Source: Escherichia coli
GTDB taxonomy: Bacteria > Pseudomonadota > Gammaproteobacteria > Enterobacterales > Enterobacteriaceae
Assembly (NCBI RefSeq): GCF_003018255.1
Contig: NZ_CP027440.1
Reading direction: 5' to 3' (one strand)
Length of the DNA: 64,000 nucleotides
The notes under the pieces were generated by a model. The model was not told where the DNA came from, made no database searches, and saw only the letters and a program-made list of their open reading frames with translations. Positions 1 through 64,000 of the stretch are shown here, in pieces; positions within the stretch are counted from its first letter, which is position 1; every line of letters starts with the position of its first letter. The translations under genes were made by a program, and so were the position numbers.

Positions 1-910
1 CGTCTCGCTCTATAGTGCCCCAAAACCTGGTGATATGGCTTTTATACGCGTGGCATCTTATTACCCCGTTACGATGTTCAGCCAGGTACGCACCCTCCCC
101 CGTGGTTCTGCCGAAGCGCAATACTGCGAGCTGGATGTGGTGCCAGGCGACCTGAACCGCTTTACGCTGACCGGATGCCTGCCACAACGTTCTGAGCCGC
201 TCCCGTTGGCTTTTGCCGTGCAGGATGGTGCCAGCTATGCTGGAGCAATTCTGAAAGATGAGTTAAAACAGGCAGGTATCACCTGGAGCGGAACACTGCT
301 GCGTCAGACGCAGGTTAACGAACCCGGAACGGTAGTTGCCAGTAAACAGTCGGCCCCGTTGCACGATCTGCTTAAGATTATGCTGAAAAAGTCGGACAAC
401 ATGATTGCCGATACGGTTTTCCGCATGATCGGCCATGCGCGCTTCAATGTGCCTGGAACATGGCGGGCCGGGTCGGACGCCGTGCGTCAGATCCTGCGCC
501 AGCAAGCCGGTGTCGATATTGGAAATACCATTATTGCCGATGGTTCAGGGCTTTCGCGGCATAACCTGATTGCTCCCGCCACCATGATGCAGGTGCTGCA
601 ATACATTGCCCAACACGACAATGAACTTAACTTTATCTCTATGCTGCCGCTGGCGGGCTATGACGGCTCTTTGCAGTACCGTGCAGGTCTGCATCAGGCG
701 GGCGTGGATGGAAAAGTCTCAGCGAAAACCGGTTCGTTGCAGGGGGTATATAACCTGGCGGGATTCATTACCACAGCGAGCGGGCAACGAATGGCGTTTG
801 TGCAATATCTTTCTGGCTATGCAGTAGAACCGGCGGATCAGCGTAATCGCCGTATTCCGTTGGTACGTTTTGAAAGCCGTTTGTATAAGGATATTTACCA
901 GAACAATTAG
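1..910 (+). CDS. dacB: D-alanyl-D-alanine carboxypeptidase/endopeptidase PBP4, C-terminal part (5' end lies outside the window)
   Basis: ORF 35..910 translation ends ...SGYAVEPADQRNRRIPLVRFESRLYKDIYQNN, recognised as the PBP4 C-terminus; reading frame is open back to the window edge. Confidence 0.9.
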   Translation, partial: VSLYSAPKPGDMAFIRVASYYPVTMFSQVRTLPRGSAEAQYCELDVVPGDLNRFTLTGCLPQRSEPLPLAFAVQDGASYAGAILKDELKQAGITWSGTLLRQTQVNEPGTVVASKQSAPLHDLLKIMLKKSDNMIADTVFRMIGHARFNVPGTWRAGSDAVRQILRQQAGVDIGNTIIADGSGLSRHNLIAPATMMQVLQYIAQHDNELNFISMLPLAGYDGSLQYRAGLHQAGVDGKVSAKTGSLQGVYNLAGFITTASGQRMAFVQYLSGYAVEPADQRNRRIPLVRFESRLYKDIYQNN

Positions 911-920
911 TCTAAAGAGA

Positions 921-945
921 AACCCCGGCACATGGCCGGGGTTTT
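921..945. terminator. Bidirectional intrinsic terminator between convergent dacB and obgE
   Basis: Stem CCCCGGC / GCCGGGG with 5-nt loop, A-run before and T-run after, so it reads as hairpin plus U-tract on both strands. Confidence 0.7.
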
Positions 946-950
946 GCTGA

Positions 951-2138
<1,188 letters not shown>

Positions 2139-3104
2139 TCATTCGCCTGCGCGGGGTTGCGATACCACCGTTGTATGCTTACGTAATCCGCCCCAAATAC
2201 GATGACCAATGGCGGAATACATCGCGCCCGCAACCACGACAAACGCACCGAGATAACCTAAAAGGTTTAACATCGGTCTGGCGAAGAAATCGGGCCAGGC
2301 CAGTGATAAAAGATCTGAAAAAAACAGCGTAAACAGTGGGGTGAGCGTAATGATCGCGCTCACCTGCGCTGCCTGCCAGCGAGCCATCGCTTCCGCCAGG
2401 GCGCCATATCCTACCAATGTATTCAGTCCGCAAAAAATTAAACATGCGAGCTGCCAGTGGCTAAGCTGCGCTATCACTCCAGGCTTTGCCAGAGGGAAGA
2501 GCGCAATTGTACATAAAGTGTACAGCAAAAACAGGATCTGCGGTGAGGCCAGTCGACGCAATAAAACCTTTTGCGCCACGCCATAACTCACCCACACCGT
2601 CGCCGCACCGACCCCAAAGATTACTCCCCAGGTGTAATCGGTGAGCTTTGTAAATATCTCGACCAGACTGGTGTTAAAAAACATCACCAGGCCGCTCAGG
2701 AGCATCAATGCCCCTACAACCTGAGTGCTGCGCATTTTCTCTTTCAGGATAAATACGCTGGCAACCATCATGCCAACTGGCGAGAGTTGCCCAATCACCT
2801 GCGAAGCGGTCGGACTCAGGTATTGCAAGGATGAGCTGAACAGGATGAAGTTCCCAAACAGCCCGGCGGTCGCCACTGCCAACAAAATCAACCAGCGTGG
2901 CTTACGAAACACGCGTAATGGCGGCAACCGCTTCTTCACCGCAAGAATGGCACCCAGGCCAATACTCGCCATCAAGAAACGGTAAAACACGATTGTCGGA
3001 GGTTCCATCACCTCCAGCACCTGCTTCATTGCGATTGGCAACGCCCCCCAGCAAATTGCTGTGGTGAGCGCCAAAAGAATGCCAATGCCTGCCTGCTGCT
3101 TCAT
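2139..3104 (-). CDS. yhbE: EamA-family inner membrane transporter YhbE
   Basis: 321 aa hydrophobic multi-pass protein directly downstream of rpmA and upstream of obgE, matching the E. coli arrangement. Confidence 0.85.
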   Translation of the reverse strand: MKQQAGIGILLALTTAICWGALPIAMKQVLEVMEPPTIVFYRFLMASIGLGAILAVKKRLPPLRVFRKPRWLILLAVATAGLFGNFILFSSSLQYLSPTASQVIGQLSPVGMMVASVFILKEKMRSTQVVGALMLLSGLVMFFNTSLVEIFTKLTDYTWGVIFGVGAATVWVSYGVAQKVLLRRLASPQILFLLYTLCTIALFPLAKPGVIAQLSHWQLACLIFCGLNTLVGYGALAEAMARWQAAQVSAIITLTPLFTLFFSDLLSLAWPDFFARPMLNLLGYLGAFVVVAGAMYSAIGHRIWGGLRKHTTVVSQPRAGE

Positions 3105-3175
3105 ACCGTATTCCCTGCAAAGCGCATTTGCGGATTAACGTCGCACCATGCGCATTTTTACCGGTTATCGAATGT

Positions 3176-3204
3176 AAAAAGCCCCGCAACGTGTTGCGGG
3201 GCTT
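3176..3204 (-). terminator. Intrinsic terminator downstream of rplU-rpmA
   Basis: Hairpin AAAGCCCCGCAAC-GTGTTGCGGGGCTTT followed on the minus strand by TTTTTACATT. Confidence 0.75.
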
Positions 3205-3230
3205 TCATCCGTTACCGGGACGCGAAAAAC

Positions 3231-3856
<626 letters not shown>

Positions 3857-4078
3857 TCAGAGTGCGCTATAAATATTCACAATAGGGCGCGAATATTACG
3901 CAAAACGCACGCCTTTGACAAGTGCTACAGTCAATACACGAAGAAAAAAAACACAACTTGTACGGTAACGTTTATCTGTGCCATTTTTTCAGTACAATCA
4001 CCCTATATTCCTAACCATAAACCCTAAGTTGCCTTTGTTCACAGTAAGGTAATCGGGGCGAAAAGCCCGGCTTTTGCG

Positions 4079-5050
4079 ATGAATTTAGAAAAAATCAATG
4101 AGTTAACCGCGCAAGATATGGCGGGTGTTAATGCGGCAATCCTTGAGCAGCTTAATTCCGACGTCCAACTGATCAATCAGTTAGGCTATTACATCGTCAG
4201 CGGCGGCGGTAAACGTATTCGTCCGATGATTGCTGTACTGGCTGCACGAGCTGTTGGCTATGAGGGAAATGCGCATGTCACCATTGCTGCCCTGATCGAG
4301 TTTATCCACACGGCGACTCTGCTGCACGACGACGTTGTGGATGAATCAGATATGCGCAGGGGTAAAGCTACCGCCAACGCTGCATTTGGCAATGCCGCCA
4401 GCGTGCTGGTAGGCGATTTTATTTATACCCGCGCGTTCCAGATGATGACCAGCCTCGGCTCGCTCAAAGTGCTGGAAGTCATGTCAGAAGCCGTAAACGT
4501 CATCGCAGAAGGTGAAGTTCTGCAACTGATGAACGTTAACGATCCGGACATCACTGAAGAAAACTACATGCGCGTTATCTATAGCAAAACCGCGCGTCTG
4601 TTTGAGGCTGCCGCGCAGTGTTCCGGGATTCTGGCTGGCTGTACGCCGGAGGAGGAGAAAGGCCTGCAGGATTATGGGCGCTATCTCGGCACTGCTTTCC
4701 AGTTGATCGACGATTTACTCGATTACAATGCCGATGGCGAACAGTTAGGTAAAAACGTCGGCGACGATCTGAACGAAGGTAAACCGACGCTGCCGCTGCT
4801 GCATGCAATGCATCATGGCACACCAGAACAGGCACAGATGATTCGTACCGCCATCGAACAGGGTAACGGTCGCCATCTTCTGGAACCGGTTCTGGAAGCA
4901 ATGAACGCTTGTGGATCTCTTGAATGGACGCGTCAGCGTGCCGAGGAAGAAGCAGACAAAGCCATCGCAGCGTTACAGGTGCTCCCGGACACCCCGTGGC
5001 GAGAAGCACTCATCGGCCTCGCGCACATCGCTGTTCAACGCGATCGTTAA
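4079..5050 (+). CDS. ispB: Octaprenyl diphosphate synthase
   Basis: 323 aa; polyprenyl synthase aspartate-rich motifs (LLHDDVVDESDMRRG and FQLIDDLLDY). Confidence 0.95.
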   Translation: MNLEKINELTAQDMAGVNAAILEQLNSDVQLINQLGYYIVSGGGKRIRPMIAVLAARAVGYEGNAHVTIAALIEFIHTATLLHDDVVDESDMRRGKATANAAFGNAASVLVGDFIYTRAFQMMTSLGSLKVLEVMSEAVNVIAEGEVLQLMNVNDPDITEENYMRVIYSKTARLFEAAAQCSGILAGCTPEEEKGLQDYGRYLGTAFQLIDDLLDYNADGEQLGKNVGDDLNEGKPTLPLLHAMHHGTPEQAQMIRTAIEQGNGRHLLEPVLEAMNACGSLEWTRQRAEEEADKAIAALQVLPDTPWREALIGLAHIAVQRDR

Positions 5051-5277
5051 TCCCCTCCCCTCATCCCGCGCAGCGCGCGGGATGATTCCAGTAAATTCCA
5101 TAAAAACACTTATTCAGCTCTATAACACCTGAAAAATAGGGACGTACATCTTTATATATTCTGAATATTCACACTCTTTACAGGAACTTTTTAGAGCAAT
5201 AGGCCATCAGGAGTATAGTGATGCTCGACAGAAGAAGTGTTCTGAATGAAAGCGACTAACTTAAGGAGTGAGGAAAG

Positions 5278-5556
5278 ATGGAAAGTAATTTCATTGACTG
5301 GCATCCCGCTGACATCATTGCGGGTTTGCGCAAGAAGGGAACGTCAATGGCGGCGGAATCTCGCAGAAATGGTTTGAGTTCCTCAACGCTGGCGAACGCA
5401 TTATCGCGCCCCTGGCCGAAAGGAGAGATGATTATTGCGAAAGCCCTGGGAACTGACCCCTGGATTATCTGGCCATCTCGCTACCATGATCCGCAGACCC
5501 ATGAGTTTATCGACAGAACGCAGTTGATGCGTAGCTACACTAAACCGAAAAAATGA
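5278..5556 (+). CDS. sfsB: Ner-like DNA-binding protein (sugar fermentation stimulation protein B)
   Basis: 92 aa, MESNFIDWHPADIIAGLRKKGTSMAAESRRNGLSSSTLANAL...; Shine-Dalgarno AAGGAG upstream. Confidence 0.9.
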   Translation: MESNFIDWHPADIIAGLRKKGTSMAAESRRNGLSSSTLANALSRPWPKGEMIIAKALGTDPWIIWPSRYHDPQTHEFIDRTQLMRSYTKPKK

Positions 5557-5603
5557 GTGGTCTGGCGGTAGCCCCGCGAACGGGGCTGCCAGCTCTCAGA
5601 CAA

Positions 5604-6863
<1,260 letters not shown>

Positions 6864-6917
6864 TTAGTTTGTTCTCAGTTAACAATTCATATCCGCTACC
6901 GGCGAATCGCCCATAGC

Positions 6918-7172
6918 TCAAAAGCCGTTCAGTTTGCGATCGCGCGCCCACTCCGCAGGGGTATACGCTTTGATCGACACAGCATGAATGCGGTTATCCG
7001 CAATATATTCCATCAGCGGGCCATAGACCGTCTGCTGTTTTTTAACCCGACTCATGCCGTCAAACAACTCACCCACGGCAATAACCTGAAAGTGGCTGCC
7101 ATCGCCGGAAACGTGGACTTCCTGGAGGGAGAGAGCGTTCATCAACACGCTCTGAATTTCATTATTTTCCAT
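6918..7172 (-). CDS. ibaG: BolA-family acid stress protein IbaG (YrbA)
   Basis: True start [14 protein letters not shown] (ATG confirmed at 7170-7172 on the minus strand), 84 aa; ORF-track start is over-extended. Confidence 0.9.
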
Positions 7173-7290
7173 GGGATCTTCAATCATCAGTTAATAAACC
7201 AGCGAAACATCTTAGAGCAAAGTTGCGCTGGCATAAATAAGCAAAAAGCCTCGCTGATAAATCAGACAAGGCTCGACTTGCAGGCAGGTT

Positions 7291-7322
7291 TGCCGGACAG
7301 GCGGTTAACGCCATATCCGGCC
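7291..7322. repeat. REP-like GC-rich palindromic element in the ibaG-mlaB intergenic region
   Basis: TGCCGGACAGGCGGTTAACGCCATATCCGGCC resembles the REP consensus (GCCGGATG...CCGGC) in inverted orientation. Confidence 0.6.
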
Positions 7323-7331
7323 TGAAAAAAT

Positions 7332-7624
7332 TTAACGAGGCAGAACATCAGCAGGCAAATTATACAATTTCGCCAGGGTATACACTTTGTCGTTTACCCC
7401 CTGAAGCGTCACATTGTTGCCCTGCTTTTTCGCCAGATCGATAAGATGGAGCAGCAGCGCCAGTCCACCTGTATCAACGCGGGATACACGGCTAAGATCG
7501 ATACAGGTAATCCCCTTCACCGCTTCCTCACGCATTTCCCAAAGCGGTAGCAGAACGTCCTGATCCAGCTCTCCGGATAACGCCAGCGTGTCACCCGTCT
7601 GCATCCAGCTCAGTGACTCGCTCA

Positions 7625-7625
<1 letters not shown>
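7332..7625 (-). CDS. mlaB: Phospholipid transport STAS-domain protein MlaB
   Basis: 97 aa, MSESLSWMQTGDTLALSGELDQDVL...; first gene of the mlaFEDCB operon order on the minus strand. Confidence 0.93.
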
Positions 7626-10435
<2,810 letters not shown>

Positions 10436-10644
10436 AATTCACCCTTCGTCTTGCGTTGATTTTCTAAGCATGGCGCTCAATTTAACCTTGACCCCAACAT
10501 ATTTACAGAATATTACCCGCCGTGGTTAGCGAAAGCTGGCATTTGTTTTACTTTTTAGCCGCATAAAGTCAAAATTAAGAATCCGTTACGGCTTTCTGAA
10601 AATCTTCAGCGGACCGGCGAGTATACCTGAAGAAAGGACGTTAG

Positions 10645-11622
10645 ATGCTTTTAGCTACGGCACTGTTAATTGTTGGTTTACTTTTGGTCGTTTACAGTGC
10701 CGACCGCCTGGTTTTTGCCGCGTCTATTCTTTGCCGAACCTTTGGCATCCCGCCGCTAATCATCGGCATGACGGTGGTCAGTATTGGTACATCGTTACCA
10801 GAAATCATCGTCTCGCTTGCCGCGTCTCTGCACGAACAACGCGATTTAGCCGTTGGTACAGCCCTCGGCTCAAACATTATCAATATATTGCTGATCCTCG
10901 GTCTGGCTGCGCTGGTTCGTCCTTTTACCGTCCATTCTGATGTTCTACGCCGTGAATTACCCTTAATGTTGTTGGTCAGCGTGGTGGCCGGTTCCGTACT
11001 CTATGACGGACAACTTAGTCGAAGCGATGGTATCTTTCTCCTCTTTCTGGCTGTGCTATGGCTGCTGTTCATTGTTAAACTTGCACGTCAGGCTGAACGT
11101 CAGGGGACTGACAGCCTGACCAGAGAGCAGCTTGCAGAGCTGCCTCGTGACGGCGGATTGCCCGTCGCGTTTTTATGGCTCGGCATTGCGCTTATCATCA
11201 TGCCAGTGGCCACGCGGATGGTGGTTGATAACGCCACGGTGCTGGCGAATTACTTTGCCATCAGCGAGTTGACGATGGGTCTGACGGCAATTGCTATCGG
11301 AACCAGCCTGCCGGAACTGGCAACCGCAATAGCGGGGGTTCGCAAAGGTGAAAACGACATTGCTGTCGGAAATATCATTGGCGCAAACATTTTTAATATT
11401 GTCATCGTATTGGGTTTACCCGCGCTGATAACGCCAGGAGAGATTGATCCACTGGCGTACAGTCGTGACTACAGCGTGATGTTGCTGGTGAGCATTATTT
11501 TTGCGTTGCTGTGCTGGCGGCGCTCCCCGCAACCGGGCCGTGGTGTAGGGGTATTATTAACTGGCGGATTTATCGTATGGCTGGCGATGTTGTACTGGTT
11601 ATCGCCAATACTCGTTGAATAA
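10645..11622 (+). CDS. yrbG: Na+/Ca2+ exchanger (CaCA) family inner membrane protein YrbG
   Basis: 325 aa; two internally repeated halves with alpha-repeat motifs (GTSLPE..). Confidence 0.88.
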   Translation: MLLATALLIVGLLLVVYSADRLVFAASILCRTFGIPPLIIGMTVVSIGTSLPEIIVSLAASLHEQRDLAVGTALGSNIINILLILGLAALVRPFTVHSDVLRRELPLMLLVSVVAGSVLYDGQLSRSDGIFLLFLAVLWLLFIVKLARQAERQGTDSLTREQLAELPRDGGLPVAFLWLGIALIIMPVATRMVVDNATVLANYFAISELTMGLTAIAIGTSLPELATAIAGVRKGENDIAVGNIIGANIFNIVIVLGLPALITPGEIDPLAYSRDYSVMLLVSIIFALLCWRRSPQPGRGVGVLLTGGFIVWLAMLYWLSPILVE

Positions 11623-11635
11623 CTGGAAACGCATT

Positions 11636-12622
11636 ATGTCGCACGTAGAGTTACAACCGGGTTTTGACTTTCAGCAAGCAGGTAAAGAAGTCCTGGCGAT
11701 TGAACGTGAATGCCTGGCGGAGCTTGATCAATACATCAATCAGAATTTCACGCTTGCCTGTGAAAAGATGTTCTGGTGTAAAGGGAAAGTTGTCGTCATG
11801 GGGATGGGGAAATCGGGGCACATCGGGCGCAAAATGGCCGCAACGTTTGCCAGCACCGGTACACCTTCATTTTTCGTCCATCCTGGTGAAGCCGCGCATG
11901 GTGATTTAGGCATGGTCACCCCACAGGATGTGGTGATTGCTATCTCTAACTCAGGTGAATCCAGCGAAATCACGGCCTTAATTCCAGTGCTTAAGCGTCT
12001 TCACGTACCGTTAATCTGCATCACCGGTCGCCCGGAGAGCAGCATGGCGCGCGCCGCAGATGTGCATCTGTGTGTTAAAGTAGCGAAAGAAGCCTGTCCG
12101 TTAGGGCTGGCACCGACCAGCAGCACCACCGCCACGCTGGTTATGGGCGATGCCCTCGCTGTCGCGCTGTTAAAAGCACGCGGCTTTACTGCTGAAGATT
12201 TTGCGCTCTCACACCCAGGCGGCGCACTGGGTCGTAAACTTCTGCTGCGCGTAAACGATATTATGCATACGGGCGATGAGATCCCGCATGTTAAGAAAAC
12301 GGCCAGTCTGCGTGACGCATTGCTGGAAGTTACCCGCAAAAATCTTGGTGTGACTGTCATTTGCGATGACAATATGATGATTGAAGGCATCTTTACCGAC
12401 GGTGATTTACGCCGTGTCTTCGATATGGGCGTGGATGTTCGTCAGTTAAGTATTGCCGATGTGATGACGCCGGGGGGAATACGTGTGCGCCCTGGCATTC
12501 TGGCCGTTGAGGCACTGAACTTAATGCAGTCCCGCCATATCACCTCCGTGATGGTTGCCGATGGCGACCATTTACTCGGTGTGTTACATATGCATGATTT
12601 ACTGCGTGCAGGCGTAGTGTAA
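11636..12622 (+). CDS. kdsD: D-arabinose 5-phosphate isomerase (SIS plus CBS domains)
   Basis: True start MSHVELQPGFDFQQAGKEVLAIE (ATG at 11636), 328 aa; ORF-track start is over-extended by 7 codons. Confidence 0.93.
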   Translation: MSHVELQPGFDFQQAGKEVLAIERECLAELDQYINQNFTLACEKMFWCKGKVVVMGMGKSGHIGRKMAATFASTGTPSFFVHPGEAAHGDLGMVTPQDVVIAISNSGESSEITALIPVLKRLHVPLICITGRPESSMARAADVHLCVKVAKEACPLGLAPTSSTTATLVMGDALAVALLKARGFTAEDFALSHPGGALGRKLLLRVNDIMHTGDEIPHVKKTASLRDALLEVTRKNLGVTVICDDNMMIEGIFTDGDLRRVFDMGVDVRQLSIADVMTPGGIRVRPGILAVEALNLMQSRHITSVMVADGDHLLGVLHMHDLLRAGVV

Positions 12623-12642
12623 AGATTCAAGGATAAACAACA

Positions 12643-13209
12643 ATGAGCAAAGCAGGTGCGTCGCTTGCGACCTGTTACGGCCCTGTCAGCGCCGACGTTA
12701 TAGCAAAAGCAGAGAACATTCGTCTGCTGATCCTCGATGTCGATGGCGTACTGTCAGATGGCCTGATTTATATGGGCAATAATGGCGAAGAGCTGAAAGC
12801 GTTCAATGTTCGTGACGGTTATGGCATTCGTTGTGCGCTCACCTCTGATATTGAAGTCGCTATCATTACCGGGCGAAAGGCTAAACTGGTAGAAGATCGT
12901 TGTGCCACATTGGGGATCACTCACTTGTATCAGGGGCAGTCAAACAAACTGATCGCCTTTAGCGATTTGCTGGAAAAACTGGCGATTGCCCCGGAAAATG
13001 TGGCTTATGTCGGCGATGATCTCATCGACTGGCCGGTAATGGAAAAAGTGGGTTTAAGCATCGCCGTGGCCGATGCGCATCCACTGTTAATCCCGCGCGC
13101 CGATTACGTGACGCGCATTGCTGGCGGTCGTGGTGCAGTGCGTGAAGTTTGCGACTTATTACTCCTGGCGCAGGGCAAACTGGATGAAGCCAAAGGGCAA
13201 TCGATATGA
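12643..13209 (+). CDS. kdsC: 3-deoxy-D-manno-octulosonate 8-phosphate phosphatase
   Basis: 188 aa; HAD motif LLILDVDGVLSDG. Confidence 0.93.
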   Translation: MSKAGASLATCYGPVSADVIAKAENIRLLILDVDGVLSDGLIYMGNNGEELKAFNVRDGYGIRCALTSDIEVAIITGRKAKLVEDRCATLGITHLYQGQSNKLIAFSDLLEKLAIAPENVAYVGDDLIDWPVMEKVGLSIAVADAHPLLIPRADYVTRIAGGRGAVREVCDLLLLAQGKLDEAKGQSI

Positions 13210-13781
13210 GTAAAGCCAGACGTTGGGTTATCATTGTGCTGTCACTGGCGGTTCTGGTGATGATCGGCATTAATATGGCCGAAAAAGACGATACCGCCCA
13301 GGTGGTCGTCAACAACAATGATCCCACCTATAAAAGCGAGCATACGGACACGCTCGTCTATAACCCAGAAGGGGCACTAAGCTATCGATTGATTGCTCAA
13401 CACGTTGAATATTATTCCGATCAGGCCGTTTCGTGGTTTACGCAGCCGGTACTTACCACGTTTGATAAGGATAAAATCCCGACATGGTCCGTAAAAGCAG
13501 ATAAAGCCAAGCTGACCAATGACCGGATGCTCTATTTATATGGACACGTTGAAGTCAACGCACTCGTGCCGGACTCTCAACTTCGCAGAATCACGACGGA
13601 TAACGCGCAGATCAATCTGGTGACGCAGGATGTTACCTCTGAAGACCTCGTCACGTTATACGGAACAACATTTAACTCCAGCGGTCTGAAAATGCGCGGC
13701 AACTTACGCAGCAAGAACGCCGAGCTGATTGAAAAGGTTAGAACATCCTATGAAATTCAAAACAAACAAACTCAGCCTTAA
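13206..13781 (+). CDS. lptC: LPS export protein LptC
   Basis: 191 aa; start overlaps the kdsC stop (ATGA); N-terminal membrane anchor. Confidence 0.92.
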   Translation: MSKARRWVIIVLSLAVLVMIGINMAEKDDTAQVVVNNNDPTYKSEHTDTLVYNPEGALSYRLIAQHVEYYSDQAVSWFTQPVLTTFDKDKIPTWSVKADKAKLTNDRMLYLYGHVEVNALVPDSQLRRITTDNAQINLVTQDVTSEDLVTLYGTTFNSSGLKMRGNLRSKNAELIEKVRTSYEIQNKQTQP

Positions 13782-14307
13782 TCTTGTGCTTGCCAGCTCA
13801 CTTCTGGCCGCCAGCATTCCGGCATTTGCCGTAACCGGAGACACTGATCAGCCGATCCACATTGAATCGGACCAGCAATCTCTTGATATGCAAGGCAACG
13901 TGGTTACCTTTACCGGCAATGTCATCGTCACCCAGGGCACCATCAAAATTAATGCCGACAAAGTGGTCGTTACCCGTCCGGGCGGCGAACAAGGTAAAGA
14001 AGTGATTGACGGCTACGGTAAACCGGCAACGTTCTACCAGATGCAGGACAACGGTAAACCCGTTGAAGGTCACGCTTCACAGATGCACTACGAACTGGCA
14101 AAAGATTTTGTCGTTCTGACGGGTAATGCTTATCTGCAGCAGGTCGATAGCAACATTAAGGGCGATAAGATCACTTACCTGGTGAAAGAGCAGAAAATGC
14201 AGGCTTTCAGCGACAAAGGCAAGCGCGTAACCACCGTTCTGGTGCCGTCGCAGCTGCAGGACAAAAACAATAAAGGCCAGACCCCGGCACAGAAGAAGGG
14301 TAATTAA
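13750..14307 (+). CDS. lptA: Periplasmic LPS transport protein LptA
   Basis: True start MKFKTNKLSLNLVLASSLLAASIPAFA (signal peptide; ATG at 13750), 185 aa. Confidence 0.92.
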   Translation: MKFKTNKLSLNLVLASSLLAASIPAFAVTGDTDQPIHIESDQQSLDMQGNVVTFTGNVIVTQGTIKINADKVVVTRPGGEQGKEVIDGYGKPATFYQMQDNGKPVEGHASQMHYELAKDFVVLTGNAYLQQVDSNIKGDKITYLVKEQKMQAFSDKGKRVTTVLVPSQLQDKNNKGQTPAQKKGN

Positions 14308-14313
14308 TTCGTT

Positions 14314-15039
14314 ATGGCAACATTAACTGCAAAGAACCTTGCAAAAGCCTATAAAGGCCGTCGCGTGGTAGAAGACGTCAGCCTGACCGTCAACTCCGGG
14401 GAAATTGTCGGTCTGCTGGGGCCAAACGGTGCCGGTAAGACCACCACTTTCTACATGGTTGTTGGCATTGTGCCGCGCGATGCGGGCAACATCATTATTG
14501 ATGATGACGATATCAGTCTGCTGCCTCTGCATGCACGCGCGCGCCGCGGTATCGGCTATCTGCCGCAGGAAGCCTCCATTTTCCGTCGCCTCAGCGTTTA
14601 CGATAACCTGATGGCGGTACTGCAAATTCGTGACGACTTGTCTGCTGAACAACGTGAAGACCGCGCGAACGAGCTGATGGAAGAGTTTCACATTGAGCAC
14701 CTGCGTGACAGCATGGGGCAGTCACTCTCCGGGGGTGAACGTCGCCGTGTAGAAATTGCCCGTGCACTGGCTGCGAATCCGAAATTTATTCTGCTCGACG
14801 AACCGTTTGCCGGGGTTGACCCGATCTCGGTTATCGACATTAAACGCATCATTGAGCACCTGCGCGACAGCGGCCTGGGCGTACTGATCACTGACCACAA
14901 CGTGCGTGAAACACTGGCGGTTTGTGAACGCGCTTATATCGTCAGTCAGGGGCATTTGATCGCCCACGGCACGCCTACAGAAATCTTACAAGACGAACAC
15001 GTTAAGCGTGTATACCTTGGGGAAGACTTCAGACTCTGA
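14314..15039 (+). CDS. lptB: LPS export ABC transporter ATPase LptB
   Basis: 241 aa; Walker [10 protein letters not shown], signature LSGGERRR. Confidence 0.95.
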
Positions 15040-15086
15040 TAGGGTAGAAGTTTGCGATGTTTTAGCAGGAGAGTACGATTCTGAAC

Positions 15087-16520
15087 ATGAAGCAAGGTTT
15101 GCAACTCAGGCTTAGCCAACAACTGGCGATGACGCCACAGCTCCAACAGGCAATTCGTCTGTTGCAGTTGTCGACGCTGGAACTTCAGCAGGAGCTACAG
15201 CAGGCGCTGGAGAGTAATCCGCTGCTTGAGCAAATCGACACTCATGAAGAAATCGACACCCGCGAAACGCAAGACAGTGAAACACTGGACACCGCCGACG
15301 CGCTCGAACAAAAAGAGATGCCGGAAGAGCTGCCGCTCGATGCCAGTTGGGACACCATTTACACCGCTGGTACACCATCCGGCACCAGCGGTGACTACAT
15401 TGACGACGAGCTGCCGGTCTATCAGGGCGAAACGACGCAGACCTTGCAGGATTACCTGATGTGGCAGGTCGAGCTGACACCGTTTTCCGACACTGACCGC
15501 GCTATTGCTACCTCTATCGTCGATGCCGTTGATGACACCGGTTATCTGACTGTCCCGCTGGAAGATATTCTCGAAAGTATGGGCGATGAAGAGATTGACA
15601 TCGACGAAGTTGAAGCCGTCCTTAAGCGGATCCAACGGTTTGATCCGGTCGGTGTGGCGGCAAAAGATCTGCGTGACTGTCTGCTGATCCAACTCTCCCA
15701 ATTCGATAAAACCACGCCATGGCTGGAAGAGGCCAGACTGATCATTAGCGATCATCTCGATCTGTTAGCCAATCACGACTTCCGCACTTTAATGCGCGTC
15801 ACGCGGCTGAAAGAAGATGTGCTGAAAGAAGCCGTCAATCTGATCCAGTCGCTCGATCCGCGCCCCGGGCAGTCGATCCAGACGGGCGAACCTGAGTATG
15901 TCATTCCAGATGTGCTGGTGCGTAAGCATAACGGTCACTGGACGGTAGAACTCAACAGTGACAGCATTCCGCGTCTGCAAATCAACCAGCACTACGCCTC
16001 GATGTGCAATAACGCGCGCAACGATGGTGACAGCCAGTTTATCCGCAGCAATCTGCAGGATGCCAAATGGTTGATCAAGAGCCTGGAAAGCCGTAACGAT
16101 ACGCTACTGCGCGTGAGTCGCTGTATCGTTGAACAGCAGCAAGCCTTCTTTGAGCAAGGCGAAGAATATATGAAACCGATGGTACTGGCCGATATCGCCC
16201 AGGCTGTCGAAATGCATGAATCGACGATATCTCGCGTGACCACGCAAAAATACCTGCATAGTCCACGAGGCATTTTTGAACTGAAGTATTTCTTTTCCAG
16301 TCACGTCAATACCGAGGGCGGCGGCGAAGCTTCCTCCACGGCGATTCGTGCGCTGGTGAAGAAATTAATCGCGGCGGAAAACCCAGCGAAACCGTTGAGC
16401 GACAGCAAGTTAACCTCTTTGCTGTCGGAACAAGGTATCATGGTGGCACGCCGCACTGTTGCGAAGTACCGAGAGTCTTTATCCATTCCGCCGTCAAACC
16501 AGCGTAAACAGCTCGTTTGA
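15087..16520 (+). CDS. rpoN: RNA polymerase sigma-54 factor
   Basis: 477 aa; glutamine-rich N-terminus [36 protein letters not shown] and C-terminal RpoN-box [10 protein letters not shown]. Confidence 0.97.
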
Positions 16521-16542
16521 CCCAACCGATAAGGAAGACACT

Positions 16543-16830
16543 ATGCAGCTCAACATTACCGGAAATAACGTCGAGATCACCGAGGCACTGCGCGAATTTG
16601 TTACAGCCAAATTTGCCAAACTTGAGCAATATTTTGACCGAATCAACCAGGTCTATGTTGTTCTGAAAGTGGAGAAAGTCACCCACACCTCAGATGCAAC
16701 ACTGCATGTAAACGGTGGTGAAATTCATGCCAGCGCGGAAGGTCAGGACATGTACGCTGCCATTGATGGCTTAATTGATAAGCTGGCACGCCAGTTGACC
16801 AAACATAAAGATAAACTGAAACAACACTAA
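16543..16830 (+). CDS. hpf: Ribosome hibernation promoting factor
   Basis: True start MQLNITGNNVEITEALREFV (ATG at 16543, Shine-Dalgarno AAGGAAG upstream), 95 aa; ORF-track start is over-extended into the rpoN 3' end. Confidence 0.93.
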   Translation: MQLNITGNNVEITEALREFVTAKFAKLEQYFDRINQVYVVLKVEKVTHTSDATLHVNGGEIHASAEGQDMYAAIDGLIDKLARQLTKHKDKLKQH

Positions 16831-16947
16831 TTGTCCGGGCAATTAGCATGTGCATGGCGGCCTGTTGTGCGGCACAACGGGCCATTTGTACGGTTAATGC
16901 TCCGAGCCTGTTCCACTGTTTGAGTGGGCAGGTTCTTAGGTGAAATT

Positions 16948-17439
16948 ATGACAAATAATGATACAACTCTACAGCTTAGCAGTGTTCTTAACAGGGAATG
17001 TACGCGAAGCCGCGTCCACTGTCAGAGCAAAAAACGCGCCCTGGAAATCATCAGCGAGCTGGCGGCGAAACAACTTAGTCTGCCGCCTCAGGTGGTTTTT
17101 GAAGCTATCCTGACGCGGGAAAAAATGGGCAGTACCGGTATCGGCAATGGTATTGCCATTCCGCATGGCAAACTGGAAGAAGATACTCTGCGCGCCGTTG
17201 GCGTTTTCGTTCAGCTCGAAACGCCTATAGCTTTCGATGCCATTGACAACCAACCGGTAGATTTACTATTTGCCCTGCTGGTGCCGGCAGACCAAACTAA
17301 AACGCACCTGCATACTCTGTCACTGGTGGCGAAACGTCTGGCGGACAAAACCATCTGCCGCCGTTTACGCGCAGCCCAGAGCGATGAAGAGCTGTATCAA
17401 ATCATTACGGATACCGAAGGTACTCCGGATGAAGCGTAG
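16948..17439 (+). CDS. ptsN: Nitrogen-related PTS enzyme IIA (EIIA-Ntr)
   Basis: True start MTNNDTTLQLSSVLNREC (ATG at 16948), 163 aa. Confidence 0.93.
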   Translation: MTNNDTTLQLSSVLNRECTRSRVHCQSKKRALEIISELAAKQLSLPPQVVFEAILTREKMGSTGIGNGIAIPHGKLEEDTLRAVGVFVQLETPIAFDAIDNQPVDLLFALLVPADQTKTHLHTLSLVAKRLADKTICRRLRAAQSDEELYQIITDTEGTPDEA

Positions 17440-17484
17440 TTATTCGGTAATGTCTCTTTTAGACGTTGTGAGGAGAAACAGTAC

Positions 17485-18339
17485 ATGGTACTGATGATCG
17501 TCAGCGGACGTTCAGGTTCAGGTAAATCTGTCGCCCTGCGTGCGCTGGAAGATATGGGTTTTTACTGCGTGGATAACCTTCCCGTAGTGTTGTTACCCGA
17601 TCTGGCTCGAACCCTGGCCGATCGCGAGATTTCTGCCGCCGTCAGCATTGATGTTCGTAATATGCCGGAGTCACCAGAAATATTCGAACAGGCGATGAGT
17701 AACCTGCCTGACGCTTTCTCACCGCAACTACTGTTCCTGGATGCCGACCGTAATACCTTAATTCGTCGTTACAGTGACACGCGCCGACTGCATCCGCTTT
17801 CCAGCAAAAACCTGTCGCTGGAAAGTGCTATCGACAAAGAAAGCGATTTGCTGGAGCCTCTGCGTTCGCGAGCGGATCTGATTGTCGACACCTCAGAAAT
17901 GTCCGTTCACGAGCTGGCTGAAATGCTGCGTACCCGTCTGCTGGGTAAACGTGAACGCGAACTGACCATGGTCTTTGAGTCTTTCGGCTTCAAACACGGT
18001 ATCCCTATCGATGCAGATTACGTCTTTGACGTGCGCTTCTTGCCGAACCCGCACTGGGATCCGAAACTGCGTCCAATGACAGGTCTTGATAAACCTGTCG
18101 CCGCGTTCCTCGACCGCCACACAGAAGTACACAATTTTATCTACCAGACGCGAAGCTATCTTGAGCTATGGTTACCTATGCTGGAAACCAACAACCGTAG
18201 CTACCTGACGGTCGCCATTGGTTGTACCGGCGGGAAGCACCGTTCGGTGTATATTGCAGAGCAACTGGCAGACTACTTCCGCTCGCGCGGTAAAAACGTC
18301 CAGTCACGCCATCGTACGCTGGAAAAACGTAAACCATGA
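17485..18339 (+). CDS. rapZ: RNase adaptor protein RapZ (YhbJ), P-loop NTPase
   Basis: 284 aa; Walker A GRSGSGKS in [23 protein letters not shown]. Confidence 0.93.
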
Positions 18340-18608
18340 CCGTCAAGCAAACTGTTGAAATCACAAACAAGCTGGGCATGCATGCCCGGCCTGCAATGAA
18401 GCTGTTTGAATTAATGCAAGGTTTTGACGCAGAAGTGCTGTTACGTAATGACGAAGGTACCGAGGCCGAAGCCAACAGCGTTATTGCACTGCTGATGCTG
18501 GATTCTGCCAAAGGACGGCAGATTGAAGTTGAAGCGACCGGTCCACAGGAAGAGGAAGCACTGGCCGCCGTTATCGCCCTCTTTAATTCTGGTTTTGATG
18601 AAGATTAA
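18336..18608 (+). CDS. npr: Phosphocarrier protein NPr (HPr paralogue of the nitrogen PTS)
   Basis: 90 aa, [25 protein letters not shown]...; start overlaps the rapZ stop. Confidence 0.93.
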
Positions 18609-18754
18609 TCTTCATCACTTTGACATTCAAATCCCTTCAAGCTCCCCCCGACAATAAGAAAATCACGTACTGAAATCGTTCTCAATCAACGTCATTTGTA
18701 CATTTTGTGCGCTTTTCACTTTCAGAAGAACCTTAAGAAAACCTTAAGAAGCAT

Positions 18755-18771
18755 TGTTTAGGTTTCGTTTA
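18755..18771 (+). promoter_or_regulatory. PhoP box (direct repeat TGTTTA-N5-CGTTTA) in the yrbL promoter
   Basis: TGTTTAGGTTTCGTTTA lies about 12 bp upstream of a -10-like CATACT and about 50 bp upstream of the yrbL ATG; fits the (T/G)GTTTA-N5-(T/G)GTTTA PhoP consensus, and yrbL is a known PhoP target. Confidence 0.7.
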
Positions 18772-18821
18772 AGTTAATCGACCATACTGGAGATCGTCAG
18801 AAAATATTTCCAGGAGATGGC

Positions 18822-19454
18822 ATGATTCGCTTATCTGAACAAAGTCCCCTGGGCACCGGAAGACATCGGAAATGTTATGCGCATCCGGAAGATGCCCAAC
18901 GCTGTATCAAGATTGTCTACCATCGTGGCGATGGTGGCGATAAAGAGATCCGCCGTGAGTTAAAGTACTACGCGCATCTTGGTCGCCGGTTAAAAGACTG
19001 GAGTGGAATACCGCGCTATCACGGTACCGTTGAGACGGATTGCGGAACCGGTTATGTCTACGATGTGATTGCAGATTTTGACGGCAAACCCTCCATTACG
19101 CTGACCGAATTTGCTGAACAATGCCGTTACGAAGAAGACATTGCACAACTGCGCCAGCTACTGAAACAGCTGAAGCGTTATTTGCAGGATAACCGTATCG
19201 TGACGATGTCGCTGAAGCCGCAGAATATCCTCTGTCACCGCATCAGTGAGTCAGAGGTTATCCCCGTCGTCTGCGACAACATTGGTGAAAGCACATTGAT
19301 TCCACTGGCGACCTGGTCGAAGTGGTGTTGTCTGCGTAAGCAAGAGCGGTTATGGAAACGATTTATCGCCCAACCGGCGCTGGCTATTGCCCTGCAGAAA
19401 GATCTGCAACCTCGTGAGAGCAAAACGCTGGCCCTCACTTCGCGCGAAGCTTAA
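18822..19454 (+). CDS. yrbL: PhoP-regulated protein YrbL (kinase-like fold, function unknown)
   Basis: 210 aa, [56 protein letters not shown]... Confidence 0.9.
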
Positions 19455-20179
19455 TCCAGCTGGTGCTGTTGCATAAACGACTCACCGCCTAACTGATACA
19501 TCTGCCGTAAAATCCACGCCTGACGGCTACGCACGTAGCCCGATGGCGCGGAGACTTTGAAACGAAGTGGATTAGGTAATACAGCAGCCAGTAATGCAGC
19601 TTCCGAGCGGGTAAGTTTGCTCGCGGGTTTGTGGAAATAACGTTGTGCCGCAGCTTCGACGCCAAACACACCGTCGCCAAATTCGGCGATATTCAGGTAA
19701 ACCGTCAGGATACGCTTTTTGCTCCAGACAGTTTCTATCCCCAGCGTTAATCCAGCTTCCAGCCCTTTTCGAACCCAGCTACGCCCATCCCATAAAAAGA
19801 GATTTTTGGCTGTCTGCTGAGAAATCGTTGACGCACCGCGAATACGGTTTTCATTGCGCTCGTTGTGGGCCAGGGCTTGCTCAATGGAGGCGACATCAAA
19901 GCCCCAGTGCTCAGGAAACTTCTGATCTTCTGCGGCAATCACCGCCAGTCCCATCCACGGCGAAATTTGATCCATACTGACCCAGTCAGAATGTGCCACG
20001 TAACGAAAATTGCCATGCAGCCAGGCGCTGACTTGTCGCTCGGCCATTACCGCTGAGAAAGGAACAGGCGCAACGCTAAACAACGCGATGCCCCCGCCCC
20101 AGAAAACGGCGAGGACAACCATTAACCGCAGAAGAAAACGGCGAACGAAACTAAACACCGTTAAGCGGCTTTTACTCAT
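19451..20179 (-). CDS. mtgA: Monofunctional biosynthetic peptidoglycan transglycosylase
   Basis: 242 aa; N-terminal membrane anchor and GT51 transglycosylase motifs ([28 protein letters not shown]). Confidence 0.93.
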
Positions 20180-20829
20180 TCAGCCAGAACCAGCACGCGG
20201 GAAACCAGCTTATCAATGCCGCTCGCCGCTTCTGCAATGTTCTGCGCCAGCATATATGCCGGGGTGGTGACAATCTTATTGTCTTCATCAACCACGATAT
20301 CATCGACAGGACATGGCACATGCTCCGCGCCCATCTCTTCCAGCACTTCTGCGGTATCGATATCAGTACCGATGGTCAAACGCAGCGGGAAATCGAAAAT
20401 TTTCGGCAGCATCGCCGGGGCAATACACATAAAACCAAGCGGTTTTCCGGCCTGATGCATCGCTTGTGCCAGCGCCTTTAATTCACGGTCAACGGTGCAT
20501 TCGCTACCAAGACTGGCAAAATTGCTTAAATTCTTCGCCGCGCCAAAACCCCCCGGCACAATCAACGCATCCAGTTCAGCGGCATCGGCCTGGGCCAGAG
20601 GACGGATTTCACCGCGCGTTATTCGTGCCGCTTCAATCAGCACATTGCGCGTTTCCGTCATCGCTTCGCCCGTTAAATGGTTGATAACATCAACCTGCTG
20701 CTTATCCGGTGCAAAGCAGACCGCCTGCGCACCGCTGCGTGAAATAGCTAACAACGTCAACACCGCTTCATGAATTTCAGAACCGTCATAGACGCCGCAT
20801 CCGCTCAGAATTACGCCAATTTTCTTCAT
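20176..20829 (-). CDS. elbB: DJ-1/PfpI-family protein ElbB (YhbL)
   Basis: True start [21 protein letters not shown] (ATG confirmed at 20827-20829 on the minus strand), 217 aa. Confidence 0.9.
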
Positions 20830-20946
20830 TGTGATCATCCTTTCGCAATTGACTGAAACACATTAATTTTTTTAATAAAAATGCTACGCATCACACATTT
20901 AACTGATTCATGTAACAAATCATTTAAGTTTTGCTATCTTAACTGC

Positions 20947-21067
20947 GTGCGGCCTGAAAAACAGTGCTGTGCCCTTGTAACTCATCATAATAATTTACGG
21001 CGCAGCCAAGATTTCCCTGGTGTTGGCGCAGTATTCGCGCACCCCGGTCTAGCCGGGGTCATTTTTT
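20947..21067 (+). ncRNA. arcZ: ArcZ (RyhA/SraH) Hfq-dependent small RNA
   Basis: Sequence GTGCGGCCTGAAAAACAGTGCTGTGCCCTTGTAACTCATCATAATAATTTACGGCGCAGCCAAGATTTCCCTGGTGTTGGCGCAGTATTCGCGCACCCCGGTCTAGCCGGGGTCATTTTTT matches ArcZ as I recall it, including the terminator hairpin and U-tract; located between elbB and arcB and convergent with arcB. Confidence 0.9.
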
Positions 21068-23395
21068 AGTGGCTTTTGCCACCCACGCTTTCAGCACTTC
21101 TACGTCGTGACGCCACTCTTCTTTCATCTCTTCAATCCATTCACCGACGTTATCTTCCCAGGCAGGAAGGTCAGGAGACTGAATTTGCTGACCCAGCTGT
21201 TGCAGATGGCGTAACCCCACTGACCCCGCCGCACCTTTAATTTTATGTCCTTCCTCAACAATGCCTTTTTTATCCTGCGCCGTCAGATTCGACTCCAGCA
21301 CGCTGACATAGCCCGGCATCATCTTCTCAAACACCGCTAACCCGTCGGTGATCAGCTTCGGTCCTACAAGTGCGAGATACTGTTCCAGCATGGGAATATC
21401 GAGCAATGCTTCTGATTTACTGTTCTCTTCTGTCGTCACCGTACTCTCCTCATCATCCTGGGTATCCCAGAATTTCTTGATCATCGCGGTTAGCGCCGGA
21501 ACCGAAAGCGGCTTACTCAGCACATCATCCATTCCAGCATTGAGGTACTCTTGTTTGTCTTTCAGCACGTTAGCGGTTAAGGCCACCAGCGGCGGTAAAT
21601 CCTCGCGCGGATAACGCTTCGTCAGTTCACGAGAGATATCCAGCCCGGTCATATCTGGCAACTGAATATCCAGCAACACCAGGTCGTATTCGCCCGGTTT
21701 AAACATCTCCAGCGCCGCCTTGCCGGTCATGGCGACATCAACGCTGTTACCTAATTTTTCCAGCACAGAACGCGCAACAATCACGTTCAGTTCAATGTCT
21801 TCCACCAGCAGCACATTCAGCGCCGGTAAAGGCATATCGTCTTCATCAAACGCATCATCGACCTCTTCTGCTACCGACGGTGCGTGGATCGTCAACGTAA
21901 AGGTTGAACCTTTGCCCTGTTCGCTGGTAACCGTAATATCGCCGCCCATATTTTTCGCCAGACGACGAGAAACGGCCAGACCAATACCGGTGCCGGTGGC
22001 AGGTTTACCGCCATGACTGTCTTTCACCTGGTAATACATGGCGAAAATTTTATCCAGCTCATCCTGCGGAATGCCGATACCAGAGTCTTCCACTTCAAAA
22101 TGCAGCATATCGCCTTCATCGTAGCGCACGCGCACGGTAACCTGGCCTTGCTGGGTGAATTTGACGGCGTTACTGATGAGATTCCACAGGATCTGCCGTA
22201 AACGCGTCCCGTCGGTAATGACCTGATGCGGTAATGGCAGCGTAGGCTCCAGGTTAAAGCGCAATCCTTTTTGTTGCGCCTGCAATGCGGAAAGATTTTC
22301 CAGATCGGCAAGGAAGCTGGTGAAATCAACCGGCTGATTATCAAGCTGGACCTTACGCCGTTCCATCTTATCCATGTCGATAATATCGTTGAAGATATTC
22401 CCGAGCGTGACGGCCGAAACATGGATGGTTTTGAGATATTTTTCCTGCTCGGCGGTGAGTTCGGTATCCAGCAGAATGCGGCTCAGGCCGACGATACCAT
22501 TCAGCGGTGTACGCAATTCGTGACTGATGGTGGAGATAAACGTCGTTTTGTCGCGGCTGGCCCGTTCAAGCGCATCCTGATACCGCTTACGCTCGGTAAT
22601 GTCGCGACCAAAGCCCATCAAACCGTGACGTTTACCCACGCGGTCGTAGTACGGCACTTTACGGATTTCAAAGCAGGCTTTGCGTCCGTCGGGATAATCC
22701 AGCCACTGCTCATAGGTCAGTGACACATTATGACGGAACACTTTTTCATCGGTTTCAATGACTTTCGCAGCGGCTTCCGGTGAGTAAACATCAGCAGGTT
22801 TCAGATGAACCAGTTGTTTTTCGCTTTTTCCGGTCAGCAGCTCCATCGCGCGGTTACAGCCGGAAAACTCTTTATCTTCGTTACGATAAAAAACCAGGTC
22901 GGGTGAAGCGTCAAGGAAGGAACGTAAGAATGAGGATTGCTGCTCGAGCTGAATTTGTGTCTCTTCGCGCTCTTTGATTTCAATTTTCAGTTGGCCGAAG
23001 GTTTCCTGCAGTTCTGCTTCCGCTTTTTCACGAACGGCGATTTCCTGATTTAGCTGGGCAATATTATCTTTTAACTGAACGTTGAGGCTCAAATCGCGCT
23101 CGCGCATCTCCTCCAGTTTTTGCACCAGTCGTGACAGACGTTGTCGTGACTCCTCCAGTTGCTCGACGACCACCGATAGAAAGTAGACCGCCCACGGCGT
23201 AATCAGCAAACCAAAGAAGATAGAACGAATAACATCAATGCTTTCGACCTGACCATGCAGCACCATGGTTACCGCCATTTGTACCACAATGGCAAGAACG
23301 ACGAGGGCCAGCGCCAGTAACATTGAGAAGCGCACCAGACCTAACTTCATCATCAGGTCAACATAATACTGCGCCAGCAGACGAATTTGCTTCAT
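21059..23395 (-). CDS. arcB: Aerobic respiration control sensor histidine kinase ArcB
   Basis: 778 aa; two N-terminal transmembrane segments, leucine zipper, PAS, HisKA (SHELRTPLN), receiver and HPt domains. Confidence 0.97.
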   Translation of the reverse strand: MKQIRLLAQYYVDLMMKLGLVRFSMLLALALVVLAIVVQMAVTMVLHGQVESIDVIRSIFFGLLITPWAVYFLSVVVEQLEESRQRLSRLVQKLEEMRERDLSLNVQLKDNIAQLNQEIAVREKAEAELQETFGQLKIEIKEREETQIQLEQQSSFLRSFLDASPDLVFYRNEDKEFSGCNRAMELLTGKSEKQLVHLKPADVYSPEAAAKVIETDEKVFRHNVSLTYEQWLDYPDGRKACFEIRKVPYYDRVGKRHGLMGFGRDITERKRYQDALERASRDKTTFISTISHELRTPLNGIVGLSRILLDTELTAEQEKYLKTIHVSAVTLGNIFNDIIDMDKMERRKVQLDNQPVDFTSFLADLENLSALQAQQKGLRFNLEPTLPLPHQVITDGTRLRQILWNLISNAVKFTQQGQVTVRVRYDEGDMLHFEVEDSGIGIPQDELDKIFAMYYQVKDSHGGKPATGTGIGLAVSRRLAKNMGGDITVTSEQGKGSTFTLTIHAPSVAEEVDDAFDEDDMPLPALNVLLVEDIELNVIVARSVLEKLGNSVDVAMTGKAALEMFKPGEYDLVLLDIQLPDMTGLDISRELTKRYPREDLPPLVALTANVLKDKQEYLNAGMDDVLSKPLSVPALTAMIKKFWDTQDDEESTVTTEENSKSEALLDIPMLEQYLALVGPKLITDGLAVFEKMMPGYVSVLESNLTAQDKKGIVEEGHKIKGAAGSVGLRHLQQLGQQIQSPDLPAWEDNVGEWIEEMKEEWRHDVEVLKAWVAKATKK

Positions 23396-23490
23396 TAGGG
23401 AATTCCTTCACGACAACCTGCCCCAATAATACCCAATTCTGACAGTTACGTTATAAATTGTGTGAGAAATGCGGAATTCCCCTCAATGGC

Positions 23491-24420
23491 CTACGCCGTT
23501 GGAGGTAGCCACGGACGTCCCAGCGCCGATCCCTGTACGCCATGTTCATTCAGATAACGATCCAGCTCGACCATTCCCGTCCATCGATTTTCGCACCACA
23601 GCGGAGCAAGCAGCGTCGGGCGACGGGCGCTGGCGGAAATGCGGTGGTAGATCACTTCCGGTGGCGTATGGCGAATCATTTCTCCGGCAGTGAGCGTGTA
23701 ATCCTCCAGTTCAATTCCGTTCAAACGCCCCGCTTCCCAGGCTTTCGCCATAATACTGCCTTTCACAATATGCAGCGGATGCAGCTTTATGCCGTCCACG
23801 CCGGTTTCAACCACTCGCTCCAGCGTTTGCAAACATTCCGTCTGCCCTTCGCCAGGCAGGCCGACAATTAAGTGGGAACACACCTTCAGCCCGCGCTGAC
23901 GTGCCAGCTGGGTTGTACGCTGATAACAGGCAAAATCATGGCCGCGGTTGATGCGATGCAGCGTTTTGTCGTGGGCGGTTTGTAGCCCCAGCTCCAGCCA
24001 CACTTCGTAACCCTGGTCCTTATATTCGCAAAGCAGATCCAGCACCGCATCCGGCACGCAGTCCGGGCGGGTACCAACACACAAACCGACAATATTGGCC
24101 TGGCTCACCGCCTGCTGATACATAGAACGCAGCACCTGAACTTCCGCAAAGGTGCTGGTATACGCCTGAAAGTAGGCCAGATAGCGTTTAGCGCGGTTAA
24201 CTAAATTCGCCTGGTGCGCCAGTTGCTCGGCAATGGAACGATGCTGCTGCGCTTCATCGGCAAACGAGGCCACATTACAGAATGTGCAGCCACCACGCCC
24301 GATGGTACCGTCACGGTTAGGGCAGCTAAAACCGCCGTGCAGCGTCAGCTTATGCACCTTTTGCCCATAACGACGGGTGAGATCACCACCAAACATATTG
24401 ACTAATTTCTGTAACTGCAT
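23491..24420 (-). CDS. yhcC: Radical SAM protein YhcC (TIGR01212 family)
   Basis: True start MQLQKLVNMFGG (ATG confirmed at 24418-24420 on the minus strand), 309 aa; cysteine motif CPNRDGTIGRGGCTFC. Confidence 0.9.
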   Translation of the reverse strand: MQLQKLVNMFGGDLTRRYGQKVHKLTLHGGFSCPNRDGTIGRGGCTFCNVASFADEAQQHRSIAEQLAHQANLVNRAKRYLAYFQAYTSTFAEVQVLRSMYQQAVSQANIVGLCVGTRPDCVPDAVLDLLCEYKDQGYEVWLELGLQTAHDKTLHRINRGHDFACYQRTTQLARQRGLKVCSHLIVGLPGEGQTECLQTLERVVETGVDGIKLHPLHIVKGSIMAKAWEAGRLNGIELEDYTLTAGEMIRHTPPEVIYHRISASARRPTLLAPLWCENRWTGMVELDRYLNEHGVQGSALGRPWLPPTA

Positions 24421-25094
24421 AATCTGATAGACCGCGCCTTGAAAAGAGGCCAAAGCCTGCCATTTTTAGCCCAATTCGGCGATGACCTGGATCAATCGTC
24501 CCGGCCTGCTTTTATCAACTGCATAATCAATCAAAATTACCGAAATTTCATGCACAATCACATAAATCACTTTTGCTTATCTTGTGTCAGATTTTTTTAT
24601 CTCCTTATGGATTTTAGGCAAAAACAGTAGCATGAAACGTTATTACCAATTAAGGCAGTATAAAATGCTGGTTTTCTCGTCAGTTCAAGGCAGGATAAGG
24701 GTTAACACGCCTTTATGACAGTCAGGAATTGGCTGTTTCTCTAACGACGCCCCTTTTAGCCTTAAATAGAAAATCCACTTTAATTTCAGCCAATTAATAA
24801 AGAATTTTGCGCTAAAGCACATTTCTGTACCAATAAGCTTGCCATTTGACCTGTATCAGCTTTCCCGATAAGTTGGAAATCCGCTGGAAGCTTTCTGGAT
24901 GAGCAGCCTGCTCATCATATTTATGCAGTAATTGAGATCCCCTCTTCACCGTATTAACCGATGCGAAAAGGACAACAAGGGGGCGAATGCGAGGCGCGCG
25001 TATGACACGCAAACCCCGTCGCCACGCTCTTTCTGTGCCCGTGCGCAGCGGTTCGGAAGTGGGGTTCCCGCAGAGCCTGGGGGAGGTTCACGAT

Positions 25095-28000
25095 ATGTTG
25101 TACGATAAATCCCTTGAGAGGGATAACTGTGGTTTCGGCCTGATCGCCCACATAGAAGGCGAACCTAGCCACAAGGTAGTGCGTACTGCAATACACGCAC
25201 TGGCCCGCATGCAGCACCGTGGCGCGATTCTCGCCGATGGTAAAACCGGTGACGGTTGCGGCTTGCTGTTACAAAAACCGGATCGCTTTTTTCGCATCGT
25301 TGCGCAGGAGCGCGGCTGGCGTTTAGCAAAAAACTACGCCGTCGGGATGCTCTTCCTGAATAAAGATCCTGAACTCGCCGCTGCCGCACGCCGCATCGTT
25401 GAAGAAGAGCTGCAACGCGAAACGTTGTCGATTGTGGGCTGGCGTGATGTCCCCACTAACGAAGGCGTGCTGGGTGAAATCGCCCTCTCCTCTCTGCCAC
25501 GCATTGAGCAAATTTTTGTGAACGCCCCGGCAGGCTGGCGTCCGCGCGATATGGAGCGCCGTCTGTTTATCGCCCGCCGCCGCATTGAAAAGCGTCTCGA
25601 AGCCGACAAAGACTTCTACGTCTGTAGCCTGTCGAATCTGGTCAATATTTATAAAGGTCTGTGTATGCCGGCGGATCTGCCGCGCTTCTACCTGGACCTC
25701 GCGGACCTGCGTCTGGAATCGGCTATCTGCCTGTTTCACCAGCGCTTTTCCACTAACACCGTACCGCGCTGGCCGCTGGCGCAGCCGTTCCGCTACCTCG
25801 CGCATAACGGTGAAATCAACACCATCACCGGTAACCGCCAATGGGCGCGTGCGCGTACCTATAAATTCCAGACGCCGCTGATCCCTGACCTGCACGACGC
25901 CGCGCCGTTCGTCAACGAAACCGGCTCTGACTCCAGTTCGATGGATAACATGCTGGAACTCCTGCTGGCAGGCGGGATGGATATCATCCGTGCCATGCGT
26001 CTGTTAGTGCCACCAGCCTGGCAGAACAACCCGGATATGGACCCGGAACTGCGTGCCTTCTTTGACTTTAACTCCATGCATATGGAGCCGTGGGATGGTC
26101 CGGCAGGGATCGTGATGTCCGATGGCCGTTTCGCCGCCTGTAACCTCGACCGTAACGGTCTGCGTCCGGCACGCTACGTCATCACCAAAGATAAACTGAT
26201 CACCTGCGCCTCTGAAGTCGGTATCTGGGATTATCAGCCTGACGAAGTGGTCGAAAAAGGCCGCGTAGGGCCAGGCGAACTGATGGTGATCGACACTCGC
26301 AGTGGGCGCATTCTACACTCGGCAGAAACCGATGATGACCTGAAAAGCCGCCATCCCTATAAAGAGTGGATGGAGAAAAACGTCCGCCGTCTGGTACCGT
26401 TTGAAGATCTGCCCGATGAAGAAGTGGGTAGCCGCGAACTGGACGACGACACGCTTGCCAGCTACCAGAAACAATTTAACTACAGCGCGGAAGAGCTGGA
26501 TTCGGTGATCCGCGTACTGGGTGAAAACGGTCAGGAAGCGGTCGGTTCGATGGGCGACGATACCCCATTCGCCGTGCTCTCCAGCCAGCCGCGCATTATT
26601 TACGACTACTTCCGCCAGCAGTTTGCTCAGGTAACCAACCCGCCAATCGACCCGCTGCGCGAAGCGCATGTTATGTCGCTCGCCACCAGTATCGGTCGTG
26701 AAATGAACGTCTTCTGTGAAGCAGAAGGCCAGGCGCACCGTTTAAGCTTTAAATCGCCGATTCTGCTCTATTCCGATTTCAAACAGCTCACGACGATGAA
26801 AGAGGATCACTACCGCGCAGATACGCTGGATATCACCTTTGACGTCACTAAAACCACGCTCGAAGCGACGGTGAAAGAGCTGTGCGACAAAGCCGAAAAA
26901 ATGGTACGTAGTGGCACCGTGCTGCTGGTGCTCTCCGACCGGAATATCGCTAAAGATCGCCTGCCGGTTCCGGCTCCGATGGCGGTTGGCGCGATCCAGA
27001 CCCGTCTTGTCGAGCAAAGCCTGCGTTGCGATGCCAACATCATCGTAGAAACCGCCAGCGCCCGTGATCCGCACCACTTCGCCGTGTTGCTGGGTTTCGG
27101 CGCGACGGCTATTTATCCATACCTTGCCTATGAAACGCTGGGCCGCCTGGTAGACACCCACGCGATTGCCAAAGATTATCGTACCGTGATGCTCAACTAT
27201 CGTAACGGCATCAACAAAGGCTTGTACAAAATCATGTCCAAAATGGGCATCTCCACCATCGCCTCTTACCGCTGCTCGAAACTGTTTGAAGCGGTCGGTC
27301 TGCACGATGATGTCGTGGGCCTGTGCTTCCAGGGGGCGGTTAGCCGCATTGGGGGGGCTAGCTTTGAAGACTTCCAGCAGGATCTGCTGAATCTGTCGAA
27401 ACGAGCCTGGCTGGCGCGTAAGCCTATCAGCCAGGGCGGCCTGCTGAAATACGTGCACGGTGGCGAATACCACGCCTACAATCCGGACGTGGTGCGCACG
27501 CTGCAACAGGCGGTACAGAGCGGCGAGTATAGCGACTATCAGGAATACGCGAAGCTGGTTAATGAGCGTCCGGCAACCACGCTACGCGATCTGCTGGCAA
27601 TTACGCCGGGTGAAAACGCGGTCAACATTGCTGATGTTGAACCGGCAAGCGAACTGTTTAAACGCTTCGATACCGCCGCGATGTCTATCGGCGCGTTAAG
27701 CCCGGAAGCCCACGAGGCGCTGGCGGAAGCGATGAACAGCATCGGCGGTAACTCAAACTCCGGCGAAGGCGGTGAAGACCCGGCGCGCTATGGCACTAAC
27801 AAAGTGTCGCGCATCAAGCAGGTGGCGTCCGGTCGCTTCGGCGTTACTCCGGCGTACCTGGTCAATGCCGACGTCATTCAGATAAAAGTCGCCCAGGGCG
27901 CGAAGCCGGGTGAAGGTGGTCAGTTACCGGGTGATAAAGTCACTCCTTACATTGCCAAACTGCGCTATTCGGTGCCGGGCGTGACGCTGATCTCCCCGCC

Positions 28001-29555
28001 GCCGCACCACGATATCTACTCTATTGAGGATTTAGCGCAGCTGATTTTCGACCTCAAGCAGGTTAACCCGAAAGCGATGATCTCCGTGAAGCTGGTTTCC
28101 GAACCGGGCGTAGGCACCATCGCGACTGGCGTGGCAAAAGCTTATGCCGATTTAATCACCATCGCAGGCTATGACGGCGGCACCGGCGCAAGTCCGCTTT
28201 CATCGGTGAAATACGCAGGCTGTCCGTGGGAGCTGGGGCTTGTTGAAACCCAACAGGCGCTGGTTGCCAACGGCTTGCGTCACAAGATCCGTTTGCAGGT
28301 CGATGGCGGCCTGAAAACGGGTGTCGATATCATCAAAGCAGCGATTCTTGGCGCGGAAAGTTTTGGCTTCGGCACTGGCCCGATGGTAGCGCTTGGCTGT
28401 AAATATCTGCGAATTTGCCACCTGAACAACTGCGCCACGGGTGTAGCAACTCAGGATGACAAACTGCGTAAGAATCACTATCACGGCCTGCCGTTCAAAG
28501 TGACTAATTACTTTGAGTTTATCGCCCGTGAAACCCGCGAGCTGATGGCACAGCTGGGGGTAACGCGTCTGGTGGATCTGATTGGTCGCACCGACCTGCT
28601 GAAAGAGCTGGACGGTTTCACCGCCAAACAGCAGAAACTGGCACTGTCGAAGCTGCTGGAGACTGCTGAGCCGCATGCTGGTAAAGCGCTCTACTGCACC
28701 GAAAACAACCCGCCGTTTGATAACGGCCTGCTGAACGCGCAGTTGCTGCAACAGGCAAAACCGTTTGTCGATGAACGCCAGAGCAAAACCTTCTGGTTCG
28801 ATATCCGCAACACCGACCGTTCTGTCGGCGCATCGCTTTCAGGCTATATCGCCCAGACGCACGGCGATCAGGGGCTGGCTGCCGATCCTATCAAAGCGTA
28901 CTTCAACGGCACCGCAGGCCAGAGCTTCGGCGTGTGGAACGCGGGCGGCGTGGAACTGTACCTGACCGGTGATGCCAACGACTATGTCGGTAAAGGCATG
29001 GCGGGCGGCTTAATCGCCATTCGTCCTCCGGTTGGCTCAGCCTTCCGCAGCCATGAAGCGAGCATTATCGGCAACACCTGCCTGTATGGCGCGACCGGTG
29101 GTCGTCTGTATGCCGCAGGCCGCGCGGGTGAACGTTTCGGCGTGCGTAACTCCGGTGCTATCACCGTGGTAGAAGGCATTGGCGACAACGGCTGTGAATA
29201 TATGACGGGTGGTATCGTCTGTATTCTGGGTAAAACCGGCGTTAACTTCGGCGCAGGCATGACTGGCGGCTTCGCTTACGTTCTCGATGAAAGCGGCGAT
29301 TTCCGCAAACGCGTTAACCCGGAACTGGTCGAGGTCTTAAGCGTTGACGATCTGGCGATCCATGAAGAGCATCTGCGCGGTCTTATCACCGAGCATGTTC
29401 AGCATACCGGTTCTCAGCGCGGTGAAGAGATTCTGGCGAACTGGTCAACCTTCGCCACTAAATTTGCGCTGGTTAAACCGAAGTCCAGTGATGTAAAAGC
29501 ACTGCTGGGTCACCGTAGTCGTAGCGCAGCAGAGTTGCGCGTGCAGGCGCAGTAA
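25095..29555 (+). CDS. gltB: Glutamate synthase (NADPH) large subunit
   Basis: Start taken at MLYDKSLERDNCGFGLIAHIEGEP (ATG at 25095; N-terminal Cys-containing amidotransferase domain), about 1486 aa; the ORF track extends 36 codons further upstream (24987). Confidence 0.95.
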   Translation: MLYDKSLERDNCGFGLIAHIEGEPSHKVVRTAIHALARMQHRGAILADGKTGDGCGLLLQKPDRFFRIVAQERGWRLAKNYAVGMLFLNKDPELAAAARRIVEEELQRETLSIVGWRDVPTNEGVLGEIALSSLPRIEQIFVNAPAGWRPRDMERRLFIARRRIEKRLEADKDFYVCSLSNLVNIYKGLCMPADLPRFYLDLADLRLESAICLFHQRFSTNTVPRWPLAQPFRYLAHNGEINTITGNRQWARARTYKFQTPLIPDLHDAAPFVNETGSDSSSMDNMLELLLAGGMDIIRAMRLLVPPAWQNNPDMDPELRAFFDFNSMHMEPWDGPAGIVMSDGRFAACNLDRNGLRPARYVITKDKLITCASEVGIWDYQPDEVVEKGRVGPGELMVIDTRSGRILHSAETDDDLKSRHPYKEWMEKNVRRLVPFEDLPDEEVGSRELDDDTLASYQKQFNYSAEELDSVIRVLGENGQEAVGSMGDDTPFAVLSSQPRIIYDYFRQQFAQVTNPPIDPLREAHVMSLATSIGREMNVFCEAEGQAHRLSFKSPILLYSDFKQLTTMKEDHYRADTLDITFDVTKTTLEATVKELCDKAEKMVRSGTVLLVLSDRNIAKDRLPVPAPMAVGAIQTRLVEQSLRCDANIIVETASARDPHHFAVLLGFGATAIYPYLAYETLGRLVDTHAIAKDYRTVMLNYRNGINKGLYKIMSKMGISTIASYRCSKLFEAVGLHDDVVGLCFQGAVSRIGGASFEDFQQDLLNLSKRAWLARKPISQGGLLKYVHGGEYHAYNPDVVRTLQQAVQSGEYSDYQEYAKLVNERPATTLRDLLAITPGENAVNIADVEPASELFKRFDTAAMSIGALSPEAHEALAEAMNSIGGNSNSGEGGEDPARYGTNKVSRIKQVASGRFGVTPAYLVNADVIQIKVAQGAKPGEGGQLPGDKVTPYIAKLRYSVPGVTLISPPPHHDIYSIEDLAQLIFDLKQVNPKAMISVKLVSEPGVGTIATGVAKAYADLITIAGYDGGTGASPLSSVKYAGCPWELGLVETQQALVANGLRHKIRLQVDGGLKTGVDIIKAAILGAESFGFGTGPMVALGCKYLRICHLNNCATGVATQDDKLRKNHYHGLPFKVTNYFEFIARETRELMAQLGVTRLVDLIGRTDLLKELDGFTAKQQKLALSKLLETAEPHAGKALYCTENNPPFDNGLLNAQLLQQAKPFVDERQSKTFWFDIRNTDRSVGASLSGYIAQTHGDQGLAADPIKAYFNGTAGQSFGVWNAGGVELYLTGDANDYVGKGMAGGLIAIRPPVGSAFRSHEASIIGNTCLYGATGGRLYAAGRAGERFGVRNSGAITVVEGIGDNGCEYMTGGIVCILGKTGVNFGAGMTGGFAYVLDESGDFRKRVNPELVEVLSVDDLAIHEEHLRGLITEHVQHTGSQRGEEILANWSTFATKFALVKPKSSDVKALLGHRSRSAAELRVQAQ

Positions 29556-30986
<1,431 letters not shown>

Positions 30987-31168
30987 GCCTGTCCCAGCGC
31001 CGCCTCCTCAGAAAAGAGTCGGCGCTGAAATTCTCCTTTCTTTCTGGAAAGCGCCTCGCATAATCTGAAGAAAACCAATGTAATACGCTCATCTGGATTG
31101 TTACCGGTAGATGCCCGGCGTATAGCTGATTCCATTATTCAACGCAGCGCCATATAAAGGGACAGATA

Positions 31169-32296
31169 ATGGAATCGCTCTCAGAGAGAACCTCAACAGG
31201 CTACCAGCAAATCCACGACGGTATTATTCACCTGGTCGATAGCGCCCGGACGGAAACGGTACGTAGCGTTAACGCGCTGATGACCGCGACATACTGGGAA
31301 ATTGGCCGACGAATTGTCGAATTTGAACAAGGTGGCGAGGCCAGGGCTGCGTATGGTGCGCAGCTAATCAAGCGACTATCAAAGGATTTAAGTCTAAGGT
31401 ATAAGCGTGGGTTCTCTGCAAAAAACTTACGCCAAATGAGGCTTTTTTACCTCTTTTTTCAACATGTTGAAATTCGCCAGACAGTGTCTGGCGAATTAAC
31501 ACCATTGGGAATTCCGCAGACACCATCTGCAGAATTCCCATCGGCAAAGATTTGGCAGACGCTGTCTGCCAAATCTTTCCCCCTGCCCTGGTCCACCTAC
31601 GTCCGTTTACTTTCCGTTAAAAACCCTGATGCCCGCAGCTTTTATGAAAAAGAGACGCTCCGCTGTGGTTGGTCTGTCCGCCAGCTAGAGCGGCAAATTA
31701 CGACCCAATTTTATGAGCGAACACTACTGTCACATGACAAATCAGCCATGCTGCAACAACACGCTCCTGCCGAGATGCATATTCTTCCGCAACAGGCGAT
31801 ACGCGATCCCTTTGTGCTCGAATTTCTGGAGTTGAAAGATGAATACTCAGAATCTGATTTTGAGGAGGCGCTGATCAACCACCTGATGGATTTCATGCTG
31901 GAACTTGGGGATGATTTTGCCTTTGTTGGTCGGCAGCGAAGGTTACGCATTGATGACAACTGGTTTCGGGTCGATCTGCTGTTTTTCCACCGCCGTTTAC
32001 GCTGCCTGCTAATCGTCGATCTAAAAGTGGGCAAATTCAGCTATAGCGATGCCGGACAGATGAATATGTATCTCAACTACGCCAAAGAGCACTGGACACT
32101 ACCGGATGAAAATCCGCCCATCGGTCTGGTTCTCTGTGCAGAGAAAGGAGCCGGCGAAGCGCATTATGCACTGGCTGGTTTGCCTAACACCGTTCTGGCG
32201 AGTGAATATAAGATGCAACTACCTGATGAAAAACGACTCGCGGATGAACTCGTTCGAACACAGGCGGTGTTAGAGGAAGGCTATAGACGCCGTTAA
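31169..32296 (+). CDS. yhcG: DUF1016 (YhcG-like) protein with predicted C-terminal PD-(D/E)XK nuclease fold
   Basis: 375 aa, MESLSERTSTGYQQIHDGIIHLVDSARTE...; sits directly after gltD with only a 182-bp spacer. Confidence 0.85.
   Translation: MESLSERTSTGYQQIHDGIIHLVDSARTETVRSVNALMTATYWEIGRRIVEFEQGGEARAAYGAQLIKRLSKDLSLRYKRGFSAKNLRQMRLFYLFFQHVEIRQTVSGELTPLGIPQTPSAEFPSAKIWQTLSAKSFPLPWSTYVRLLSVKNPDARSFYEKETLRCGWSVRQLERQITTQFYERTLLSHDKSAMLQQHAPAEMHILPQQAIRDPFVLEFLELKDEYSESDFEEALINHLMDFMLELGDDFAFVGRQRRLRIDDNWFRVDLLFFHRRLRCLLIVDLKVGKFSYSDAGQMNMYLNYAKEHWTLPDENPPIGLVLCAEKGAGEAHYALAGLPNTVLASEYKMQLPDEKRLADELVRTQAVLEEGYRRR
31471..31578. repeat. Three consecutive palindromes with CAGACA/TGTCTG cores inside the yhcG coding sequence
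   Basis: 31471-31497 AATTCGCCAGACA-G-TGTCTGGCGAATT (13-bp arms, perfect); 31509-31539 GGAATTCCGCAGAC-ACC-ATCTGCAGAATTCC (imperfect); 31546-31578 AAAGATTTGGCAGAC-GCT-GTCTGCCAAATCTTT (15-bp arms, perfect). Read directly from the sequence. Confidence 0.85.
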
Positions 32297-32311
32297 TTTC
32301 AGCGGTTTCGA

Positions 32312-32336
32312 ATTCTCCAGACACTGTCTGGAGAAT
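32312..32336. repeat. Fourth copy of the same palindrome family, 16 bp after the yhcG stop, between convergent yhcG and yhcH
   Basis: ATTCTCCAGACA-C-TGTCTGGAGAAT, a perfect 12-bp-arm palindrome closely similar to the copy at 31471-31497; no flanking T-run, so not a classical intrinsic terminator. Confidence 0.85.
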
Positions 32337-32355
32337 CTTTAAAACGAACTAAGTT

Positions 32356-33688
<1,333 letters not shown>

Positions 33689-33692
<4 letters not shown>

Positions 33693-34378
33693 AGCACCGC
33701 CTTTTTCATCGCTGTGTTGTACCACTGACAAATGTGTTCAAGACGCGTAATGGCAGAACCGACCGTCACCGCCCACGCGCCGTGGCGCATCGCATCTGCC
33801 GCCTGAGCAGGCGTGTTGTAACGCCCTTCGGCAATCACCCGACATCCGGCGTCGCTCAACGTTTTCACCAGCGCCAGATCCGGCTCTTCTGGCGTTTCAG
33901 GCGTGGTATAGCCAGAAAGCGTAGTGCCAATAATTTCGGCTCCCAGCTTTTGGCATGCCAGGCCGTCTTCCGGCGTTGAGCAGTCGGTCATCGCCAGTAA
34001 ACCGTGATGGTGAATACGTGCCAGCAGCGTTTCAACAGGCACCGGACGCGGTCGGTCGGTGCCGTCAATGGCGATAATGTCCGCGCCCGCCTGCGCCAGC
34101 GCATCAACATCTTCAATATAGGCCGTGATGCGTACCGGAGAATCCTCCAGATCGCGTTTCACAATCCCGATAATTGGCACGCTCACCACCGCACGCGTGG
34201 CTTGCAGATTTGCCACACCTTCAATGCGAATGGCAACCGCGCCCGCCTGTTCTGCCGCTAATGCCATGGCGGCGACGATTTCGGGTTTATCGAGCGGGCT
34301 GTCCGGAACCGGCTGGCAGGAGACAATCAGGCCACCGTTAGCAGCGATTTTTTGATCCAGTTGTGCAAGTAACGACAT
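33689..34378 (-). CDS. nanE: N-acetylmannosamine-6-phosphate 2-epimerase
   Basis: True start [23 protein letters not shown] (ATG confirmed at 34376-34378 on the minus strand), 229 aa. Confidence 0.93.
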
Positions 34379-34425
34379 ACATCTTCCCTTAGCGAAAGGC
34401 CCGGTACAGAGACCGGGCAACAGGA

Positions 34426-35916
34426 TTAACTTTTGGTTTTGACTAAATCGTTTTTGGCGCGGCCAAATGGCACGGCACCGCTAAATGGTTTGCCGTCGAT
34501 AGCGTCATGAGTACGCAATGCTTCCGGGCGCAGCCAACGCTGAACGCGGGAAGGCATATCCAGACCAATCAGCAGGATCACCACAAATGTCAGACTGAAC
34601 GAGAGCGATGCCAGCGCAGTACCCAGATCCAGACGTTGAGCGATCAACGCGCCGATGATTGGGGCCAGTGCACCGCCCAATGCGCCGACGTTGTAGGTAA
34701 AGCCCAGGCCCGCTGCACGCTGGTCGGTATCGAAATAACCGCCAATCAGTTTCGGTAAGATCCCGGCGATCCCTTGTCCAAGCATTTGCTGGAAGAACAG
34801 TAACAGACCGAGCACCCAGACGTTTGCGCCGCCAATCGCAAATACCGGAATAATCAGCAGCTGCGAGGCCAGCAGACTACAAACGTACGCTTTGCGGGTT
34901 CCCAGCCAGTCACCGAGGAAGCCACCGACGCAGCACCCCACCGCCGCGCCAAAGCCACTAAAGAACAGCACATTGGCGACAGTATGCGGGTCATAAGCCA
35001 GATCGGTTTTCAGATACGTTGGCAGCAGCGCCTGAATCGGCCATGAGTAGAGGAAAGCAAACAACACGACCACCATCAGCATTACGCCCGTTGGCCAGCG
35101 TTTGCCCGTACTCTGCACCATAAAGCTGATAAAGATTGCGGCGCATAACAGCCCGAGTACAGCGACGATTGCGGCATTTTGCAGGTTACCGGCGAAGCAG
35201 AACCACAGCGCAGTAGCCGCCGCCAGCGTCATTACGATATTGGCAATGCGATGTTCACCACGGTAAAGAATGTCTACCATCGTGCGTACTGGTGCTTTAC
35301 CCCCGTGTTTCTCTTTCCAGTCTTCCGCTTCCGGGATGTTTTTACGCAGCCAGAGAGCAAAGATGATTGGCAAAATGCCGATAAAGAACAGCGCTCTCCA
35401 GCCCCAGACCGGAACCACCAGACTATAGACCTGAGCGGCAACGACGGCCCCCACAGAGAAGCCTGAAATCAAAAAACCACTGGCTTTGTTACGCAGATGT
35501 TTTGGCCAGCTTTCAATGACATAGGTGGCGCTGGAACCGTATTCACCCGCCATCCCCATGCCGATGACCAGACGCGCGATAAACATGGTGATGTAGCCTG
35601 GCGCAAAGCCGCAGGCCAGCGTCCCGGCCGAGAAGAGAACGATGCTGGTGACCATTGCCAGACGACGCCCGTAGCGGTCACCCATAGCGCCGAGCATCAG
35701 GCCGCCGAACCAGCGAGAGATAAAGGCTGCGGAGATCAGACTTGCCGCCTGCACCGTCGTCAGCCCGAATTCACCCTGTACTTCGGTGAGTACCAGGGCG
35801 ATTAAAACGAAATCAAAACCGTCAAGCAGATATCCCAACCAGGCAGCGGAAAATGCGCGCCATTGTGCACGGTTGAGATGGCGATACCACGGGATATTCT
35901 GGGTTGTAGTACTCAT
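34426..35916 (-). CDS. nanT: Sialic acid transporter (MFS)
   Basis: True start [22 protein letters not shown] (ATG confirmed at 35914-35916 on the minus strand), 496 aa, multi-pass membrane protein. Confidence 0.93.
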
Positions 35917-35985
35917 TGTGAGTCTCCCGCGGTGGGCGATGCCCACACGCTTTGGTATGAAAATTGTAGGGTACAGATGCGTTTA

Positions 35986-36018
35986 TTTCCCCTCACCCGG
36001 TAGGGGCGAGCGAGGGGA
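35986..36018. repeat. GC-rich imperfect palindromic repeat in the nanA-nanT intergenic region
   Basis: TTCCCCTCACCCGGTAGGGGCGAGCGAGGGGAAAA; shares TTCCCCTCACCC and GAGCGAGGGGA with the element at 53836-53870. Confidence 0.7.
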
Positions 36019-36025
36019 AAACAAC

Positions 36026-36919
36026 TCACCCGCGCTCTTGCATCAACTGCTGGGCCAGCGCCTTCAGTTCTGGCAGATATTTTTCATCTACCGGTCCAAA
36101 CGGTTTGCGGCACAGCGGCACAGAAACGACATCCATATAATGCAGGACAGTTTTCAGGCCGCGGAATACGCCCGTTTTGATCAGTAAATCAATGACTTTG
36201 TTGCACTCAGTTTGCAGTTTCTGCGCGGTCTGGATATCGCCTTCTTTCAGCGCCTTCACGATCCCCTGATATCGCCAGCCCATGATGTTGTAAGTACTGC
36301 CGATACCACCATCAGCGCCTGCCAGCAAGCCGGAAGCGAAGATTTCGTCGTAACCGTTATAGAGCACCAGATCAGGATGTTCACGACGGATCTGTTCCAT
36401 CTGATAGAGATCGCCAGAAGTCTGTTTCAGCGCACCGACGCCAGGCAACGTAACCAGGGTGTTGATCTGATCCAGGGTCAGTTTTACCCCACTCAGGGCT
36501 GGAATGTTGTACACCACCATCGGCAAACCATCCGCCGAATCAATAATTGCCCGATAGTGATCGCAGTGTTCTTCAAAGCTGAAAGGATAGTAGAACGGCG
36601 TGACGGCGGAGACGGCATCGAAGCCATAACGTTTAGCCGATGCCGCAAGTTGTTGGCTTTCGGCGGTGCTGACGCAACCGACGTGGGCGATGAGTTTAAT
36701 CTTACCTTTCGCCTCTTCAGCGACGATTTCCAGTACCTGTTCACGCTCGGAAAGGCTTTGTACAAAGGCTTCGCCGGTAGAACCACCCACGTATAAACCG
36801 TCGATGCCCTGCTGAATATTGAACTGAACCAGGCGACGCAGACTCGCTTTATCCAGTGCTTGTTGTTGATCAAAAGGAGTCAGGAGTGCGGCCATTACGC
36901 CACGTAAATTCGTTGCCAT
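36026..36919 (-). CDS. nanA: N-acetylneuraminate lyase
   Basis: 297 aa, [50 protein letters not shown]... Confidence 0.97.
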
Positions 36920-36954
36920 AAATACCTCTGAAGTGATGCTTATCTGATAAACGA

Positions 36955-36978
36955 TATACCTTTATACCTGTTATACCA
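36955..36978 (-). promoter_or_regulatory. NanR operator: three GGTATA hexamers at 9-bp spacing in the nanA promoter
   Basis: Plus strand shows TATACC at 36955, 36964 and 36973 (GGTATA on the nanA coding strand), 36-59 bp upstream of the nanA ATG; matches the known NanR recognition repeat. Confidence 0.75.
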
Positions 36979-37040
36979 GATCAATTAAGCAACACCCCAT
37001 ACAGAAAGCTTATAATGCGATCTGCTTCACTAAAGTGGCA

Positions 37041-37832
37041 TTATTTCTTTTTGTTGGTGGTCTGACCGAAGGCGTGCCAGGTAGCAGAGACGCTGTTGAG
37101 ATGCGATTGCAACGCACGATCGGCTTCATCGGGATCGTGGCGGCGGATCGCGTCAACGATCGCAATATGCTGTTGATAGCTAACGTTGTTATGCTCGTGC
37201 AGAGCCTGATCAGCCACGGTTGGACGTGCGGCGATCAGCCAGTCGAGCAAGGCAACGTGGATCGCCATGAAGATTGGGTTACCGGGGATCTCCGCCAGCA
37301 CGCGGTGGAAATCAACGTCTGAACGAATGAATGCCGCGTTGTTATCCAGCGACTGACTGTTGATTTCCAGTGCTTTTGCCAGCAAATCGATTTGCTCATC
37401 GGTGGCGTGTTCAGCCGCATAGCGCACCAGGCTGGATTCAAAGAACAGACGTAATTGTTCGAAATGGGCAATCCCGCCAGGATGAGAAAGGAAATCTTTC
37501 GCCATGCCGGAAAGCTCGCCGATGATGGTGTCCGCAGAAGGACGTGAGACGCGAGCGCGTTCGCCGTTGTTTATCTGCACCAGACCTTTGCGTTTTAACG
37601 CTGCCAGCGCTTCGCGCACCGAAGGACGCCCGACGTTAAAGAACGCCATCAGTTCGCGTTCAGACGGTAATTGTTCACCTTCGCCAAATTCACGACGGCG
37701 GATCATCTGTTCCAGCTCTTCTTCCACCATTTCGGAGAGTTTTTTACGCGCCAGCGGGCGGCTGCGTAAGTTGCGGCCAATTGCAGGTGAAGAATCTTCG
37801 GTTTGCGAATCAAATGCGTTCATAAGGCCCAT
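37041..37832 (-). CDS. nanR: GntR/FadR-family transcriptional repressor of the nan operon
   Basis: 263 aa, [76 protein letters not shown]... Confidence 0.93.
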
Positions 37833-38211
37833 TCTGTAAGGTCAGTGTGATTAACATCATCAGTGACATCCTATCACAGGATTGAAAGTAGGGGGAAATG
37901 GCGGGGTTTTCTCTTTGTGCCTCATCATTACTATAATTAACTGAATAATTAACTATTGCGAAAAATTAATGTAACGCAGATAAAAACATCCCGATTGAAT
38001 TATTCATAAGACTATTAACAAGTATTATGAATATTATGAATGTGTTCTTACAAAATAATCATAAGCGCATATTTTTTAATGAAAAATCACCTCATCTACA
38101 ATTAAAAACACGACATCCGCACCATAAATAGCCTTGCAAAAAATATAACATCATTGTTTTCAATCTGCCGTTTATGGGATTGACCATTTTCTTTTGACAC
38201 GGAGTTCAACA

Positions 38212-39579
38212 ATGTTCGGCATAATTATATCTGTCATCGTATTAATTACGATGGGCTATTTGATCCTGAAAAACTACAAACCTCAGGTGGTGCTGGCTGC
38301 CGCAGGTATCTTCCTGATGATGTGCGGTGTCTGGTTAGGGTTCGGTGGTGTGCTCGATCCCGCCAAAAGCAGCGGCTACTTGATCGTCGATATTTATAAT
38401 GAAATCCTGCGCATGCTGTCCAACCGCATTGCTGGATTGGGGCTGTCGATTATGGCAGTGGGCGGTTATGCCCGCTATATGGAGCGCATAGGGGCAAGTC
38501 GCGCGATGGTGAGCTTGTTAAGCCGCCCGTTAAAACTCATTCGCTCGCCGTATATTATTCTGTCGGCAACTTACGTCATCGGCCAAATCATGGCGCAGTT
38601 TATTACCAGCGCCTCCGGTCTGGGTATGTTGCTGATGGTCACCTTATTTCCGACGCTGGTGAGTCTGGGAGTAAGTCGTCTCTCTGCGGTGGCGGTTATC
38701 GCAACCACCATGTCCATTGAGTGGGGGATTCTGGAAACGAACTCCATTTTTGCTGCCCAGGTCGCAGGAATGAAAATTGCCACTTACTTCTTCCACTACC
38801 AGCTTCCGGTCGCCTCTTGCATCATTATCTCGGTGGCGATCTCCCACTTTTTCGTGCAATGCGCTTTCGACAAAAAAGATAAAAATATCAATCACGAACA
38901 GGCAGAGCAAAAAGCTCTCGATAATGTCCCGCCGCTCTATTACGCCATTTTACCGGTGATGCCGTTAATCCTGATGCTCGGCTCGCTGTTCCTTGCCCAC
39001 GTCGGGCTGATGCAGTCAGAACTGCATCTGGTGGTGGTGATGTTACTGAGTTTGACGGTGACGCTGTTTGTTGAGTTCTTCCGCAAGCATAACTTGCGCG
39101 AAACAATGGACGATGTGCAGGCGTTTTTTGACGGCATGGGTACGCAGTTTGCCAACGTGGTAACGCTGGTGGTCGCGGGTGAAATATTTGCGAAAGGCTT
39201 AACGACGATTGGCACTGTCGATGCGGTTATCAGGGGGGCGGAGCATTCTGGTCTGGGCGGTATTGGCGTGATGATTATTATGGCGCTGGTCATTGCCATT
39301 GGTGCCATTGTGATGGGCTCAGGCAATGCGCCGTTTATGTCATTTGCCAGTCTTATTCCGAATATCGCAGCCGGACTACATGTACCAGCGGTTGTAATGA
39401 TTATGCCGATGCATTTTGCCACGACGCTAGCGCGCGCTGTTTCGCCGATTACTGCGGTGGTGGTCGTTACGTCAGGAATTGCAGGCGTTTCGCCTTTTGC
39501 GGTAGTGAAGCGGACAGCGATCCCCATGGCAGTCGGTTTCGTGGTGAATATGATTGCCACTATCACGCTATTTTATTAA
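38212..39579 (+). CDS. dcuD: C4-dicarboxylate transporter DcuC-family protein DcuD
   Basis: True start [20 protein letters not shown] (ATG at 38212), 455 aa, multi-pass membrane protein. Confidence 0.9.
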
Positions 39580-39594
39580 GCGATTAAAAAGACA

Positions 39595-39619
39595 AAACAG
39601 GCCGCCAGGGCCTGTTTTC
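39595..39619. terminator. Bidirectional intrinsic terminator between convergent dcuD and sspB
   Basis: AAAACAGGCCGCCAGGGCCTGTTTT: GC stem flanked by an A-run and a T-run. Confidence 0.7.
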
Positions 39620-39622
39620 ATT

Positions 39623-40120
39623 TTACTTCACAACGCGTAATGCCGGTCGACCACCGCGTGGTGGCTGCGGAGGTTCATCGTCAGGATGAGTGTCATCATC
39701 GTGATCTGGCTTGTCGCCATCAATAACCGACATAACGGTTTCGTTGTCTGCCGATGCCTCTTCATCATTCATGATGCTGGCATCTTCATCGTAGGCAGCT
39801 TCAGGTTCAAACATCGTGCCTGCGCCATTTTCACGGGCGTAGATAGCCAGCACGGCAGCCAGCGGCACAGAAACCTGACGCGGAATGCCACCAAAGCGCG
39901 CGTTAAAGCGCACCTCATCATTCGCCAGTTCCAGATTGCCGACAGCTCGCGGCGCAATGTTGAGTACGATTTGCCCGTCACGCGCATATTCCATAGGAAC
40001 CTGCACGCCAGGGAGCGTCACATCCACCACCAGGTGCGGCGTGAGCTGGTTATCCAGCAACCACTCATAGAATGCACGCAGCAGATAGGGACGACGTGGT
40101 GTTAGCTGTGACAAATCCAT
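39623..40120 (-). CDS. sspB: Stringent starvation protein B (ClpXP adaptor)
   Basis: 165 aa, MDLSQLTPRRPYLLRAFYEWLLDNQLTPHLVVDV...; acidic C-terminal tail ending RGGRPALRVVK. Confidence 0.95.
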   Translation of the reverse strand: MDLSQLTPRRPYLLRAFYEWLLDNQLTPHLVVDVTLPGVQVPMEYARDGQIVLNIAPRAVGNLELANDEVRFNARFGGIPRQVSVPLAAVLAIYARENGAGTMFEPEAAYDEDASIMNDEEASADNETVMSVIDGDKPDHDDDTHPDDEPPQPPRGGRPALRVVK

Positions 40121-40125
40121 ACAGA

Positions 40126-40764
40126 TTAACTCCGGCCCAGACGCATTTCACGTTCAGCTTCAGTTAAAGAAGCAAGGAAAGAGTCACGCTCAAAGACGCG
40201 GGTCATATAGCCTTTCAGCTCTTTCGCACCCGGGCCGCTGAACTCGATGCCCAGTTGCGGCAGACGCCACAGCAGAGGAGCAAGGTAGCAATCGACCAGG
40301 CTGAACTCATCGCTCAGGAAGTACGGCTTCTGACCGAAGACCGGCGCAATCGCCAGCAGTTCTTCGCGCAGTTGCTTACGTGCGGCATCGGCTTCAGAAG
40401 CTGAACCGTTGATGATGGTGTTCATCAGCGTGTACCAGTCTTTTTCGATGCGATGCATGTACAGACGGCTTTCACCGCGAGCTACCGGGTAAACAGGCAT
40501 CAGTGGCGGATGCGGGAAACGCTCATCCAGATATTCCATAATGATGCGAGATTCCCACAGGGTCAGCTCACGATCCACCAGGGTCGGAACGCTCTGATTC
40601 GGGTTGAGGTCAATCAGATCCTGAGGCGGATTGTCCTTTTCCACGTGTTCGATCTCGAAACTTACACCTTTCTCAGCCAGCACAATGCGGACCTGATGGC
40701 TATAGATGTCAGTAGGACCGGAAAACAGCGTCATTACCGAACGTTTGTTGGCAGCGACAGCCAT
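40126..40764 (-). CDS. sspA: Stringent starvation protein A (GST-like)
   Basis: 212 aa, MAVAANKRSVMTLFSGPTDIYSHQVRIVLAEKGV... Confidence 0.95.
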   Translation of the reverse strand: MAVAANKRSVMTLFSGPTDIYSHQVRIVLAEKGVSFEIEHVEKDNPPQDLIDLNPNQSVPTLVDRELTLWESRIIMEYLDERFPHPPLMPVYPVARGESRLYMHRIEKDWYTLMNTIINGSASEADAARKQLREELLAIAPVFGQKPYFLSDEFSLVDCYLAPLLWRLPQLGIEFSGPGAKELKGYMTRVFERDSFLASLTEAEREMRLGRS

Positions 40765-41100
40765 GAAAACCTCCAGGTATAGTCAGAATTTTTACTGCTA
40801 CCAGCCACCAGGTGGCCAGTCAGAAGTTGTGTTACCCAGTAAGGAACGACTCTCTTTGTTCGAAAATCAAACAAAAAATGAGCAATACCCGACATTTGGG
40901 CAGAAAATTGGATGATAGTTTACCAGATTTTGCGACCTTTGTGGTGAGTCGATGCCGGAAATGGGGAAAAAGAGATGCGCTTTAGTCTGAAATAGTTGAC
41001 TTAGTCCCTTATTGGCGATGTGGTTTTTGTTTTACCTGTCTGTCAGGTGGCAGCAAAAAGCAACTTCCCATTTTTTACGCTGATGCAGATTTTAGCCATA

Positions 41101-41126
41101 AAAAAACCCGCCGAAGCGGGTTTTTT
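41101..41126 (-). terminator. Intrinsic terminator downstream of rplM-rpsI
   Basis: AAAAAACCCGCCGAAGCGGGTTTTTT: hairpin with U-tract on the minus strand, 33 bp after the rpsI stop. Confidence 0.8.
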
Positions 41127-41158
41127 CGCAAATTGTTTTCTGCCGGAGCAGAAGCCAA

Positions 41159-41554
<396 letters not shown>

Positions 41555-41566
41555 CTATAATCCCGA

Positions 41567-42082
<516 letters not shown>

Positions 42083-42213
42083 CTACCCCTTCGAATAGCC
42101 TATGCCAGCACACAAAAAGTTTTGGGAAAAAAACTTTCTTGTAACGTGGGGTCGCAGGATTATAGAGAAGTCGGGGTCAAAGATCGACCCCTTTTTGTGA
42201 TTTGTGGCAGGTT

Positions 42214-43341
42214 TTAACCCGCCAAATGCTCGCGCTTCAGATACTCTTCGCTTTGCATCTCTTGCAGACGTGACAGGCAACGCTGGAACTCAAATTTCAG
42301 CCGCTCGCCCTGATAAATGTCATATAGCGGCACTTCTGCACTCACCACTAATTTGACATGGCGCTCGTAAAACTCATCCACCAGCGCAATAAAACGTCGC
42401 GCTTCGCTCTCCATCAACCGCGTCATAACTGGTACATCAAACAACATGACTGTGTGAAAGAGGCGTGAGAGCGCAATATAGTCATGCTGACTGCGGGCGT
42501 CGACGCACAGCGTAGTAAAAGAGACCGCCAGCGTCTGGTTCTCGACGCCCATTGTCGCCAGCGGCCGATGGTTGATTTCTAATGTCGGTGAATTTTCTCG
42601 TTTCGCCCCCGCCAGCGCCAACCATAGTTTATCCATTTGCGCCCGGGTTTCATCGTTGAGGGGCGAAAGCCACAGATGCGCCTGAGTGAGTGTACGCAGT
42701 CGATAATCAACACCAGCGTCCACGTTCATTACATCACAATGCTGTTTAATGGCATCGATTGCAGGCAAAAAACGCGCACGTTGTAGGCCATTTCGATAAA
42801 GTTCGTCCGGCGGAATATTTGACGTCGCTACCAGGGTAATACCGCGGGCGAACAGGGCTTTCATCAGACCGCCAAGTAGCATGGCATCGGTAATATCAGA
42901 AACAAAAAATTCGTCAAAACAGAGCACGTCAGTTTCTGCTTTAAAGCGATCGGCAATAATTTCCAGCGGATCGGTCTGCCCCTGCAAAGCAGTTAGCTCT
43001 TCATGTACCCGCAGCATAAAACGGTGAAAGTGCAGACGCTGTTTCCGCTCTCCCGGCAGGCTTTGATAGAAAAGGTCCATCAGCCAGGTTTTCCCGCGTC
43101 CTACACCGCCCCACATATATAAGCCACGCACTGGCGTATGCTTTGTGTCTTCGCGTTTACCCCACAGCTTACCGACCCGCGCCATTAGCCCACTCGTCCT
43201 GGGGGCTGGAGGCGTGCTATTGATGAGTTCCTGATAAATAATTTCCAGGCGGCTGACGGCCTCTTTTTGAACGTCGTCGGGTTGATGGCTGCCTTCATTG
43301 AGCGCCTTCAGGTATTGCGATGTTGGGGTAACGCTTTGCAT
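42214..43341 (-). CDS. zapE: Cell division ATPase ZapE (YhcM, AFG1-like)
   Basis: 375 aa; Walker A GGVGRGKTWLMD. Confidence 0.9.
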   Translation of the reverse strand: MQSVTPTSQYLKALNEGSHQPDDVQKEAVSRLEIIYQELINSTPPAPRTSGLMARVGKLWGKREDTKHTPVRGLYMWGGVGRGKTWLMDLFYQSLPGERKQRLHFHRFMLRVHEELTALQGQTDPLEIIADRFKAETDVLCFDEFFVSDITDAMLLGGLMKALFARGITLVATSNIPPDELYRNGLQRARFLPAIDAIKQHCDVMNVDAGVDYRLRTLTQAHLWLSPLNDETRAQMDKLWLALAGAKRENSPTLEINHRPLATMGVENQTLAVSFTTLCVDARSQHDYIALSRLFHTVMLFDVPVMTRLMESEARRFIALVDEFYERHVKLVVSAEVPLYDIYQGERLKFEFQRCLSRLQEMQSEEYLKREHLAG

Positions 43342-43534
43342 GATCTTATTGTTATTCCTTGAATAATCGGTGCGCCGTTGTTCACGGTTGACGAAAAAAA
43401 GGCCGTTCTACACTACGCGATATGCAGTCGGGATTCCACTTCTGTGGAATTAACGGTTATAGTGGCATAATCAGCCGCAGGCATGGAGCCTGAAGCCAAC
43501 ACCCTACGGAAACAAAAGACAACGGGAGATGTTC

Positions 43535-43933
43535 ATGACCTGGGAATATGCGCTAATTGGGTTAGTCGTCGGCATCATTATTGGTGCTGTGGCCATGCGT
43601 TTTGGTAATCGTAAACTACGCCAGCAACAGGCGTTGCAGTACGAACTGGAAAAGAATAAAGCTGAACTGGACGAGTATCGCGAAGAGCTGGTTAGCCACT
43701 TTGCCCGCAGCGCGGAATTACTGGATACCATGGCGCACGACTATCGCCAGCTGTATCAACACATGGCGAAAAGCTCCAGCAGCCTGCTGCCGGAACTGTC
43801 TGCTGAAGCAAACCCGTTCCGTAATCGTCTGGCAGAGTCTGAAGCCAGCAACGATCAGGCACCGGTGCAAATGCCTCGCGACTATTCTGAAGGCGCATCC
43901 GGCCTACTGCGTACTGGCGCGAAGCGCGACTAA
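43535..43933 (+). CDS. zapG: Inner membrane protein ZapG (YhcB, DUF1043)
   Basis: True start MTWEYALIGLVVGIIIGAVAMRFG (ATG at 43535), 132 aa; N-terminal transmembrane helix then coiled coil. Confidence 0.88.
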   Translation: MTWEYALIGLVVGIIIGAVAMRFGNRKLRQQQALQYELEKNKAELDEYREELVSHFARSAELLDTMAHDYRQLYQHMAKSSSSLLPELSAEANPFRNRLAESEASNDQAPVQMPRDYSEGASGLLRTGAKRD

Positions 43934-44086
43934 TTTATTTTTCGGGCGCAGCCATTGCGCCCTCCTCTTCTCTCCCTCCCCGACTATCATTTAATCTGGT
44001 GTCTCATTGTTAGCCGTCTGAAAATTCAATAACATCAAACTGTTTTGAATCTCTTTTCTTATCATTCAGGTACGAGAGTAGGAATA

Positions 44087-45454
44087 ATGAAAAAACAAAC
44101 CCAGCTGTTGAGTGCATTAGCGTTAAGTGTCGGGTTAACTCTCTCGGCGTCATTTCAGGCCGTTGCGTCGATTCCAGGCCAGGTTGCCGATCAGGCCCCT
44201 CTCCCCAGTCTGGCCCCAATGCTGGAAAAAGTGCTTCCGGCAGTGGTGAGCGTACGGGTGGAAGGAACGGCCAGTCAGGGACAGAAAATCCCGGAAGAAT
44301 TCAAAAAGTTTTTTGGTGATGATTTACCGGATCAACCGGCACAACCCTTCGAAGGTTTAGGCTCCGGTGTCATCATCAACGCCAGTAAAGGCTATGTGCT
44401 GACTAACAACCATGTGATTAATCAGGCACAGAAAATCAGTATTCAGCTCAATGATGGGCGCGAGTTTGATGCAAAACTGATTGGTAGCGATGACCAGAGC
44501 GATATCGCCCTGTTGCAAATTCAAAACCCGAGCAAATTAACGCAAATCGCTATTGCCGACTCCGATAAATTGCGCGTCGGTGATTTTGCCGTGGCGGTCG
44601 GTAACCCATTTGGCCTTGGGCAAACCGCCACCTCTGGCATTGTTTCCGCATTAGGCCGCAGTGGGTTGAATCTTGAAGGTCTGGAAAACTTTATCCAGAC
44701 AGATGCTTCCATTAACCGCGGTAACTCCGGCGGTGCACTGTTAAATCTTAACGGTGAGTTAATTGGCATCAACACGGCAATCCTTGCGCCTGGTGGCGGG
44801 AGCGTCGGGATTGGATTTGCCATCCCCAGTAATATGGCGCGAACACTGGCGCAGCAGCTTATCGACTTTGGTGAAATCAAACGCGGTCTGTTAGGCATCA
44901 AAGGCACAGAGATGAGTGCCGATATCGCCAAAGCCTTCAACCTTGACGTGCAGCGTGGCGCGTTTGTCAGCGAAGTGTTGCCAGGTTCTGGCTCGGCAAA
45001 AGCGGGCGTCAAAGCGGGCGATATTATTACCAGCCTCAACGGCAAACCGCTGAATAGCTTTGCTGAGTTGCGCTCTCGTATCGCAACCACCGAGCCGGGC
45101 ACGAAAGTGAAGCTTGGCCTGCTGCGTAACGGCAAACCACTGGAAGTAGAAGTGACGCTCGATACCAGCACCTCTTCGTCGGCCAGCGCTGAAATGATCA
45201 CGCCAGCGCTTGAAGGTGCAACGTTGAGCGATGGTCAGCTAAAAGATGGCGGCAAAGGTATTAAGATCGATGAGGTTGTCAAAGGAAGCCCAGCTGCTCA
45301 GGCAGGCTTGCAAAAAGACGATGTGATCATTGGCGTCAACCGCGATCGGGTGAACTCGATTGCTGAAATGCGTAAAGTGCTGGCGGCAAAACCGGCCATC
45401 ATCGCCCTGCAAATTGTACGCGGCAATGAAAGCATCTATCTGCTGATGCGTTAA
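44087..45454 (+). CDS. degQ: Periplasmic serine endoprotease DegQ (HtrA family, two PDZ domains)
   Basis: True start MKKQTQLLSALALSVGLTLSASFQAVA (signal peptide; ATG at 44087), 455 aa; catalytic GNSGGAL. Confidence 0.93.
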   Translation: MKKQTQLLSALALSVGLTLSASFQAVASIPGQVADQAPLPSLAPMLEKVLPAVVSVRVEGTASQGQKIPEEFKKFFGDDLPDQPAQPFEGLGSGVIINASKGYVLTNNHVINQAQKISIQLNDGREFDAKLIGSDDQSDIALLQIQNPSKLTQIAIADSDKLRVGDFAVAVGNPFGLGQTATSGIVSALGRSGLNLEGLENFIQTDASINRGNSGGALLNLNGELIGINTAILAPGGGSVGIGFAIPSNMARTLAQQLIDFGEIKRGLLGIKGTEMSADIAKAFNLDVQRGAFVSEVLPGSGSAKAGVKAGDIITSLNGKPLNSFAELRSRIATTEPGTKVKLGLLRNGKPLEVEVTLDTSTSSSASAEMITPALEGATLSDGQLKDGGKGIKIDEVVKGSPAAQAGLQKDDVIIGVNRDRVNSIAEMRKVLAAKPAIIALQIVRGNESIYLLMR

Positions 45455-45543
45455 TGTCGTAAACCGGGCATCAGGCTGACGTGTGATGTCCGGTTAACTC
45501 GTGGTATGCTGCTGCCGTTCCCTTTTTTAATGACGCCTCCATC

Positions 45544-46611
45544 ATGTTTGTGAAGCTCTTACGTTCCGTTGCGATTGGATTAATTGTCGGCGCTATTCTG
45601 CTGGTTGCCATGCCTTCGCTGCGCAGCCTTAACCCGCTTTCCACTCCGCAATTTGACAGTACCGATGAGACGCCTGCCAGCTATAATCTGGCGGTTCGCC
45701 GCGCCGCGCCAGCGGTGGTTAACGTTTACAACCGTGGTTTGAACACCAACTCTCACAACCAGCTTGAGATCCGCACCCTGGGATCCGGTGTAATCATGGA
45801 TCAACGCGGTTATATCATCACCAATAAACACGTCATCAACGACGCCGATCAGATCATCGTCGCCTTACAGGATGGACGTGTTTTTGAAGCGTTACTGGTT
45901 GGCTCTGACTCTCTAACCGATCTGGCGGTGCTGAAAATTAACGCCACAGGCGGTTTACCAACGATTCCGATCAATCCACGCCGCGTACCGCACATTGGCG
46001 ATGTGGTTCTGGCGATCGGTAACCCGTACAACCTCGGGCAGACCATTACCCAGGGGATTATCAGTGCCACGGGTCGAATCGGTCTGAACCCGACCGGGCG
46101 GCAAAACTTCCTGCAAACCGATGCTTCCATTAACCACGGTAACTCTGGCGGCGCGCTGGTGAACTCGCTGGGCGAACTGATGGGCATTAACACGCTGTCG
46201 TTTGATAAGAGTAACGATGGCGAAACGCCGGAAGGTATCGGCTTTGCGATTCCTTTCCAGTTAGCGACCAAAATTATGGATAAACTGATCCGTGATGGCC
46301 GTGTGATCCGTGGCTACATTGGCATTGGTGGACGTGAGATCGCCCCATTACATGCGCAGAGTGGCGGCATGGATCAACTGCAAGGGATCGTGGTTAACGA
46401 AGTGTCGCCTGATGGCCCAGCGGCAAATGCAGGCATCCAGGTCAACGATCTGATTATCTCTGTGAATAACAAACCCGCTATTTCCGCCCTGGAGACAATG
46501 GATCAGGTCGCGGAAATTCGCCCTGGTTCGGTGATCCCGGTTGTCGTGATGCGTGACGATAAACAGTTAACATTGCAGGTCACCATTCAGGAATATCCGG
46601 CGACCAACTAA
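45544..46611 (+). CDS. degS: Envelope-stress serine endoprotease DegS
   Basis: 355 aa; N-terminal membrane anchor, GNSGGALVN, one PDZ domain. Confidence 0.93.
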   Translation: MFVKLLRSVAIGLIVGAILLVAMPSLRSLNPLSTPQFDSTDETPASYNLAVRRAAPAVVNVYNRGLNTNSHNQLEIRTLGSGVIMDQRGYIITNKHVINDADQIIVALQDGRVFEALLVGSDSLTDLAVLKINATGGLPTIPINPRRVPHIGDVVLAIGNPYNLGQTITQGIISATGRIGLNPTGRQNFLQTDASINHGNSGGALVNSLGELMGINTLSFDKSNDGETPEGIGFAIPFQLATKIMDKLIRDGRVIRGYIGIGGREIAPLHAQSGGMDQLQGIVVNEVSPDGPAANAGIQVNDLIISVNNKPAISALETMDQVAEIRPGSVIPVVVMRDDKQLTLQVTIQEYPATN

Positions 46612-46629
46612 GGTCAGCGTAAAAAAACA

Positions 46630-46657
46630 AAAACCGGAGTCTGTGCTCCGGTTTTTT
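46630..46657. terminator. Bidirectional intrinsic terminator between convergent degS and mdh
   Basis: AAAACCGGAGTCTGTGCTCCGGTTTTTT with an A-run upstream. Confidence 0.8.
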
Positions 46658-46673
46658 ATTATCCGCTAATCAA

Positions 46674-47687
<1,014 letters not shown>

Positions 47688-47984
47688 TTACAATGACCAC
47701 ATCTCAAGAATGTGTAGTCACGCAAGTTTAGCGTTTATGCATTTAATTGCCGTAATCAGGAACCTAACTTACGTAATTAACAGTCGCTTATGCATTAGCG
47801 CAACATTCCAACAGGTGGTGACAATATACCCTACCGTTCAGCCAAAACAACATCAATTTGATAACAATTAATTTACTTTTAAGCAGAATTTGCATGCCGT
47901 GACGCAGGCATGTTTCTCAATAACGAAATTTGATAAAATCCCGCTCTTTCATAACATTATTTCAGCCTTCTTCAGGGCTGACTG

Positions 47985-48023
47985 TTTGCATAAAAATTCA
48001 TCTGTATGCACAATAATGTTGTA
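47985..48023 (+). promoter_or_regulatory. Tandem ARG boxes (ArgR autoregulatory operator) upstream of argR
   Basis: TTTGCATAAAAATTCATC followed 3 bp later by a second imperfect box TGTATGCACAATAATGTTGTAT; resembles the TGAAT-N4-ATTCA ARG-box consensus; ends 24 bp upstream of the argR ATG. Confidence 0.6.
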
Positions 48024-48043
48024 TCAACCACCATATCGGGTGA

Positions 48044-48517
<474 letters not shown>

Positions 48518-48882
48518 TCTCTGCCCCGTCGCTTCTGGCGGCGGGGAAAATGTTGCTTTTCCCTCTCACCCCCCCTGCTTTCTCCTGCGATTAATTTAAC
48601 GAATAGTGCGTTTTATCGCGACATATCATTCACATAATGAATACATGGGTTAAAAAAAGCACATTATGCAAAATTCATTATCTAATTGAAAAGAATAGAA
48701 TTAATAATAAATAATCGTGTTTTTAATTCTTTTTTGTTATTAAAACTCACATTTTTAACACTTAGTATCAACTGAAACAGTTAGCGTGGTATTAATTAGT
48801 TCAATAATTAGTGTATACTTGATTTTGTGATATGGGTCACGAAACAAAGGCCCAGCTAAAAGATTATGTCGAGGTAAAAATC

Positions 48883-49146
48883 ATGAAAATCAAAACCACT
48901 GTTACTGCATTAAGCGTACTTTCTGTTCTCTCTTTCGGTGCATTCGCTGCCGACTCCATTGATGCTGCACAAGCACAAAATCGTGAAGCAATCGGGACCG
49001 TATCCGTAAGTGGTGTGGCGTCTTCGCCAATGGATATGCGTGAAATGCTGAACAAAAAAGCGGAAGAGAAAGGCGCAACGGCCTACCAGATTACTGAAGC
49101 TCGTAGCGGTGACACCTGGCACGCTACGGCTGAACTGTACAAATAA
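48883..49146 (+). CDS. yhcN: Small periplasmic stress-induced protein YhcN (DUF1471/YdgH-BhsA family)
   Basis: True start MKIKTTVTALSVLSVLSFGAFA (signal peptide; Shine-Dalgarno GAGGT; ATG at 48883), 87 aa. Confidence 0.88.
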   Translation: MKIKTTVTALSVLSVLSFGAFAADSIDAAQAQNREAIGTVSVSGVASSPMDMREMLNKKAEEKGATAYQITEARSGDTWHATAELYK

Positions 49147-49173
49147 ACCCTCATCGTCTTGTCCGACGATATT

Positions 49174-49197
49174 GCCCCCGGTTCGGGGGCTTTTTTT
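49174..49197 (+). terminator. Intrinsic terminator after yhcN
   Basis: GCCCCCGGTTCGGGGGC followed by TTTTTTT. Confidence 0.8.
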
Positions 49198-49200
49198 GCG

Positions 49201-49473
49201 CTAATGACGAACATTAAAACGCAAATGCCCTTCCAGCTCTTCCTCTGCCTCATCAAACAGCAATATTAACGCGCCAAAACGGCGACGCGTTTTCTCTCCC
49301 AGATGAACAAATTCAATCTCAAGTGGTAGCGGCAGGACATCGTTCATTAACACATCCCATAGTGAGTCGAGATCGCGTACCTTATCTTTCGCCAGACCAA
49401 AGGCTTGGCTGAAGTCGCGATAAAAATCCTCCTGACTCTCAATCTCATCAAAATCAAAGGTATAAATATTCAT
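49201..49473 (-). CDS. yhcO: Barstar-like (barnase inhibitor family) protein YhcO
   Basis: 90 aa, [47 protein letters not shown]...; acidic, barstar-family pattern. Confidence 0.85.
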
Positions 49474-49533
49474 CTGTTGCCACCGTCACGTTTCACGGCG
49501 AGTTCTGCCGTTCATCGCTAAGTATAGCCATGA

Positions 49534-49561
49534 AAAAACCGACGCTTCGGGCGTCGGTTTT
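49534..49561 (-). terminator. Intrinsic terminator after aaeB (end of the aaeXAB operon)
   Basis: AAAAAACCGACGCTTCGGGCGTCGGTTTT: hairpin with U-tract when read on the minus strand. Confidence 0.75.
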
Positions 49562-49564
49562 GAC

Positions 49565-51532
49565 TTAACTATCGGTCAACGCATGTTGATACTTATGGAG
49601 CATCCCCGCCAGCCGATGAACCGGTTCCGTCACCTGCGGTGGCGCTTGCCAGATGCGTAGCTTTTCCTGGTAGATTTCAAGTTCTTCCAGCAACTGGCCA
49701 AAGTACCGACGACGTTTATCATCGCTACGGGCAGATATCACATGGTCTGCTGTGCGGCGCATTTGTCGGTGAAACGCCGATAAATCCTCGTTAACCGGGA
49801 TCGGCGCATCACGCAGGCGCTGGTGCGCGATAATCATCGTCAGCGCCAGGCGAAATTTCGGCAAATCCCCTGGGAACTTATTCATCAGCAAAAACAGCTG
49901 CTGATAAAGTGCCGGGAGGTGATTCTCTTTACGACGTGCCACATTGGTAGTCATCGCGGAAACAGCGGCAGAAACAAACTGATTAAGCAGTACACGTCCA
50001 GTCCTGTCGCGCGATTTATCCCGCACCAGCAAAATAACGGTGAACGCGAGCACACAGCCGACGATTTGCCCTAATGCGCTGTCGAGAAACTGACTGAAAT
50101 GGAAAGTCATCGGGTTATCCAGCACGATAATATTTATGGTGCTGGCCAGCGCCCCCATCGAGCCCAGTCGCCGTTTCTGTACTTCTATACCGAGGAAAAA
50201 TCCCAGCACTGCCAGGCTAATACACAGCAATAACATGCTTTGTTGGGTATTAGGGATAATCACCAAAAAGTAGAGCAGCCCTAACGGCAGCGCCGCCAGC
50301 GTCCCATAGATAAAGTCGATCGCCACCATGCGTGGATTCGGCAAACGCATTGCCAGTGACGTCACGACCGCAATCATCACCATTGCACCACTGCCGGAAG
50401 TCCAGCCCGTCCACAGCCAGAAAAGCGTCCCCAGAATGCAGGAAAGTGTGGTTCGCCAGAAGTTAACCATCGCATGATGACGTTCGGCTGACTCTACTTT
50501 GACTTCCGGTTCGCCTTGCAGGATCTCTTCTTCAGTAGCGTTGATTTTTGTGTTACTGATAACGCCGCGCTTGAGAAGCTGATAACGCGTTGCCGCCGCG
50601 ACCCAGCTATAAATGGTGACAGGCGTTTCCCGTTCCCCGGTCCAGGCGATAACTCTCCGCAGGCGTTTGAGCTGCTTGTGGACGTCCTGCGCGGTTTCTA
50701 CCGGCGTGTCAAAAAATTCGCGGAAAGTATCAGTGATCAATTCCGGGCGCGTATTCTGAATAAGATAAGTTTCGCAGGATTGGGTAATCAGCGTCAGCGA
50801 TAGCGTATTGATCGCTTTTAAACGTCGATTGGCCCGCGCCCAGCGGGAAGATTCCATATTCAGGTTGCTGCGCATACCTTGTAACGCCGTGGTGCGTCGC
50901 ACCAGATCGCCCCAGGCTTTATCGACAACTTCACCATCGCCATGTTTGATACAGAGTTGCATTAATTGATATTGCGCGACCAGCAAACTTTCCAGCTCTC
51001 GATCCACTTCTTGTTTGATCGATCGCGGAGAAAAGAGCAAATCCGCCATAATCGCACACACAATACCGATAACGATCTCGCTACAACGTTCGACGGCAAA
51101 CTGCGGCGTAAGCAATGGTTCCGGCTGAATGGTGATCACAATGATCAGCGCGGTATAACCGGCCAGCCCCCACGCATACGAGTTTTCTATTCGTACCAGC
51201 GAGGATATCCAGGTACAAAAACCGGCCCAGATACAGCACACCAGAATCATCAATAATGGTGCGCGGATCATCGCAATGATGATTACCAGTCCAGCAATAC
51301 AGCCAATAAATGTGCCGATGATGCGCAAAAAGCCACGATAGCGAATAGCGCCAGAATACGGTTCACCTCCCGCAGCAAAGGCCGGACCGGCGGCAACAAT
51401 CGCCGCTGTCAGTACCGCCCAGCGTGGCGTTTCCAGCTGGAAGTGAAAGCCAACAAACAGCGCCAGTACAATGGCGGTCGCCAGTTTTACCGCAAAGCGA
51501 ATATGTTGATTAGCAATGGAGAAAATACCCAT
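49565..51532 (-). CDS. aaeB: p-Hydroxybenzoic acid efflux pump subunit AaeB
   Basis: 655 aa multi-pass membrane protein, [46 protein letters not shown]... Confidence 0.93.
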
Positions 51533-51537
51533 CGTGA

Positions 51538-52470
51538 TTAACCAAACTCACGCAGGCGATGGGCCATTTTACGGAAGAACGAATCCTGGCTTTCGTCGCG
51601 ATCTTGTTTGCCAGTGACCACCACTGTAGCAGTGGTGCCCGCAGGCCAGATGTTCTCTTGCTGGTTGTCGAGACGAATACGTACCGGAACACGTTGCGCC
51701 AAACGTACCCATTCAAGGTTAGAGTCGATGGTCGCCATCCCTTTGTCGTCACGCGTGCTGCTGGCGTTGGTGACCCCTGCGGCAACACTATCAACAGTCC
51801 CTTTCAGCACTTTGTTACTGCCAAGCGGCGTGATCTCCGCACGATACCCAGGGCGCACCCCTTCCAGCTTAGTTTCTTCCATATAGGCCAGTACATAGAA
51901 GGAGTTCTGTTTCACCAGCGCAACCGCCGTTGATCCTCGAGTAATAAACTCACCGGTATAGACGTTGAGGTTGGTCACCCAGCCATCTGCTGGCGCGCGG
52001 ATGACTGTACGTTCAAGATCCAGTTTTGCCAGATCACGGGTCGCCTGCGCTTTCGCTAACTGATGCAGAACCGTTTGTAGTACGTTGTTGGCCTGATCGA
52101 TCTCTTCGCGAGACATCGCCTGCACACCGAGACGGTTACGACGTCCTGCCTCCTGGCGTTTCTCCTGTGCCAGTACCTGATAATAAGCAACATCGGCTTG
52201 CGCTTCCTCAAGCGCCTTTTGATAGCGCGGCTGGTCGATGGTGAACAGTACCTGTCCTTTTTTCACCAGCTGGTTATCATGAACATTCACCTGGGTAATG
52301 AGTCCAGAAACGTCCGGCGCGATCGCAACGACGTCAGCGCTAAAGCGCGCGTCACGCGTCCACGGGGATTCGGTGTAATAGACCCAGGCATTAAAAATTG
52401 CGATGAAGGCCAGAATGACTAATACGACCGTGATGGCCGTACGGGAGAATTTTCTTATTAGTGTTTTCAC
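51538..52470 (-). CDS. aaeA: Efflux pump membrane fusion subunit AaeA
   Basis: 310 aa, [43 protein letters not shown]... (HlyD-like). Confidence 0.93.
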
Positions 52471-52477
52471 TTCAACC

Positions 52478-52681
52478 TCAAACGAACAGTCGCGATATCA
52501 AATAAAACAAGCAGCAATAGAGCGCGGTGTTGAACAACGCCGGATGCCAGACAAAGTCGTAGATACCTGTTGGCACAAGTACCCGGCGCACCAGCCAGAA
52601 AATCGCCAGTGATAAAAGCAATTCAAAAAATATCGGTGGGAAGGACAGCCCAAACACCACGATAACGGGAAACAGACTCAT
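52478..52681 (-). CDS. aaeX: Small membrane protein AaeX
   Basis: True start [23 protein letters not shown] (ATG confirmed at 52679-52681 on the minus strand), 67 aa. Confidence 0.85.
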
Positions 52682-52863
52682 GTTGACCTTGGTTGTATAG
52701 AGAGAGCAGGCGTTATTATTTTCAGCATCTGTCGCCGCAGAGAAGGGCATGGAAAGCCGGGCGAGAGCAACATTGCTGTAGATTGATATTTAATATATTA
52801 GCGTAACTGTTATGCTGTTATCTATATTATGTGATCTAAATCACTTTTAAGTCAGAGTGAATA

Positions 52864-53793
52864 ATGGAACGACTAAAACGCATGTCGGTGTTTGCCAAAG
52901 TAGTTGAATTTGGCTCTTTTACCGCCGCCGCCAGACAGCTACAGATGAGCGTTTCGTCCATCAGTCAGACGGTGTCAAAACTGGAAGATGAGTTACAGGT
53001 AAAGCTGTTAAACCGTAGTACACGCAGCATTGGCCTGACTGAAGCCGGCAGAATTTACTACCAGGGCTGCCGTCGGATGCTCCATGAAGTGCAGGATGTT
53101 CATGAGCAACTGTATGCCTTCAATAACACCCCCATCGGGACGCTGCGCATTGGCTGTTCTTCAACTATGGCACAAAATGTTCTCGCCGGGCTGACAGCAA
53201 AAATGCTGAAAGAATACCCAGGTTTGAGCGTCAATCTGGTTACCGGAATTCCTGCCCCCGACCTGATTGCCGATGGTCTGGATGTGGTGATCCGCGTCGG
53301 CGCGTTGCAGGATTCCAGCCTGTTTTCCCGCCGTCTGGGCGCGATGCCGATGGTGGTGTGCGCCGCGAAAAGCTATCTCACACAATACGGCATACCGGAA
53401 AAACCCGCCGATTTGAGTAGTCATTCATGGCTTGAATACAGCGTGCGGCCCGACAATGAATTTGAACTGATCGCACCGGAAGGGATCTCGACTCGCCTGA
53501 TCCCACAAGGAAGATTTGTGACTAATGATCCGATGACGCTGGTGCGCTGGCTGACGGCGGGTGCCGGGATCGCCTACGTGCCGCTGATGTGGGTGATCAA
53601 CGAGATCAATCGTGGGGAACTGGAGATCCTGCTGCCGCGTTATCAGTCAGATCCACGCCCGGTTTATGCGTTATATACCGAAAAAGATAAGCTGCCGCTG
53701 AAGGTACAGGTCGTGATCAACTCGCTGACGGATTATTTTGTTGAGGTCGGTAAATTGTTTCAGGAGATGCACGGGCGCGGGAAAGAGAAGTAA
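52864..53793 (+). CDS. aaeR: LysR-family activator of the aaeXAB operon
   Basis: 309 aa; N-terminal HTH MERLKRMSVFAKVVEFGSFTAAARQLQMSVSSISQTV; divergent from aaeX. Confidence 0.93.
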   Translation: MERLKRMSVFAKVVEFGSFTAAARQLQMSVSSISQTVSKLEDELQVKLLNRSTRSIGLTEAGRIYYQGCRRMLHEVQDVHEQLYAFNNTPIGTLRIGCSSTMAQNVLAGLTAKMLKEYPGLSVNLVTGIPAPDLIADGLDVVIRVGALQDSSLFSRRLGAMPMVVCAAKSYLTQYGIPEKPADLSSHSWLEYSVRPDNEFELIAPEGISTRLIPQGRFVTNDPMTLVRWLTAGAGIAYVPLMWVINEINRGELEILLPRYQSDPRPVYALYTEKDKLPLKVQVVINSLTDYFVEVGKLFQEMHGRGKEK

Positions 53794-53835
53794 TTCATAT
53801 TGTACTGTTACGTTGTACAAACCTGTGCCAACGGG

Positions 53836-53870
53836 TTCCCCTCACCCTAACCCCAGAGGAGCGAGGGGAC
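53836..53870. repeat. GC-rich imperfect palindromic repeat between convergent aaeR and tldD
   Basis: GTTCCCCTCACCCTAACCCCAGAGGAGCGAGGGGAC; same family as 35986-36018. Confidence 0.7.
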
Positions 53871-53920
53871 CGTTCGTGCACGTAGAAAGATTAATTATCC
53901 TTCTGAAAATACTGAAATTA

Positions 53921-55381
<1,461 letters not shown>

Positions 55382-55413
55382 TTAGTTACTGCAGTAGAGG
55401 ATTTTTTACGGCT

Positions 55414-55447
55414 GCCGGATGCGGCGTGAACGCCCTGTCCGGCCTAC
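55414..55447. repeat. REP (repetitive extragenic palindrome) element in the tldD-yhdP intergenic region
   Basis: GCCGGATGCGGCGTGAACGCCCTGTCCGGCCTAC closely matches the canonical E. coli REP sequence. Confidence 0.85.
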
Positions 55448-55521
55448 GGTTATGTTCTGGCTCGTTGGCCTTTGGCAACGATTATCCTATGAGATTGGGG
55501 CAATTACGCGCCCTCGTCAAA

Positions 55522-58500
55522 TCATTGCGCTTTTTCTTTACGCGGTTGTCGCAACACTTCGTTGATTTGCGGATCGTCCAGCGGACCCGAAATGTGATAG
55601 CGCAAAATGGAGACTTTGCTCCACAGCGGTCCCAGCACTTTACTGGCGGCAAACACTGCCGCGCCAACAATGGGGTTAACCGCAAAGGCCGCAGCCACAC
55701 CCACCGTCGCAGAAATCTCTGGTGCGACAACCGCTTCCATATTCAGGTCGCGACGTACCAGATTTACCGACCCTTTCATAGCGATGTCCGCTTCCAGGCC
55801 ATCCACCAGCGTGTCGTCGGTGTGCATAACGCCGTCTTTAATCCACGCGGTGCTGCGAATGGAGTCAAAATAGAACCCTTCGCCAAAAGTGTCTCTGAAA
55901 TCAAAACGCAGCTTACGCATCAGGGCATCTACGCTCAATAAGCGCAGCAATTGCCCGGCATGTCCGGTATTGATTTCGGTAATTTCGCCTTTACCCAGTT
56001 GAGTATGAATGATGCCATTCAACGTCGCCTCATCTGGTTGCCAGGGTGCTTTGCGCCAGTGTAAATCGTAATCCACATTAAATGACGACTGGCGTATGGG
56101 CGTCGTGACACCAAAAAATTCTGCGGCGGCATCAATTTTCTGCCCACGCAGTTTTCCTTTCAGCGAGGTGCGTTCATTCCCCGGATTGTTAACCCATTCA
56201 CCATCGGCAGTGAGCCGCGAAAAACCAGTATCAATCAGTCCATTAGTCAGCGTTAATGTATTGCCAGAAATGGTGATATCACTGTCAATGCGCCCGAATT
56301 TTTGCCCCCAGAACCAGCACTCTGCGCATCGTATTTGTGCGTCCGGCCAGCCACGGAAGCTAATGCGCTCCGTTGTCGGGAAAGGTGATGAATTCGTTGA
56401 GTCACCATGAGTTTTCGCCACGCTTGGGTTGTAATAAAGATATTTGATATTCGCCAGCCACGGCGCGTTATTACGCATCGCCAGCGTGGCGTTGATTTCA
56501 CGCCCTTGCGCCTCAACCAGGGTGCCATTTGCCGTCGGTTGCGAAACAATGCTCAGGTTATTCCATTGCTGATTTCCCAGCGACAACATAGGCGTACGTA
56601 ACGTTATGTGTTGTGGGAAACTCGCTGCACCACCGACACTCTCCGCAGCGCCTTTCTGGAACAGGGCCAGCCACTCGGCACCATTCATCGGCGGCATATT
56701 GAGTTCAACGCCACTTTGTTCCGGCAACGGCGGGAGCGTTTTACTGTCTGCCGCCCAAATAGCACGGTCGAGCGTCAGCTTTTGACCGAGCAACCAGCGG
56801 CTATTGAAATGGTTATCTGCACCAGCCTGTCCGGTTAACTCAAAGCTGTTGAGATTGCCATCAACCTTAACGTTTACCGGCAGTGGTTCACCCGCAGGTT
56901 TGGCTAACGGTGAAGGTAAGTGACTGCTCACATTCTTCAGGTCGCCGTTCAGCTCTACGTTATAGGTCGCGCCAGCATGATAAGGCAGATCAATGCCCAC
57001 TTTACCATCCCACGCCACGCTGCCACTTAATGCTTCGTTCACCGCTTCAGGCAGAACGCCGGTTTTCGCTGGTTGCCAGTTACCGTTGAGATTCACCGCG
57101 ACCTGGTAGGCTTTTGCCCCTTCTTTGGTGGAAAAATCCACGTTCAACGGCTGATTAAACCAGCTTGCTGTCAGTGGTTCACTTTGCAGATCGCCATTGA
57201 TAAAGCTGAATTTACCGCTCAAATTTTTCAGGGTGCTGTCGAGTGGTTTGATAAACAGACTGTTATTACGCAGCGTCACATCACCTTTCGCGGTTACCAG
57301 TTCGCCGTTCAGCGGGATATCAAGATGTAAGCGAGCATTCACATCGCCGTCGAGCTGGAGTTCTTGCAGGGTCGCACCCAGAGAATCTTTCAGCGGTGTC
57401 TCATCAAAGTAAGGGCCAACGGCTTTACCCGGACCTTTAATGTCAGCGTCAATCAGCAGTTTTTCTTTTGAGTAGTCAGGGATCACTGCGGTGAGATTAC
57501 TTGCGCGCACGCCGCCCAGATTAACGCCATCGGTTTTCATCCATAAACCGTCGTTAATAAAGTCCAGTTCAATATCAAGGTTAGTTAATGCAGGCCAGTC
57601 CGGCTGGAAGGCAAACTTCGCGTTGCGCAGCGGTACCAGCACTTCAAACTGACCTTCGTTGTGTTTATAGGGGAAGAGTTGCGGATTGCCACCATAAACC
57701 AGCGTCGCGTTATCCGCTTCACCGCCCTGAATCGCGCCACTTAAGTAATCAACCAGGTCTTTACCCATCAAGTTTTCCGGGAAATAGCGCCAGGCTTGTG
57801 AACCATCATCGGTACTGATGCCAGCCAGAATACCCAGCCAGGGTTCATCGTTAGCTGGTTGCAGGTAACGAAAACCGCCGCGCGCATGGACGGCTTTGGC
57901 TTTAACGTCAATATTACGCCCATCCAGCTGGAAACCTTTGTCATTGTTCAGCCAGCTTATCGTTGCCTGGCCGTCGGCGATTTCCAGTGGCGCACGGAAT
58001 ACCGTTTCGTAAGGCATCTTTGCCTGCTTCATCGACGCAGTAAGCAAACCATTTTCTACGCTGCCGGAAAGCGTCCCGGAGAAGTGTTCCGCACCCGGTA
58101 ATAATTTCCATTGCTTCCAGGCCAGATCGCTCCACGATGCCTGAAAACGGGTCTTGTCTGCCGCCTGAAGCGGGATATCCAGCGCCAGCGTGTTAATCTT
58201 GCCGCTCGGTTGTGTGGAGCGCCAAACATCACCCAGTGCAGGTGAAAGTTTCGCGGCCAGCGGGCGTATGCCCTCCAGGCCTGCCAGCTCCAGATTACTG
58301 GCGCGAATCCGGAGTTCGTCACTGCGTTTATTGTCTTTGCCGCCAACGTCCTGTTCCGGTATCCAGGCCAGCGTCAATGCTCCGCTCGGCCAGGGTTTGC
58401 CGTCCATCGTGATCCGTGTATCGGGAATAGAGAACTGCCAGCCTGGATTTTCACGCGTAATATGCGCGGTCAGATTATCCACCGACAGCGTATGCGTTTG

Positions 58501-59322
58501 CTTCTCGCCCAACCAGCTGGCACCGCCCTGTTTCAGCCAGACGTCACCGCCGGTTACATCGCCTTTGTCGATCGTCATCCAGCCTTCAAGGGAGAACTGT
58601 GCCGTTTCCAGCGCAATATTGTCCTGCATCCATTTACCGAGCCACGGCTTCAGGTCGATGTCATCCGCCTGGAGCCAGACGCGACCATTGCTTAACAACC
58701 CCTCATCATCGCGCAAATCCATGCGCACCTGCATCACGCCGTGCTGTCCGGTAAGGCTGGAGAGGCTTACCTGGCCTTCTGCACGGTGTCGACGTGGATC
58801 GTTCAGCCAGGTGAGCTGTGGGATCGCCAGCTCGGCGCGCTGACCGGATGGCGTCAGGAAACTGACTTCACTGTCGCGGAGATCGAAATGGTCGAACTGA
58901 CGAAGAAACAGATCGCTGATGTGACTGGCTTCCAGACTATCATTACCACCGCCGCTGGTGATAGGAGTGTTGGTGCGAAAGCGCAGCTGCCAGAAAGTGA
59001 GGTCGCGAAACTGCCAGCGCATATGTAACAGGCTCTGCCAGACATCCAGCGCCAGAGTAACGCGTTTAACCGAAAATTCGCCGCCATCTTTTAGTTCTGC
59101 ACGGATGTCGTGCGCTTCAAGCGTCGGACCAAAATTCTGCCAGCTGGCTGAGAGCTGACTGGCTTCTACCGGCATGCCAGTCGCGGATTCTATTTTGTTG
59201 AGGATTTCCGGACGCCAGGCGTCAAGATGCGGTAAAGCAATACGCAGGCCGCTAACCAGCAGGGCAGCGATCACAACGAGCGCGGCTCCAGTAAGCAGTA
59301 AAATCCCCGGCAATCGCCTCAC
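55522..59322 (-). CDS. yhdP: AsmA-like large envelope protein YhdP (phospholipid transport between inner and outer membrane)
   Basis: 1266 aa; N-terminal membrane anchor MRRLPGILLLTGAALVVIAALLVSGLRIALP. Confidence 0.93.
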   Translation of the reverse strand: MRRLPGILLLTGAALVVIAALLVSGLRIALPHLDAWRPEILNKIESATGMPVEASQLSASWQNFGPTLEAHDIRAELKDGGEFSVKRVTLALDVWQSLLHMRWQFRDLTFWQLRFRTNTPITSGGGNDSLEASHISDLFLRQFDHFDLRDSEVSFLTPSGQRAELAIPQLTWLNDPRRHRAEGQVSLSSLTGQHGVMQVRMDLRDDEGLLSNGRVWLQADDIDLKPWLGKWMQDNIALETAQFSLEGWMTIDKGDVTGGDVWLKQGGASWLGEKQTHTLSVDNLTAHITRENPGWQFSIPDTRITMDGKPWPSGALTLAWIPEQDVGGKDNKRSDELRIRASNLELAGLEGIRPLAAKLSPALGDVWRSTQPSGKINTLALDIPLQAADKTRFQASWSDLAWKQWKLLPGAEHFSGTLSGSVENGLLTASMKQAKMPYETVFRAPLEIADGQATISWLNNDKGFQLDGRNIDVKAKAVHARGGFRYLQPANDEPWLGILAGISTDDGSQAWRYFPENLMGKDLVDYLSGAIQGGEADNATLVYGGNPQLFPYKHNEGQFEVLVPLRNAKFAFQPDWPALTNLDIELDFINDGLWMKTDGVNLGGVRASNLTAVIPDYSKEKLLIDADIKGPGKAVGPYFDETPLKDSLGATLQELQLDGDVNARLHLDIPLNGELVTAKGDVTLRNNSLFIKPLDSTLKNLSGKFSFINGDLQSEPLTASWFNQPLNVDFSTKEGAKAYQVAVNLNGNWQPAKTGVLPEAVNEALSGSVAWDGKVGIDLPYHAGATYNVELNGDLKNVSSHLPSPLAKPAGEPLPVNVKVDGNLNSFELTGQAGADNHFNSRWLLGQKLTLDRAIWAADSKTLPPLPEQSGVELNMPPMNGAEWLALFQKGAAESVGGAASFPQHITLRTPMLSLGNQQWNNLSIVSQPTANGTLVEAQGREINATLAMRNNAPWLANIKYLYYNPSVAKTHGDSTNSSPFPTTERISFRGWPDAQIRCAECWFWGQKFGRIDSDITISGNTLTLTNGLIDTGFSRLTADGEWVNNPGNERTSLKGKLRGQKIDAAAEFFGVTTPIRQSSFNVDYDLHWRKAPWQPDEATLNGIIHTQLGKGEITEINTGHAGQLLRLLSVDALMRKLRFDFRDTFGEGFYFDSIRSTAWIKDGVMHTDDTLVDGLEADIAMKGSVNLVRRDLNMEAVVAPEISATVGVAAAFAVNPIVGAAVFAASKVLGPLWSKVSILRYHISGPLDDPQINEVLRQPRKEKAQ

Positions 59323-59389
59323 CCGTCACTCCTTGTCTGCTAAAAATGTGACTCAAAAACCCTTTGCCGGATGGCGGCCCAGCATCTGT

Positions 59390-60859
59390 TTACATCATTA
59401 CGACGTCAAACTGCTCCTGGTTATAGAGCGGTTCAATTTGTACTTTAACCTGTTTACCAACGAAAATTTCCACTTCCGCCAGCGAGTGTGACTCTTCGCC
59501 TTTCAAGGCTTCAGCTACTGCCGGAGAAGCATAGACCAGGAAACGGTCGGAATCATAAGCATGGTGTACACGAACAATCTCGCGCATGATTTCATAGCAT
59601 ACCGTTTCCACGGTTTTCACCGTTCCGCGACCGTGGCAGGTTGGGCATTCGTTACATAGTACGTGCTCAATGCTTTCGCGGGTGCGTTTACGCGTCATCT
59701 CCACCAGCCCCAGCGCCGAAAAACCATTAACGCTGGTTTTCACCCGGTCTTTGCTCAACGCCTGCTCCAGCGAGTGCAGCACGCGGCGGCGGTGATCTTC
59801 ATTATTCATATCGATGAAATCAATAATGATAATCCCGCCCAGATTACGCAACCGTAACTGGCGAGCGATAGCCTGCGTCGCTTCAATATTGGTATTGAAA
59901 ATGGTGTCGTCCAGATTGCGATGACCGACAAACGCCCCGGTATTGATGTCTACGGTGGTCATCGCTTCGGTCTGGTCGATAATCAGATAGCCACCGGATT
60001 TCAGTTCTACTTTGCGTTCCAGCGCTCGCTGAATTTCGTTTTCGACATCAAAGAGATCGAAAATCGGCTGGCGTCCGGTGTAATGCTCCAGCTTGCTGGT
60101 CATCTCGGGAATGTACTCCGAGGTAAACTCCAGCAATGCTTCGTAAGTCAGGCGTGAGTCAACGCGAATGCGGTCGAGTTCGGCGTCGGCGAAATCACGC
60201 AGAACACGCTGCGCCAGCGCCAGTTCGCCGTACAGCTGATAACGGGTCTGTGGGCGCTTTTTACGCTCCATAACTTTGGTCCAGACGCGTTTCAGATAAG
60301 CGGCATCGGAGGCCAGTTCAGCCTCGCCAACCCCTTCAGCTGCGGTACGGATGATAAACCCGCCCTGCTCGTCGCAATACTCTGCGACCACTTTTTTCAG
60401 GCGTTCACGTTCTGATTCGCTTTCAATTCGTTGGGAAACCCCAACGTGAGAAGCCCCTGGCATAAATACCAGATAGCGAGAAGGCAGCGTGATATCGGTG
60501 GTCAGGCGCGCACCCTTAGTGCCAAGTGGATCTTTCACCACCTGCACCATCAGATCTTGCCCCTGACGGACCAGCTCCGAGATGTCGCGCACCGTGAATT
60601 GCTTTTGTTCTTCACCCGCCACACATTCGGTGTGCGGCATGATGTCAGATGCATGAAGAAACGCGGCTTTATCCAGCCCAATATCTACAAAAGCCGCCTG
60701 CATACCCGGAAGTACACGACTTACACGACCCTTGTAGATATTGCCTACTATTCCGCGTCGCGCCTCACGTTCAATATGAATTTCCTGCAGAATACCGCCA
60801 TCAATATACGCCACTCGCGTTTCCGAAGGCGTTACGTTTACTAACAATTCAGCCGTCAT
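59390..60859 (-). CDS. rng: Ribonuclease G
   Basis: Start taken at [22 protein letters not shown] (ATG confirmed at 60857-60859 on the minus strand), 489 aa; an alternative start 6 codons upstream (60877) is also in frame. Confidence 0.93.
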
Positions 60860-61442
60860 GTTTATCCCTTTTCTCACGCAGTGCGTTAAAATTACTTAAT
60901 AATTCATACGTTTCAACCAGCGGTAAGCCGACTACGGCGTGATAGCTGCCATTTATCTTCCTGACAAAACAGCCACCCAGCCCCTGAATACCGTATGCAC
61001 CTGCTTTATCTAACGGTTCACCGCTGGCGACATAGCCCGCGATGTCTTCGTCTGTTAACGTTCTGAAAGTCACATCGGTGACCACCAGGCAATCGAGAAT
61101 GTGCTGGCTGTCGGCCAACGCCACTGCCGTCATTACCTGATGGGTCTGACCCGATAATTTGCGCAACATCTGCGCCGCATGCTCTGCGTCGCGCGGTTTC
61201 TCCAGTACTTCTCCGTTCAGGATAACGATAGTATCCGCACCCAGCACCGGGAGATCCTGCGCCGTTTGCGCGACACCCGCCTGTGCTTTCTCGCGCGCCA
61301 GACGCACAACATACTGCTGCGCGCTCTCCTGCGGCTGACGCTGCTCCTCAATGCCCGTAACAATACGTTCAAAGGTTACGCCAAGTTGCGCAAGTAACTC
61401 CTGACGACGCGGAGAACCGGAAGCTAAATACAGAGAAGTCAT
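60849..61442 (-). CDS. yhdE: Maf-like nucleoside triphosphate pyrophosphatase YhdE
   Basis: 197 aa, [28 protein letters not shown]... Confidence 0.93.
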
Positions 61443-61450
61443 AGAAACCT

Positions 61451-63042
<1,592 letters not shown>

Positions 63043-63107
63043 AAGTTATGCGTATTCTCGTATCAGACCAGGCAGGGTAAACAGACACTTCCCCTGCCTG
63101 CATCCGA

Positions 63108-64000
<893 letters not shown>

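Follow-up and report, generated by a model that had tools for sequence, protein, structure and literature searches.

The tandem CTTAAG repeat in the promoter of yrbL is very probably an operator of the response regulator BasR (PmrA), through which the PhoP-dependent promoter of this gene is repressed. The finding is correct but already known: the original prediction gave no regulator name, and the operator had already been described in the literature. Of the two ideas offered in that prediction, a second dimeric regulator that binds beside PhoP through half-sites spaced by one turn of the helix was borne out by the match to the PmrA/BasR box and by the binding reported for this promoter, whereas an UP-element-like architecture was not supported, there being no match to the UP-element consensus within 3 mismatches. 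The additions made here to the known picture are modest; they consist of a call of the orientation of the box, the depth of its conservation, rare copy-number alleles, the box of Cedecea, and a conserved block farther upstream. The box is among the best-conserved parts of the promoter in the Enterobacteriaceae, which indicates that dual control of the kinase-like YrbL is under strong selection. Moreover, the inverted orientation of the box, its natural one-copy and three-copy alleles, and the upstream block may make this promoter useful for dissecting repression by regulators of the OmpR/PhoB family.

Organization of the yrbL promoter and the tandem repeat

In the 64-kb window (the whole stretch of DNA that was analyzed), the genes follow the enterobacterial order ptsN-rapZ-npr, yrbL, mtgA, an assignment supported by 99.8% identity to annotated E. 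coli chromosomes, and the ptsN-rapZ-npr/yrbL/mtgA region is collinear with that of strain K-12. The yrbL coding sequence (18822 to 19454, plus strand, with its ATG at 18822) specifies an uncharacterized kinase-like protein of 210 amino acids (PF10707). The PhoP-dependent promoter of yrbL has the -10 hexamer CATACT (18783 to 18788, plus strand), which is identical to the hexamer mapped in Salmonella, preceded at a distance of 11 nt by a PhoP box, TGTTTA-ggttt-CGTTTA (TGTTTAggtttCGTTTA), at 18755 to 18771 of the plus strand. This PhoP box is in the direct orientation and takes the -35 position. Promoters with a single direct (T/G/C)GTTTA-N5-(T/G/C)GTTTA box 11 to 12 nt 5' of the -10 hexamer have been defined as class II promoters of "architecture I" (Zwir 2012), and the yrbL promoter has this layout. 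The same source places the PhoP box of Salmonella yrbL 11 nt from the -10 hexamer, again as class II, architecture I, and an electrophoretic mobility shift assay with PhoP has been published for Shigella yrbL. Read in the direction of the gene, the promoter runs ...TTTCAGAAG, AACCTTAAGAA, AACCTTAAGAA, GCAT, TGTTTAGGTTTCGTTTA, AGTTAATCGAC, CATACT...

A repeat search found a perfect 11-bp unit, AACCTTAAGAA, at 18729 to 18739 and again at 18740 to 18750, with a start-to-start distance of 11 bp. Contained in these units are the two tandem copies of ACCTTAAGAA at 18730 to 18750, offset by 11 bp and each with the CTTAAG palindrome, that had been noticed originally; the PhoP box, too, lies where it had been placed. 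The two hexamers occupy 18732 to 18737 and 18743 to 18748 and are separated by the 5-bp spacer AAAAC, so that both the hexamers and the spacing of a PmrA box are present. The box core, CTTAAG-AAAAC-CTTAAG, spans 18732 to 18748 and is assigned to the minus strand, on which it reads CTTAAG-GTTTT-CTTAAG; its assignment as a BasR/PmrA box draws on its match to published boxes, its conservation, and its likeness to the boxes of K-12. On the minus strand, repeat unit 2 (18740 to 18750), which adjoins the PhoP box, is BasR half-site 1, and repeat unit 1 (18729 to 18739) is half-site 2; both read TTCTTAAGGTT. The box core lies on the upstream side of the PhoP box, with a gap of 6 bp between the two.

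The exact pattern CTTAAG-N5-CTTAAG had one match in the 64-kb window and was found in none of 100 dinucleotide-preserving shuffles. When two mismatches were allowed, the pattern was ordinary (2 matches observed versus 1.6 expected). The signal of the repeat therefore resides in its exactness and, above all, in its conservation.

The region that holds both boxes (18729 to 18775) also forms an imperfect 22-nt inverted repeat, with arms that are 73% complementary and 3 nt apart, and an AGGTTT spacer motif is common to both boxes. Inside the PhoP box (18757 to 18773), there are offset PmrA-like halves, TTTAGG-N5-TTTAAG, and in E. albertii and some Citrobacter these offset halves are full matches to nTTAAn-N5-nTTAAn.

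Identity of the repeat as a BasR (PmrA) box

According to the study of the K. pneumoniae PmrA structure, the verified Salmonella boxes are composed of a first half-site, CTTAAG, followed by five bp and a second half-site, XTTAAT, and are bound head to tail. The cryo-EM study describes the pmra-box as two XTTAAY hexamers that are five nt apart and overlap the -35 region of activated promoters. In K-12, the BasR box of arnB is CTTAAGGTTAAGTTAAT (also given as TTTCTTAAGGTTAAGTTAAT, from which 10 nt separate the sequence TAAAAT), that of eptA is CTTAAGGTTGGCTTAAT, and that of pmrR is CTTAAGGTTCACTTAAT, with CATACT after a gap of 10 nt. All three boxes open, in the direction of transcription, with the extended unit CTTAAGGTT as half-site 1, in which the hexamer is followed by GTT, and this unit is identical to both yrbL units as read on the minus strand. 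Thus, the repeat agrees with these three reference sites in its flanks as well as in its hexamers. More generally, two xTTAAK direct repeats with a 5-bp spacer are common to yrbL and the PmrA-activated promoters (pbgP/arnB, pmrC/eptA, pmrR, and ugd). In the activated promoters, one half-site is strong and the other weak, whereas both half-sites of yrbL are the strong CTTAAG.

Binding and repression come from published statements. As cited by later papers of the same laboratory, Zwir 2005 reported that PmrA/BasR binds to and represses the E. coli yrbL promoter, and Harari et al. gave a distance of about 24 bp between the PmrA and PhoP boxes of yrbL. A database-derived table in an E. coli transcriptome paper gives the regulators of yrbL as "BasR, PhoP." According to such later citations and compilations, positive control of yrbL by PhoP and negative control by PmrA date in the literature from 2005 and are recorded in E. 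coli regulatory databases. A literature search on effects of Fe3+ or BasS on yrbL returned no reports beyond those cited here.

Orientation and position of the box

Since the hexamer is palindromic but the 11-bp unit is not, the strand of the box can be called. The yrbL units give CTTAAGGTT on the minus strand only (CTTAAGGTTTT and CTTAAGGTTCT), while the plus strand reads CTTAAGAAAAC; the box is CTTAAGGTTTTCTTAAGGTT on the minus strand and is inverted relative to yrbL. In 11 of the orthologous promoters, both halves fit YTTAAK when the minus strand is read but not when the plus strand is read, and the converse was seen once. Variants that read ATTAAG or CTTAAA on the plus strand in orthologs are CTTAAT or TTTAAG on the minus strand. 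Likewise, the variants of unit 2 (CTTAAA, CTTAAC, and CTTAAT) all become xTTAAG, and those of unit 1 (ATTAAG, ATTAGG, and CTTAGG) become CTTAAT, CCTAAT, and CCTAAG, respectively. Half-site 2 forms of the CCTAAT/CCTAAG type have been documented for pbgP in the K. pneumoniae PmrA structure paper.

In PmrA-activated class II promoters, the box replaces the -35 element, is oriented along transcription, and is separated from the -10 hexamer by about 10 nt. The yrbL promoter does not have this layout: its box is inverted, ends 34 nt 5' of the -10 hexamer, off the -35 position, and sits 5' of the box of another activator. With the box inverted and 34 nt from the -10 hexamer, and with the PhoP box at -35, yrbL is not of the PmrA-activated type, which fits the repression that has been reported.

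A box in the opposite orientation was observed in Cedecea colo (about 1376 to 1392 of the fetched locus), where the strand of yrbL reads CTTAAGGTTTTCTTAAG. The start of this box is 125 nt away from the ATG, so that the PhoP-like box is more distant, and the GCGCTTT tail of the upstream block described below adjoins it directly; the rapZ-npr synteny is retained. Given that this box is both flipped and farther upstream, orientation may not matter.

Conservation of the box and of an upstream block

An alignment was made of 22 YrbL homologs, and 42 loci were fetched from species-representative genomes. The 150 nt 5' of the start codon were aligned for 31 Enterobacteriaceae promoters of about 12 genera, drawn from Escherichia species, Citrobacter, Salmonella, Pseudocitrobacter, Siccibacter, Superficieibacter, Pluralibacter, Pseudescherichia, Intestinirhabdus, and two further genera. 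Information per column was calculated as a mean, with one sequence per lineage and 15 lineages. The core of the BasR box was conserved at 1.45 bits per column and the PhoP box at 1.43 bits, and the -10 hexamer, at 1.67 bits, was nearly invariant. The values were 0.51 bits for the 13-nt linker 5' of the BasR box, 0.37 bits for the 6-nt gap between the BasR and PhoP boxes, and 0.29 bits for sequence further upstream. Of the 31 promoters, 29 had the pattern nTTAAn-N5-nTTAAn and the remaining two were off by one base (TTAGG), and the 5-bp spacer was retained in all of them. Across these promoters, the box started 22 to 24 bp 5' of the PhoP box and ended 33 to 35 nt from the -10 hexamer. The positions conserved across genera were the TTAA cores together with the CC/G of the hexamers and did not form a generic A/T tract. 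The original prediction had proposed a comparison of enterobacterial promoters as a check on the repeats, and on these 31 promoters the outcome was strongly positive.

A second conserved element, TTGTACATTTTGTGCGCTTT (also given as TTGTACATTTYGTGCGCTTT), was found at 18696 to 18715. With 1.56 bits per column across about 12 genera, this block is conserved as well as the PhoP and BasR boxes, and it is unique in the 64-kb window. The distance from the end of the block to the box and that from the box to the -10 hexamer added up to 53 nt in 29 of the 31 promoters; the spacing of the block from the core promoter does not change even in cases in which the BasR box moves by 1 bp. The block gave no promoter, terminator, or Rfam match. 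It was also compared informally, by eye, with consensus sites of RstA, MlrA, MarA/Rob, CRP, EvgA, ArcA, and sigma-54 and with the PhoP box, of which at most one half matched, and no candidate was persuasive.

Several loci departed from the common layout. One Enterobacteriaceae metagenome-assembled genome (MAG) had yrbL with the -10 hexamer CATACT and a PhoP-like box but no CTTAAG box, and in a Pseudocitrobacter MAG the CATACT hexamer was retained but the sequence 5' of it was unrelated and near a contig end. Both cases are possibly lineage-specific losses or assembly artifacts. In Citrobacter amalonaticus AUH_CA_2023_1, a third CTTAAG was present 12 bp 5' of the canonical pair (CTTAAGATATACCTTAAGAAAACCTTAAG). 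YrbL homologs with 49 to 57% identity were also encountered in the gut Betaproteobacteria Sutterella and Parasutterella; neither a PhoP-like nor a BasR-like box was present upstream of them, and they are therefore uninformative about the operator. Their occurrence suggests that yrbL spread horizontally to gut Betaproteobacteria without the enterobacterial control region. A 420-bp contig labeled Tannerella forsythia ATCC 43037 encoded part of a YrbL protein, with 98% identity to that of E. coli, and is almost certainly E. coli contamination of that assembly.

Copy-number alleles in E. coli

Among 5,426 complete E. coli genomes, about 5,424 to 5,425 had the 111-bp yrbL promoter, and in 5,299 its identity was at least 95%. 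A one-copy allele of the repeat occurs in the E. coli ST131 strain 4993 (2507 to 2517 of the fetched locus), the only genome that matched this allele at 99% identity or more, and is predicted to have lost the BasR operator. A three-copy allele occurs in the O157:H7 strain 493/89 (95 to 127 of the fetched locus), and the genome HCP4S3_I4 probably has three copies as well. Such one-copy and three-copy alleles were very rare among the 5,426 genomes. Tandem repeats of this kind are labile, and the nearly universal retention of two copies therefore argues for selection.

Alternative explanations for the repeat

We considered the possibility that the site is used mainly by another regulator of the OmpR/PhoB family, such as the PmrA paralog QseB, instead of or beside BasR. 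In a 2026 study of E. coli B, iron-selected lines with qseB mutations shared with basR mutant lines a profile in which arn and eptA were up and yrbL was down, and the authors invoked overlapping regulons. However, these effects are explicable by the known cross-talk between QseBC and PmrAB acting through BasR, the box agrees perfectly with the PmrA/BasR consensus and with the three BasR sites of K-12, and nothing requires that QseB use the site, so that this explanation appears improbable. Docking of alpha-CTD is less probable still. As an UP element, the A/T-rich repeat would boost the PhoP-dependent promoter, and its location at roughly -43 to -63 from the start site, which is usual for UP elements, and its A+T content of 68% are in keeping with such a role. 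Nevertheless, no match to the consensus AAAWWTWTTTTNNNAAA within 3 mismatches was found over 18725 to 18755; what is conserved is the hexamer pattern, including its C and G positions, rather than A/T tracts. Moreover, PhoP class II promoters of the yrbL architecture do not need alpha-CTD, and the effect reported for the ligand of the site is negative rather than positive.

It is similarly very unlikely that the leftward box serves to activate a BasR-dependent divergent promoter, with an unannotated transcript antisense to the 3' region of npr and with repression of yrbL as a side effect. The minus-strand orientation of the box is indeed that of activated promoters, and a conserved block does lie farther along the minus strand at a fixed spacing. 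However, a -10 element would be expected after about 10 nt, and the corresponding 13-nt stretch is poorly conserved (0.51 bits) and reads AAGTGA; candidate -10 hexamers within the conserved block vary at critical positions, a search of both strands gave no sigma-70-like promoter, and there is neither a conserved open reading frame nor an Rfam match. Finally, the repeat might be a neutral slipped-strand duplication without function, given that the copy number of the 11-bp unit does vary and that both one-copy and three-copy alleles exist in E. coli. The conservation analysis effectively refutes this explanation, to which we give almost no credence: two copies are kept at a fixed spacing across about 12 genera between linkers that are near random, and copy variants are extremely rare among the 5,426 E. 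coli genomes.

Comparison with other PhoP- and PmrA-regulated promoters

The closest functional analog of the yrbL promoter, taken as a BasR-repressed promoter, is that of Salmonella pmrD. Both have a direct PhoP box at -35 (architecture I) and a PmrA box upstream, and PmrA represses both. Work attributed to Kato in 2003 is said to have described Salmonella pmrD as PhoP activated and PmrA repressed, in a negative feedback. The two promoters have been described together as a PhoP/PmrA "bi-fan" motif. They differ in the distance from the PmrA box to the PhoP box, which is about 38 bp in Salmonella pmrD versus about 23 to 24 bp in yrbL, and in their products: PmrD is the connector that activates PmrA and so closes a feedback loop, whereas no role in this circuit is known for YrbL. 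The K-12 pmrD promoter was rejected as a structural analog, as no obvious canonical BasR box was found there.

With the architecture-I PhoP promoters (mgtA, phoP, and slyB), the yrbL box shares direct repeats of the OmpR/PhoB type with an 11-bp periodicity, and the BasR box of yrbL, read on the minus strand, has 73% identity to the region of the PhoP box on the plus strand. The two kinds of sites differ in hexamer and placement, the CTTAAG of the BasR box lying 5' of the -35 position and the (T/G)GTTTA of PhoP promoters lying over it.

Proposed mechanism of repression

In the account that the evidence favors, the activating signal for BasS/BasR would be Fe3+, Al3+, or mild acid, or would come through PhoP-PmrD, and a dimer of phosphorylated BasR would occupy the two CTTAAG half-sites, with its two DNA-binding domains head to tail. 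The half-sites would be on one face of the helix, since they are 11 bp apart. From its upstream, inverted position, BasR would be without the sigma4 and beta-flap contacts that are used at activated promoters and would instead repress the PhoP-dependent class II transcription of yrbL. The gene would be on in low Mg2+ through PhoQ/PhoP and would be turned down upon activation of BasS/BasR, according to the same PhoP(+)/PmrA(-) bi-fan logic as for Salmonella pmrD.

As for the physical mechanism, we infer from the 6-bp gap and the head-to-head placement of the dimers that BasR most likely hinders either the occupancy of the PhoP box or the formation of a productive PhoP-RNA polymerase complex. 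Alpha-CTD is not needed at architecture-I PhoP promoters of the mgtA type, and simple occlusion of alpha-CTD is therefore doubtful. Judging from the offset PmrA-like halves, it is conceivable that BasR also competes weakly and directly for the PhoP box. A more elaborate scheme, in which a third regulator acts at the block at 18696 to 18715 and the head-to-head placement provides a specific anti-activation contact between BasR and PhoP, seems rather unlikely.

Expression data from iron-adapted E. coli B lines with basR or qseB mutations agree with repression. In these lines, eptA, arn, pmrR, and basR were up, and yrbL was repeatedly among the most downregulated genes; the data are correlative and come from evolved populations with other changes.

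Other features of the locus and of the eptA promoter

Several minor features were observed in passing. On the minus strand of the K-12 eptA promoter (about 4638 to 4665 of the fetched locus), BasR half-site 1 supplies the 3' arm of a hairpin, CCAACCTTAAG-AA-CTTAAGGTTGG, that is perfectly paired and followed by a T-rich run, and the 5' arm of this hairpin holds the 11-mer AACCTTAAGAA of the yrbL repeat. The hairpin looks like the adiC terminator, which would thus overlap the BasR box. In E. coli 2009C-3133, an IS1A element is annotated inside the npr-yrbL-mtgA stretch. In the leader of yrbL, at 18800 to 18818, the palindrome GAAAATATTTC is conserved and precedes the Shine-Dalgarno region, CCAGGAG; the leader stretch AAATATTTCCAGGA is retained in most genera, which exceeds what a ribosome-binding site alone needs.

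Follow-up and report, generated by a model that had tools for sequence, protein, structure and literature searches.

The tail-to-tail overlap of yrbL and mtgA in Escherichia coli: shared stop codons and transcript ends inside the partner gene

The yrbL/mtgA junction and its genes

In the Escherichia coli chromosome, the gene order rpoN-hpf-ptsN-rapZ-npr-yrbL faces mtgA-elbB-arcB, and within the window (the whole 64-kb stretch of DNA that was analysed) the two innermost genes of that arrangement end in a single shared tetranucleotide (Table 1), in the context ...GAAGCTTAATCCAG.... The same 4-bp overlap is annotated by RefSeq both in strain 104 and in MG1655 (yrbL 3348452-3349084, mtgA 3349081-3349809), and the description of overlapping stop codons given in the initial annotation was therefore confirmed by the letters of the window, by its open reading frames and by two annotated genomes. 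An enumeration of stop-codon combinations further demonstrated that 4 nt is the shortest tail-to-tail overlap possible, those of 1-3 nt being impossible, and that only TTAA, CTAA, TTAG and CTAG permit it. The junction carries one of these permitted tetranucleotides between conserved genes with native C-termini, and thus belongs with the 4-nt tail-to-tail stop overlaps that form a described class (Fukuda 2003 and Kingsford 2007, as these are summarized in PMC3887535). The overlap is a concrete feature of two real genes and does not depend on any statistical pattern.

The product of the yrbL reading frame matches the YrbL equivalog model NF007671 over its full length (1-210 of 210, E 5e-120), and that of mtgA matches the MtgA (monofunctional transglycosylase) equivalog TIGR02070 (E 2e-86). 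Judged from the overlap of the elbB stop codon with the mtgA start, transcription of mtgA probably begins ahead of elbB, with mtgA as the distal member of an operon. Same-strand ATGA overlaps of this kind, typical of translationally coupled operon partners, are present both there and at rapZ/npr (18336-18339).

Control of yrbL by PhoP, which the initial annotation had assumed, is borne out by a box upstream of the gene (consensus (T/G)GTTTA-N5-(T/G)GTTTA, except that the second half-site begins with C), by motif and EMSA evidence of PhoP binding at the yrbL promoter of Shigella, and by a 50-fold fall of yrbL in a Shigella ΔphoPQ mutant (mutant/wild-type ratio 0.02) (PMC5775216), all of which place the gene in the PhoP regulon; yrbL has, in addition, been used as a PhoP reporter in E. 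coli. The second half-site of that box (18766, +) reads CGTTTA in the window strain and in strain 104, and TGTTTA in K-12, E. whittamii and other Escherichia. In E. coli 2009C-3133 (locus L026, 401-1098), the promoter region of yrbL carries an IS1A insertion, placed between npr and yrbL, and the yrbL/mtgA junction is intact.

Table 1. Features at and around the yrbL/mtgA junction, in window coordinates
Feature	Coordinates	Strand	Description	Basis
PhoP box upstream of yrbL	18755..18771	+	TGTTTAggtttCGTTTA; K-12 has TGTTTAggtttTGTTTA	motif
yrbL CDS	18822..19454	+	210 aa; PhoP regulatory network protein, kinase-like fold family PF10707	ORF, NF007671, RefSeq annotation
Shared TTAA tetranucleotide	19451..19454	none	yrbL TAA at 19452-19454 (+); mtgA TAA on the minus strand, read as TTA on the plus strand, at 19451-19453	window letters
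mtgA CDS	19451..20179	-	242 aa; monofunctional peptidoglycan glycosyltransferase, distal gene of elbB-mtgA	ORF, TIGR02070, annotation
Hairpin in mtgA antisense	19513..19552	+	-22 kcal/mol, no U-tract; yrbL 3' end at its 3' foot	fold
Candidate Rho loading (rut) region in yrbL read-through RNA	19715..19794	+	C-rich, G-poor (31 C, 10 G)	predicted rather than mapped
elbB ORF	20176..20838	-	stop overlaps mtgA start (ATGA 20176-20179)	ORF, profile, annotation

Distribution and history of the overlap

Within E. coli, a 151-bp segment centred on the junction was found, ungapped and at 95% identity or more, in 5425 of 5426 complete genomes. The 4-nt overlap was kept in all nine Escherichia loci examined, each with TTAA: five of E. 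coli (MG1655, strain 104 and three divergent lineages), E. whittamii, Escherichia sp. E1V33, E. albertii, and an Escherichia lineage with an 81%-identical YrbL. The same tetranucleotide recurs in Superficieibacter, and Siccibacter turicensis displays the permitted variant CTAA (yrbL TAA, mtgA TAG). In other taxa the two stop codons are separated, by 1 bp in Pluralibacter, 7 bp in Citrobacter sp. NCU1, 16 bp in 'Erwinia sp.', 47 bp in Cedecea, 74 bp in S. enterica, 83 bp in S. enterica subsp. arizonae and 104 bp in C. amalonaticus. The long spacers (74-104 bp; Salmonella and C. amalonaticus) are made of palindromic DNA, and that of S. enterica contains GTAGGCCGGATAAGACGTTCACGTCGCCATCCGGCA, a canonical REP, and folds at -31 kcal/mol. 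An intergenic region at this junction has also been reported independently in a Salmonella paper, as the site of a cassette insertion. In Citrobacter sp. Awk 4, two extra minus-strand genes, encoding a 306-aa protein of unknown function and a 462-aa MFS-type transporter, follow yrbL at the place that mtgA holds in other taxa (locus L008, 3742-6075), and the junction can thus accept inserted DNA.

Throughout these comparisons the tail of MtgA (..FMxxHQLx*) lies at the homologous end in every taxon, as does that of YrbL (SREA*) wherever it is recognisable, which demonstrates that the overlap is not the extension of an open reading frame but a spacer-less state of the junction. In this respect the locus differs from Kingsford's model, as that is presented in PMC3887535, in which a gene is extended to the next available stop; the ends of yrbL and mtgA are conserved, and it is the spacer that is absent or has been lost. 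The overlap is, then, the compact state of the yrbL/mtgA junction in Enterobacteriaceae. That state is probably close to ancestral, and the palindromic, REP-type DNA that makes up the longer spacers in Salmonella and C. amalonaticus seems to have been inserted later. The near-complete conservation within E. coli and its invariance across Escherichia are compatible with selection, but equally with no more than the constraint that two stop codons impose.

Directly upstream of TTAA, at 19438-19449, lie a perfect 12-bp palindrome, CTTCGCGCGAAG, and a HindIII site. The palindrome was dropped as a candidate element, as the other Escherichia species do not keep it as such; the SREA codons probably account for it.

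Where the two transcripts end

Both genes lack an intrinsic terminator, there being no spacer that could hold one. A consensus terminator scan of positions 18300-21200 returned no terminator-like site near the junction, its hits being confined to two weak minus-strand hairpins (inside npr and mtgA) and the terminator of ArcZ; folding of 200 nt across the junction, on each strand, gave structures no better than those of shuffled sequences (z about -0.7), and no GC-rich hairpin with flanking A-tract and U-tract, such as would constitute a bidirectional intrinsic terminator, was found between the two stops. The eight convergent junctions of the 64-kb region, counted from the annotation of strain 104 (which shares 99.5% identity with the 64 kb of the window), have spacers of 127, 54, 62, 43, 59, -4, 47 and 40 bp. 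A GC-rich hairpin is present in the spacer of all seven others (40-127 bp), several of them flanked by runs of A and T, and by their sequence several of the seven resemble classic bidirectional terminators; yrbL/mtgA is the local exception. Bidirectional terminators and REP elements between convergent genes thus have their counterparts at the window's other seven junctions and, at this junction, in the palindromic spacers of Salmonella and C. amalonaticus, whereas the yrbL/mtgA junction of E. coli has neither. A second convergent overlap in the window, this one with an intrinsic terminator and of known biology, is formed by the ArcZ sRNA (20947-21069, +; Rfam RF00081, 120.8 bits), whose terminator hairpin (21041-21059) is followed by a T-run.

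Published transcript-end data for MG1655 (Adams et al. 2021, eLife, PMC7815308) were transferred to the window, with which the MG1655 sequence is colinear (50 substitutions and no indels in 5 kb; offset 3,329,630). These data, in which Rho scores were computed over 800-nt windows and the peaks therefore denote regions, not points, demonstrated: (i) that on the plus strand a stable Term-seq 3' end lies antisense to mtgA at K-12 3349181/2 (window 19551/2), 97 nt past the yrbL stop, followed by a Rho termination region that peaks at K-12 3349699 (window ~20069), about 615 nt past that stop, with upstream/downstream reads of 280/21 in the absence of bicyclomycin (BCM) and 613/672 in its presence (Rho score 14.6, p 3e-54); and (ii) that on the minus strand a Rho termination region antisense to yrbL peaks at K-12 3348808 (window ~19178), about 273 nt past the mtgA stop, with corresponding reads of 85/38 and 46/66 (Rho score 3.2, p 2.3e-5). 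Bicyclomycin therefore raises read-through on both strands in these published MG1655 data, as is expected of Rho-dependent termination. Two further claims of the initial annotation, that no intergenic terminator exists and that both transcripts enter the opposing coding sequence, accordingly hold, the former on the scan, the folding and the lack of room, and the latter on the Term-seq end and the bicyclomycin-sensitive regions (PMC7815308); that both transcripts might stop short of the overlap is contradicted, since the MG1655 ends lie inside the partner genes. Read-through of both genes implies that the two mRNAs are complementary over at least about 100 nt.

The composition of the read-through RNA is in keeping with these results. 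Its C/G ratio reaches 3.1 on the plus strand, downstream of the yrbL stop, and 1.4-1.5 on the minus strand, at about 19390-19270, and C-rich, G-poor untranslated RNA is thus found upstream of the Rho termination region. The 3' end of yrbL coincides with the foot of a hairpin that is devoid of a U-tract, a pattern that fits exonuclease trimming of Rho-terminated RNA according to the general account of the Term-seq authors (PMC7815308). When that hairpin was examined for covariation in 18 taxa, 78% of cells were paired, with a single compensatory pair, and the signal was not significant, 80-236 of 500 shuffles reaching the observed values; the hairpin is located in conserved coding sequence. Genome-wide, antisense regions are the largest class of Rho termination regions (51.5%; PMC7815308). 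The locus resembles Rho-dependent antisense and 3' read-through termination (Peters 2012, to the extent that it is cited in PMC7815308) in its bicyclomycin-sensitive ends antisense to the partner gene, its C-rich, G-poor RNA and its 3' end at a hairpin without a U-tract, and displays no notable difference from it, being one of that 51.5%. A literature search for yrbL together with 'Rho-dependent' returned no match.

A further Term-seq 3' end is found inside the yrbL reading frame, 130 nt from its beginning (window ~18951, +; K-12 3348581), where it is strong in two conditions (scores 5938 and 10894) and was scored as not Rho-dependent (Rho score 1.23). It is possibly a premature termination or processing product of the PhoP-induced transcript.

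Possible consequences of the overlap for mtgA

Two published data sets report on mtgA under conditions in which yrbL expression falls. In Shigella ΔphoPQ, with its 50-fold decrease of yrbL, the two lists of genes that changed at least 2-fold (mid-log and early stationary phase) contain neither mtgA nor elbB, these being thresholded lists only (PMC5775216). In four RNA-seq contrasts of E. coli B, yrbL fell 8-14-fold (log2FC -3.77, -3.05, -3.56 and -2.99; padj ≤6e-6); mtgA was unchanged in the same contrasts (-0.03, +0.01, +0.10 and +0.12; padj 0.77-0.98), in a source that is silent on strand-specific counting, and elbB gave -0.06 in one of them (FE vs CON). Antagonistic expression of the two genes was thus not seen in either table, both of which set basal against reduced yrbL rather than full low-Mg2+ induction. 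The suggestion of the initial annotation that yrbL expression sets mtgA transcript levels is therefore not borne out, and a weak or condition-specific effect is possible.

The arrangement is probably best explained as genome compaction that is tolerated because Rho polices it, with no functional coupling of the two genes, rather than as a switch from PhoP to the cell wall. By this explanation each RNA polymerase runs on beyond the stop codon of its gene into the antisense strand of the partner, and the release of ribosomes at the stop exposes untranslated RNA; Rho, which would load on C-rich, G-poor stretches, at sites such as the candidate region of Table 1, then terminates transcription, halting yrbL read-through within roughly 600 nt and elbB-mtgA read-through within roughly 270 nt; and exonucleases would presumably trim the yrbL transcript back to the hairpin 97 nt inside mtgA. 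We infer that the overlap itself is selectively neutral, a reading against which it counts that the ExcludonFinder survey (Sanmartin et al., NAR 2025, PMC12288877) reports greater synteny for excludon pairs taken together.

The same survey lists yrbL-mtgA among 165 convergent excludons, called in at least 50% of 58 MG1655 transcriptomes, and thereby provides one argument for the opposite reading, that the pair is an excludon in function, with PhoP-induced yrbL transcription repressing mtgA through head-on polymerase collisions, RNase III cleavage of the duplex, or both. Such a mechanism would lower a peptidoglycan glycosyltransferase whenever PhoP is on. It could draw on transcripts that do overlap, on a layout conserved across Escherichia, on an excess of yrbL over mtgA of about 15-fold (baseMean 771 vs 52 in E. 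coli B) that would allow yrbL to dominate, and on the precedent of mscL-arfA. The survey call, however, is almost automatic for overlapping coding sequences and carries no information on effect size; p19 capture of double-stranded RNA is uninformative on convergent pairs; read-through is limited by Rho; the layout is lost in Salmonella and in some Citrobacter, where palindromic DNA or whole genes lie between the two; and mtgA stays off the changed lists, or flat, when yrbL drops 50-fold or 8-14-fold. Repression of this kind is accordingly considered unlikely. A narrower version, in which the spacer-less junction of Escherichia is kept because strong activation of PhoP (by low Mg2+, acid or antimicrobial peptides) sends yrbL polymerases across the greater part of mtgA and lowers MtgA, to an extent invisible in LB-type data sets, is a still more speculative proposition; if true, it would link envelope stress to the synthesis of peptidoglycan glycan chains. 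Should coupling of PhoP to mtgA be demonstrated at full induction, a class already known would gain a further member.

Alternatively, both transcript ends might be set by collision of the polymerases instead of by Rho, as has been proposed for bidirectional terminators between convergent genes. Head-on and trailing collisions do end convergent transcription in vitro and in SEnd-seq data, and these two genes face each other without a spacer; yet the mechanism requires a stem-loop that places collisions between the gene boundaries, and the junction has none. Collisions should, moreover, be rare given the weak expression of mtgA, and read-through responds to bicyclomycin on both strands, all of which makes this explanation highly improbable. 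An artefact of annotation, in which one frame ends earlier or is not a gene, has next to nothing to commend it: mis-called gene ends do sometimes create overlaps, and the last 11 residues of MtgA fall outside the TIGR02070 model, but YrbL covers its own model end to end, and in 18 taxa, spacer-bearing ones included and with identities as low as about 60-70%, both tails terminate at equivalent positions, so that a misannotated stop in either gene was rejected.

Under the preferred reading, of compaction policed by Rho, yrbL/mtgA is a 'convergent excludon' by layout, and this layout leaves mtgA mRNA without measurable change under the conditions examined to date. Its transcripts overlap, as mapping of the published 3' ends and of the data obtained with and without bicyclomycin indicates, and its intergenic distance is short (here, negative), as in the MG1655 convergent excludons of PMC12288877; unlike excludons as defined, it shows no mutually exclusive expression in two data sets. 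It likewise resembles mscL-arfA, a convergent E. coli pair with overlapping 3' regions that is also listed by ExcludonFinder, and differs from that pair in that mscL-arfA has an experimentally demonstrated regulatory effect (PMC10070815). The arrangement of yrbL and mtgA is real, annotated, catalogued, mechanistically ordinary and already known. Its value is as a clean, well-documented example of convergent E. coli genes that leave no room for a terminator, in which Rho ends each transcript inside the partner, and as an illustration that the layout of an excludon is not in itself evidence of regulation.

Several additional observations concern the YrbL family. E. coli made resistant by in vitro selection to TAT-RasGAP317-326, an antimicrobial peptide, acquired substitutions in YrbL (E42G and, in an earlier study, V149L), and the E42G single mutant displayed a limited rise in that resistance (PMC11842939). 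A 420-bp contig (NZ_JUET01000135.1) in the assembly of Tannerella forsythia ATCC 43037 codes for YrbL residues 1-129, 99% identical to those of E. coli, and is almost certainly E. coli contamination. In a contig from a human gut metagenome (locus L023, 2501-3675), two convergent YrbL-family genes, of 196 and 195 aa, overlap by 4 bp and adjoin GT4 glycosyltransferases and a gene of the Kdo kinase family (PF06293); these neighbours, along with the name 'protein kinase-like' given to the protein in K-12 RefSeq, hint at an LPS-core-related kinase role for the YrbL family.

Follow-up and report, generated by a model that had tools for sequence, protein, structure and literature searches.

The segment from 20947 to 21067 on the plus strand of the analysed DNA (a stretch of 64,000 nucleotides, hereafter the window) is arcZ, the gene for the full-length 121-nt small RNA ArcZ (also called SraH or RyhA), which lies at its canonical locus on an E. 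coli-type chromosome and shares its last nine nucleotides with the 3' end of the convergent gene arcB. Taken as a whole, this explanation was given a probability of about 96%. The Rfam model of ArcZ (RF00081) covered 20947-21054 of the plus strand with model positions 1-106 of 106 and scored 120.8 bits (E = 4.1e-27). The gathering score of RF00081 is 66 bits, and the covariance-model search thus upheld by a wide margin the proposal, made in a preliminary description of this DNA, that an ArcZ sRNA is encoded here. When the 64-kb window was scanned with all Rfam families, ArcZ was the sole family that reached its gathering score. Moreover, the 121 nucleotides were identical (121/121) to arcZ (b4450) of E. 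coli K-12, which the MG1655 record annotates as a 121-nt ncRNA at 3350577-3350697 on the plus strand. The same record places the low coordinate of arcB at 3350689 on the minus strand, which gives a 9-nt overlap with arcZ, as in the window. In the surrounding 1.6 kb, 9 of 1601 positions differed from K-12, none of them inside arcZ. The two loci hence share the 121-nt sequence, the elbB and arcB flanks and their orientation, as well as the terminator and the 9 nt of overlap, and the ArcZ RNA of K-12 shows no difference from that of the window. Among 5426 complete E. coli genomes, 5416 carried a 401-bp stretch around arcZ between elbB and arcB, 5389 of them at an identity of at least 99%. No observation spoke against the identity or the anatomy of the gene. 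The features by which ArcZ can be recognized from sequence and published mapping were all present, namely the covariance score, the locus, a 3' core that follows an RNase E site of the form RN↓WUU (the arrow marks the cut) and a terminator with a U-tail.

The gene order at the locus is elbB, arcZ (plus strand) and arcB (minus strand), with arcZ between the two genes and pointing towards arcB. This convergent orientation, already stated in the preliminary description, was evident from the layout of the open reading frames, the K-12 annotation and the NCBIfam assignments of the neighbours. The arcB gene (21059-23395, minus strand) encodes the hybrid sensor histidine kinase ArcB of 778 amino acids, which matched the equivalog family NF008302 over residues 1-778 with 1481.5 bits (cutoff 838), and ElbB matched the equivalog NF008747 from end to end with 357.3 bits. 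The C-terminus of ArcB reads ...AWVAKATKK*, its final codons being AAA AAA. In the 1.6 kb that was compared, which extends to window position 21776, ArcB residue 675 (21371-21373, minus strand) is Ala (GCA) in the window and Glu (GAA) in both K-12 and O145 RM9872; the remaining differences of arcB from these two strains were synonymous.

At the 3' end of arcZ, the intrinsic terminator stem-loop ACCCCGGTCTAGCCGGGGT (21041-21059, plus strand) consists of eight base pairs, six of which are G-C, closed by a 3-nt loop, and is followed by a CA spacer and a tract of six T residues (21062-21067, plus strand). The hairpin was present in both the MFE and the centroid folds of the 121-nt RNA. In the MFE fold, whose z-score of -2.7 is modest, the pairing of the 5' end and the core was unlike the Rfam consensus. 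The terminator scan alone did not rise above chance (one site found, 0.7 expected), and we consider the terminator secure because of its conservation, the covariation of its stem and the mapped 3' end, not because of the scan hit alone. The T6 tract, which becomes the U-tail of ArcZ, is complementary to the two codons at the end of arcB, AAA AAA (Lys-Lys), and the arcB stop codon TGA (21059-21061, minus strand) is the complement of T21059, C21060 and A21061, that is, of the last stem base and the two bases of the CA spacer. The stop codon and the two lysine codons make up the 9-nt overlap (21059-21067), which follows from the open reading frame as well as from the K-12 annotation. The hairpin from 21041 to 21058 lies beyond the arcB stop and outside its coding sequence, and only the T-tract falls on arcB sense codons. 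The view that the ArcZ terminator overlaps the last codons of arcB was consequently right in its coordinates and with regard to the U-tract, whereas the hairpin contributes only one nucleotide (T21059), and this within the stop codon.

The Rfam model ends at 21054 and thus does not cover the overlap bases; the 3' end of ArcZ was placed by means of the terminator scan, together with the annotation of K-12 and published Term-seq results. Adams et al. 2021 (PMC7815308, Supplementary file 1) reported a strong plus-strand Term-seq 3' end at K-12 position 3350696, which corresponds to window position 21066. This is the fifth U of the tract, and the annotated end lies one base further on. Comparison with mapped ArcZ ends, which had been suggested along with the original claim, thereby agreed with it as to the position of the terminator. 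In PMC7815308 this end is classed as arcZ-internal and arcB-antisense and is given three times, in a table that spans three growth conditions. The 3' ends of arcZ and arcB therefore physically overlap, by 9 nt according to the annotation and by 8 nt when the Term-seq end at 21066 is used.

At the other end of the gene, the arcZ promoter was identified from blocks that did not vary when the upstream regions of 19 Enterobacteriaceae genera were aligned; positions are counted from the annotated start (20947). One of them, the 12-nt block TTTGCTATCTTA (20930-20941), was the same in all 19 and contains an extended -10 element TGcTATCTT (20932-20940, plus strand; -15 to -7), the hexamer TATCTT occupying -12 to -7. 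The -35-like hexamer GTAACA (20912-20917, plus strand) is located 17 bp upstream of the -10 hexamer, TAACAA at 20913-20918 being invariant. A consensus promoter scan of 20600-21400 found no sigma-70 site; the combined match of the arcZ -35 and -10 elements, 8/12, is under the threshold of the scan. Upstream of the promoter, the block TCACACATTTAACTGATT (20891-20908, plus strand) is near-invariant in the 19 genera and is a candidate operator, together with the -35 region, for a regulator, possibly phosphorylated ArcA (ArcA-P). According to a review, phosphorylated ArcA binds the arcZ promoter region and represses arcZ; no ArcA site upstream of arcZ was detected by ChIP across the genome in another study. 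By eye, TGTTA-like repeats at 11-bp phasing could be seen on the reverse strand at 20891-20918, as a partial match only.

The literature describes ArcZ as an Hfq-bound sRNA that is processed by RNase E to about 56 nt and activates rpoS translation (PMC11331407 and a review), and PMC11331407 gives its two forms as 121 nt and 56 nt and the RNase E site as RN↓WUU. The window has GA↓UUU and then CCCTGGTGTTGGCGCAGTATTCGCGC at 21010-21040, which fits both this site and the 56-nt product. Judging from the sequence context and the length, the predicted cut lies between A21011 and U21012 (GA↓UUU, then CCCUGGUGUUGGCGCA), and the processed active form would extend from 21012 to 21067 on the plus strand. 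The ArcZ sequence of the window is that of the K-12 RNA used in the Hfq and processing experiments. The 26-nt core with the seed, CCCTGGTGTTGGCGCAGTATTCGCGC (21015-21040, plus strand), was found unchanged in at least 120 species-representative genomes of Enterobacterales.

To the description of the locus, which is real, widely conserved and already covered by primary literature and reviews, we add only a count of how often the exact overlap register and the Lys-Lys tail of ArcB are conserved. The scan of species-representative genomes with the 26-nt core returned at least 120 loci, and the matches listed include Escherichia, Salmonella, Citrobacter, Klebsiella, Enterobacter, Yersinia, Serratia and Rahnella as well as Erwinia, Pantoea, Photorhabdus, Xenorhabdus, Proteus, Providencia and Morganella. 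The geometry was measured in the 107 loci among the matches listed that had enough downstream sequence, the arcB C-terminus being placed by alignment; this sample is biased to genomes that keep the exact 26-nt core. The arcB stop began at the last base of the terminator stem in 91 of these 107 loci (85%, about 35 genera). Among these 91 loci of canonical register, again among the matches listed, the stop codon was TGA in 63 and TAA in 28, ArcB ended in Lys-Lys in every one (91/91), and 14 loci had an overlap of 9 nt, 38 one of 10 nt and 39 one of 11 nt, with T-tracts of 6, 7 and 8, respectively. These counts agree with a review in which the ArcZ/arcB overlap is 'usually ten bases', and the 9-nt overlap of the window, like that of other Escherichia, is among the shortest of those observed.

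In the 58 distinct terminator sequences among the matches listed, stem pairs 1-5 were essentially invariant, and at pairs 6-7 the G-C pair was replaced by A-T on both sides in 7 of the 58, with G-T intermediates in 14 and 6, respectively. The covariation of the stem is real and supports the hairpin. The ArcZ genes of other Enterobacterales (among them Salmonella, Klebsiella, Yersinia, Photorhabdus and Erwinia) have the 26-nt core and the terminator architecture in common with the window, whereas among the matches listed their T-tract is mostly 7-8 nt and their overlap 10-11 nt, compared with 9 nt here. Photorhabdus, Xenorhabdus, Providencia and Proteus have CCCCAA/TTGGGG as their stem.

The overlap was lost or reduced to at most 2 nt, with ArcZ and the convergent arcB kept, in 15 of the 107 loci among the matches listed: 11 in Pantoea, three in Pluralibacter and RIT691 (2-nt overlap) and one in Mixta. 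In the Pantoea exceptions the arcB stop lies 9-20 nt past the hairpin, and in a 16th exception, Chimaeribacter (L063), 87 nt beyond it. The exception loci include L013, L020, L027, L050, L053, L069, L093, L098, L111 and L114 in Pantoea and L045, L046 and L104 in Pluralibacter and its relatives. The Pantoea, Pluralibacter-type and Chimaeribacter loci keep the ArcZ core, the terminator and a TCA spacer, their arcB stops being located 5-87 nt beyond the hairpin, and their ArcB tails no longer end in Lys-Lys, save in L020. Also listed among the exceptions is L112 (Kluyvera genomosp. 3 YDC799), in which the arcB C-terminal alignment scored 247, compared with about 430 in other Kluyvera, with an apparent stop 85 nt past the hairpin; a frameshift or an assembly error probably accounts for this oddity. 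The lineages that have lost the overlap could serve as natural test cases for its importance.

The simplest explanation for the fixed register is a double constraint, since an insertion or deletion in the shared bases damages either the ArcZ terminator and its Hfq-binding tail or the arcB frame. At the same time, the register has been lost in Pantoea and a few other lineages and is therefore not indispensable. With regard to expression, reviews (secondary sources) describe a mutual negative regulation between ArcZ and arcB/ArcA, and according to the secondary literature ArcZ lowers arcB mRNA. The claim in the preliminary description that this is a known arrangement linking the expression of ArcZ and arcB was thus correct in that the arrangement has been described, in one review together with the overlap and the terminator; that the overlap causes the link is partly labelled as speculation in the literature, and the contribution of the overlap itself to the regulation is speculative.

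It is a serious, though less probable, alternative that the overlap arises passively from tight packing and the double constraint, without any regulatory role of its own, and that the link between ArcZ and ArcB consists entirely of the repression of the arcZ promoter by ArcA-P together with effects in trans. This explanation would suit the 15 of 107 loci (among the matches listed) in which the overlap is absent or at most 2 nt long but which retain the ArcZ core, the terminator and a convergent arcB, and the persistence of the YA spacer where it no longer belongs to an arcB stop. Moreover, nine base pairs of which six are A-U make a weak duplex, and the antisense action of arcB mRNA on ArcZ is described in a review as 'speculated'. 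Two negative results also weigh against a mechanistic role of the overlap: the Term-seq tables show no arcB-sense 3' end in the arcZ-elbB interval, and the ChIP study found no ArcA upstream of arcZ. However, the exact register was kept in 85% of the sampled species among the matches listed, and the complementarity between the two transcripts probably far exceeds 9 nt. The latter consideration comes from the arcB strand, on which AAAAAA precedes the hairpin and GCGCGAAUACUGCGCC / GCGCGAAU follows it, without a U-tract. No U-tract was present on this strand in any species among the matches listed, GCGCGAAUACUGCGCC being the complement of the invariant ArcZ core. The lack of a U-tract after the hairpin suggests that arcB transcripts probably pass the stop codon, and the arcB mRNA would then probably extend beyond it and be complementary to ArcZ over more than 9 nt, at least through the terminator and possibly over all of ArcZ.

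Shared terminators are common in convergent gene pairs. Given that the near-perfect inverted repeat allows the same stem-loop to form in both transcripts and that the A-tract AAAAAA precedes the hairpin on the arcB strand, it might be envisaged that the hairpin works as an intrinsic terminator in both directions and stops the arcZ and the arcB transcripts alike. We consider this improbable: the bases after the hairpin on the arcB strand are GCGCGAAUACUGCGCC, without a U-tract, in every species among the matches listed; the terminator scan gave a plus-strand site only; and the Term-seq tables of PMC7815308 contain no minus-strand, arcB-sense 3' end between K-12 positions 3350300 and 3350699. 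A canonical bidirectional terminator, with an A-tract and a U-tract on both strands, was hence rejected. On the plus strand, Supplementary file 2 of PMC7815308 lists a Rho-dependent termination region that is antisense to arcB and lies downstream of the ArcZ terminator, at about 21068-21900. Its best coordinate is about 21831 (K-12 3351461), a value that is imprecise in that the 800-nt upstream counting window just touches the ArcZ 3' end; bicyclomycin raised the downstream reads from 20 to 418, and a Rho score of 15.2 is given. This Rho-sensitive signal could represent either read-through from ArcZ or antisense initiation within arcB.

We also considered whether the register has been selected for a function of its own, for example a pairing of ArcZ with the last codons and the adjoining 3' UTR of arcB that is coupled to ribosome termination, and we regard this as a rather long shot. 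If it were true, the translation status of arcB would decide on duplex formation and on the degradation of arcB mRNA, and a further level of antisense action might come from the bicyclomycin-sensitive plus-strand transcription that passes the ArcZ terminator and reaches about 760 nt into arcB. In the comparable E. coli pair GadY/gadX, the Hfq-binding sRNA is likewise encoded convergently with a regulator gene, to whose mRNA 3' end it is complementary, and it acts similarly as a cis-antisense RNA. GadY pairs with the gadX 3' UTR and stabilises gadX mRNA. ArcZ differs from GadY in that it is reported to lower arcB mRNA and acts mainly in trans through a separate seed; the sequences of the two sRNAs are unrelated.

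For the ArcZ locus itself, our preferred reading joins the observed arrangement to the regulation reported for it as follows. Transcription would start at 20947 from the extended -10 element, to which conservation points, with promoter function and control by ArcA-P as given in the literature. It stops at the intrinsic terminator with its stem at 21041-21059 and its U-tract at 21062-21067, as shown by the sequence, the covariation and the mapped end at 21066. According to the literature, and consistent with the sequence, RNase E would cut the 121-nt RNA behind A21011, and the 56-nt product, which is the active form and bound by Hfq, is described as pairing in trans with rpoS, flhDC, mutS and other mRNAs. 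The convergent arcB uses the same nine base pairs from the other side, taking its stop codon from the last stem base and the CA spacer and its Lys-Lys codons from the complement of the U-tract, as can be read directly from the DNA. Transcripts of arcB that run past the stop would carry sequence complementary to ArcZ, and cis-antisense pairing may then contribute to the reported mutual down-regulation, besides the repression of the arcZ promoter by ArcA-P; for this last step the literature is itself partly speculative.

A mechanically predicted open reading frame with an ATG start (20881-21069, plus strand, 62 aa) spans arcZ, but the idea that it encodes a small protein, and that the region is therefore not, or not only, a non-coding RNA, was rejected as extremely improbable, as this frame starts 66 nt upstream of the arcZ transcription start, the 5' half of arcZ has between-genus indels that are not multiples of three and break the frame, RNA structure and the seed account for the part that is strongly conserved, and the K-12 annotation of the region is ncRNA. 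For annotation, the assignment to ArcZ is of value in that it brings to light a functional gene of the window, arcZ, that is displayed by no ORF track.

The practical consequence of the shared sequence is that editing either the C-terminus of arcB or arcZ affects both genes, and in one study the deletion of arcZ was avoided for this reason. The current understanding of the locus is left unchanged by these results, the species survey putting numbers on what a review had described qualitatively. Three sRNAs activate the translation of RpoS, and ArcZ, one of them, couples the sensing of oxygen and redox state by ArcB/ArcA to the general stress response. In textbooks, both the name ArcZ and the proposed mutual-repression switch go back to the convergent overlap of the gene with arcB.

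Follow-up and report, generated by a model that had tools for sequence, protein, structure and literature searches.

The gltD–nanQ interval of the Escherichia coli sequence analysed here (contig NZ_CP027440.1; the whole stretch of 64 kb is hereafter called the window) very probably has the ancestral layout of a variable locus, which is also the most frequent one; the K-12 layout is a diverged haplotype of that locus. In the window, gltD is followed directly by yhcG. The junction is the commonest state in the species and is not a strain-specific deletion.

In our interpretation, the interval is a small variable stretch bounded by two convergent core genes, gltD and nanQ. In the form found in the window, gltD is followed by a stable 3' hairpin, and a short spacer with a putative promoter leads to yhcG, an accessory gene of a nuclease family, with nothing deleted. 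In the K-12 haplotype, which about a fifth of E. coli (phylogroup A, according to published work) and E. marmotae carry, a low-GC β-class chaperone-usher operon, gltF-yhcADEF, lies between gltD and yhcG; homologous recombination in the conserved flanks is the most likely means by which this haplotype passed from one lineage to another. A third form, that of B2-type strains, would have arisen with the loss of yhcG as well.

Gene Order at the gltD–yhcG Junction

The features of the locus are listed in Table 1. The coordinates of the ORF listing and the sequence itself agree on the direct succession of gltD and yhcG, with 182 bp between them, as was stated in the first-pass annotation of this DNA. 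The gltD gene ends in a TAA stop codon (30984–30986), and its product shares 99% amino acid identity with GltD of K-12. Beyond nanQ, the window continues with nanK and nanE.

Table 1. Features of the gltD–nanQ interval and its surroundings, in window coordinates.
Feature	Position	Strand	Evidence
gltB	24987–29555	+	ORF listing
gltD, glutamate synthase small subunit	29568–30986	+	ORF; NCBIfam TIGR01318, E 2.7e-270
gltD–yhcG spacer, 'B-type' junction	30987–31168, exactly 182 bp	+	sequence
52-bp segment without K-12 counterpart, holds the hairpin	30989–31040	+	BLAST vs K-12
GC-rich hairpin, CAGCGCCG(C)CTC...GAG(T)CGGCGCTG	30995–31027	+	inverted repeat I7
yhcG upstream region, common with K-12 in diverged form	31041–31168	+	alignment
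yhcG, intact, 375 aa	31169–32296	+	ORF
Palindrome P1 in yhcG	31471–31497	+	
Palindrome P2 in yhcG	31507–31539	+	
Palindrome P3 in yhcG	31543–31581	+	
Palindrome ATTCTCCAGACACTGTCTGGAGAAT between convergent yhcG and nanQ	32312–32336	.	inverted repeat I6
nanQ (yhcH), conserved right flank of the variable interval	32356–32820	-	NCBIfam NF040884, E 1.7e-68

A tblastn search with the K-12 proteins GltF, YhcA, YhcD, YhcE and YhcF returned no match over the whole 64-kb window, in agreement with the earlier observation that no ORF resembling gltF or a chaperone/usher pair occurs at the junction. Genes for an usher (PapC_N/Usher/PapC_C), a PapD-like chaperone and a DUF1120 subunit are likewise absent between gltD and yhcG in the window.

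Counted from its ATG at 24987, the longest ORF of gltB encodes 1,522 aa, compared with 1,486 aa in the RefSeq annotation and 1,517 aa according to other gene callers. These length differences reflect start-codon ambiguity only.

Comparison with the K-12 Arrangement

The gene order of K-12 given in the first-pass annotation is correct: the MG1655 annotation reads gltD-gltF-yhcA-yhcD-yhcE(IS5)-yhcF-yhcG, followed by nanQ. In the reference strain, gltD does not adjoin yhcG; gltF-yhcADEF lies between the two genes, which are 7.2 kb apart with the IS5 element in yhcE included. As found by BLAST, homology between the window and K-12 stops at position 30988, 2 nt past the gltD stop codon, and restarts at 31041, which is 129 bp before the yhcG start of K-12 and 128 bp before that of the window (1-bp indel). 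In place of the 52 bp that the window has between these points, K-12 has 7,079 bp (gltF-yhcADEF plus IS5). The difference between the two is, therefore, a replacement of 52 bp versus 7,079 bp and no clean indel. The K-12 annotation, the BLAST breakpoints and the empty tblastn search together establish that the strain lacks the K-12 gltF-yhcADEF segment.

Matches to the 52-mer are confined to B-type loci, those of E. albertii among them. Scars or direct repeats, which had been proposed as something to look for at the junction, were not found in the window: its spacer contains no direct repeats, no IS elements or IS ends and no leftover K-12-type sequence. The K-12 block has an atypical base composition, with a GC content of 38–49% versus 55–59% in gltD and nanK-nanE. 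It has no integrase, tRNA target or flanking direct repeats, and its annotation comprises fimbrial genes, IS5 and yhcG only; its borders bear related palindromes, not direct repeats.

Sequence divergence between the window and K-12 extends to the flanks. The nanQ-nanK region (32440–33640) and the 3' end of gltD are 90–96% identical to K-12, and the neighbouring segments 98–100%, a pattern that suggests a mosaic, recombined history of the flanks too. A recent foreign import of yhcG, which is 93% identical between the window and K-12, was considered and rejected because the gltD 3' end and nanQ-nanK are equally at 90–96%; only the 129-bp yhcG upstream region (77% identical between the window and K-12) is diagnostic. 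An apparent resemblance, noticed by eye, of the K-12 sequence after gltD to a Pseudocitrobacter metagenome-assembled genome is supported by BLAST for the palindrome only and is otherwise conjectural.

States of the Interval across E. coli

The frequency of each state was determined in 5,426 complete E. coli genomes. A direct gltD–yhcG junction of the window type is present in 3,139–3,140 of them (58%), BL21(DE3) included, and gltF-yhcA is carried by 1,123 (21%). In another 948 genomes (17%), for example IHE3034 and ATCC 11775, yhcG is also missing and gltD abuts nanQ over a 67-bp spacer. Short K-12-type spacer remnants alone were detected in about 170 further genomes. By these counts the E. 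coli interval exists in three or more major states, and the expectation that the gltD/yhcG junction varies between strains is thus borne out. Among the minor states are K-12-type strains in which IS1 is accompanied by adjacent deletions of variable extent, a yhcG interrupted by both an IS and a group II intron, a truncated yhcG, and a frameshifted yhcG in an O157-like strain.

The fimbrial copies of E. coli are highly uniform: with gltF-yhcA as the query, 1,293 records matched, 1,288 of them at 99% identity or more. Such uniformity suggests that the operon spread through the species once and recently.

In strains SX12, MRE162 and 2018-11-1BCC, IS1 lies at one point, 3 bp upstream of the core of the third yhcG palindrome (P3), whereas the deletions to its left differ, and the K-12-type spacer left after gltD measures 304 bp, 166 bp and about 100 bp, respectively. 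It looks as if IS1 had inserted once and the fimbrial operon had then been lost through separate deletions next to it.

The Junction in Other Species and the Direction of Change

The spacer of the window can be aligned outside E. coli. The type strain of E. albertii has the 52-bp segment and the yhcG upstream region in common with the window, at 94–96% identity; what remains of yhcG behind them is a 5' remnant. Over the full 182 bp, the spacer is 94% identical to that of the same strain and 70% identical to that of Pseudocitrobacter faecalis, against a maximum of 43% in shuffled sequences. Homologues of YhcG with 76–82% amino acid identity are encoded directly after gltD in Salmonella enterica, Citrobacter koseri and P. 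faecalis, and in the latter two yhcG is followed by nanQKETAR, as in the window. Salmonella, C. koseri and P. faecalis were recovered through their YhcG homologues; the matches listed by a GTDB scan with GltD are patchy, with one genome per species and neither E. fergusonii nor Salmonella among them. Given the 52-bp segment and upstream region common to E. albertii and P. faecalis, and the gene adjacency in Salmonella and C. koseri, we infer by parsimony over this handful of genera that the gltD-hairpin-yhcG layout predates Escherichia and is ancestral.

The region upstream of yhcG occurs in two forms. The copies of the window, the O157-like strain, ECOD1, SCPM-O-B-8794 and E. albertii are 94–100% alike, that of the window being 96% identical to E. 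albertii. The second form is found in K-12 and E. marmotae, which are 82% alike, and identity between the two forms is 70–77%.

Fimbrial operons are also found next to gltD in other species. E. marmotae carries gltF-yhcADEF at the same position (usher 67% identical at the amino acid level), followed by a decayed yhcG, and some E. albertii have a fimbrial operon in the gltD-nan interval (usher 82% identical) without yhcG. Among the matches listed, a yhc-like β-class chaperone-usher operon adjoins gltD in inverted orientation in Citrobacter and Enterobacter, with 41–59% identity (31–59% amino acid identity across the genes of the operon). The fimbrial operon of K. oxytoca is at a different locus. 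The 3' flank of gltD seems to be a recurrent home of fimbrial operons. In Phytobacter and Citrobacter sp. FP75, again among the matches listed, the chaperone-usher clusters that lie downstream of gltD are unrelated ones.

Judged by these sequence comparisons, the K-12 arrangement is a distinct, deeply diverged trans-specific haplotype and no recent invention of K-12. The fimbrial operon is an old low-GC accessory module, sporadic yet recurring at the gltD–nanQ interval, and the fimbria-bearing and fimbria-free haplotypes are both older than the species boundary of E. coli.

The yhcG gene is decayed in the E. albertii type strain (positions 2927–3503 of record L011) and in E. marmotae (13857–14300 of L095). 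In the former, the deletion joins an internal P3-like left arm to the right arm of the terminal palindrome; the latter has an internal deletion of roughly 700 bp, as estimated by eye, that begins at the palindrome.

Alternative Origins of the Junction

The first-pass annotation had offered two readings, that the strain lost the fimbrial segment or that K-12 gained it. The orthology of the junction and the gene adjacency across genera fit a gain by the K-12 haplotype better than a loss in the strain. Descent of the window lineage from a K-12-like ancestor, with deletion of gltF-yhcADEF, is quite unlikely. The operon does occupy the same interval in three Escherichia species, and is inverted next to gltD in Citrobacter and Enterobacter, so it is ancient there, and genuine deletions of the operon exist in the K-12-type lineage, namely the IS1-flanked ones of SX12, MRE162 and 2018-11-1BCC. 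However, the window retains no K-12-type sequence after gltD and has neither an IS nor a repeat scar. Orthology with E. albertii and P. faecalis accounts for its 182-bp spacer over the full length, its yhcG upstream region is far closer to that of E. albertii than to that of K-12 (96% versus 77%), and the gltD–yhcG adjacency is found in four genera. Because the operon is old at the locus too, as indicated by E. albertii, E. marmotae and the inverted copies of Citrobacter and Enterobacter, the yhcG-only form could nevertheless be a deep loss. That the direct junction is an artefact of assembly or sequence collapse has a negligible probability: nothing was found in its favour, 3,139 complete genomes share the junction, and two of them, obtained independently, match the surrounding 24 kb at 100% identity, which refutes this reading.

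It is also conceivable, but rather improbable, that the gltD–nanQ interval is an insertion hotspot that the operon and yhcG each entered repeatedly and independently, in which case their shared position would reflect target preference, and palindromes of the type CAGAC-N3-GTCTG could have served as the recombination substrate. Consistent with such a hotspot, the operon adjoins gltD in both orientations and has a copy at another locus in K. oxytoca, and the clusters of Phytobacter and Citrobacter sp. FP75 downstream of gltD are unrelated. The usher identities (82% for E. albertii, 67% for E. marmotae) are out of step with the generally accepted relatedness of the Escherichia species, and palindromes mark the outer edges of the K-12 block as well as the endpoints of deletions. 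By contrast, the block has no flanking integrase, tRNA gene or direct repeats, and the action of any mechanism on the palindromes is speculative. The spacer and the yhcG upstream region can be aligned across genera, which favours descent over reinsertion of yhcG. An ancestral gltD–yhcG junction, with the K-12 layout as a diverged haplotype, is the preferred reading.

The Hairpin after gltD

A hairpin had been proposed in the spacer at positions 30996–31028. The hairpin is real, but its computed position (Table 1) differs by one base. Its arms (30995–31006 and 31016–31027) start 9 nt past the gltD stop codon, and it folds at -19.2 to -21.1 kcal/mol, with z-scores of -2.6 to -3.3 versus shuffled sequences. 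Of the T-rich tract that was said to follow, a pyrimidine-rich tail (AAAUUCUCCUUUCUUUCU) is present, but there is no T/U run 3' of the stem, where the sequence reads AAAUUCUCCUUUC / GAAATTCTCCTTTCTTTCT; a terminator scan that asks for 5 or more T among 8 nt, no further than 2 nt from the stem, did not call it. As had been suggested, the hairpin is a plausible candidate for the 3' end of the gltBD transcript, since a stable hairpin is found at this position in every lineage examined; a role as terminator is more tentative, as the U-tract is lacking.

P. faecalis has the same hairpin with a longer stem. At the corresponding position, a GC hairpin of another kind is found in Salmonella, C. koseri, K-12, B2 strains and fimbria-bearing E. 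albertii. Eight contexts were folded (the window, P. faecalis, Salmonella, C. koseri, K-12, a B2 strain, a fimbria-bearing E. albertii and the yhcG–nanQ spacer), in which the upstream gene is gltD in seven cases and yhcG in one. All eight contain stable hairpins (-18 to -33 kcal/mol) at 9–18 nt past the upstream stop codon, the stems belong to at least four unrelated sequence types, and none of the eight is followed by a U-run. Because a hairpin is kept despite the replacement of the sequence, a function at the 3' terminus of the gltBD transcript is supported, and on these grounds the element is fairly likely to be a terminator or a 3'-end protecting hairpin of this transcript. In the second case, it could protect the 3' end behind a Rho-dependent stop. 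A search for known RNA families between 30800 and 32500 (Rfam, E ≤ 1) yielded only a chance miRNA match, with 21 bits versus a gathering score of 100.

yhcG and its Upstream Region

The region upstream of yhcG contains sigma-70-like boxes, TTGTTA (31098–31103) and TATAGC (31121–31126), separated by a 17-nt spacer, and a ribosome-binding site precedes the ATG at 31169. The boxes are kept in both haplotypes and across genera, with variable sequence between them. TTGTTA-17-TATAGC is thus a putative promoter of yhcG; the boxes were not called by a consensus promoter scan. In K-12, a divergent ncRNA, G0-10703, was reported to overlap the 5' region of yhcG (PMC7967276).

The YhcG protein of the window is 97% identical to that of K-12. 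A database protein that is 99% identical to it (P0067) contains a DUF1016_N domain (PF17761) and a YhcG_C PD-(D/E)XK domain (PF06250). YhcG also matches the PADLOC model PDC-S02 over residues 8–370 (E 3e-136); no NCBIfam model matched it. From this domain content, YhcG is predicted to be a nuclease-family protein of the DUF1016_N plus YhcG_C PD-(D/E)XK type and is a candidate for phage defence.

Locus-Specific Palindromes

The yhcG gene contains three tandem 39-bp units (31471–31581, plus strand) that are near-perfect palindromes with the core CAGAC-N3-GTCTG. They encode three 13-aa repeats, EIRQTVSGELTPL / GIPQTPSAEFPSA / KIWQTLSAKSFPL, and the copy number of the unit is 1–3 among E. coli alleles and related genera. 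Tandem Repeats Finder reported nothing for this array because the units are too divergent outside the palindrome core. A reverse-strand tblastn self-match in yhcG stems from the palindromy.

The palindrome between yhcG and nanQ folds at -18 kcal/mol and belongs to the same family as the one located after gltD in K-12 and B2 strains. Its window and K-12 versions differ by a compensated pair (TCC/GGA versus TGC/GCA). In K-12, palindromes are located at both outer borders of the gltF...yhcG block (2132–2157 and 10470–10495 of record L001), and in B2 strains a single palindrome remains between gltD and nanQ (12515–12541 of L003). Exact matches to the core number three in the 64 kb, all at this locus, with 0.04 expected by chance. 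E. coli genomes have a median of 2 places per genome, equivalent to one palindromic site read on both strands. A dispersed REP-like repeat was ruled out, as the copies in E. coli genomes are limited to this locus.

The arm positions beside the core covary, with 91% of the cells paired and three positions changed on both sides. This covariation score was reached by none of 500 shuffles, in a test that is partly circular because the set was chosen for palindromy. Several rearrangements coincide with the units: an 80-bp deletion in the O157-like strain and the loss of one 39-bp unit in SCPM-O-B-8794 are bounded by them, and the yhcG truncation of OkiPb01701 falls within the right arm of P3. Slippage or template switching promoted by hairpins, both ordinary processes, would suffice to explain such palindrome-linked endpoints. 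That the palindromes (AATTC-NN-CAGAC-N3-GTCTG-NN-GAAT) are more than terminator-like hairpins, acting as a recombination substrate that makes the gltD–nanQ variants or as a cis element tied to the YhcG nuclease, is doubtful, and either role is speculative.

Relation to Published Work and Known Systems

The patchy distribution of yhc and gltF has already been published, so the arrangement in the window is correctly described, ordinary and known in substance. Wurpel et al. (2013) placed Yhc among the sporadic, under-represented fimbriae without deciding between a remnant and a gain (PMC3559732). Del Canto et al. (2017) found the β-class yhc locus in phylogroup A only, and the IS5 in K-12 only (PMC5216030). 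Kim et al. (2018) described BL21(DE3) as being without gltF beside gltBD (PMC6150544). What is added here is the tracing of the junction across genera, a small refinement, and a specialist would find nothing surprising in the result. It makes a modest contribution to the question of remnant versus gain, as both gltD–nanQ haplotypes cross species boundaries, and the fimbria-free gltD–yhcG junction is common to Salmonella, Citrobacter koseri and Pseudocitrobacter. For annotation, the 'gltBDF operon' and 'yhcADEF' are features of K-12 that are not expected in most E. coli; their absence in the window is, therefore, no lesion.

Compared with known systems, the window wholly lacks the β-class Yhc fimbrial locus of K-12 (gltF-yhcA-yhcD-yhcE-yhcF). 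The gene that adjoins gltD in the window is an intact member of the YhcG/DUF1016 nuclease family with both domains. This family comprises uncharacterised predicted nucleases that are often found beside restriction-modification systems (PMC1189080, PMC9881135); unlike these, the yhcG of the window stands alone, with no partner defence genes beside it.

The palindromes resemble REP/BIME elements in being short, imperfect, hairpin-forming sequences near the 3' ends of genes with which IS insertions and deletions are associated, but they are not dispersed, and three copies lie inside a coding sequence. To our knowledge, their sequence is unrelated to the REP consensus. The hairpin after gltD differs from an intrinsic terminator in that its stem is not followed by a U run and the consensus scan is negative, but it shares with such terminators a GC-rich stem-loop placed 9 nt past the last stop codon of the operon and kept across genera.

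Follow-up and report, generated by a model that had tools for sequence, protein, structure and literature searches.

Introduction

Several described systems place palindromic or stem-forming sequence in or beside a gene, and they provide a frame for the element that we describe here in yhcG of Escherichia coli. Integron attC sites conserve structure over sequence, take the form of a folded single strand and lie directly after the stop codon of the cassette ORF, a position comparable to that of one palindrome at this locus (copy 4, below). However, attC sites are extragenic, imperfect, 57-141 bp long and IntI-dependent, with extrahelical bases and GTTRRRY/RYYYAAC cores, whereas the yhcG element is a near-perfect 12+1+12 palindrome at a fixed codon inside an ORF, with no integrase or core motif. 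Neither in nor beside the four copies studied here is there an attC core pair (RYYYAAC ... GTTRRRY), and their arms reach only 12-15 bp.

The Rickettsia palindromic elements (RPE) are likewise palindromic DNA within ORFs, translated into a tolerated extra peptide. RPEs are mobile repeats of ~100-150 bp, scattered through many unrelated genes and missing from orthologues; the yhcG element, in contrast, belongs to a single gene family, is present in every member sampled and is ancestral. An RPE-like mobile insertion does not fit a palindrome that every sampled orthologue and remote homologue has at the corresponding codon, and the same observation speaks against the proposal, made in a first-pass annotation of this DNA, that the palindromes are the footprint of a small domesticated element. 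REP/BIME sequences, with RAYT, are short hairpin-forming palindromes tied to a nuclease-type gene, and their single-stranded DNA structure is recognised. They are extragenic, number hundreds of copies per genome and involve HUH enzymes, while the yhcG element is intragenic, has one to five copies at one locus and is associated with a PD-(D/E)XK protein.

Internal operators (lac O2 in lacZ, gal OI in galE) provide examples of symmetric protein-binding sites in or near coding sequence, and the homing endonuclease I-TevI represses its own expression by binding near its gene without cutting. These cases depend on duplex-sequence recognition and lack arm-to-arm covariation across phyla, unlike the YhcG copies, which vary and still remain self-complementary. 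At E. coli quasi-palindrome hotspots, conversion of one arm could yield double changes without intermediates, as seen in this family; such hotspots reflect a mutational process at fortuitous imperfect repeats, which alone cannot explain universal retention. Frameshift-stimulating stems (dnaX, IS3 family) are stable, conserved and located within coding sequence, but they need a slippery heptamer 5-9 nt upstream, and an in-frame X XXY YYZ heptamer precedes the stem in 0 of 82 distinct YhcG-family sequences. The repeats of ToxIN-like type III toxin-antitoxin systems lie upstream of the toxin ORF, with a terminator between. Repeat RNA of this type does not match the present locus, where the repeats are translated inside the ORF and many family members have a single copy.

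The gene concerned belongs to a large orphan family, YhcG/DUF1016 (24,775 cluster representatives at 50% identity, E <= 1e-3), without an assigned function or regulatory feature. Defence islands, restriction-modification and BREX operons, plasmids, conjugative elements and phages are the usual settings of its members, whose genes are wedged into many operons, for example between hsdM and hsdS, pglX and pglZ, or traW and traU.

The yhcG locus and its palindromes

The window, a 64-kb stretch of E. coli DNA, contains yhcG flanked by gltD and nanQ (yhcH) (Table 1). The encoded protein is a YhcG/DUF1016 family member with both domains in the expected order: residues 19-184 match DUF1016_N (PF17761; 3.5e-42) and residues 208-360 the PD-(D/E)XK nuclease domain YhcG_C (PF06250; 1.6e-56) in Pfam. 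Residues 8-370 also match the PADLOC profile PDLC04807 (3e-136) of PDC-S02, a candidate single-gene phage defence. One PDC-S02 representative did not protect E. coli B against T4, T5 or T7 (bioRxiv 10.1101/2024.09.26.614923). By comparison of structure models, the fold nearest to the nuclease domain is that of NucS/EndoMS, and a published profile analysis places the domain closest to archaeal Holliday-junction resolvases (PMC1189080). Searches with YhcG found no family in NCBIfam and, by sequence, nothing relevant in the PDB. A reported antisense RNA, G0-10703, corresponds to the 5′ region of yhcG, away from the palindromes.

Table 1. Coordinates of features at the yhcG locus (positions in the window).
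Feature	Position	Strand	Description
gltD	29568..30986	+	Neighbour upstream of yhcG
yhcG CDS	31169..32296	+	375 aa, intact ORF; RefSeq annotation
Hypervariable patch between E. coli alleles	31407..31586	+	Sliding DNA identity vs L005; protein alignment
Tandem array	31457..31574	+	Three 39-nt (13-codon) units, one palindrome each, spacing 39, 39
Copy 1	31471..31497	.	AATTCGCCAGACA-G-TGTCTGGCGAATT; arms 31471-31483/31485-31497, perfect 13+1+13; encodes EIRQTVSGEL
Copy 2	31506..31540	.	TGGGAATTCCGCAGA-CACCA-TCTGCAGAATTCCCA; imperfect, one mismatch; encodes GIPQTPSAEF
Copy 3	31543..31581	.	Arms 31543-31560/31564-31581, 18 nt, 94%
Post-stop stretch	32297..32359	+	In frame with yhcG; translation repeats peptide motif of internal units
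Copy 4	32312..32336	.	ATTCTCCAGACA-C-TGTCTGGAGAAT; perfect 12+1+12; between convergent yhcG and nanQ
nanQ (yhcH)	32356..32820	-	Convergent neighbour of yhcG

A repeat finder locates four palindromes at yhcG, three within the ORF and one 3′ of the stop codon, so that the CAGACA/TGTCTG-type palindromes reported in the first-pass annotation are real; CAGACNNNGTCTG alone occurs three times, against 0.04 occurrences expected in 64 kb. The internal copies leave the frame of the 375-aa ORF intact, and translation reproduces the peptides RQTVSGE, PQTPSAE and WQTLSAK that had been read from them. Copy 1 has a DNA fold of -13.7 kcal/mol (z -7.8) and scores 44.5 bits with a covariance model of the element. 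Copy 2, with a core at 31510-31536 and a fold that spans its full tabulated extent, scores 21-28 bits and has an equivalent in another Escherichia locus (L018). Copy 3 contains a perfect 15+3+15 part at 31546-31578, AAAGATTTGGCAGAC-GCT-GTCTGCCAAATCTTT. In the alignment, it is the positional homologue of the single copy in other family members, directly before the PW/SW motif, and its peptide, KIWQTLSAKSF, forms a short helix (residues 126-136) in the AlphaFold model.

At E <= 1e-3 the covariance model retrieves these four sites and no others in the window. The earlier view that they form one family and look functional rather than coincidental is supported. The next match (3176-3207, E = 0.12) is an ordinary terminator. 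The region folds very stably: for 31440-31600, the single-strand fold has z = -9.95, with -67.8 kcal/mol as RNA. A scan of 30500-33000 on both strands against Rfam 15 gave no match up to E = 1.

Copy 4 lies between the convergent genes as first described, beginning 15 rather than 16 nt past the yhcG stop. Since the post-stop stretch encodes the peptide motif of the internal units, copy 4 resembles a duplicated internal unit. In L005, copy 4 is identical to internal unit 2 over 30 nt apart from the centre base, and a read-through allele of 391 aa exists (P0023). On its two strands, the tails of copy 4 read CTTTAAAAC and TCGAAACC, which lack a T-run, and a consensus scan calls no terminator on either strand; a role as an intrinsic terminator is thus rejected.

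An element shared across the family

We compared ~150 YhcG/DUF1016 genes with 27-97% identity, drawn from at least 10 phyla and from viral contigs. Every sampled gene has a 12+1+12 palindrome at the homologous codon. At all 80 genome loci (55-97% identity; Enterobacteriaceae, Burkholderiales, Pseudomonas, Planctomycetota, Acidobacteria and Ignavibacteria), it lies at query aa ~99-102. Twelve plasmid genes with only 27-40% identity (Fusobacteriota, Actinomycetota, Cyanobacteriota, Bacteroidota, Spirochaetota, Planctomycetota, Legionella and Rickettsia) also have the palindrome, with unrelated core sequences. The axis falls on the first codon position in every one of the 91 genome and plasmid loci; 48 of the 55 distinct viral-contig genes have the standard frame, and the remainder still pair at 10-11 of 12 positions. 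Within the genes themselves the signal is specific to this site: 83 of 85 distinct genes reach at least 10 of 12 pairs there, compared with 9 of 66,098 centres elsewhere in the same genes.

The element is a sharply bounded 25-bp inverted repeat (12+1+12) with the typical form ATTnnCCAGACA-N-TGTCTGGnnAAT, fixed at one codon of DUF1016_N that lies six codons ahead of the W in the S/P-W-S/T-H motif, and the four palindromes of the window are copies of it. The palindrome is an intrinsic, family-wide feature of the YhcG/DUF1016 (PADLOC PDC-S02) nuclease genes. This is the opposite of the situation under which the first-pass annotation would have considered the palindromy coincidental, namely orthologues that carry the segment with no palindromic signal outside E. 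coli; orthologues and remote homologues have the segment, the palindrome and the covariation. The outer ATT/AAT and inner ACA/TGT are both conserved, and the encoded peptide follows a hydrophobic-x-Q-x-hydrophobic pattern that is helical (alignment; AlphaFold model). Where one gene has tandem copies, these vary at arm positions 6-9 and each remains self-complementary (the window, L030, L039, L064, L080).

Flanking copies are absent in most lineages, and with only a few lineages having them we reject the idea that they systematically delimit a cassette. Where they occur outside Escherichia, the extra copy bears the palindrome of its own gene: 45-68 nt upstream of the start in L089, 36 nt after the start in L128 and L129, and at the stop in L175, where a separate terminator follows the copy. 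A second palindrome, at aa 183, is clade-specific and partly peptide-driven, and is therefore rejected as a second universal palindrome of the gene.

Selection on base-pairing

Across 113 distinct sequences, Watson-Crick pairing between the arms is 92%, despite widely differing arms. Pairing at positions 2-12 is 93-100% in the 59 genome and plasmid sequences and 80-99% in all 113, and falls to 18-58% at positions 13-16, beyond the arms. Paired cells make up 94.3%; shuffling lowers this to 68.4%, and sliding the partners to 24-42%. Double compensatory changes, the hallmark expected of a structured stem, are found at 11 of 12 pairs, with a covariation score of 0.644 against 0.157 for shuffled data. 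Synonymous-codon shuffles retain on average 5.85 of 12 pairs where 11.1 are observed, p <= 0.018 for each of 46 distinct sequences. In L073, a synonymous TCT>TCG change is matched by a change of the partner base, and two viral-contig genes (L125, L126) keep GAATTCGCCAGACAGTGTCTGACGAATC in a shifted frame, where it is read as EFARQCLTN.

Covariation, codon shuffles and frame-shifted variants together indicate that selection acts on the nucleic acid, and the latter two exclude the peptide as the only cause. Arm-to-arm pairing is maintained at the nucleic-acid level, where it overrides codon preference and in part dictates the peptide. A literature search on palindromes in DUF1016, yhcG, COG4804 or PDC-S02, and on intragenic palindromes, found no prior description, and the comparisons point to a previously undescribed nucleic-acid signal inside a protein-coding gene.

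Copy number and rearrangement in E. coli

The number of units in the array varies from one to three among E. coli strains, giving alleles of 349, 362 and 375 aa; the extra units form a disordered loop in the AlphaFold model. The initial reading of this segment as an insertion holds insofar as there is extra material relative to the consensus (the DUF1016_N match covers 166 residues for 136 model positions, and alleles with one or two units exist), but one copy is ancestral and universal in DUF1016 at the fixed codon. Rare deletion variants start in the tandem array. The hypervariable patch, with 53-77% DNA identity between alleles versus 90-100% across most of the rest of yhcG, ends at the array, and in L002 the third palindrome marks the point from which the 3′ part of yhcG is replaced.

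Copy 4 is present in L003, L005, L014 and L018 and is confined to the genus Escherichia, being missing in Citrobacter, Salmonella and Kluyvera. Its ends are TGCAG..CTGCA in K-12 and TCCAG..CTGGA in the window, a compensatory pair. K-12-type strains have a fifth palindrome, 13 nt after the gltD stop, that the window lacks. The motif had been suggested as a possible dispersed repeat of the REP/BIME kind, which is not borne out: across 5,371 E. coli genomes, a 56-nt query hits this locus alone, at a median of two places per genome. In Nissle and the B2 group there is a lone palindrome whose left flank is that found after gltD in K-12 and whose right flank is the post-stop flank, and 948 genomes match this junction over at least 80% of its length. 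The B2 deletion has the structure expected from recombination between the post-gltD and post-stop copies, and such an exchange probably produced it. E. coli has thus tandemly amplified the unit, which has also given rise to copies outside the ORF, one beyond the yhcG stop and, in K-12-type strains, another beyond gltD.

Interpretation of the element

The explanation that best accommodates these observations, to which we assign a probability of about 0.5, is that the family-wide paired element serves as a DNA-level cis-site for a structure-specific nuclease. The site would adopt a hairpin or cruciform shape, available to either strand, instead of acting as a duplex operator or a plain mRNA stem, and would be bound or cut by the nuclease. 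The likeliest such enzyme is the product of the gene itself, a PD-(D/E)XK protein resembling NucS/EndoMS and Hjc; that selection acts on a DNA hairpin or cruciform handled by this very protein is a tentative proposal, with odds slightly short of even. Such an arrangement would couple the gene to its own product, allowing autoregulation or self-recognition, and as a side effect could make the site prone to duplication, to deletion and to patch exchange resembling gene conversion. Hotspot behaviour is suggested by the array-start deletions and copy-number alleles, the patch that ends at the array, the replacement in L002 and the B2 junction. That the arms of tandem copies differ and yet stay self-complementary would argue for recognition of structure rather than of one sequence. 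Several observations weigh against a DNA hairpin. Arms of 12 bp are short for cruciform extrusion in vivo, the external own-sequence copies (L089, L128, L129, L175 and Escherichia) would also suit a sequence-specific binder, and the perfect linkage, in one clade, of palindrome type to residues 83 and 85 could mean co-evolution of reader and site instead of recognition by structure only. The failure of one PDC-S02 representative to protect against phage also counts on this side.

The main rival is an mRNA hairpin, in which a stem in the yhcG transcript would control expression of a potentially toxic nuclease through cleavage by RNase III or another enzyme, mRNA stability, pausing of polymerase or ribosome, or separated folding of the N-terminal domain. 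Covariation this strong is what one classically expects of an RNA stem, the RNA fold is highly stable, transcription of the ORF always includes the element, and the external copies fall in what are probably 5′/3′ untranslated or border segments. However, the non-Watson-Crick cells among 1,243 comprise 11 G.T, 26 A.C and 57 others, so that G.U is no better tolerated than A.C, an argument that rests on few mismatches and that coding constraints may distort. Complementarity also extends to the 1-nt axis, with position 2 paired in 99% of cases, which an RNA loop could not use. This symmetry and the apparent lack of G.U tolerance tentatively favour DNA over RNA. Lone copies without an ORF persist between convergent genes (Nissle), and there is no Rfam match, U-run or slippery heptamer. 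On balance, control through the transcript seems unlikely, if still the strongest competitor.

The DNA-hairpin proposal can be extended to a self-contained unit of gene plus hairpin, a speculative and rather improbable step. The palindrome would extrude, for instance upon entry of single-stranded DNA, replication stress or phage-induced supercoiling, and act as a substrate or sensor of the encoded nuclease, with binding or cutting at the hairpin switching the nuclease on or off. Alternatively, such binding or cutting could start localised gene conversion that diversifies the adjacent hypervariable patch (residues ~83-135). If true, the latter would represent a previously unknown site-directed diversification or self-recognition in a defence-island nuclease.

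Recognition of duplex DNA by a sequence-specific dimer, most likely the helical N-terminal domain of YhcG, could serve autoregulation or looping. Independent lineages have an extra copy of their own sequence near the start or stop, the outer and inner trinucleotides are conserved, and a variable protein patch (residues 83-110) is linked to palindrome type. This linkage is expected anyway for sites 60 nt apart, and the promoter-proximal copy is sporadic whereas the internal copy is universal. Moreover, tandem copies of the same gene differ and keep self-complementarity at the variable positions, pairing that a duplex reader does not need, and we regard such an operator as distinctly unlikely.

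A recombination or mobility site, either att-like or a small mobile palindromic element with yhcG or its 3′ half as the moving cassette, is less probable again. The E. coli palindromes do border structural variants (gltD-P...yhcG-P in K-12, a single P in Nissle, the third palindrome in L002), numerous operons contain a wedged-in DUF1016 gene, and attC also conserves structure over sequence. But the element lies at the homologous codon in every member, which indicates that it was inherited with the gene and not inserted, and it is neither dispersed nor, in most lineages, accompanied by flanking copies. Genes between hsdM and hsdS overlap their neighbours and leave no room for flanking sites, the 1-3-nt spacer is too short for tyrosine recombinases, and the E. 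coli locus has no attC core or associated recombinase. Programmed inversion is a separate candidate that we reject, as a published paper lists DUF1016 among the neighbours of inversion targets and does not report it as a target, and no inverted arrangement was seen.

That the palindrome has no function, and either is self-perpetuating through intrastrand template switching (quasi-palindrome correction) or simply follows from the encoded peptide, is highly improbable: double switches without intermediates among 96-98% identical genes and in E. coli copy 4 do look like one-step templated conversion, and the helical peptide pattern is kept, but conservation is ~100% across phyla with differing cores and boundaries sharp at 12 bp, the DNA persists despite changes of frame and beyond what the peptide requires in codon shuffling, lone copies are retained outside the ORF, and the switches in one clade travel as a patch, which indicates recombination rather than repeated templated mutation.

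Implications

An element kept across at least 10 phyla inside coding sequence, where it constrains the encoded protein, represents a rare case of dual coding, and the palindrome provides a concrete experimental handle on the YhcG/DUF1016 family. It also explains features of the gltD-nanQ region in the E. coli pangenome, namely the alleles that differ in copy number, the hypervariable patch and the scar left by the B2 deletion. For annotators, gene truncations and breaks in profiles or alignments may cluster near the palindrome site. If the structure is indeed the nuclease's own cis-target, it would reveal a new principle by which a defence or selfish nuclease is coupled to its gene.

The yhcG locus and its palindromes

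All four palindromes that the first-pass annotation had placed in and just after yhcG are recovered by a repeat finder, as is the position of the fourth beyond the stop codon, although the measured separation is 15 nt rather than 16 bp. Copies 1-3 constitute a 39-nt, 13-codon tandem repeat within the intact reading frame, and CAGACNNNGTCTG occurs three times in the window against an expectation of 0.04. Individual units folded as single-stranded DNA give z-scores of -5.6 to -8.2, and the RNA fold of the entire array, which that annotation had proposed examining, has z = -9.95; no Rfam family matched at the palindrome locus. In the window YhcG, 166 residues cover 136 positions of the DUF1016_N model, which points to extra material in the N-terminal domain.

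Features of the yhcG locus in the window and palindrome copies outside the standard position at other loci
Feature	Locus	Position	Strand or form	Remarks
gltD	window	29568-30986	+	E. coli chromosome segment
yhcG	window	31169-32296	+	intact ORF; DUF1016_N and YhcG_C PD-(D/E)XK domains
nanQ/yhcH	window	32356-32820	-	neighbour of yhcG
palindrome copy 1	window	31471-31497	13+1+13, perfect	repeat finder
palindrome copy 2	window	core 31510-31536; folds as 31506-31540	imperfect	repeat finder
palindrome copy 3	window	31543-31581	perfect 15+3+15 at 31546-31578	repeat finder
palindrome copy 4	window	32312-32336	12+1+12, perfect	15 nt past yhcG stop
external copy	L089	45-68 nt upstream of start		
external copy	L128 and L129	36 nt past start		other reading frame
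external copy	L175	overlaps stop		separate true terminator follows
external copy	L084	24 nt before start		core E. coli-like, unlike own internal palindrome
palindrome-bounded fragment	L099			gene fragment starting at the palindromes

A genome-wide search gives no support to the notion of a dispersed repeat: a 56-nt stretch spanning copy 4, used as the query, matched only the yhcG locus in 5,371 of the 5,426 complete E. coli genomes, at a median of two places per genome, and the four copies are the sole sites found by a covariance model of the element in the 64-kb window. The top covariance-model match away from yhcG (3176-3207) is an ordinary GC-rich, terminator-like hairpin, AAAAAGCCCCGCAACGTGTTGCGGGGCTTT, and is unrelated.

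E. coli YhcG proteins of 349, 362 and 375 amino acids carry one, two and three units, respectively; a further allele class has different units, and rare variants have deletions that begin in the array. The AlphaFold model shows units 1-2 (aa 97-125) as a low-confidence loop and unit 3 as a short helix immediately ahead of the conserved PW/SW helix. Given these allele lengths and the loop, two of the three internal copies are a lineage-specific amplification. The suggestion that the in-frame segment is an insertion limited to some lineages thus holds for those two copies and fails for the remaining one, which is present family-wide.

A palindrome conserved across the YhcG family

A palindrome with 10-19-bp arms is present at the homologous position (query aa ~99-102) in all 80 genome loci sampled from one-genome-per-species contigs, at 55-97% identity to YhcG. 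Alignment of orthologues thereby extends the palindromic signal to every one of them, instead of confining it to a lineage. It is likewise found at aa 94-111 in 12 plasmid genes of 27-40% identity (from Fusobacterium, Glaesserella, Methylomonas, Serratia, Enterobacter, Rhodococcus, Frigoriglobus, Leptolyngbya, Thiospirochaeta, Legionella, Hymenobacter and Rickettsia), several of which sit inside BREX, type I restriction-modification or tra operons. The plasmid cores are unrelated, as exemplified by GTTGCGCAACAG-G-CTGTTGCGCAAC, AATTATGCCACAG-T-CTGTGGCACAATT and CAATTGTCGTGAC-GCT-GTCACGACAATTG. Among viral contigs (28-60% identity), 48 of 55 distinct genes have the palindrome in the standard frame, with its axis six codons ahead of the W in SW[ST]H, and the other seven still form 10-11 of 12 pairs. 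Codon position 1 holds the axis in 91/91 genome and plasmid loci. At least 10 of 12 pairs form at the site in 83 of 85 distinct genes, as compared with 9 of 66,098 for all other centres in the same genes.

Tandem copies elsewhere lie 36-48 nt apart: 20 genes have a spacing of 48 nt, E. coli alleles have 39 and 36 nt, and an Ignavibacteria MAG has 42 nt. Some distant family members instead have a second copy within the ORF at 32-36 codons from the main palindrome, namely L087 and L150 (108 nt), L097 (105 nt) and L086 (96 nt). Loci L019-L081, from Burkholderiales, Pseudomonas and Xanthomonadales, encode homologues that are 96-99% identical across genera, which implies recent spread on a mobile element; they have common hairpins at -31 (GGCGGCGGGG..CCCCGCCGCC) and +43 (CCGCGCTTCG..CGAATCGCGG), and many contain a second palindrome inside the ORF, GCCTTGTCC-AA-GGACAAGGC, at aa 183. 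Because this palindrome is limited to one clade of the family, the gene is not generally palindrome-rich. On a Glaesserella parasuis plasmid (L085), inverted GCCGTCTGA pairs at 259-291 and 1430-1454 flank the DUF1016 gene; we take this sequence to resemble the Neisseria DNA uptake sequence.

The family comprises 24,775 representatives at E <= 1e-3, and in PADLOC YhcG is listed as PDC-S02, a candidate for a defence gene. Many of the PDC-S02 profile HMMs represent an N-terminal fragment that stops at aa ~100-111, and many remote phmmer matches break into two stretches around aa 100-140, so that the palindrome region is where truncations and alignment breaks concentrate. One PDC-S02 representative did not protect against T4, T5 or T7 (bioRxiv 10.1101/2024.09.26.614923).

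Selection on the nucleic acid

Comparison of family members indicates that selection acts on the nucleic acid at this site. Across 113 distinct 33-mers, 92% of the cells at positions 2-12, counted from the axis, form Watson-Crick pairs (1,149/1,243), and pairing falls to 18-58% at positions 13-16; the element boundaries are sharp, at 12 bp. In a 35-sequence alignment, 94.3% of cells are paired versus 68.4% when shuffled and 24-42% with slid partners, both sides have changed in 11 of 12 pairs, and the covariation score is 0.644 versus 0.157 in shuffles. When synonymous codons were resampled from each gene's own usage with the peptide fixed, 5.85 of 12 pairs formed, versus 11.1 observed (p <= 0.018 for each of 46 distinct sequences).

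Individual cases display the same behaviour. In L073, ACGCGACA pairs with TGTCGCGT, a synonymous TCT>TCG change included; CCCAGACA/TGTCTGGG (ISQTLSGK) and CCGAGACA/TGTCTCGG (ISETLSRK) alternate without intermediates among proteins that are 96-98% identical; and L125 and L126 retain GAATTCGCCAGACAGTGTCTGACGAATC in another reading frame, translated as EFARQCLTN.

Nature of the structure and its candidate reader

Arm positions 6-9 often vary between the tandem copies of one gene (in the window, CGCC/GGCG, CCGC/GCAG and TGGC/GCCA; likewise in L030, L039, L064 and L080), yet each copy is self-complementary. Since the copies differ in sequence in this way, the comparison argues for arm-to-arm pairing, as in a hairpin or cruciform, and against recognition of one duplex sequence.

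An ordinary mRNA stem is the closest competitor. The non-Watson-Crick cells at positions 2-12 of the 113 palindromes comprise 11 G.T, 26 A.C and 57 others; no G.U tolerance is seen among these mismatches, whose counts are small, the symmetry reaches a 1-nt axis, and lone palindromes persist outside any ORF. Together these features tip the balance, only moderately, away from the mRNA stem and towards DNA or a both-strand requirement. On the antisense strand the A.C excess would read as G.U pairs; it might be an artefact of coding or hint at a structure on that strand. In K-12, the stationary-phase antisense/divergent RNA G0-10703 is reported to overlap the yhcG 5′ UTR by 128 bp (PMC7967276); it does not cover the palindromes.

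Structural comparison of the YhcG model places its nuclease domain closest to NucS/EndoMS, followed by Can2/Card1, NucC and Bax1, and profile analysis had put it beside archaeal Holliday-junction resolvases and YraN (PMC1189080). The enzymes near this domain act on branched or distorted DNA. The self-complementary tandem copies, the mismatch pattern and the nuclease type lead us to prefer, at a probability of about 45%, a reading in which the palindrome would be a cis-site in the form of a DNA hairpin or cruciform, handled by YhcG itself. The steps from a paired structure to DNA, and from DNA to recognition by YhcG, are ones that we infer.

Relation to known systems

The YhcG element fails the defining features of each system with which it was compared. 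Like attC sites it conserves structure over sequence, but it lacks attC cores; like Rickettsia palindromic elements it is translated palindromic DNA, but it is not absent from orthologues; and like REP/RAYT it pairs hairpins with a nuclease gene, but is not dispersed. Internal operators and I-TevI autorepression similarly place a site in or by the gene. No slippery site occurs at the palindromes among distinct family sequences, and full-text literature searches turned up no account of palindromes in DUF1016, yhcG, COG4804 or PDC-S02. It is essentially certain both that a family-wide coding-sequence palindrome is maintained by covariation and that it was previously undescribed.

External copies and possible exchange of the palindrome-bordered region

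The gltD-yhcG(-nanQ) synteny is ancestral in Enterobacteriaceae. Copy 4 is limited to Escherichia (L003, L005, L014, L018) and is not present in the loci compared from Citrobacter, Salmonella, Kluyvera and relatives. Over the 63 nt past the yhcG stop, the frame continues in a peptide (20 residues) matching internal FQRIEILQTLSAE of other YhcG alleles, and a read-through allele (P0023) exists; in strain E69 (L005), copy 4 equals internal unit 2 over 30 nt, the centre base excepted. Between K-12 and the window, copy 4 differs by a compensatory pair (TGCAG..CTGCA versus TCCAG..CTGGA). A terminator scan rules it out as a canonical terminator, there being no U-run after it.

K-12-type strains have a fifth palindrome, GAATTCGCCAGACTGTGTCTGGCGAATC (L003 684-711), 13 nt past the gltD stop, on the left border of an inserted gltF-yhcADEF fimbrial-like island; it is found neither in the window nor in other Enterobacteriaceae. 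Nissle 1917 (L001 2475-2541) is without both yhcG and the gltF-yhcF island; there, gltD and nanQ converge on a lone palindrome, AATTCGCCAGACAGTGTCTGGCGAATT, which is flanked on the left like the K-12 post-gltD copy and on the right like copy 4. This junction, matched over at least 80% of its length in 948 genomes, has the structure that a recombinational deletion between the two external copies would be expected to leave. In EC09 (L002 1953-2431), ~480 nt of foreign DNA take the place of the 3′ part of yhcG right after the third palindrome; they include a 101-aa ORF that carries the annotation "transposase" (WP_000639208.1).

Elsewhere in the family, external copies with the gene's own palindrome sequence have independent origins. 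Window segment 31407-31586 has 53-77% DNA identity between two E. coli yhcG alleles, versus 90-100% across most other parts of the gene, and this hypervariable patch stops at the palindrome array. The same two classes of allele, NLRQMR..FYLFFQ and NLWQFK..FYICFQ, occur in both E. coli and Salmonella, which suggests that the polymorphism is old or that the patch has been exchanged. A perfect linkage of palindrome type with residues 83 and 85 is seen in the Burkholderiales-type clade, which has been widely transferred. Taken together, the external copies, the patch, the allele classes and the residue linkage fit a gene-conversion-like exchange of a palindrome-bordered patch; they fit equally a protein reader and its site that have evolved together.

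Follow-up and report, generated by a model that had tools for sequence, protein, structure and literature searches.

Analysis of the yhcG gene in the window, i.e. the whole 64-kb stretch of Escherichia coli DNA that was analysed, indicated that its coding sequence carries copies of a palindromic DNA element found across the DUF1016 family, and the N-terminal domain of the product appears, from sequence comparison, to read the palindrome of its own gene by a simple residue-to-base code. We consider it probable, though well short of assured, that YhcG dimers symmetrically read, through their N-domains, a 27-bp palindrome inside the yhcG coding sequence, with autogenous control as the likely role. 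The palindrome and the residue-base code appear to be new, while the fold of the nuclease domain has been known since 2005. The palindrome result offers a concrete molecular function for DUF1016_N. This domain, previously without an assigned fold or role, occurs in tens of thousands of bacterial, archaeal, phage and plasmid genes.

The placement of the gene at 31169-32296 in the sequence-only reading was confirmed; the frame runs on the plus strand from an ATG at 31169 to a TAA ending at 32296. An AAGGGA ribosome-binding site lies 5' of the ATG, and the product contains the peptide quoted in that reading, DNWFRVDLLFFHRRLRCLLIVDLKVGKFSYSDAGQMNMYLNY, and is 99% identical to E. coli clusters named 'PDDEXK nuclease domain-containing protein'. 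Both Pfam family HMMs (PF17761 and PF06250; COG4804) matched YhcG above threshold, in the order N then C.

31169..32296, plus strand: yhcG open reading frame, 375 aa, stop included, ATG start and TAA end
31223..31720, plus strand: DUF1016_N domain, aa 19-184 (Pfam E=3.5e-42)
31790..32248, plus strand: YhcG_C PDDEXK nuclease domain, aa 208-360 (Pfam E=1.6e-56)

The DUF1016/YhcG family, which takes its name from YhcG, comprises more than 24,000 representative clusters, and its counterpart among phage-protein families is PHROG 22762, which is without functional annotation. Searches of PDB sequences with YhcG, as a single sequence and as a profile, returned chance-level matches only, and NCBIfam held no model for the protein. 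It had been described as uncharacterised, which is not wholly so, since a fold paper of 2005, genetics of 2009 and a listing as a PADLOC candidate exist. Deletion of yhcG was reported to be synthetically lethal with dnaB, dnaN and parE hypomorphs (Hu et al. 2009, PMC2672614), and this published link to replication becomes approachable through defined mutants of site and reader.

The restriction-endonuclease-like fold proposed for the C-terminal half was borne out for the C-terminal domain by a search for known domains, by a predicted structure and by fold comparison. The predicted structure contains the alpha-beta-beta-beta-alpha-beta core fold of the PD-(D/E)XK superfamily, and the placement of E228 (codon 31850-31852), D269 (31973-31975), D284 (32018-32020) and K286 (32024-32026) on helix 1, beta2 and beta3 agrees with it. 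The D...(V/I)DLK signature is likewise in place, as D269 and D284-L-K286 (32018-32026). Among 86 homologs E228 and D269 are each kept in 86/86, K286 in 85/86 and Q297 in 84/86; at residue 284, 68 have D and 18 have E. By prediction, the C-domain is a catalytically intact PD-(D/E)XK nuclease. This assignment is not new; Kosinski et al. (2005, PMC1189080) had already counted YhcG/COG4804 among the superfamily members, giving its motif as E-D-E(I/L/V)K and tying it to DUF91/NucS, and the Pfam domain name reflects the same. PD-(D/E)XK relatives of the C-domain are NucS/EndoMS (DUF91), AF1548, the Can2/Card1 nuclease domains, McrC and the FokI cleavage domain. The two-domain architecture of NucS/EndoMS does not extend to YhcG, as only about 123 C-domain residues align; the NucS N-terminal domain is a beta-barrel for dimerisation and ssDNA-binding, whereas that of YhcG is unrelated and all-helical. 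Sequence identity between the two proteins is about 15%, no sequence-level match was found between YhcG and NucS chains, and the relationship implies no mismatch or flap specificity for YhcG.

A palindrome of 25-29 bp with AATT ends and a CA-S-TG centre was found at one fixed codon position in DUF1016 genes. Among 95 non-redundant genes sampled from Bacteria and Archaea, its position and codon phase were identical in 90; palindrome density at this position was 7.1/kb vs 0.15-0.17/kb elsewhere, and 11.35 of the 13 arm pairs were observed vs 6.2 under synonymous recoding. The arm mismatches were G.T (24), A.C (27) and transversions (38), with no wobble preference on either strand, and in view of this lack of a G.U bias the constraint acts on DNA. 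An early C.A (antisense G.U) mismatch bias, obtained from few copies, was gone in the systematic count. The AT-rich ends are kept even in GC-rich genomes. Few examples show as clearly as this palindrome that a DNA element can be under selection within a coding sequence, here with codon position and phase shared between domains of life; the DNA site partly dictates the peptide and not the reverse. The element is undescribed in the literature searched on DUF1016/yhcG palindromes or inverted repeats, a search whose coverage left out most subscription journals.

The DUF1016_N domain of YhcG is all-helical in the predicted structure and its structural similarity to the DNA-binding domains of ParB/KorB/SopB is weak; we regard it as a putative sequence-specific DNA-binding module. 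The variable bases of the palindrome co-vary with residues encoded about 50 nt upstream, in the following helix.

31418..31456, plus strand: putative recognition helix, aa 84-96, A-K85-N-L-R88-Q89-M-R-L-F-Y..., proposed from covariation with the palindrome

Residues 85, 88 and 89 (codons of K85 31421-31423, R88 31430-31432 and Q89 31433-31435) co-vary with palindrome positions k7, k8 and k5/6, respectively. Among the family palindromes Arg85 occurs with G in 22/22, Glu88 with C in 14/14, Lys88 with G in 13/15, and Ala, Trp, Phe or Tyr88 with T in 18/19. The covariation is symmetric across both arms, and YhcG would be expected to bind the palindromic site as a dimer. The E. coli alleles fall into two classes, K85/R88 with CGC and R85/W88 with GTG, and two Granulicella paralogs in one genome differ in site code (L130 TC, L171 CC). 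In effect, the covariation provides a table of natural specificities for a long palindromic site, which could help to predict or re-engineer binding.

At the E. coli locus, three in-frame 39-nt units inside the yhcG ORF and one palindrome past its stop are local copies of the family-wide element.

31471..31497: palindrome unit 1, AATTCGCCAGACA-G-TGTCTGGCGAATT, 13+1+13, perfect, encoding E101-L110
31506..31540: palindrome unit 2, TGGGAATTCCGCAGACACCATCTGCAGAATTCCCA, in-frame 39-nt repeat, k8k7 = CG
31543..31581: palindrome unit 3, GGCAAAGATTTGGCAGAC-GCT-GTCTGCCAAATCTTTCCC, k8k7 = GG
32312..32336: extragenic palindrome, ATTCTCCAGACA-C-TGTCTGGAGAAT, 16 nt past the stop, k8k7 = TC

The palindromes noticed from the sequence are real, but they had been taken as a separate feature of the junction, whereas they are copies of an element maintained at the nucleotide level throughout the family, apparently the binding site of the protein itself, and tell more about the gene than any other part of it. 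Unit 1, with k8k7 = GC, is the unit matching the K85/R88 reader of yhcG itself, and its ssDNA hairpin was computed at -13.7 kcal/mol (z -7.8). Unit 2 is non-cognate to the resident reader and codes for an insert predicted to be disordered, and the unit 3 hairpin was computed at -15.8 kcal/mol. The extragenic palindrome is in frame with yhcG and forms the nanQ-side edge of the strain-variable segment; the read-through yhcG allele P0023 translates it as ILQTLSGES. Copies downstream of the stop were present only in the window, L010 and L051, and are therefore lineage-specific and not a family feature. A relic copy 5' of yhcG, at about 31020-31050, was rejected, as K-12 homology begins at about 31041 and no convincing half-palindrome was seen.

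Elsewhere in the window CAGAC-N3-GTCTG had one match only, with 1 mismatch, at chance level. The 30-nt palindrome, traced through 5121 E. coli genomes, was confined to the gltD-nanQ region at a median of 2 places, which corresponds to a single locus with both strands counted. An Rfam search of the palindromes gave mir-3913 as sole match (E=0.4, chance level), no terminator-like tail and no terminator or promoter consensus was found at them, and the phage genomes searched for the E. coli site gave no significant match.

The junction had also been suspected to vary between strains, and it does so: a match to the region was obtained in 5192 of the 5426 complete E. coli genomes, but it covered at least 80% of the region in only 3347. 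K-12-type strains carry gltF-yhcADEF between gltD and yhcG, yhcG is IS-disrupted or truncated in some strains, and the ST131-type MNCRE44 is entirely without it. The strain-variable gltF...yhcG segment has an extragenic palindrome at either edge, and strains lacking the segment retain a single copy; the palindrome kept at the empty site is kept at the occupied site too, and the extragenic copies are still perfect in ST131-type strains without yhcG. Within the gene, variation between alleles is concentrated in one patch.

31399..31720, plus strand: hypervariable patch between E. coli alleles, spanning the reader helix and the palindromes

Within the patch the CEC15-type allele is 54-85% identical, vs 98-100% over the remaining yhcG.

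The fold, the catalytic residues, nucleotide-level selection on the palindrome and the covariation come from computation; actual binding, dimerisation, the regulatory consequence and the nuclease substrate are inferred, and the proposed picture is as follows. The cognate site would be the 27-bp palindrome within the yhcG coding sequence, some 12 codons 3' of the recognition helix. Two YhcG copies would occupy its half-sites in a symmetric manner, with residues 85, 88 and 89 together with 142, 170 and 171 reading k7, k8, k5/6 and k2/3 of each half-site. With about 50 nt between them, reader and site would be co-inherited and their specificity would change jointly. The self-site would most likely serve autogenous control, working as an operator or roadblock inside the gene or as an anchor in cis that restrains a dangerous nuclease. 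It would also travel with a promoterless DUF1016 gene lodged between hsdM and hsdS. Units 2 and 3 and the post-stop copy of E. coli would be local duplications with other specificity codes.

Intragenic operators or roadblocks are known from lacO2 in lacZ, galOI in galE and the PurR operator in purB. The pT181 repC origin, the phiX174 gene A origin and the hin enhancer are cis sites that lie within the gene encoding the protein acting on them. All of these share with yhcG a protein-binding DNA site inside a coding sequence, and in the Rep cases, as proposed for yhcG, site and specificity determinant are linked and co-evolve. All of these, however, are single-system cases, whereas the DUF1016 site occupies one codon position and phase family-wide and is a symmetric 27-bp palindrome with a readable code. 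ParB/Spo0J/KorB/SopB HTH domains also have palindromic sites (parS, OB, sopC), their resemblance to the YhcG N-domain being weak. Controller (C) proteins of R-M systems time R-M expression through palindromic operators (C-boxes), but they are small HTH proteins whose operators lie upstream of their own genes, while the DUF1016 palindrome lies inside the gene.

We think it rather unlikely that the self-site is instead, or in addition, a cleavage or recombination target of a rare-cutting, long-site nuclease, serving exclusion of incoming DNA with a gene of like specificity, mobility or gene conversion, or addiction in which the DNA of the gene would sequester the nuclease. A sequence-reading domain joined to an intact predicted nuclease would suit this role; so would the divergent patch of about 300 nt centred on the palindromes, as expected of a break-initiated conversion tract, the extragenic palindromes at both edges of the variable segment with a single copy at the empty site, the fast diversification of specificity exemplified by the Granulicella paralogs, and the association of the family with R-M loci, integrases and mobile elements. 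However, the site is whole in every resident gene and is not destroyed by insertion like a homing site, the E. coli site is absent from the phage genomes searched, the promoter-proximal copies look regulatory, and the mosaic patch is equally accounted for by co-inheritance of reader and site. The homing endonuclease I-TevI doubles as a repressor of its promoter, leaving uncut the operator that it binds at its own gene, and I-Ssp6803I is a PD-(D/E)XK homing endonuclease with a pseudo-palindromic site. Both resemble the proposed YhcG in being long-site, sequence-specific nucleases, but yhcG, unlike homing endonuclease genes, has no intron or intein context and its site is not split by gene insertion. 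Identification as a homing endonuclease gene was rejected, the site being intact in every resident gene and the palindrome being kept at both empty and occupied sites. It is similarly doubtful, though conceivable, that DUF1016 proteins at large are reprogrammable readers of about 27 bp joined to a nuclease, with a near one-residue-one-base code and the self-site as operator or antidote, each gene being a single-gene self-recognition module whose linked reader and site co-evolve, so that loss of the locus or a second cognate site would lead to cleavage (addiction or exclusion).

There is a still smaller chance that the palindrome works by folding into a DNA hairpin or cruciform whose structure, not sequence, is recognised by the nuclease, intrastrand pairing keeping the arms complementary. 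The fold relatives of the nuclease include NucS and Holliday-junction resolvases, and this explanation was at first favoured for the arm covariation; it was demoted because the tables for residues 85 and 88 explain the data better. It does not predict that residues encoded 50 nt upstream track bases by chemically sensible rules, nor the conserved AATT ends and CA-S-TG centre, and extruding a cruciform with 13-bp arms requires strong supercoiling. Structure recognition and sequence reading may both hold.

It is very improbable that the palindrome is functionless, either a selfish insertion (REP, MITE or Rickettsia-RPE-like) or a quasi-palindrome perfected by template-switch correction. Palindromes are hot spots for template switching and slippage, E. 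coli alleles have between 1 and 3 units, and the extragenic copies are perfect without the gene in ST131-type strains; against this stand the constant position and phase in Bacteria and Archaea, the AT-rich ends that persist in GC-rich genomes, and the covariation with distant protein residues, a covariation that neutrality would not predict. A dispersed or selfish repeat (REP/BIME, MITE, Rickettsia RPE) was rejected because E. coli genomes carry the palindrome at one locus only and not in many copies. Least credible of all is an RNA hairpin (mRNA or antisense) acting as attenuator, processing site, translational operator or ToxI-like repeat, for although the element is transcribed within the ORF, the tandem arrays resemble type III antitoxin RNAs and a divergent ncRNA, G0-10703, is reported 5' of yhcG in K-12, G.T mismatches do not exceed A.C in frequency, neither an Rfam family nor a terminator-like tail was found, and the residue-base code indicates double-stranded DNA.

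The proposed reading of a self-site by DUF1016_N also bears on the genomic setting of the family. The sequence-only reading had stated that yhcG has no adjacent partner genes; this stands for the window, where yhcG is a solitary gene between gltD upstream and nanQ downstream, without a methylase, helicase, toxin-antitoxin or other hsd-type neighbour, but it holds only for enterobacteria. Outside them DUF1016 genes usually lie within type I R-M operons, typically in the order hsdM-DUF1016-hsdS(-hsdR); the tight upstream neighbours of family members were HsdM in 10 and HsdS in 1 among 20, and HsdS or HsdR was downstream in 5/10. The palindrome gives a handle on this placement. A place inside type I R-M operons is shared with other accessory genes (PrrC/RloC-type latent nucleases, RhuM and Fic), although DUF1016, compared with the PrrC/RloC type, is not an anticodon nuclease fold. 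YhcG matched the PADLOC PDC-S02 model PDLC04807 over residues 8-370 (E=3e-136). One cold-seep PDC-S02 representative gave no protection against T4, T5 and T7 in E. coli B (bioRxiv 10.1101/2024.09.26.614923). PDC-S02 has the status of a defence candidate only, and the yhcG of E. coli is a chromosomal gene with conserved synteny in Enterobacteriaceae.

Analysis of the gene order indicated that the region is of the Escherichia type, gltB-gltD / yhcG / nanQ-nanK-nanE-nanT-nanA. The yhcG gene, its deduced domains and the palindromic repeats associated with it are listed here, k-positions being the bases of the palindrome half-site and the two-letter code denoting k8k7.

31169-32296, + strand: yhcG ORF, 375 aa, ribosome-binding site AAGGGA
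YhcG residues 19-184: DUF1016_N (Pfam, E=3.5e-42)
YhcG residues 208-360: YhcG_C 'PDDEXK nuclease domain' (Pfam, E=1.6e-56)
31471-31497, inside the yhcG ORF: palindrome unit 1, k8k7 GC
31506-31540, inside the yhcG ORF: palindrome unit 2, k8k7 CG
31543-31581, inside the yhcG ORF: palindrome unit 3, k8k7 GG
32312-32336, 16 nt past the yhcG stop: extragenic palindrome, k8k7 TC

The deduced YhcG shares 99% identity with E. coli proteins that bear the annotation 'PDDEXK nuclease domain-containing protein' or DUF1016, and its translation contains the peptide quoted in the sequence-only reading. The PD-(D/E)XK nuclease assignment made there is correct, as indicated by the Pfam YhcG_C match, yet the fold was already known: YhcG/COG4804 had been placed in this superfamily with the motif E-D-E(I/L/V)K and linked to DUF91 (NucS), the helical N-terminal domain of ~200 aa being uncharacterised as of 2005 (Kosinski, Feder and Bujnicki 2005, PMC1189080). 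The network neighbours of YhcG include HsdMRS, McrABC and integrases, and deletion of yhcG combined with hypomorphic dnaB, dnaN or parE alleles is synthetically lethal (Hu et al. 2009, PMC2672614). YhcG also matches the PADLOC defence candidate PDC-S02 (E=3e-136), whose sole tested representative left E. coli B unprotected against T4, T5 and T7 (bioRxiv 10.1101/2024.09.26.614923). The 'DUF1016 family protein' is 17-fold enriched beside programmed-inversion target genes and occurs within type I R-M operons (Milman et al. 2023, PMC9881135). A literature search by sequence string and concept, mostly outside subscription journals, retrieved no description of the palindrome and no link between it and DUF1016/yhcG.

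The proposal that yhcG lies at a strain-variable junction was borne out, since the region matched in 5192 of 5426 complete E. coli genomes with a coverage of at least 80% in just 3347. In K-12-type strains gltF-yhcADEF is placed between gltD and yhcG, so that the upstream junction differs from that of the window strain, while the ST131-type strain MNCRE44 is devoid of yhcG and carries only 67 nt between gltD and nanQ. The gene is dispensable and has decayed repeatedly among E. coli lineages: in several it is broken by IS1 or another transposase, or shortened to a 'DUF1016 N-terminal domain-containing protein'.

The yhcG ORF contains three tandem units of 39 nt (13 codons), each harboring a palindrome of 25-39 nt. 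The Pfam N-domain match covers 166 residues of YhcG vs 137 model positions, and most of the repeat array is therefore an insertion. The number of units in an Escherichia allele is one (349 aa), two (362/370 aa) or three (375 aa), and in allele P0023 the stop codon is lost and the downstream copy is translated as ILQTLSGES. Salmonella and Citrobacter orthologs at the gltD-nan junction have one unit and lack the extragenic copy. In E. coli genomes the palindrome is confined to the yhcG locus, and none of the phage genomes searched carries it.

At the equivalent place, distant homologs of 35-45% identity have peptides that are repeated but differ in sequence (YTVCKE, IHNSVVE, GYAVRSQ, GQTLSDQ), encoded by DNA that is palindromic like that of yhcG. 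The family was sampled as 80 loci from viral contigs and 80 from genomes, together covering Proteobacteria, Acidobacteria, Cyanobacteria, Nitrospirae, Planctomycetes, Verrucomicrobia, Bacteroidetes, Firmicutes, Actinobacteria, Methanoperedens and DPANN archaea. In the 95 non-redundant genes, the density of palindromes of at least 10 pairs, with at most one mismatch and a loop of at most 5, was 7.1 per kb in the linker corresponding to YhcG residues 94-142, against 0.15 per kb elsewhere in the gene and 0.17 per kb in the flanks; 74/95 loci carried at least one in the linker. In the best unit of each gene a mean of 11.35 out of 13 arm positions were paired, compared with 6.21 when the same peptide was re-encoded with codons drawn from the gene's own codon usage; pairing exceeded this control at p<0.01 in 82/95 loci, and at least 10/13 pairs were found in 87/95. 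The centre of the palindrome is the first codon base in 90/95. The consensus, (A/G)ATT-N3-CAGACA-(C/G)-TGTCTG-N3-AAT(T/C), has conserved ends and a conserved C-A-S-T-G centre, while k7-k9 are variable yet complementary.

A blind BLAST search of 72,556 plasmids with the 30-nt E. coli palindrome gave hits at E=2e-4 to 1e-2 in records of Hymenobacter, Pseudomonas, Citrobacter, Cupriavidus and Variovorax, those of Nostoc appearing at E about 5 only. Annotated matches were nearly always located in a 'PDDEXK nuclease domain-containing protein'; the element is therefore far better conserved than the surrounding protein.

The non-Watson-Crick positions of the arms (k2-13) comprised 27 A.C, 24 G.T and 38 other, with no wobble tolerance or strand asymmetry, and an Rfam search of the palindromes matched no family; an RNA-level element was rejected on these grounds in favour of DNA. 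No terminator or promoter consensus was found at the yhcG palindromes. As single-stranded DNA the units are predicted to form very stable hairpins of -10 to -16 kcal/mol (z -5.6 to -7.8), and a hairpin or cruciform is thus physically possible.

An AF2 model of the N-domain only (single-unit O157 allele; pLDDT 89, pTM 0.80) is all-helical, and the palindrome-encoded peptide forms a low-confidence loop from helix 84-96 to the helix beginning at the invariant Trp, where extra units would be tolerated as disordered inserts. When mutual information was computed between the protein columns and the variable bases of the palindrome, residue 88 proved to covary with k8 (0.79) and residue 85 with k7 (0.72), the two residues lying one turn apart on helix 84-96. 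V100, adjoining the palindrome-encoded peptide, reached 0.49-0.58 and all remaining columns at most 0.41. At k7, Arg85 pairs with G.C (22/22), Thr85 with T.A (10/13), and Ser85 and Ala85 with C.G (8/11 and 6/6); at k8, Glu88 pairs with C.G (14/14), Lys88 with G.C (13/15), and Ala, Trp, Phe or Tyr88 with T.A (18/19). Further pairings were Arg171 with C.G at k2 (53/55), Arg/Lys89 with C.G at k5 (7/8), Arg170 with C.G at k3 (6/7), and Val/Leu/Ile170 and Ser142 with A.T at k3. The tables for residues 85 and 88 agree with recognised amino-acid-base preferences, and the two positions combine freely: beside R85, residue 88 may be E, A, W, K or R, each predicting its own base. The site begins some 50 nt downstream of the reader codons; neither a genetic-code nor a base-pairing relation explains the covariation.

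Across 33 phylogenetically independent sister pairs, a change of residue 88 accompanied a change of k8 (table [[6,0],[5,22]], p=4e-4) and a change of residue 85 one of k7 (p=0.03). Control residues 89, 92 and 91 were not significant (p=0.14, 0.19 and 1), and residue 84, adjacent to 85, was (p=0.0096). Outside the cases from which it was derived, the code fitted Hymenobacter (Q85/Y88 with TC), Nostoc (S85/Q88 with GC), Pseudomonas (P85/Q88 with GC) and both classes of E. coli allele, that of the window (K85/R88 with GC) and that of strain CEC15 (R85/W88 with TG). Salmonella fitted at k7 and not at k8, and the C. koseri site is imperfect; the code, though strong, is not absolute. Several genomes carry two DUF1016 paralogs (L114/L132, L121/L123, L130/L171, L108/L148). 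In Granulicella both are readable and their site codes differ (L130 TC vs L171 CC), as would be expected if paralogs were insulated from cross-recognition.

Judged by this code, unit 1 would be the cognate site bound by the K85/R88 reader of the window allele, and the other two units and the copy past the stop carry different codes. E. coli allele classes are ~100% identical in yhcG outside a ~300-nt patch of 54-85% identity which covers the reader helix and the palindromes, so reader and site switch together. K-12-type strains carry a cognate-type palindrome 13 nt past the gltD stop (2501-2528 of L005, a K-12 derivative) and another after yhcG, and the variable gltF-yhcADEF-yhcG segment is therefore bracketed; the segment-less MNCRE44 keeps one perfect palindrome in its 67-nt gltD-nanQ spacer (L004 2500-2530). 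This arrangement suggests that the segment was gained or lost through recombination at the bracketing palindromes.

At most of the sampled loci the DUF1016 gene lacks its own promoter. Among 20 tightly coupled upstream neighbours were 10 HsdM-type methyltransferases, one HsdS and three tyrosine recombinases, and HsdS or HsdR is found downstream. In four loci (L048, L049, L073, L142) a second cognate copy lies 12-27 nt upstream of the start codon, which by its placement would be an operator position; in L073 a TATAAT-like -10 element precedes it and the RBS follows. A cis site that must travel with a promoterless gene can be placed solely inside the ORF, and the structurally permissive loop beside the recognition helix is the obvious place. 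On account of the upstream copies and the promoterless genes we favour autogenous control, in which the self-site would act as an intragenic operator or roadblock, or alternatively would anchor a potentially toxic nuclease in cis. The chief alternative, that the self-site is a target of cleavage, exclusion or recombination, draws on the fusion of the reader domain to a nuclease, a mosaic patch with the site at its centre, the copies bracketing the variable segment and the rapid diversification of the site; we consider it rather unlikely. The biological role may be R-M-linked defence or, as suggested in PMC2672614, processing of replication intermediates. Intragenic operators and cis sites inside the user protein's own gene are known in kind; new are a site fixed at a single codon position and phase throughout a huge family of both prokaryotic domains, its dictating part of the peptide sequence, and its covariation with nearby reader residues through a legible code.

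Locus L007 carries a type III-like mod-DUF1016-res operon with overlapping stop/start codons and at least four palindrome units in its DUF1016 gene. At 256-8575 a HigB-like toxin and an HTH/M78-peptidase gene precede the operon and a Y1 transposase follows, making the locus a dense island of defence and mobile elements. In several loci, namely a P. aeruginosa IncP megaplasmid (L178 1-2329), L062, L070 and L130, site-specific integrase or tyrosine-recombinase genes lie directly upstream of DUF1016 and overlap it. In Nostoc punctiforme plasmid pNPUN05 (L177 801-2832) the DUF1016 gene comes directly after parA and a small ORF in the same orientation, in the slot expected for parB, and the DUF1016 N-domain weakly resembles ParB DNA-binding domains. 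Locus L017 has a second DUF1016 N-terminal fragment at 490-545 (coding for ISQTVSAEFKLSWSH, with its palindrome), 1.3 kb upstream of the intact gene and separated from it by two small ORFs (705-1277, 1274-1654); its appearance suggests a duplication or insertion that was broken in the region of the palindrome. A similar arrangement occurs in L126 at about 706.

Directly past the gltD stop of the window a GC-rich inverted repeat (CAGCGCCGCCTC ... GAGTCGGCGCTG, 30995-31027) is probably the gltBD terminator, and the initial ~55 nt past this stop have no counterpart in K-12-type strains. The divergent stationary-phase ncRNA G0-10703 of the K-12 yhcF-yhcG intergenic region reportedly overlaps the yhcG 5' UTR by 128 bp (PMC7967276). 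In Salmonella enterica (L174 4219-6739) cytosine/purine-type transporter and amidohydrolase genes lie between yhcG and nanQ, which makes the nanQ side, too, a point of variable insertion in other genera.

Follow-up and report, generated by a model that had tools for sequence, protein, structure and literature searches.

The repeat family first named BoxC was renamed PIT element, for potential intrastrand triplex, and then TMECO (reviewed by Holder et al. 2015, PMC4666352). Its literature includes the work of Bachellier et al. in the 1990s and of Hoyne and Maher (2000/2002), and the same motif was redescribed as a G-quadruplex/hairpin switch, HPGQ (Kaplan et al. 2016, PMC5100583). In K-12, 23 TMECO copies are listed in Table 1 of Holder et al. 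2015 (PMC4666352), and the old GenBank annotation held 33 BoxC of 51-59 bp (table in PMC5172473). On its sense strand the full unit reads CCCTCGCCCC-TTT-GGGGAGAGGG-TTA-GGGTGAGGGG, that is, a C block, a loop, a G block, a 3-nt loop and another G block, an architecture that Holder et al. 2015 define as CCCTCNCCC-N3-6-GGGNGAGGG-N3-GGGNGAGGG. Judged from its sequence, the G-rich arm amounts to a short array of GGGNNA hexamers.

The DNA analysed here, hereafter the window, is a 64-kb stretch of the Escherichia coli chromosome that corresponds to approximately 3.34-3.40 Mb of K-12. A 601-nt portion of the window is 100% identical to several non-K-12 E. coli strains. An earlier note had drawn attention to two GC-rich imperfect palindromes of approximately 35 bp with near-identical ends, one in the nanA-nanT spacer and the other in the aaeR-tldD spacer, and had left their family unnamed. 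We consider, with a probability of about 0.8, that both are decayed BoxC (PIT, TMECO, HPGQ) relics of Enterobacteria in which only a hairpin is retained. The finding as it stood is of minor importance: the family has been in E. coli catalogues for some 30 years, and the window copies are eroded; their identity is already known in kind, and the nan copy is an uncatalogued relic of it. The part worth following up is the association of BoxC with DUF559 genes, a bracketing previously unremarked.

Two palindromes of one family

Both palindromes are intergenic, in the following gene context:

34426 to a start codon at 35914-35916, minus strand: nanT, in the same operon as nanA
36026-36919, minus strand: nanA, in the same operon as nanT
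52864-53793, plus strand: aaeR, convergent with tldD
53921-55366, minus strand: tldD, convergent with aaeR

These coordinates agree with the placement first proposed, one copy lying within an operon and the other between convergent genes. The shared ends are equally well founded: the window holds just two matches to the pattern CCCCTCACCC-N8-20-GAGCGAGGGG, 35989-36017 and 53838-53868, each on the plus strand, and 100 dinucleotide-preserving shuffles gave none. The 10-mer GAGCGAGGGG common to both copies extends past the family consensus GGGCGAGGGG. Its extra bases derive from a 4-nt CGAG/TCGC duplication in the nan copy and, in the aaeR-tldD copy, from a C-to-T change that only some of the short alleles carry. 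On this comparison, the similarity of the two copies beyond the consensus is coincidental and was reached by separate routes.

The family is named by the aaeR-tldD copy, which is the positional ortholog of the catalogued TMECO #14, CCCTCGCCCCTTTGGGGTGAGGGTTAGGGTGAGGGG, located at K-12 3390494-3390529, with aaeR 44 nt away and tldD 53 nt away (Holder et al. 2015, PMC4666352). The K-12 sequence contains TMECO #14 and fits the three-block pattern, and the window allele aligns to it with a single 6-nt gap. When a family profile built from the 22 other K-12 TMECOs, with the ortholog (#14) left out, was searched over the 64 kb, it matched 53838-53867 on the minus strand with 23.1 bits (E = 5.5e-6), spanning model positions 1-36 with a 6-nt deletion. 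BoxC, which the earlier note had listed among the repeat families to compare, is thus the family itself, by orthology with TMECO #14 and by profile. Further copies, for which a genome-wide search had been proposed, abound: the 36-nt BoxC consensus matches 5,413 of 5,426 E. coli genomes, at a median of 18 places each (range 1-32). Beyond E. coli, the three-block motif is multi-copy in many lineages among the matches listed in species-representative genomes, where copy numbers are lower bounds; these include Pseudomonas sp. dw_612, Bradyrhizobium, Hyphomonadaceae, Hyphomicrobiales, Methylobacillus, Mitsuaria, a Thermodesulfobacteriota MAG, an AT-rich rumen MAG and others, and a Gemmataceae MAG holds at least 61 copies. 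TMECO is reported to be missing from Salmonella.

A chance resemblance between two unrelated GC-rich palindromes would be conceivable for elements this short, and the bases shared past the consensus (GAGCGAGGGG against GGGCGAGGGG) did arise independently. Nevertheless, the empty shuffles, the alignment to a catalogued member at the same position, the profile match and the abundance of the family refute this reading, whose probability is vanishingly small.

The two sites are also distinct from REP elements, as had been claimed: neither matches the REP consensus GCCGGATGCGGCG-N4-CGCCTTATCCGGCCTAC with up to 3 mismatches allowed. The only site of the window that does is 55414-55447, with 2 mismatches, so that one of the two REPs previously reported stands, while the other, at 7291-7322, is REP-like only by eye. 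At Rfam 15 gathering thresholds, ArcZ was the only match in the window and neither site matched; permissive scans of both sites yielded only chance sub-threshold matches, the best of 19 bits against a threshold of 71.

The description of both sites as palindromes of about 35 bp is sound; as a definition of the element it falls short, since the canonical unit has three blocks. The three-block pattern has no match in the 64-kb window, whereas the K-12 ortholog of the aaeR-tldD copy does match it, and both window copies are hence derivatives and not canonical BoxC members. They look like simple palindromes because part of the G-rich arm was lost. The RNA fold check suggested at the outset returned stable hairpins at both sites, stronger on the minus strand, because C·A mismatches between the plus-strand arms of both imperfect palindromes become G·U pairs there. 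The nan copy folds at -27.4 kcal/mol (z = -6.5) on the minus strand against -18.1 (z = -2.5) on the plus strand, and the aaeR-tldD copy at -25.5 kcal/mol against -22.2.

Probable stepwise decay at the aaeR-tldD locus

The aaeR-tldD copy comprises two overlapping features:

53838-53868, minus strand: aaeR-tldD BoxC, minus-6 allele, CCCCTCGCTCC-TCT-GGGG-TTA-GGGTGAGGGG, the middle G block being reduced to GGGG
53831-53875, minus strand: extended aaeR-tldD hairpin (fold of -25.5 kcal/mol, z = -2.75), its stem lengthened by the flanks GAACGG and CCCGUU

Relative to TMECO #14, this copy misses one GGGNNA hexamer of the G-rich arm. Three main alleles segregate among 5,421 genomes, their G-rich arms being given below on the minus strand and their lengths as match lengths of the spacer region:

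Full allele: G-GGG(T/A)GA-GGGTTA-GGGTGA-GGGG, 157 nt; K-12, O157 and RM14721; about 2,035 genomes (about 38%)
Minus-6 allele: G-GGGTTA-GGGTGA-GGGG, 151 nt; the window; about 2,778 genomes (about 51%)
Minus-12 allele: G-GGGTTA-GGGG, 145 nt; Ecol_867; about 608 genomes (about 11%)

The counts are estimates from BLAST identity bands obtained with the K-12 allele as query and read via sampled rows, and a query with the window allele gave consistent numbers. Length variants of 150 and 148 nt were also sampled, which brings the locus to at least five length alleles. In two genomes, ISEc13 lies within the minus-12 relic, with a target duplication of AACCCCAG.

Full alleles carry GGG(A/T)GA-GGGTTA-GGGTGA, a hexamer order that could not arise from a short allele by tandem duplication, which makes deletion the parsimonious direction of change. 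The full-to-short direction is accordingly inferred from parsimony within E. coli. Replication slippage among the GGGNNA hexamers would be the likely agent, having presumably removed one hexamer at aaeR-tldD and two at nanA-nanT. What such decay would leave is a C block paired with the surviving GGGTGAGGGG through one or two G·T(U) wobbles, and this two-block residue, a plain GC-rich hairpin, would no longer be capable of the three-strand fold-back of the full element. The aaeR-tldD locus, with its full, minus-6, minus-12 and IS-disrupted forms, offers a clean series from nature that links the reported 'instability' to the stepwise loss of GGGNNA, of which the nan copy is the stable end state.

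The same instability, with its length alleles and the IS insertion in two genomes, could be read as the mark of a non-B DNA structure, an intrastrand purine-motif triplex or a G-quadruplex, that stalls replication as proposed for TMECO/HPGQ. Yet a triplex requires a second G block, which is missing from both window copies; they leave the three-block pattern unmatched and keep only two or three G runs, fewer than the four of a four-run quadruplex. Moreover, Holder et al. 2015 (PMC4666352) saw no triplex either in duplex DNA or in DMS footprints taken in vivo. Steps of six are more simply explained by the slippage of GGGNNA that we infer, and the nan copy, in which no tandem hexamers remain, is stable. 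A triplex is not expected from either copy, as their sequences lack or truncate the second G block, and structural stalling of replication appears very improbable as the explanation of these sites.

The nanA-nanT copy

The nan copy resides directly downstream of nanA on the minus strand, which is the nan mRNA strand, and comprises the following features:

35986-36020, minus strand: two-block hairpin with arms at 36007-36020 and 35986-35999 and a loop at 36000-36006, also detected as an inverted repeat
35989-35998, minus strand: G block GGGTGAGGGG, identical to the consensus third block of BoxC/TMECO
36003-36017, minus strand: C arm CCCCTCGCTCGCCCC, which is the BoxC C block CCCCTCGCCCC plus a 4-nt TCGC duplication
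36026-36028, minus strand: UGA stop codon of nanA, with the GC core of the hairpin 8 nt downstream, or 7 nt in alleles one U shorter

In the mRNA, the hairpin reads UUUU-CCCCUCGCUCGCCCC-UACC-GGGUGAGGGG-AAAU. The family profile scores it as the second-best site in the 64 kb, a match of 7.1 bits (E = 0.57), not significant by itself, at 35990-36010 on the minus strand over model positions 3-23, and the GGGTGAGGGG and CCCCTCGC blocks are present exactly. Its membership in BoxC is suggested by this exact block identity together with synteny in Pseudocitrobacter and Kluyvera. Among the nanA-nanT spacers of nine other sequences that we compared, that of Pseudocitrobacter carries in the same slot an inverted pair of canonical BoxC units, between flanks that are both homologous to E. 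coli (TGAGTT… and …AAACGCATC); this positional match comes from another genus and is weaker than the orthology at aaeR-tldD. Kluyvera has a degenerate BoxC-like hairpin there. REPs occupy the slot in Citrobacter (two species), Yokenella, Enterobacter and one Salmonella, and other hairpins do so in a second Salmonella and in Klebsiella. A hairpin-forming element thus lies at most about 15 nt from the nanA stop in 9/9 of these spacers, and the slot past that stop is repeatedly taken by hairpin repeats of different families.

Within E. coli, every allele sampled, from K-12 to the most divergent, has the same hairpin, and variation is confined to the U run and to positions farther downstream. Of 5,408 E. 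coli genomes, 4,624 have a spacer of at least 99% identity. No earlier description of a nanA-nanT stem-loop turned up in a literature search.

A selected intercistronic RNA element that sets the NanA:NanT ratio would produce the same picture. Such a role concerns function only and is compatible with a BoxC origin. Two routes can be envisaged: a block to 3'-to-5' exonucleases that stabilises the nanA segment, as for the REP in malE-malF, or a ribosome stall that lowers NanA. Down-regulation of translation has been reported for REPs less than 16 nt from a stop codon (Liang et al. 2015, as summarised in PMC12306157). The GC core, 8 nt after UGA, falls within that range, and the very stable fold of -27.4 kcal/mol (z = -6.5) arises specifically on the mRNA strand, where mismatches become G·U. 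The invariance of the hairpin and its strong fold on the transcribed strand are also expected under selection on an RNA element. On the other hand, the whole 141-nt spacer is as conserved as the hairpin, with no variation that could yield covariation, and the occupancy of the slot in all nine spacers may reflect tolerance to insertion instead of selection. Small palindromic repeats often accumulate directly 3' of genes. Invariance, strand asymmetry and recurrent occupancy fit a selected element; none of them discriminates it from neutrality. Together with the transcript data and the inactivity of full BoxC elements presented below, this makes selection for a nan regulatory element unlikely, if far from negligible, beside the plain decay of a BoxC unit.

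Transcription and the search for a function

Both hairpins are stable, GC-rich and located directly after stop codons, features that would also suit transcription terminators: an intra-operon attenuator in nan and a bidirectional terminator between aaeR and tldD. Bidirectional terminators are often shared by convergent gene pairs. However, no U tract follows the stem at either site on either strand, the nan flanks 5'-UUUU…AAAU-3' merely lengthening the stem, and a terminator scan of both strands over 35850-36100 and 53750-53960 returned no terminator-like site. In K-12 Term-seq data (Adams et al. 2021), acquired in LB and in M63 glucose with nan uninduced, no 3' end maps to 33726xx or to 33904xx-33905xx, the positions of the two loci, which speaks against a terminator and against a processed nan element alike. 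The same data place a Rho termination region at 3390148 on the minus strand, beyond the element on the tldD strand, which means that tldD transcripts read through the aaeR-tldD copy. In published tests, full BoxC elements acted neither as promoters nor as terminators and left RNA polymerase unaffected (Holder et al. 2015, PMC4666352), and terminator activity was absent from PIT elements in reporter tests (cited in PMC4666352). The terminator explanation is close to refuted.

The roles first suggested for these repeats, as transcript-stabilising or attenuating structures or as protein-binding sites, find no support here: the U tract, a terminator-like score and a Term-seq 3' end are all wanting, and full elements were inactive when tested. 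The proposed comparison with transcript 3'-end data likewise came out negative at both loci in LB and M63 glucose. Neither copy, nor the BoxC family overall, has a demonstrated function. A REP-like effect of the hairpin at the nanA stop is possible: 8 nt past the stop, the stem-loop could hold back 3' exonucleases or hinder the terminating ribosome, in the manner of a stop-proximal REP. The aaeR-tldD hairpin would be a passive passenger in the tldD 3' UTR.

BoxC units and DUF559 endonuclease genes

Intact BoxC units frequently bracket genes of the DUF559 family, and this may explain the origin of the repeats. The rumen MAG has a 126-aa DUF559 ORF (E = 1.6e-38) flanked by an inverted BoxC pair and ending inside its right-hand unit, and in a Pirellulaceae locus BoxC units lie on either side of a DUF559 gene, in a pair orientation opposite to that of the rumen MAG. 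To our knowledge, ycjD is the only DUF559 gene of K-12. Its last codons and stop form a BoxC-like unit (…SPSP*; CCCTCTCCC-TGAAA-GAGCGAGGGGG), and downstream lie a partial duplicate of the ycjD 3' end and then TMECO #9. Most of the best 120 YcjD homologs end in PSPRPSP*, SPSP* or PSPQPSP*, which is antisense BoxC read in frame.

The association was measured in 80 metagenomic loci, with DUF559 cores aligned after their tails were trimmed and search patterns drawn from the catalytic core. BoxC 9-mers occur within 200 nt of the DUF559 gene in 49/80 loci, and on both sides in 37/80; their density falls from 8.62 per kb near DUF559 to 0.11 per kb at distances above 300 nt, an approximately 78-fold difference. 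A full three-block unit lies within 250 nt of the gene in 36 of the 80. The usual order is a sense BoxC, 5-24 nt, the ORF, and an antisense BoxC at or just past the stop. The same sense-then-antisense order, with 16-27 nt between the units, is found in 4/5 of the K-12 TMECO doublets.

YcjD matches PDB 3hrl (E = 1e-27), DUF559 being a Vsr-like PD-(D/E)XK nuclease, and the family has been grouped with Vsr and a homing endonuclease (PMC3424549). DUF559 genes are also enriched among predicted programmed-inversion targets, a report in which no link to BoxC was drawn (Milman et al. 2023); that enrichment would fit flanking inverted BoxC repeats. Our literature search found no paper linking DUF559 or ycjD with BoxC, PIT or TMECO.

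We tentatively propose that BoxC units, the two window relics included, are dispersed non-autonomous partners of a DUF559 nuclease (YcjD in E. coli), which would make them a second REPIN-RAYT-like system; this is a possibility held with less than even confidence. The physical association is measured; the recognition, nicking, copying or maintenance of BoxC by the enzyme is only putative. A full cassette would begin with a sense BoxC, followed after 5-24 nt by a DUF559 ORF of about 110-135 aa and then by an antisense BoxC, which often provides the ORF with its final codons and stop. Inverted BoxC doublets would then be the empty form, and solo units or two-block hairpins the eroded form. Block 1 folded onto block 3 would create a T·G mismatch, speculatively a cue for recognition. 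T·G mismatches are the type of lesion cut by Vsr enzymes.

The 64-kb window holds no DUF559 gene, and inspection of the flanks of BoxC-DUF559 cassettes, short of a formal search, revealed no target-site duplication. The ycjD region is lacking from about 38% of E. coli genomes, which we considered and rejected as evidence of mobility: O157 has other genes in place of this segment and lacks a BoxC where they join, so that the region is not a clean empty site and is uninformative about mobility. A Hyphomonadaceae locus was also set aside, its DUF559 gene being 4.6 kb away from BoxC.

Comparison with known systems

With BoxC/PIT/TMECO elements, the window copies share the CCCCTCGC… and GGGTGAGGGG blocks, the TTA loop of the 'type A' TMECOs, an intergenic location and a multi-copy distribution in E. 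coli. Their decay between strains corresponds to the 'TMECO mutated' class of Holder et al. 2015 (PMC4666352). They differ in being 6 or 12 nt shorter and in missing one G block, so that the triplex is not expected. The nan copy further has the 4-nt duplication of its C arm and is not among the 23 listed K-12 TMECOs. ERIC/IRU and RSA, of about 127 bp and 150/151 bp, respectively (PMC5172473), are set apart from the window copies by length alone.

REP/BIME elements resemble BoxC in how they work and not by membership: both are short GC-rich intergenic repeats that form hairpins, often directly downstream of a stop codon; both are found alone or in inverted doublets, and REPs fill the nanA-proximal slot in other genera. 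MITEs (ERIC/IRU, RUP and Correia-type) find a parallel in inverted BoxC pairs with a short core, as in the Pseudocitrobacter nan spacer, in a composite of about 160 nt in Pseudomonas sp. dw_612 and at five K-12 sites; by this analogy, the window copies would be solo or eroded ends. Unlike MITEs, BoxC pairs have no known transposase and occur in both outward and inward orientation.

A clear parallel to the DUF559 cassettes is the REPIN-RAYT system, in which REP doublets flank a single-copy RAYT gene much as BoxC doublets flank a DUF559 gene. The sequences of REP and BoxC are unrelated, no mobilisation has been shown for BoxC, and the BoxC-associated protein has a Vsr-like PD-(D/E)XK fold and is not an IS200/IS605-type HUH transposase. 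For a near-identical 36-nt motif that is multi-copy across Proteobacteria, Planctomycetes and other phyla, DUF559, represented by YcjD in E. coli, offers a concrete and testable candidate partner.

BoxC Units Around DUF559 Genes

Inverted units of BoxC, the small GC-rich repeat whose relics lie in the nanA-nanT and aaeR-tldD spacers of the window, bracket genes of the DUF559 (Vsr-like endonuclease) family in many of a set of 80 metagenome loci (L147-L226). The same arrangement is found at three further loci outside the window:

L029 6986-7435, BoxC-bracketed DUF559 gene
L075 10956-11434, BoxC-bracketed DUF559 gene
L146 (K-12 1349500-1352500) 1700-2261, BoxC-bracketed DUF559 gene (ycjD)

BoxC 9-mers occur at most 200 nt from the DUF559 gene in 49 of the 80 metagenome loci; across the set, their density falls from 8.62 per kb by the gene to 0.11 per kb in more distant flanking sequence. 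The repeat also extends into the coding sequence, the C-terminal tails of E. coli YcjD and most homologs (PSPRPSP* or SPSP*) being encoded by BoxC. No published description of the DUF559-BoxC association was found in a literature search.

Of 5,426 E. coli genomes, only 3,375 cover at least 80% of the ycjD/BoxC segment, which adjoins fabI (L146 1541-2328; L227); in O157:H7, genes for a TetR regulator and for RND efflux occupy its place. In K-12, a partial copy of the ycjD 3' end separates ycjD from TMECO #9, the BoxC copy located beyond it, and a 16-bp perfect palindrome (CACCTCATTCTGACAA…TTGTCAGAATGAGGTG) overlaps the ycjD start.

Spacers and Neighboring Features of the Window

The minus-12 allele of the aaeR-tldD relic, 12 nt shorter than the full unit, harbors the IS4-family element ISEc13 in two E. 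coli genomes (NZ_OW967795 and NZ_LT903847; L009/L145), flanked by the target duplication AACCCCAG and with Tn5-like ends (CTGTCTCTT…):

L144 2560-2580 and 4125-4140, ISEc13 insertion in the aaeR-tldD BoxC relic

In other genera, the first ~15 nt past the nanA stop codon hold hairpin-forming repeats whose type differs by genus (nanA-nanT spacers L130-L138), namely REP in Citrobacter, Yokenella, Enterobacter and one Salmonella, and BoxC in Pseudocitrobacter and Kluyvera. A second small hairpin, GCG-U-GUGGGC…GCCCAC-CGC (window 35929-35950, minus strand), lies directly upstream of the nanT Shine-Dalgarno sequence and is kept in Escherichia, Pseudocitrobacter, Kluyvera, Salmonella and Klebsiella, with one G-C pair replaced by A-U in Salmonella and by G·U in Klebsiella. 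As a candidate for a functional nanT leader structure, this hairpin is preferable to the nan BoxC relic. Early in the operon, Term-seq of uninduced K-12 detected a strong 3' end at 3373531 (minus strand), 45 nt inside the nanA ORF (Adams et al., 2021); this position, which corresponds to approximately 36874 in the window, suggests premature termination or processing.

Two other features of the window are as follows:

20947-21054, plus strand, ArcZ sRNA (Rfam, 120.8 bits), the sole Rfam match at gathering threshold within the window
31169-32296, yhcG (DUF1016) ORF

yhcG comes almost immediately after gltD (30986-31169), and the K-12 segment gltF-yhcA-yhcD-yhcE(IS5)-yhcF appears to be missing from the source strain. 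A CCAGACA/TGTCTGG core is common to several near-perfect palindromes that occur within and just past the yhcG ORF (31471-31581 and 32312-32336), for example AATTCGCCAGACA/TGTCTGGCGAATT and GGCAAAGATTTGGCAGAC/GTCTGCCAAATCTTTCC inside it, and ATTCTCCAGACA/TGTCTGGAGAAT just 3' of it.

BoxC Composites in Other Lineages

Among the matches listed, Gemmataceae copies of BoxC are bare cores of ~40 nt, and inverted pairs are found in Bradyrhizobium and Hyphomonadaceae. In Pseudomonas sp. dw_612 (L030-L050), BoxC units form both ends of a composite repeat, mostly ~160 nt and up to ~290 nt long, with a conserved ~100-nt core and at least 17 copies among the matches listed. Because its inverted symmetry continues past the BoxC ends for a few bases, the architecture of this composite is MITE-like.
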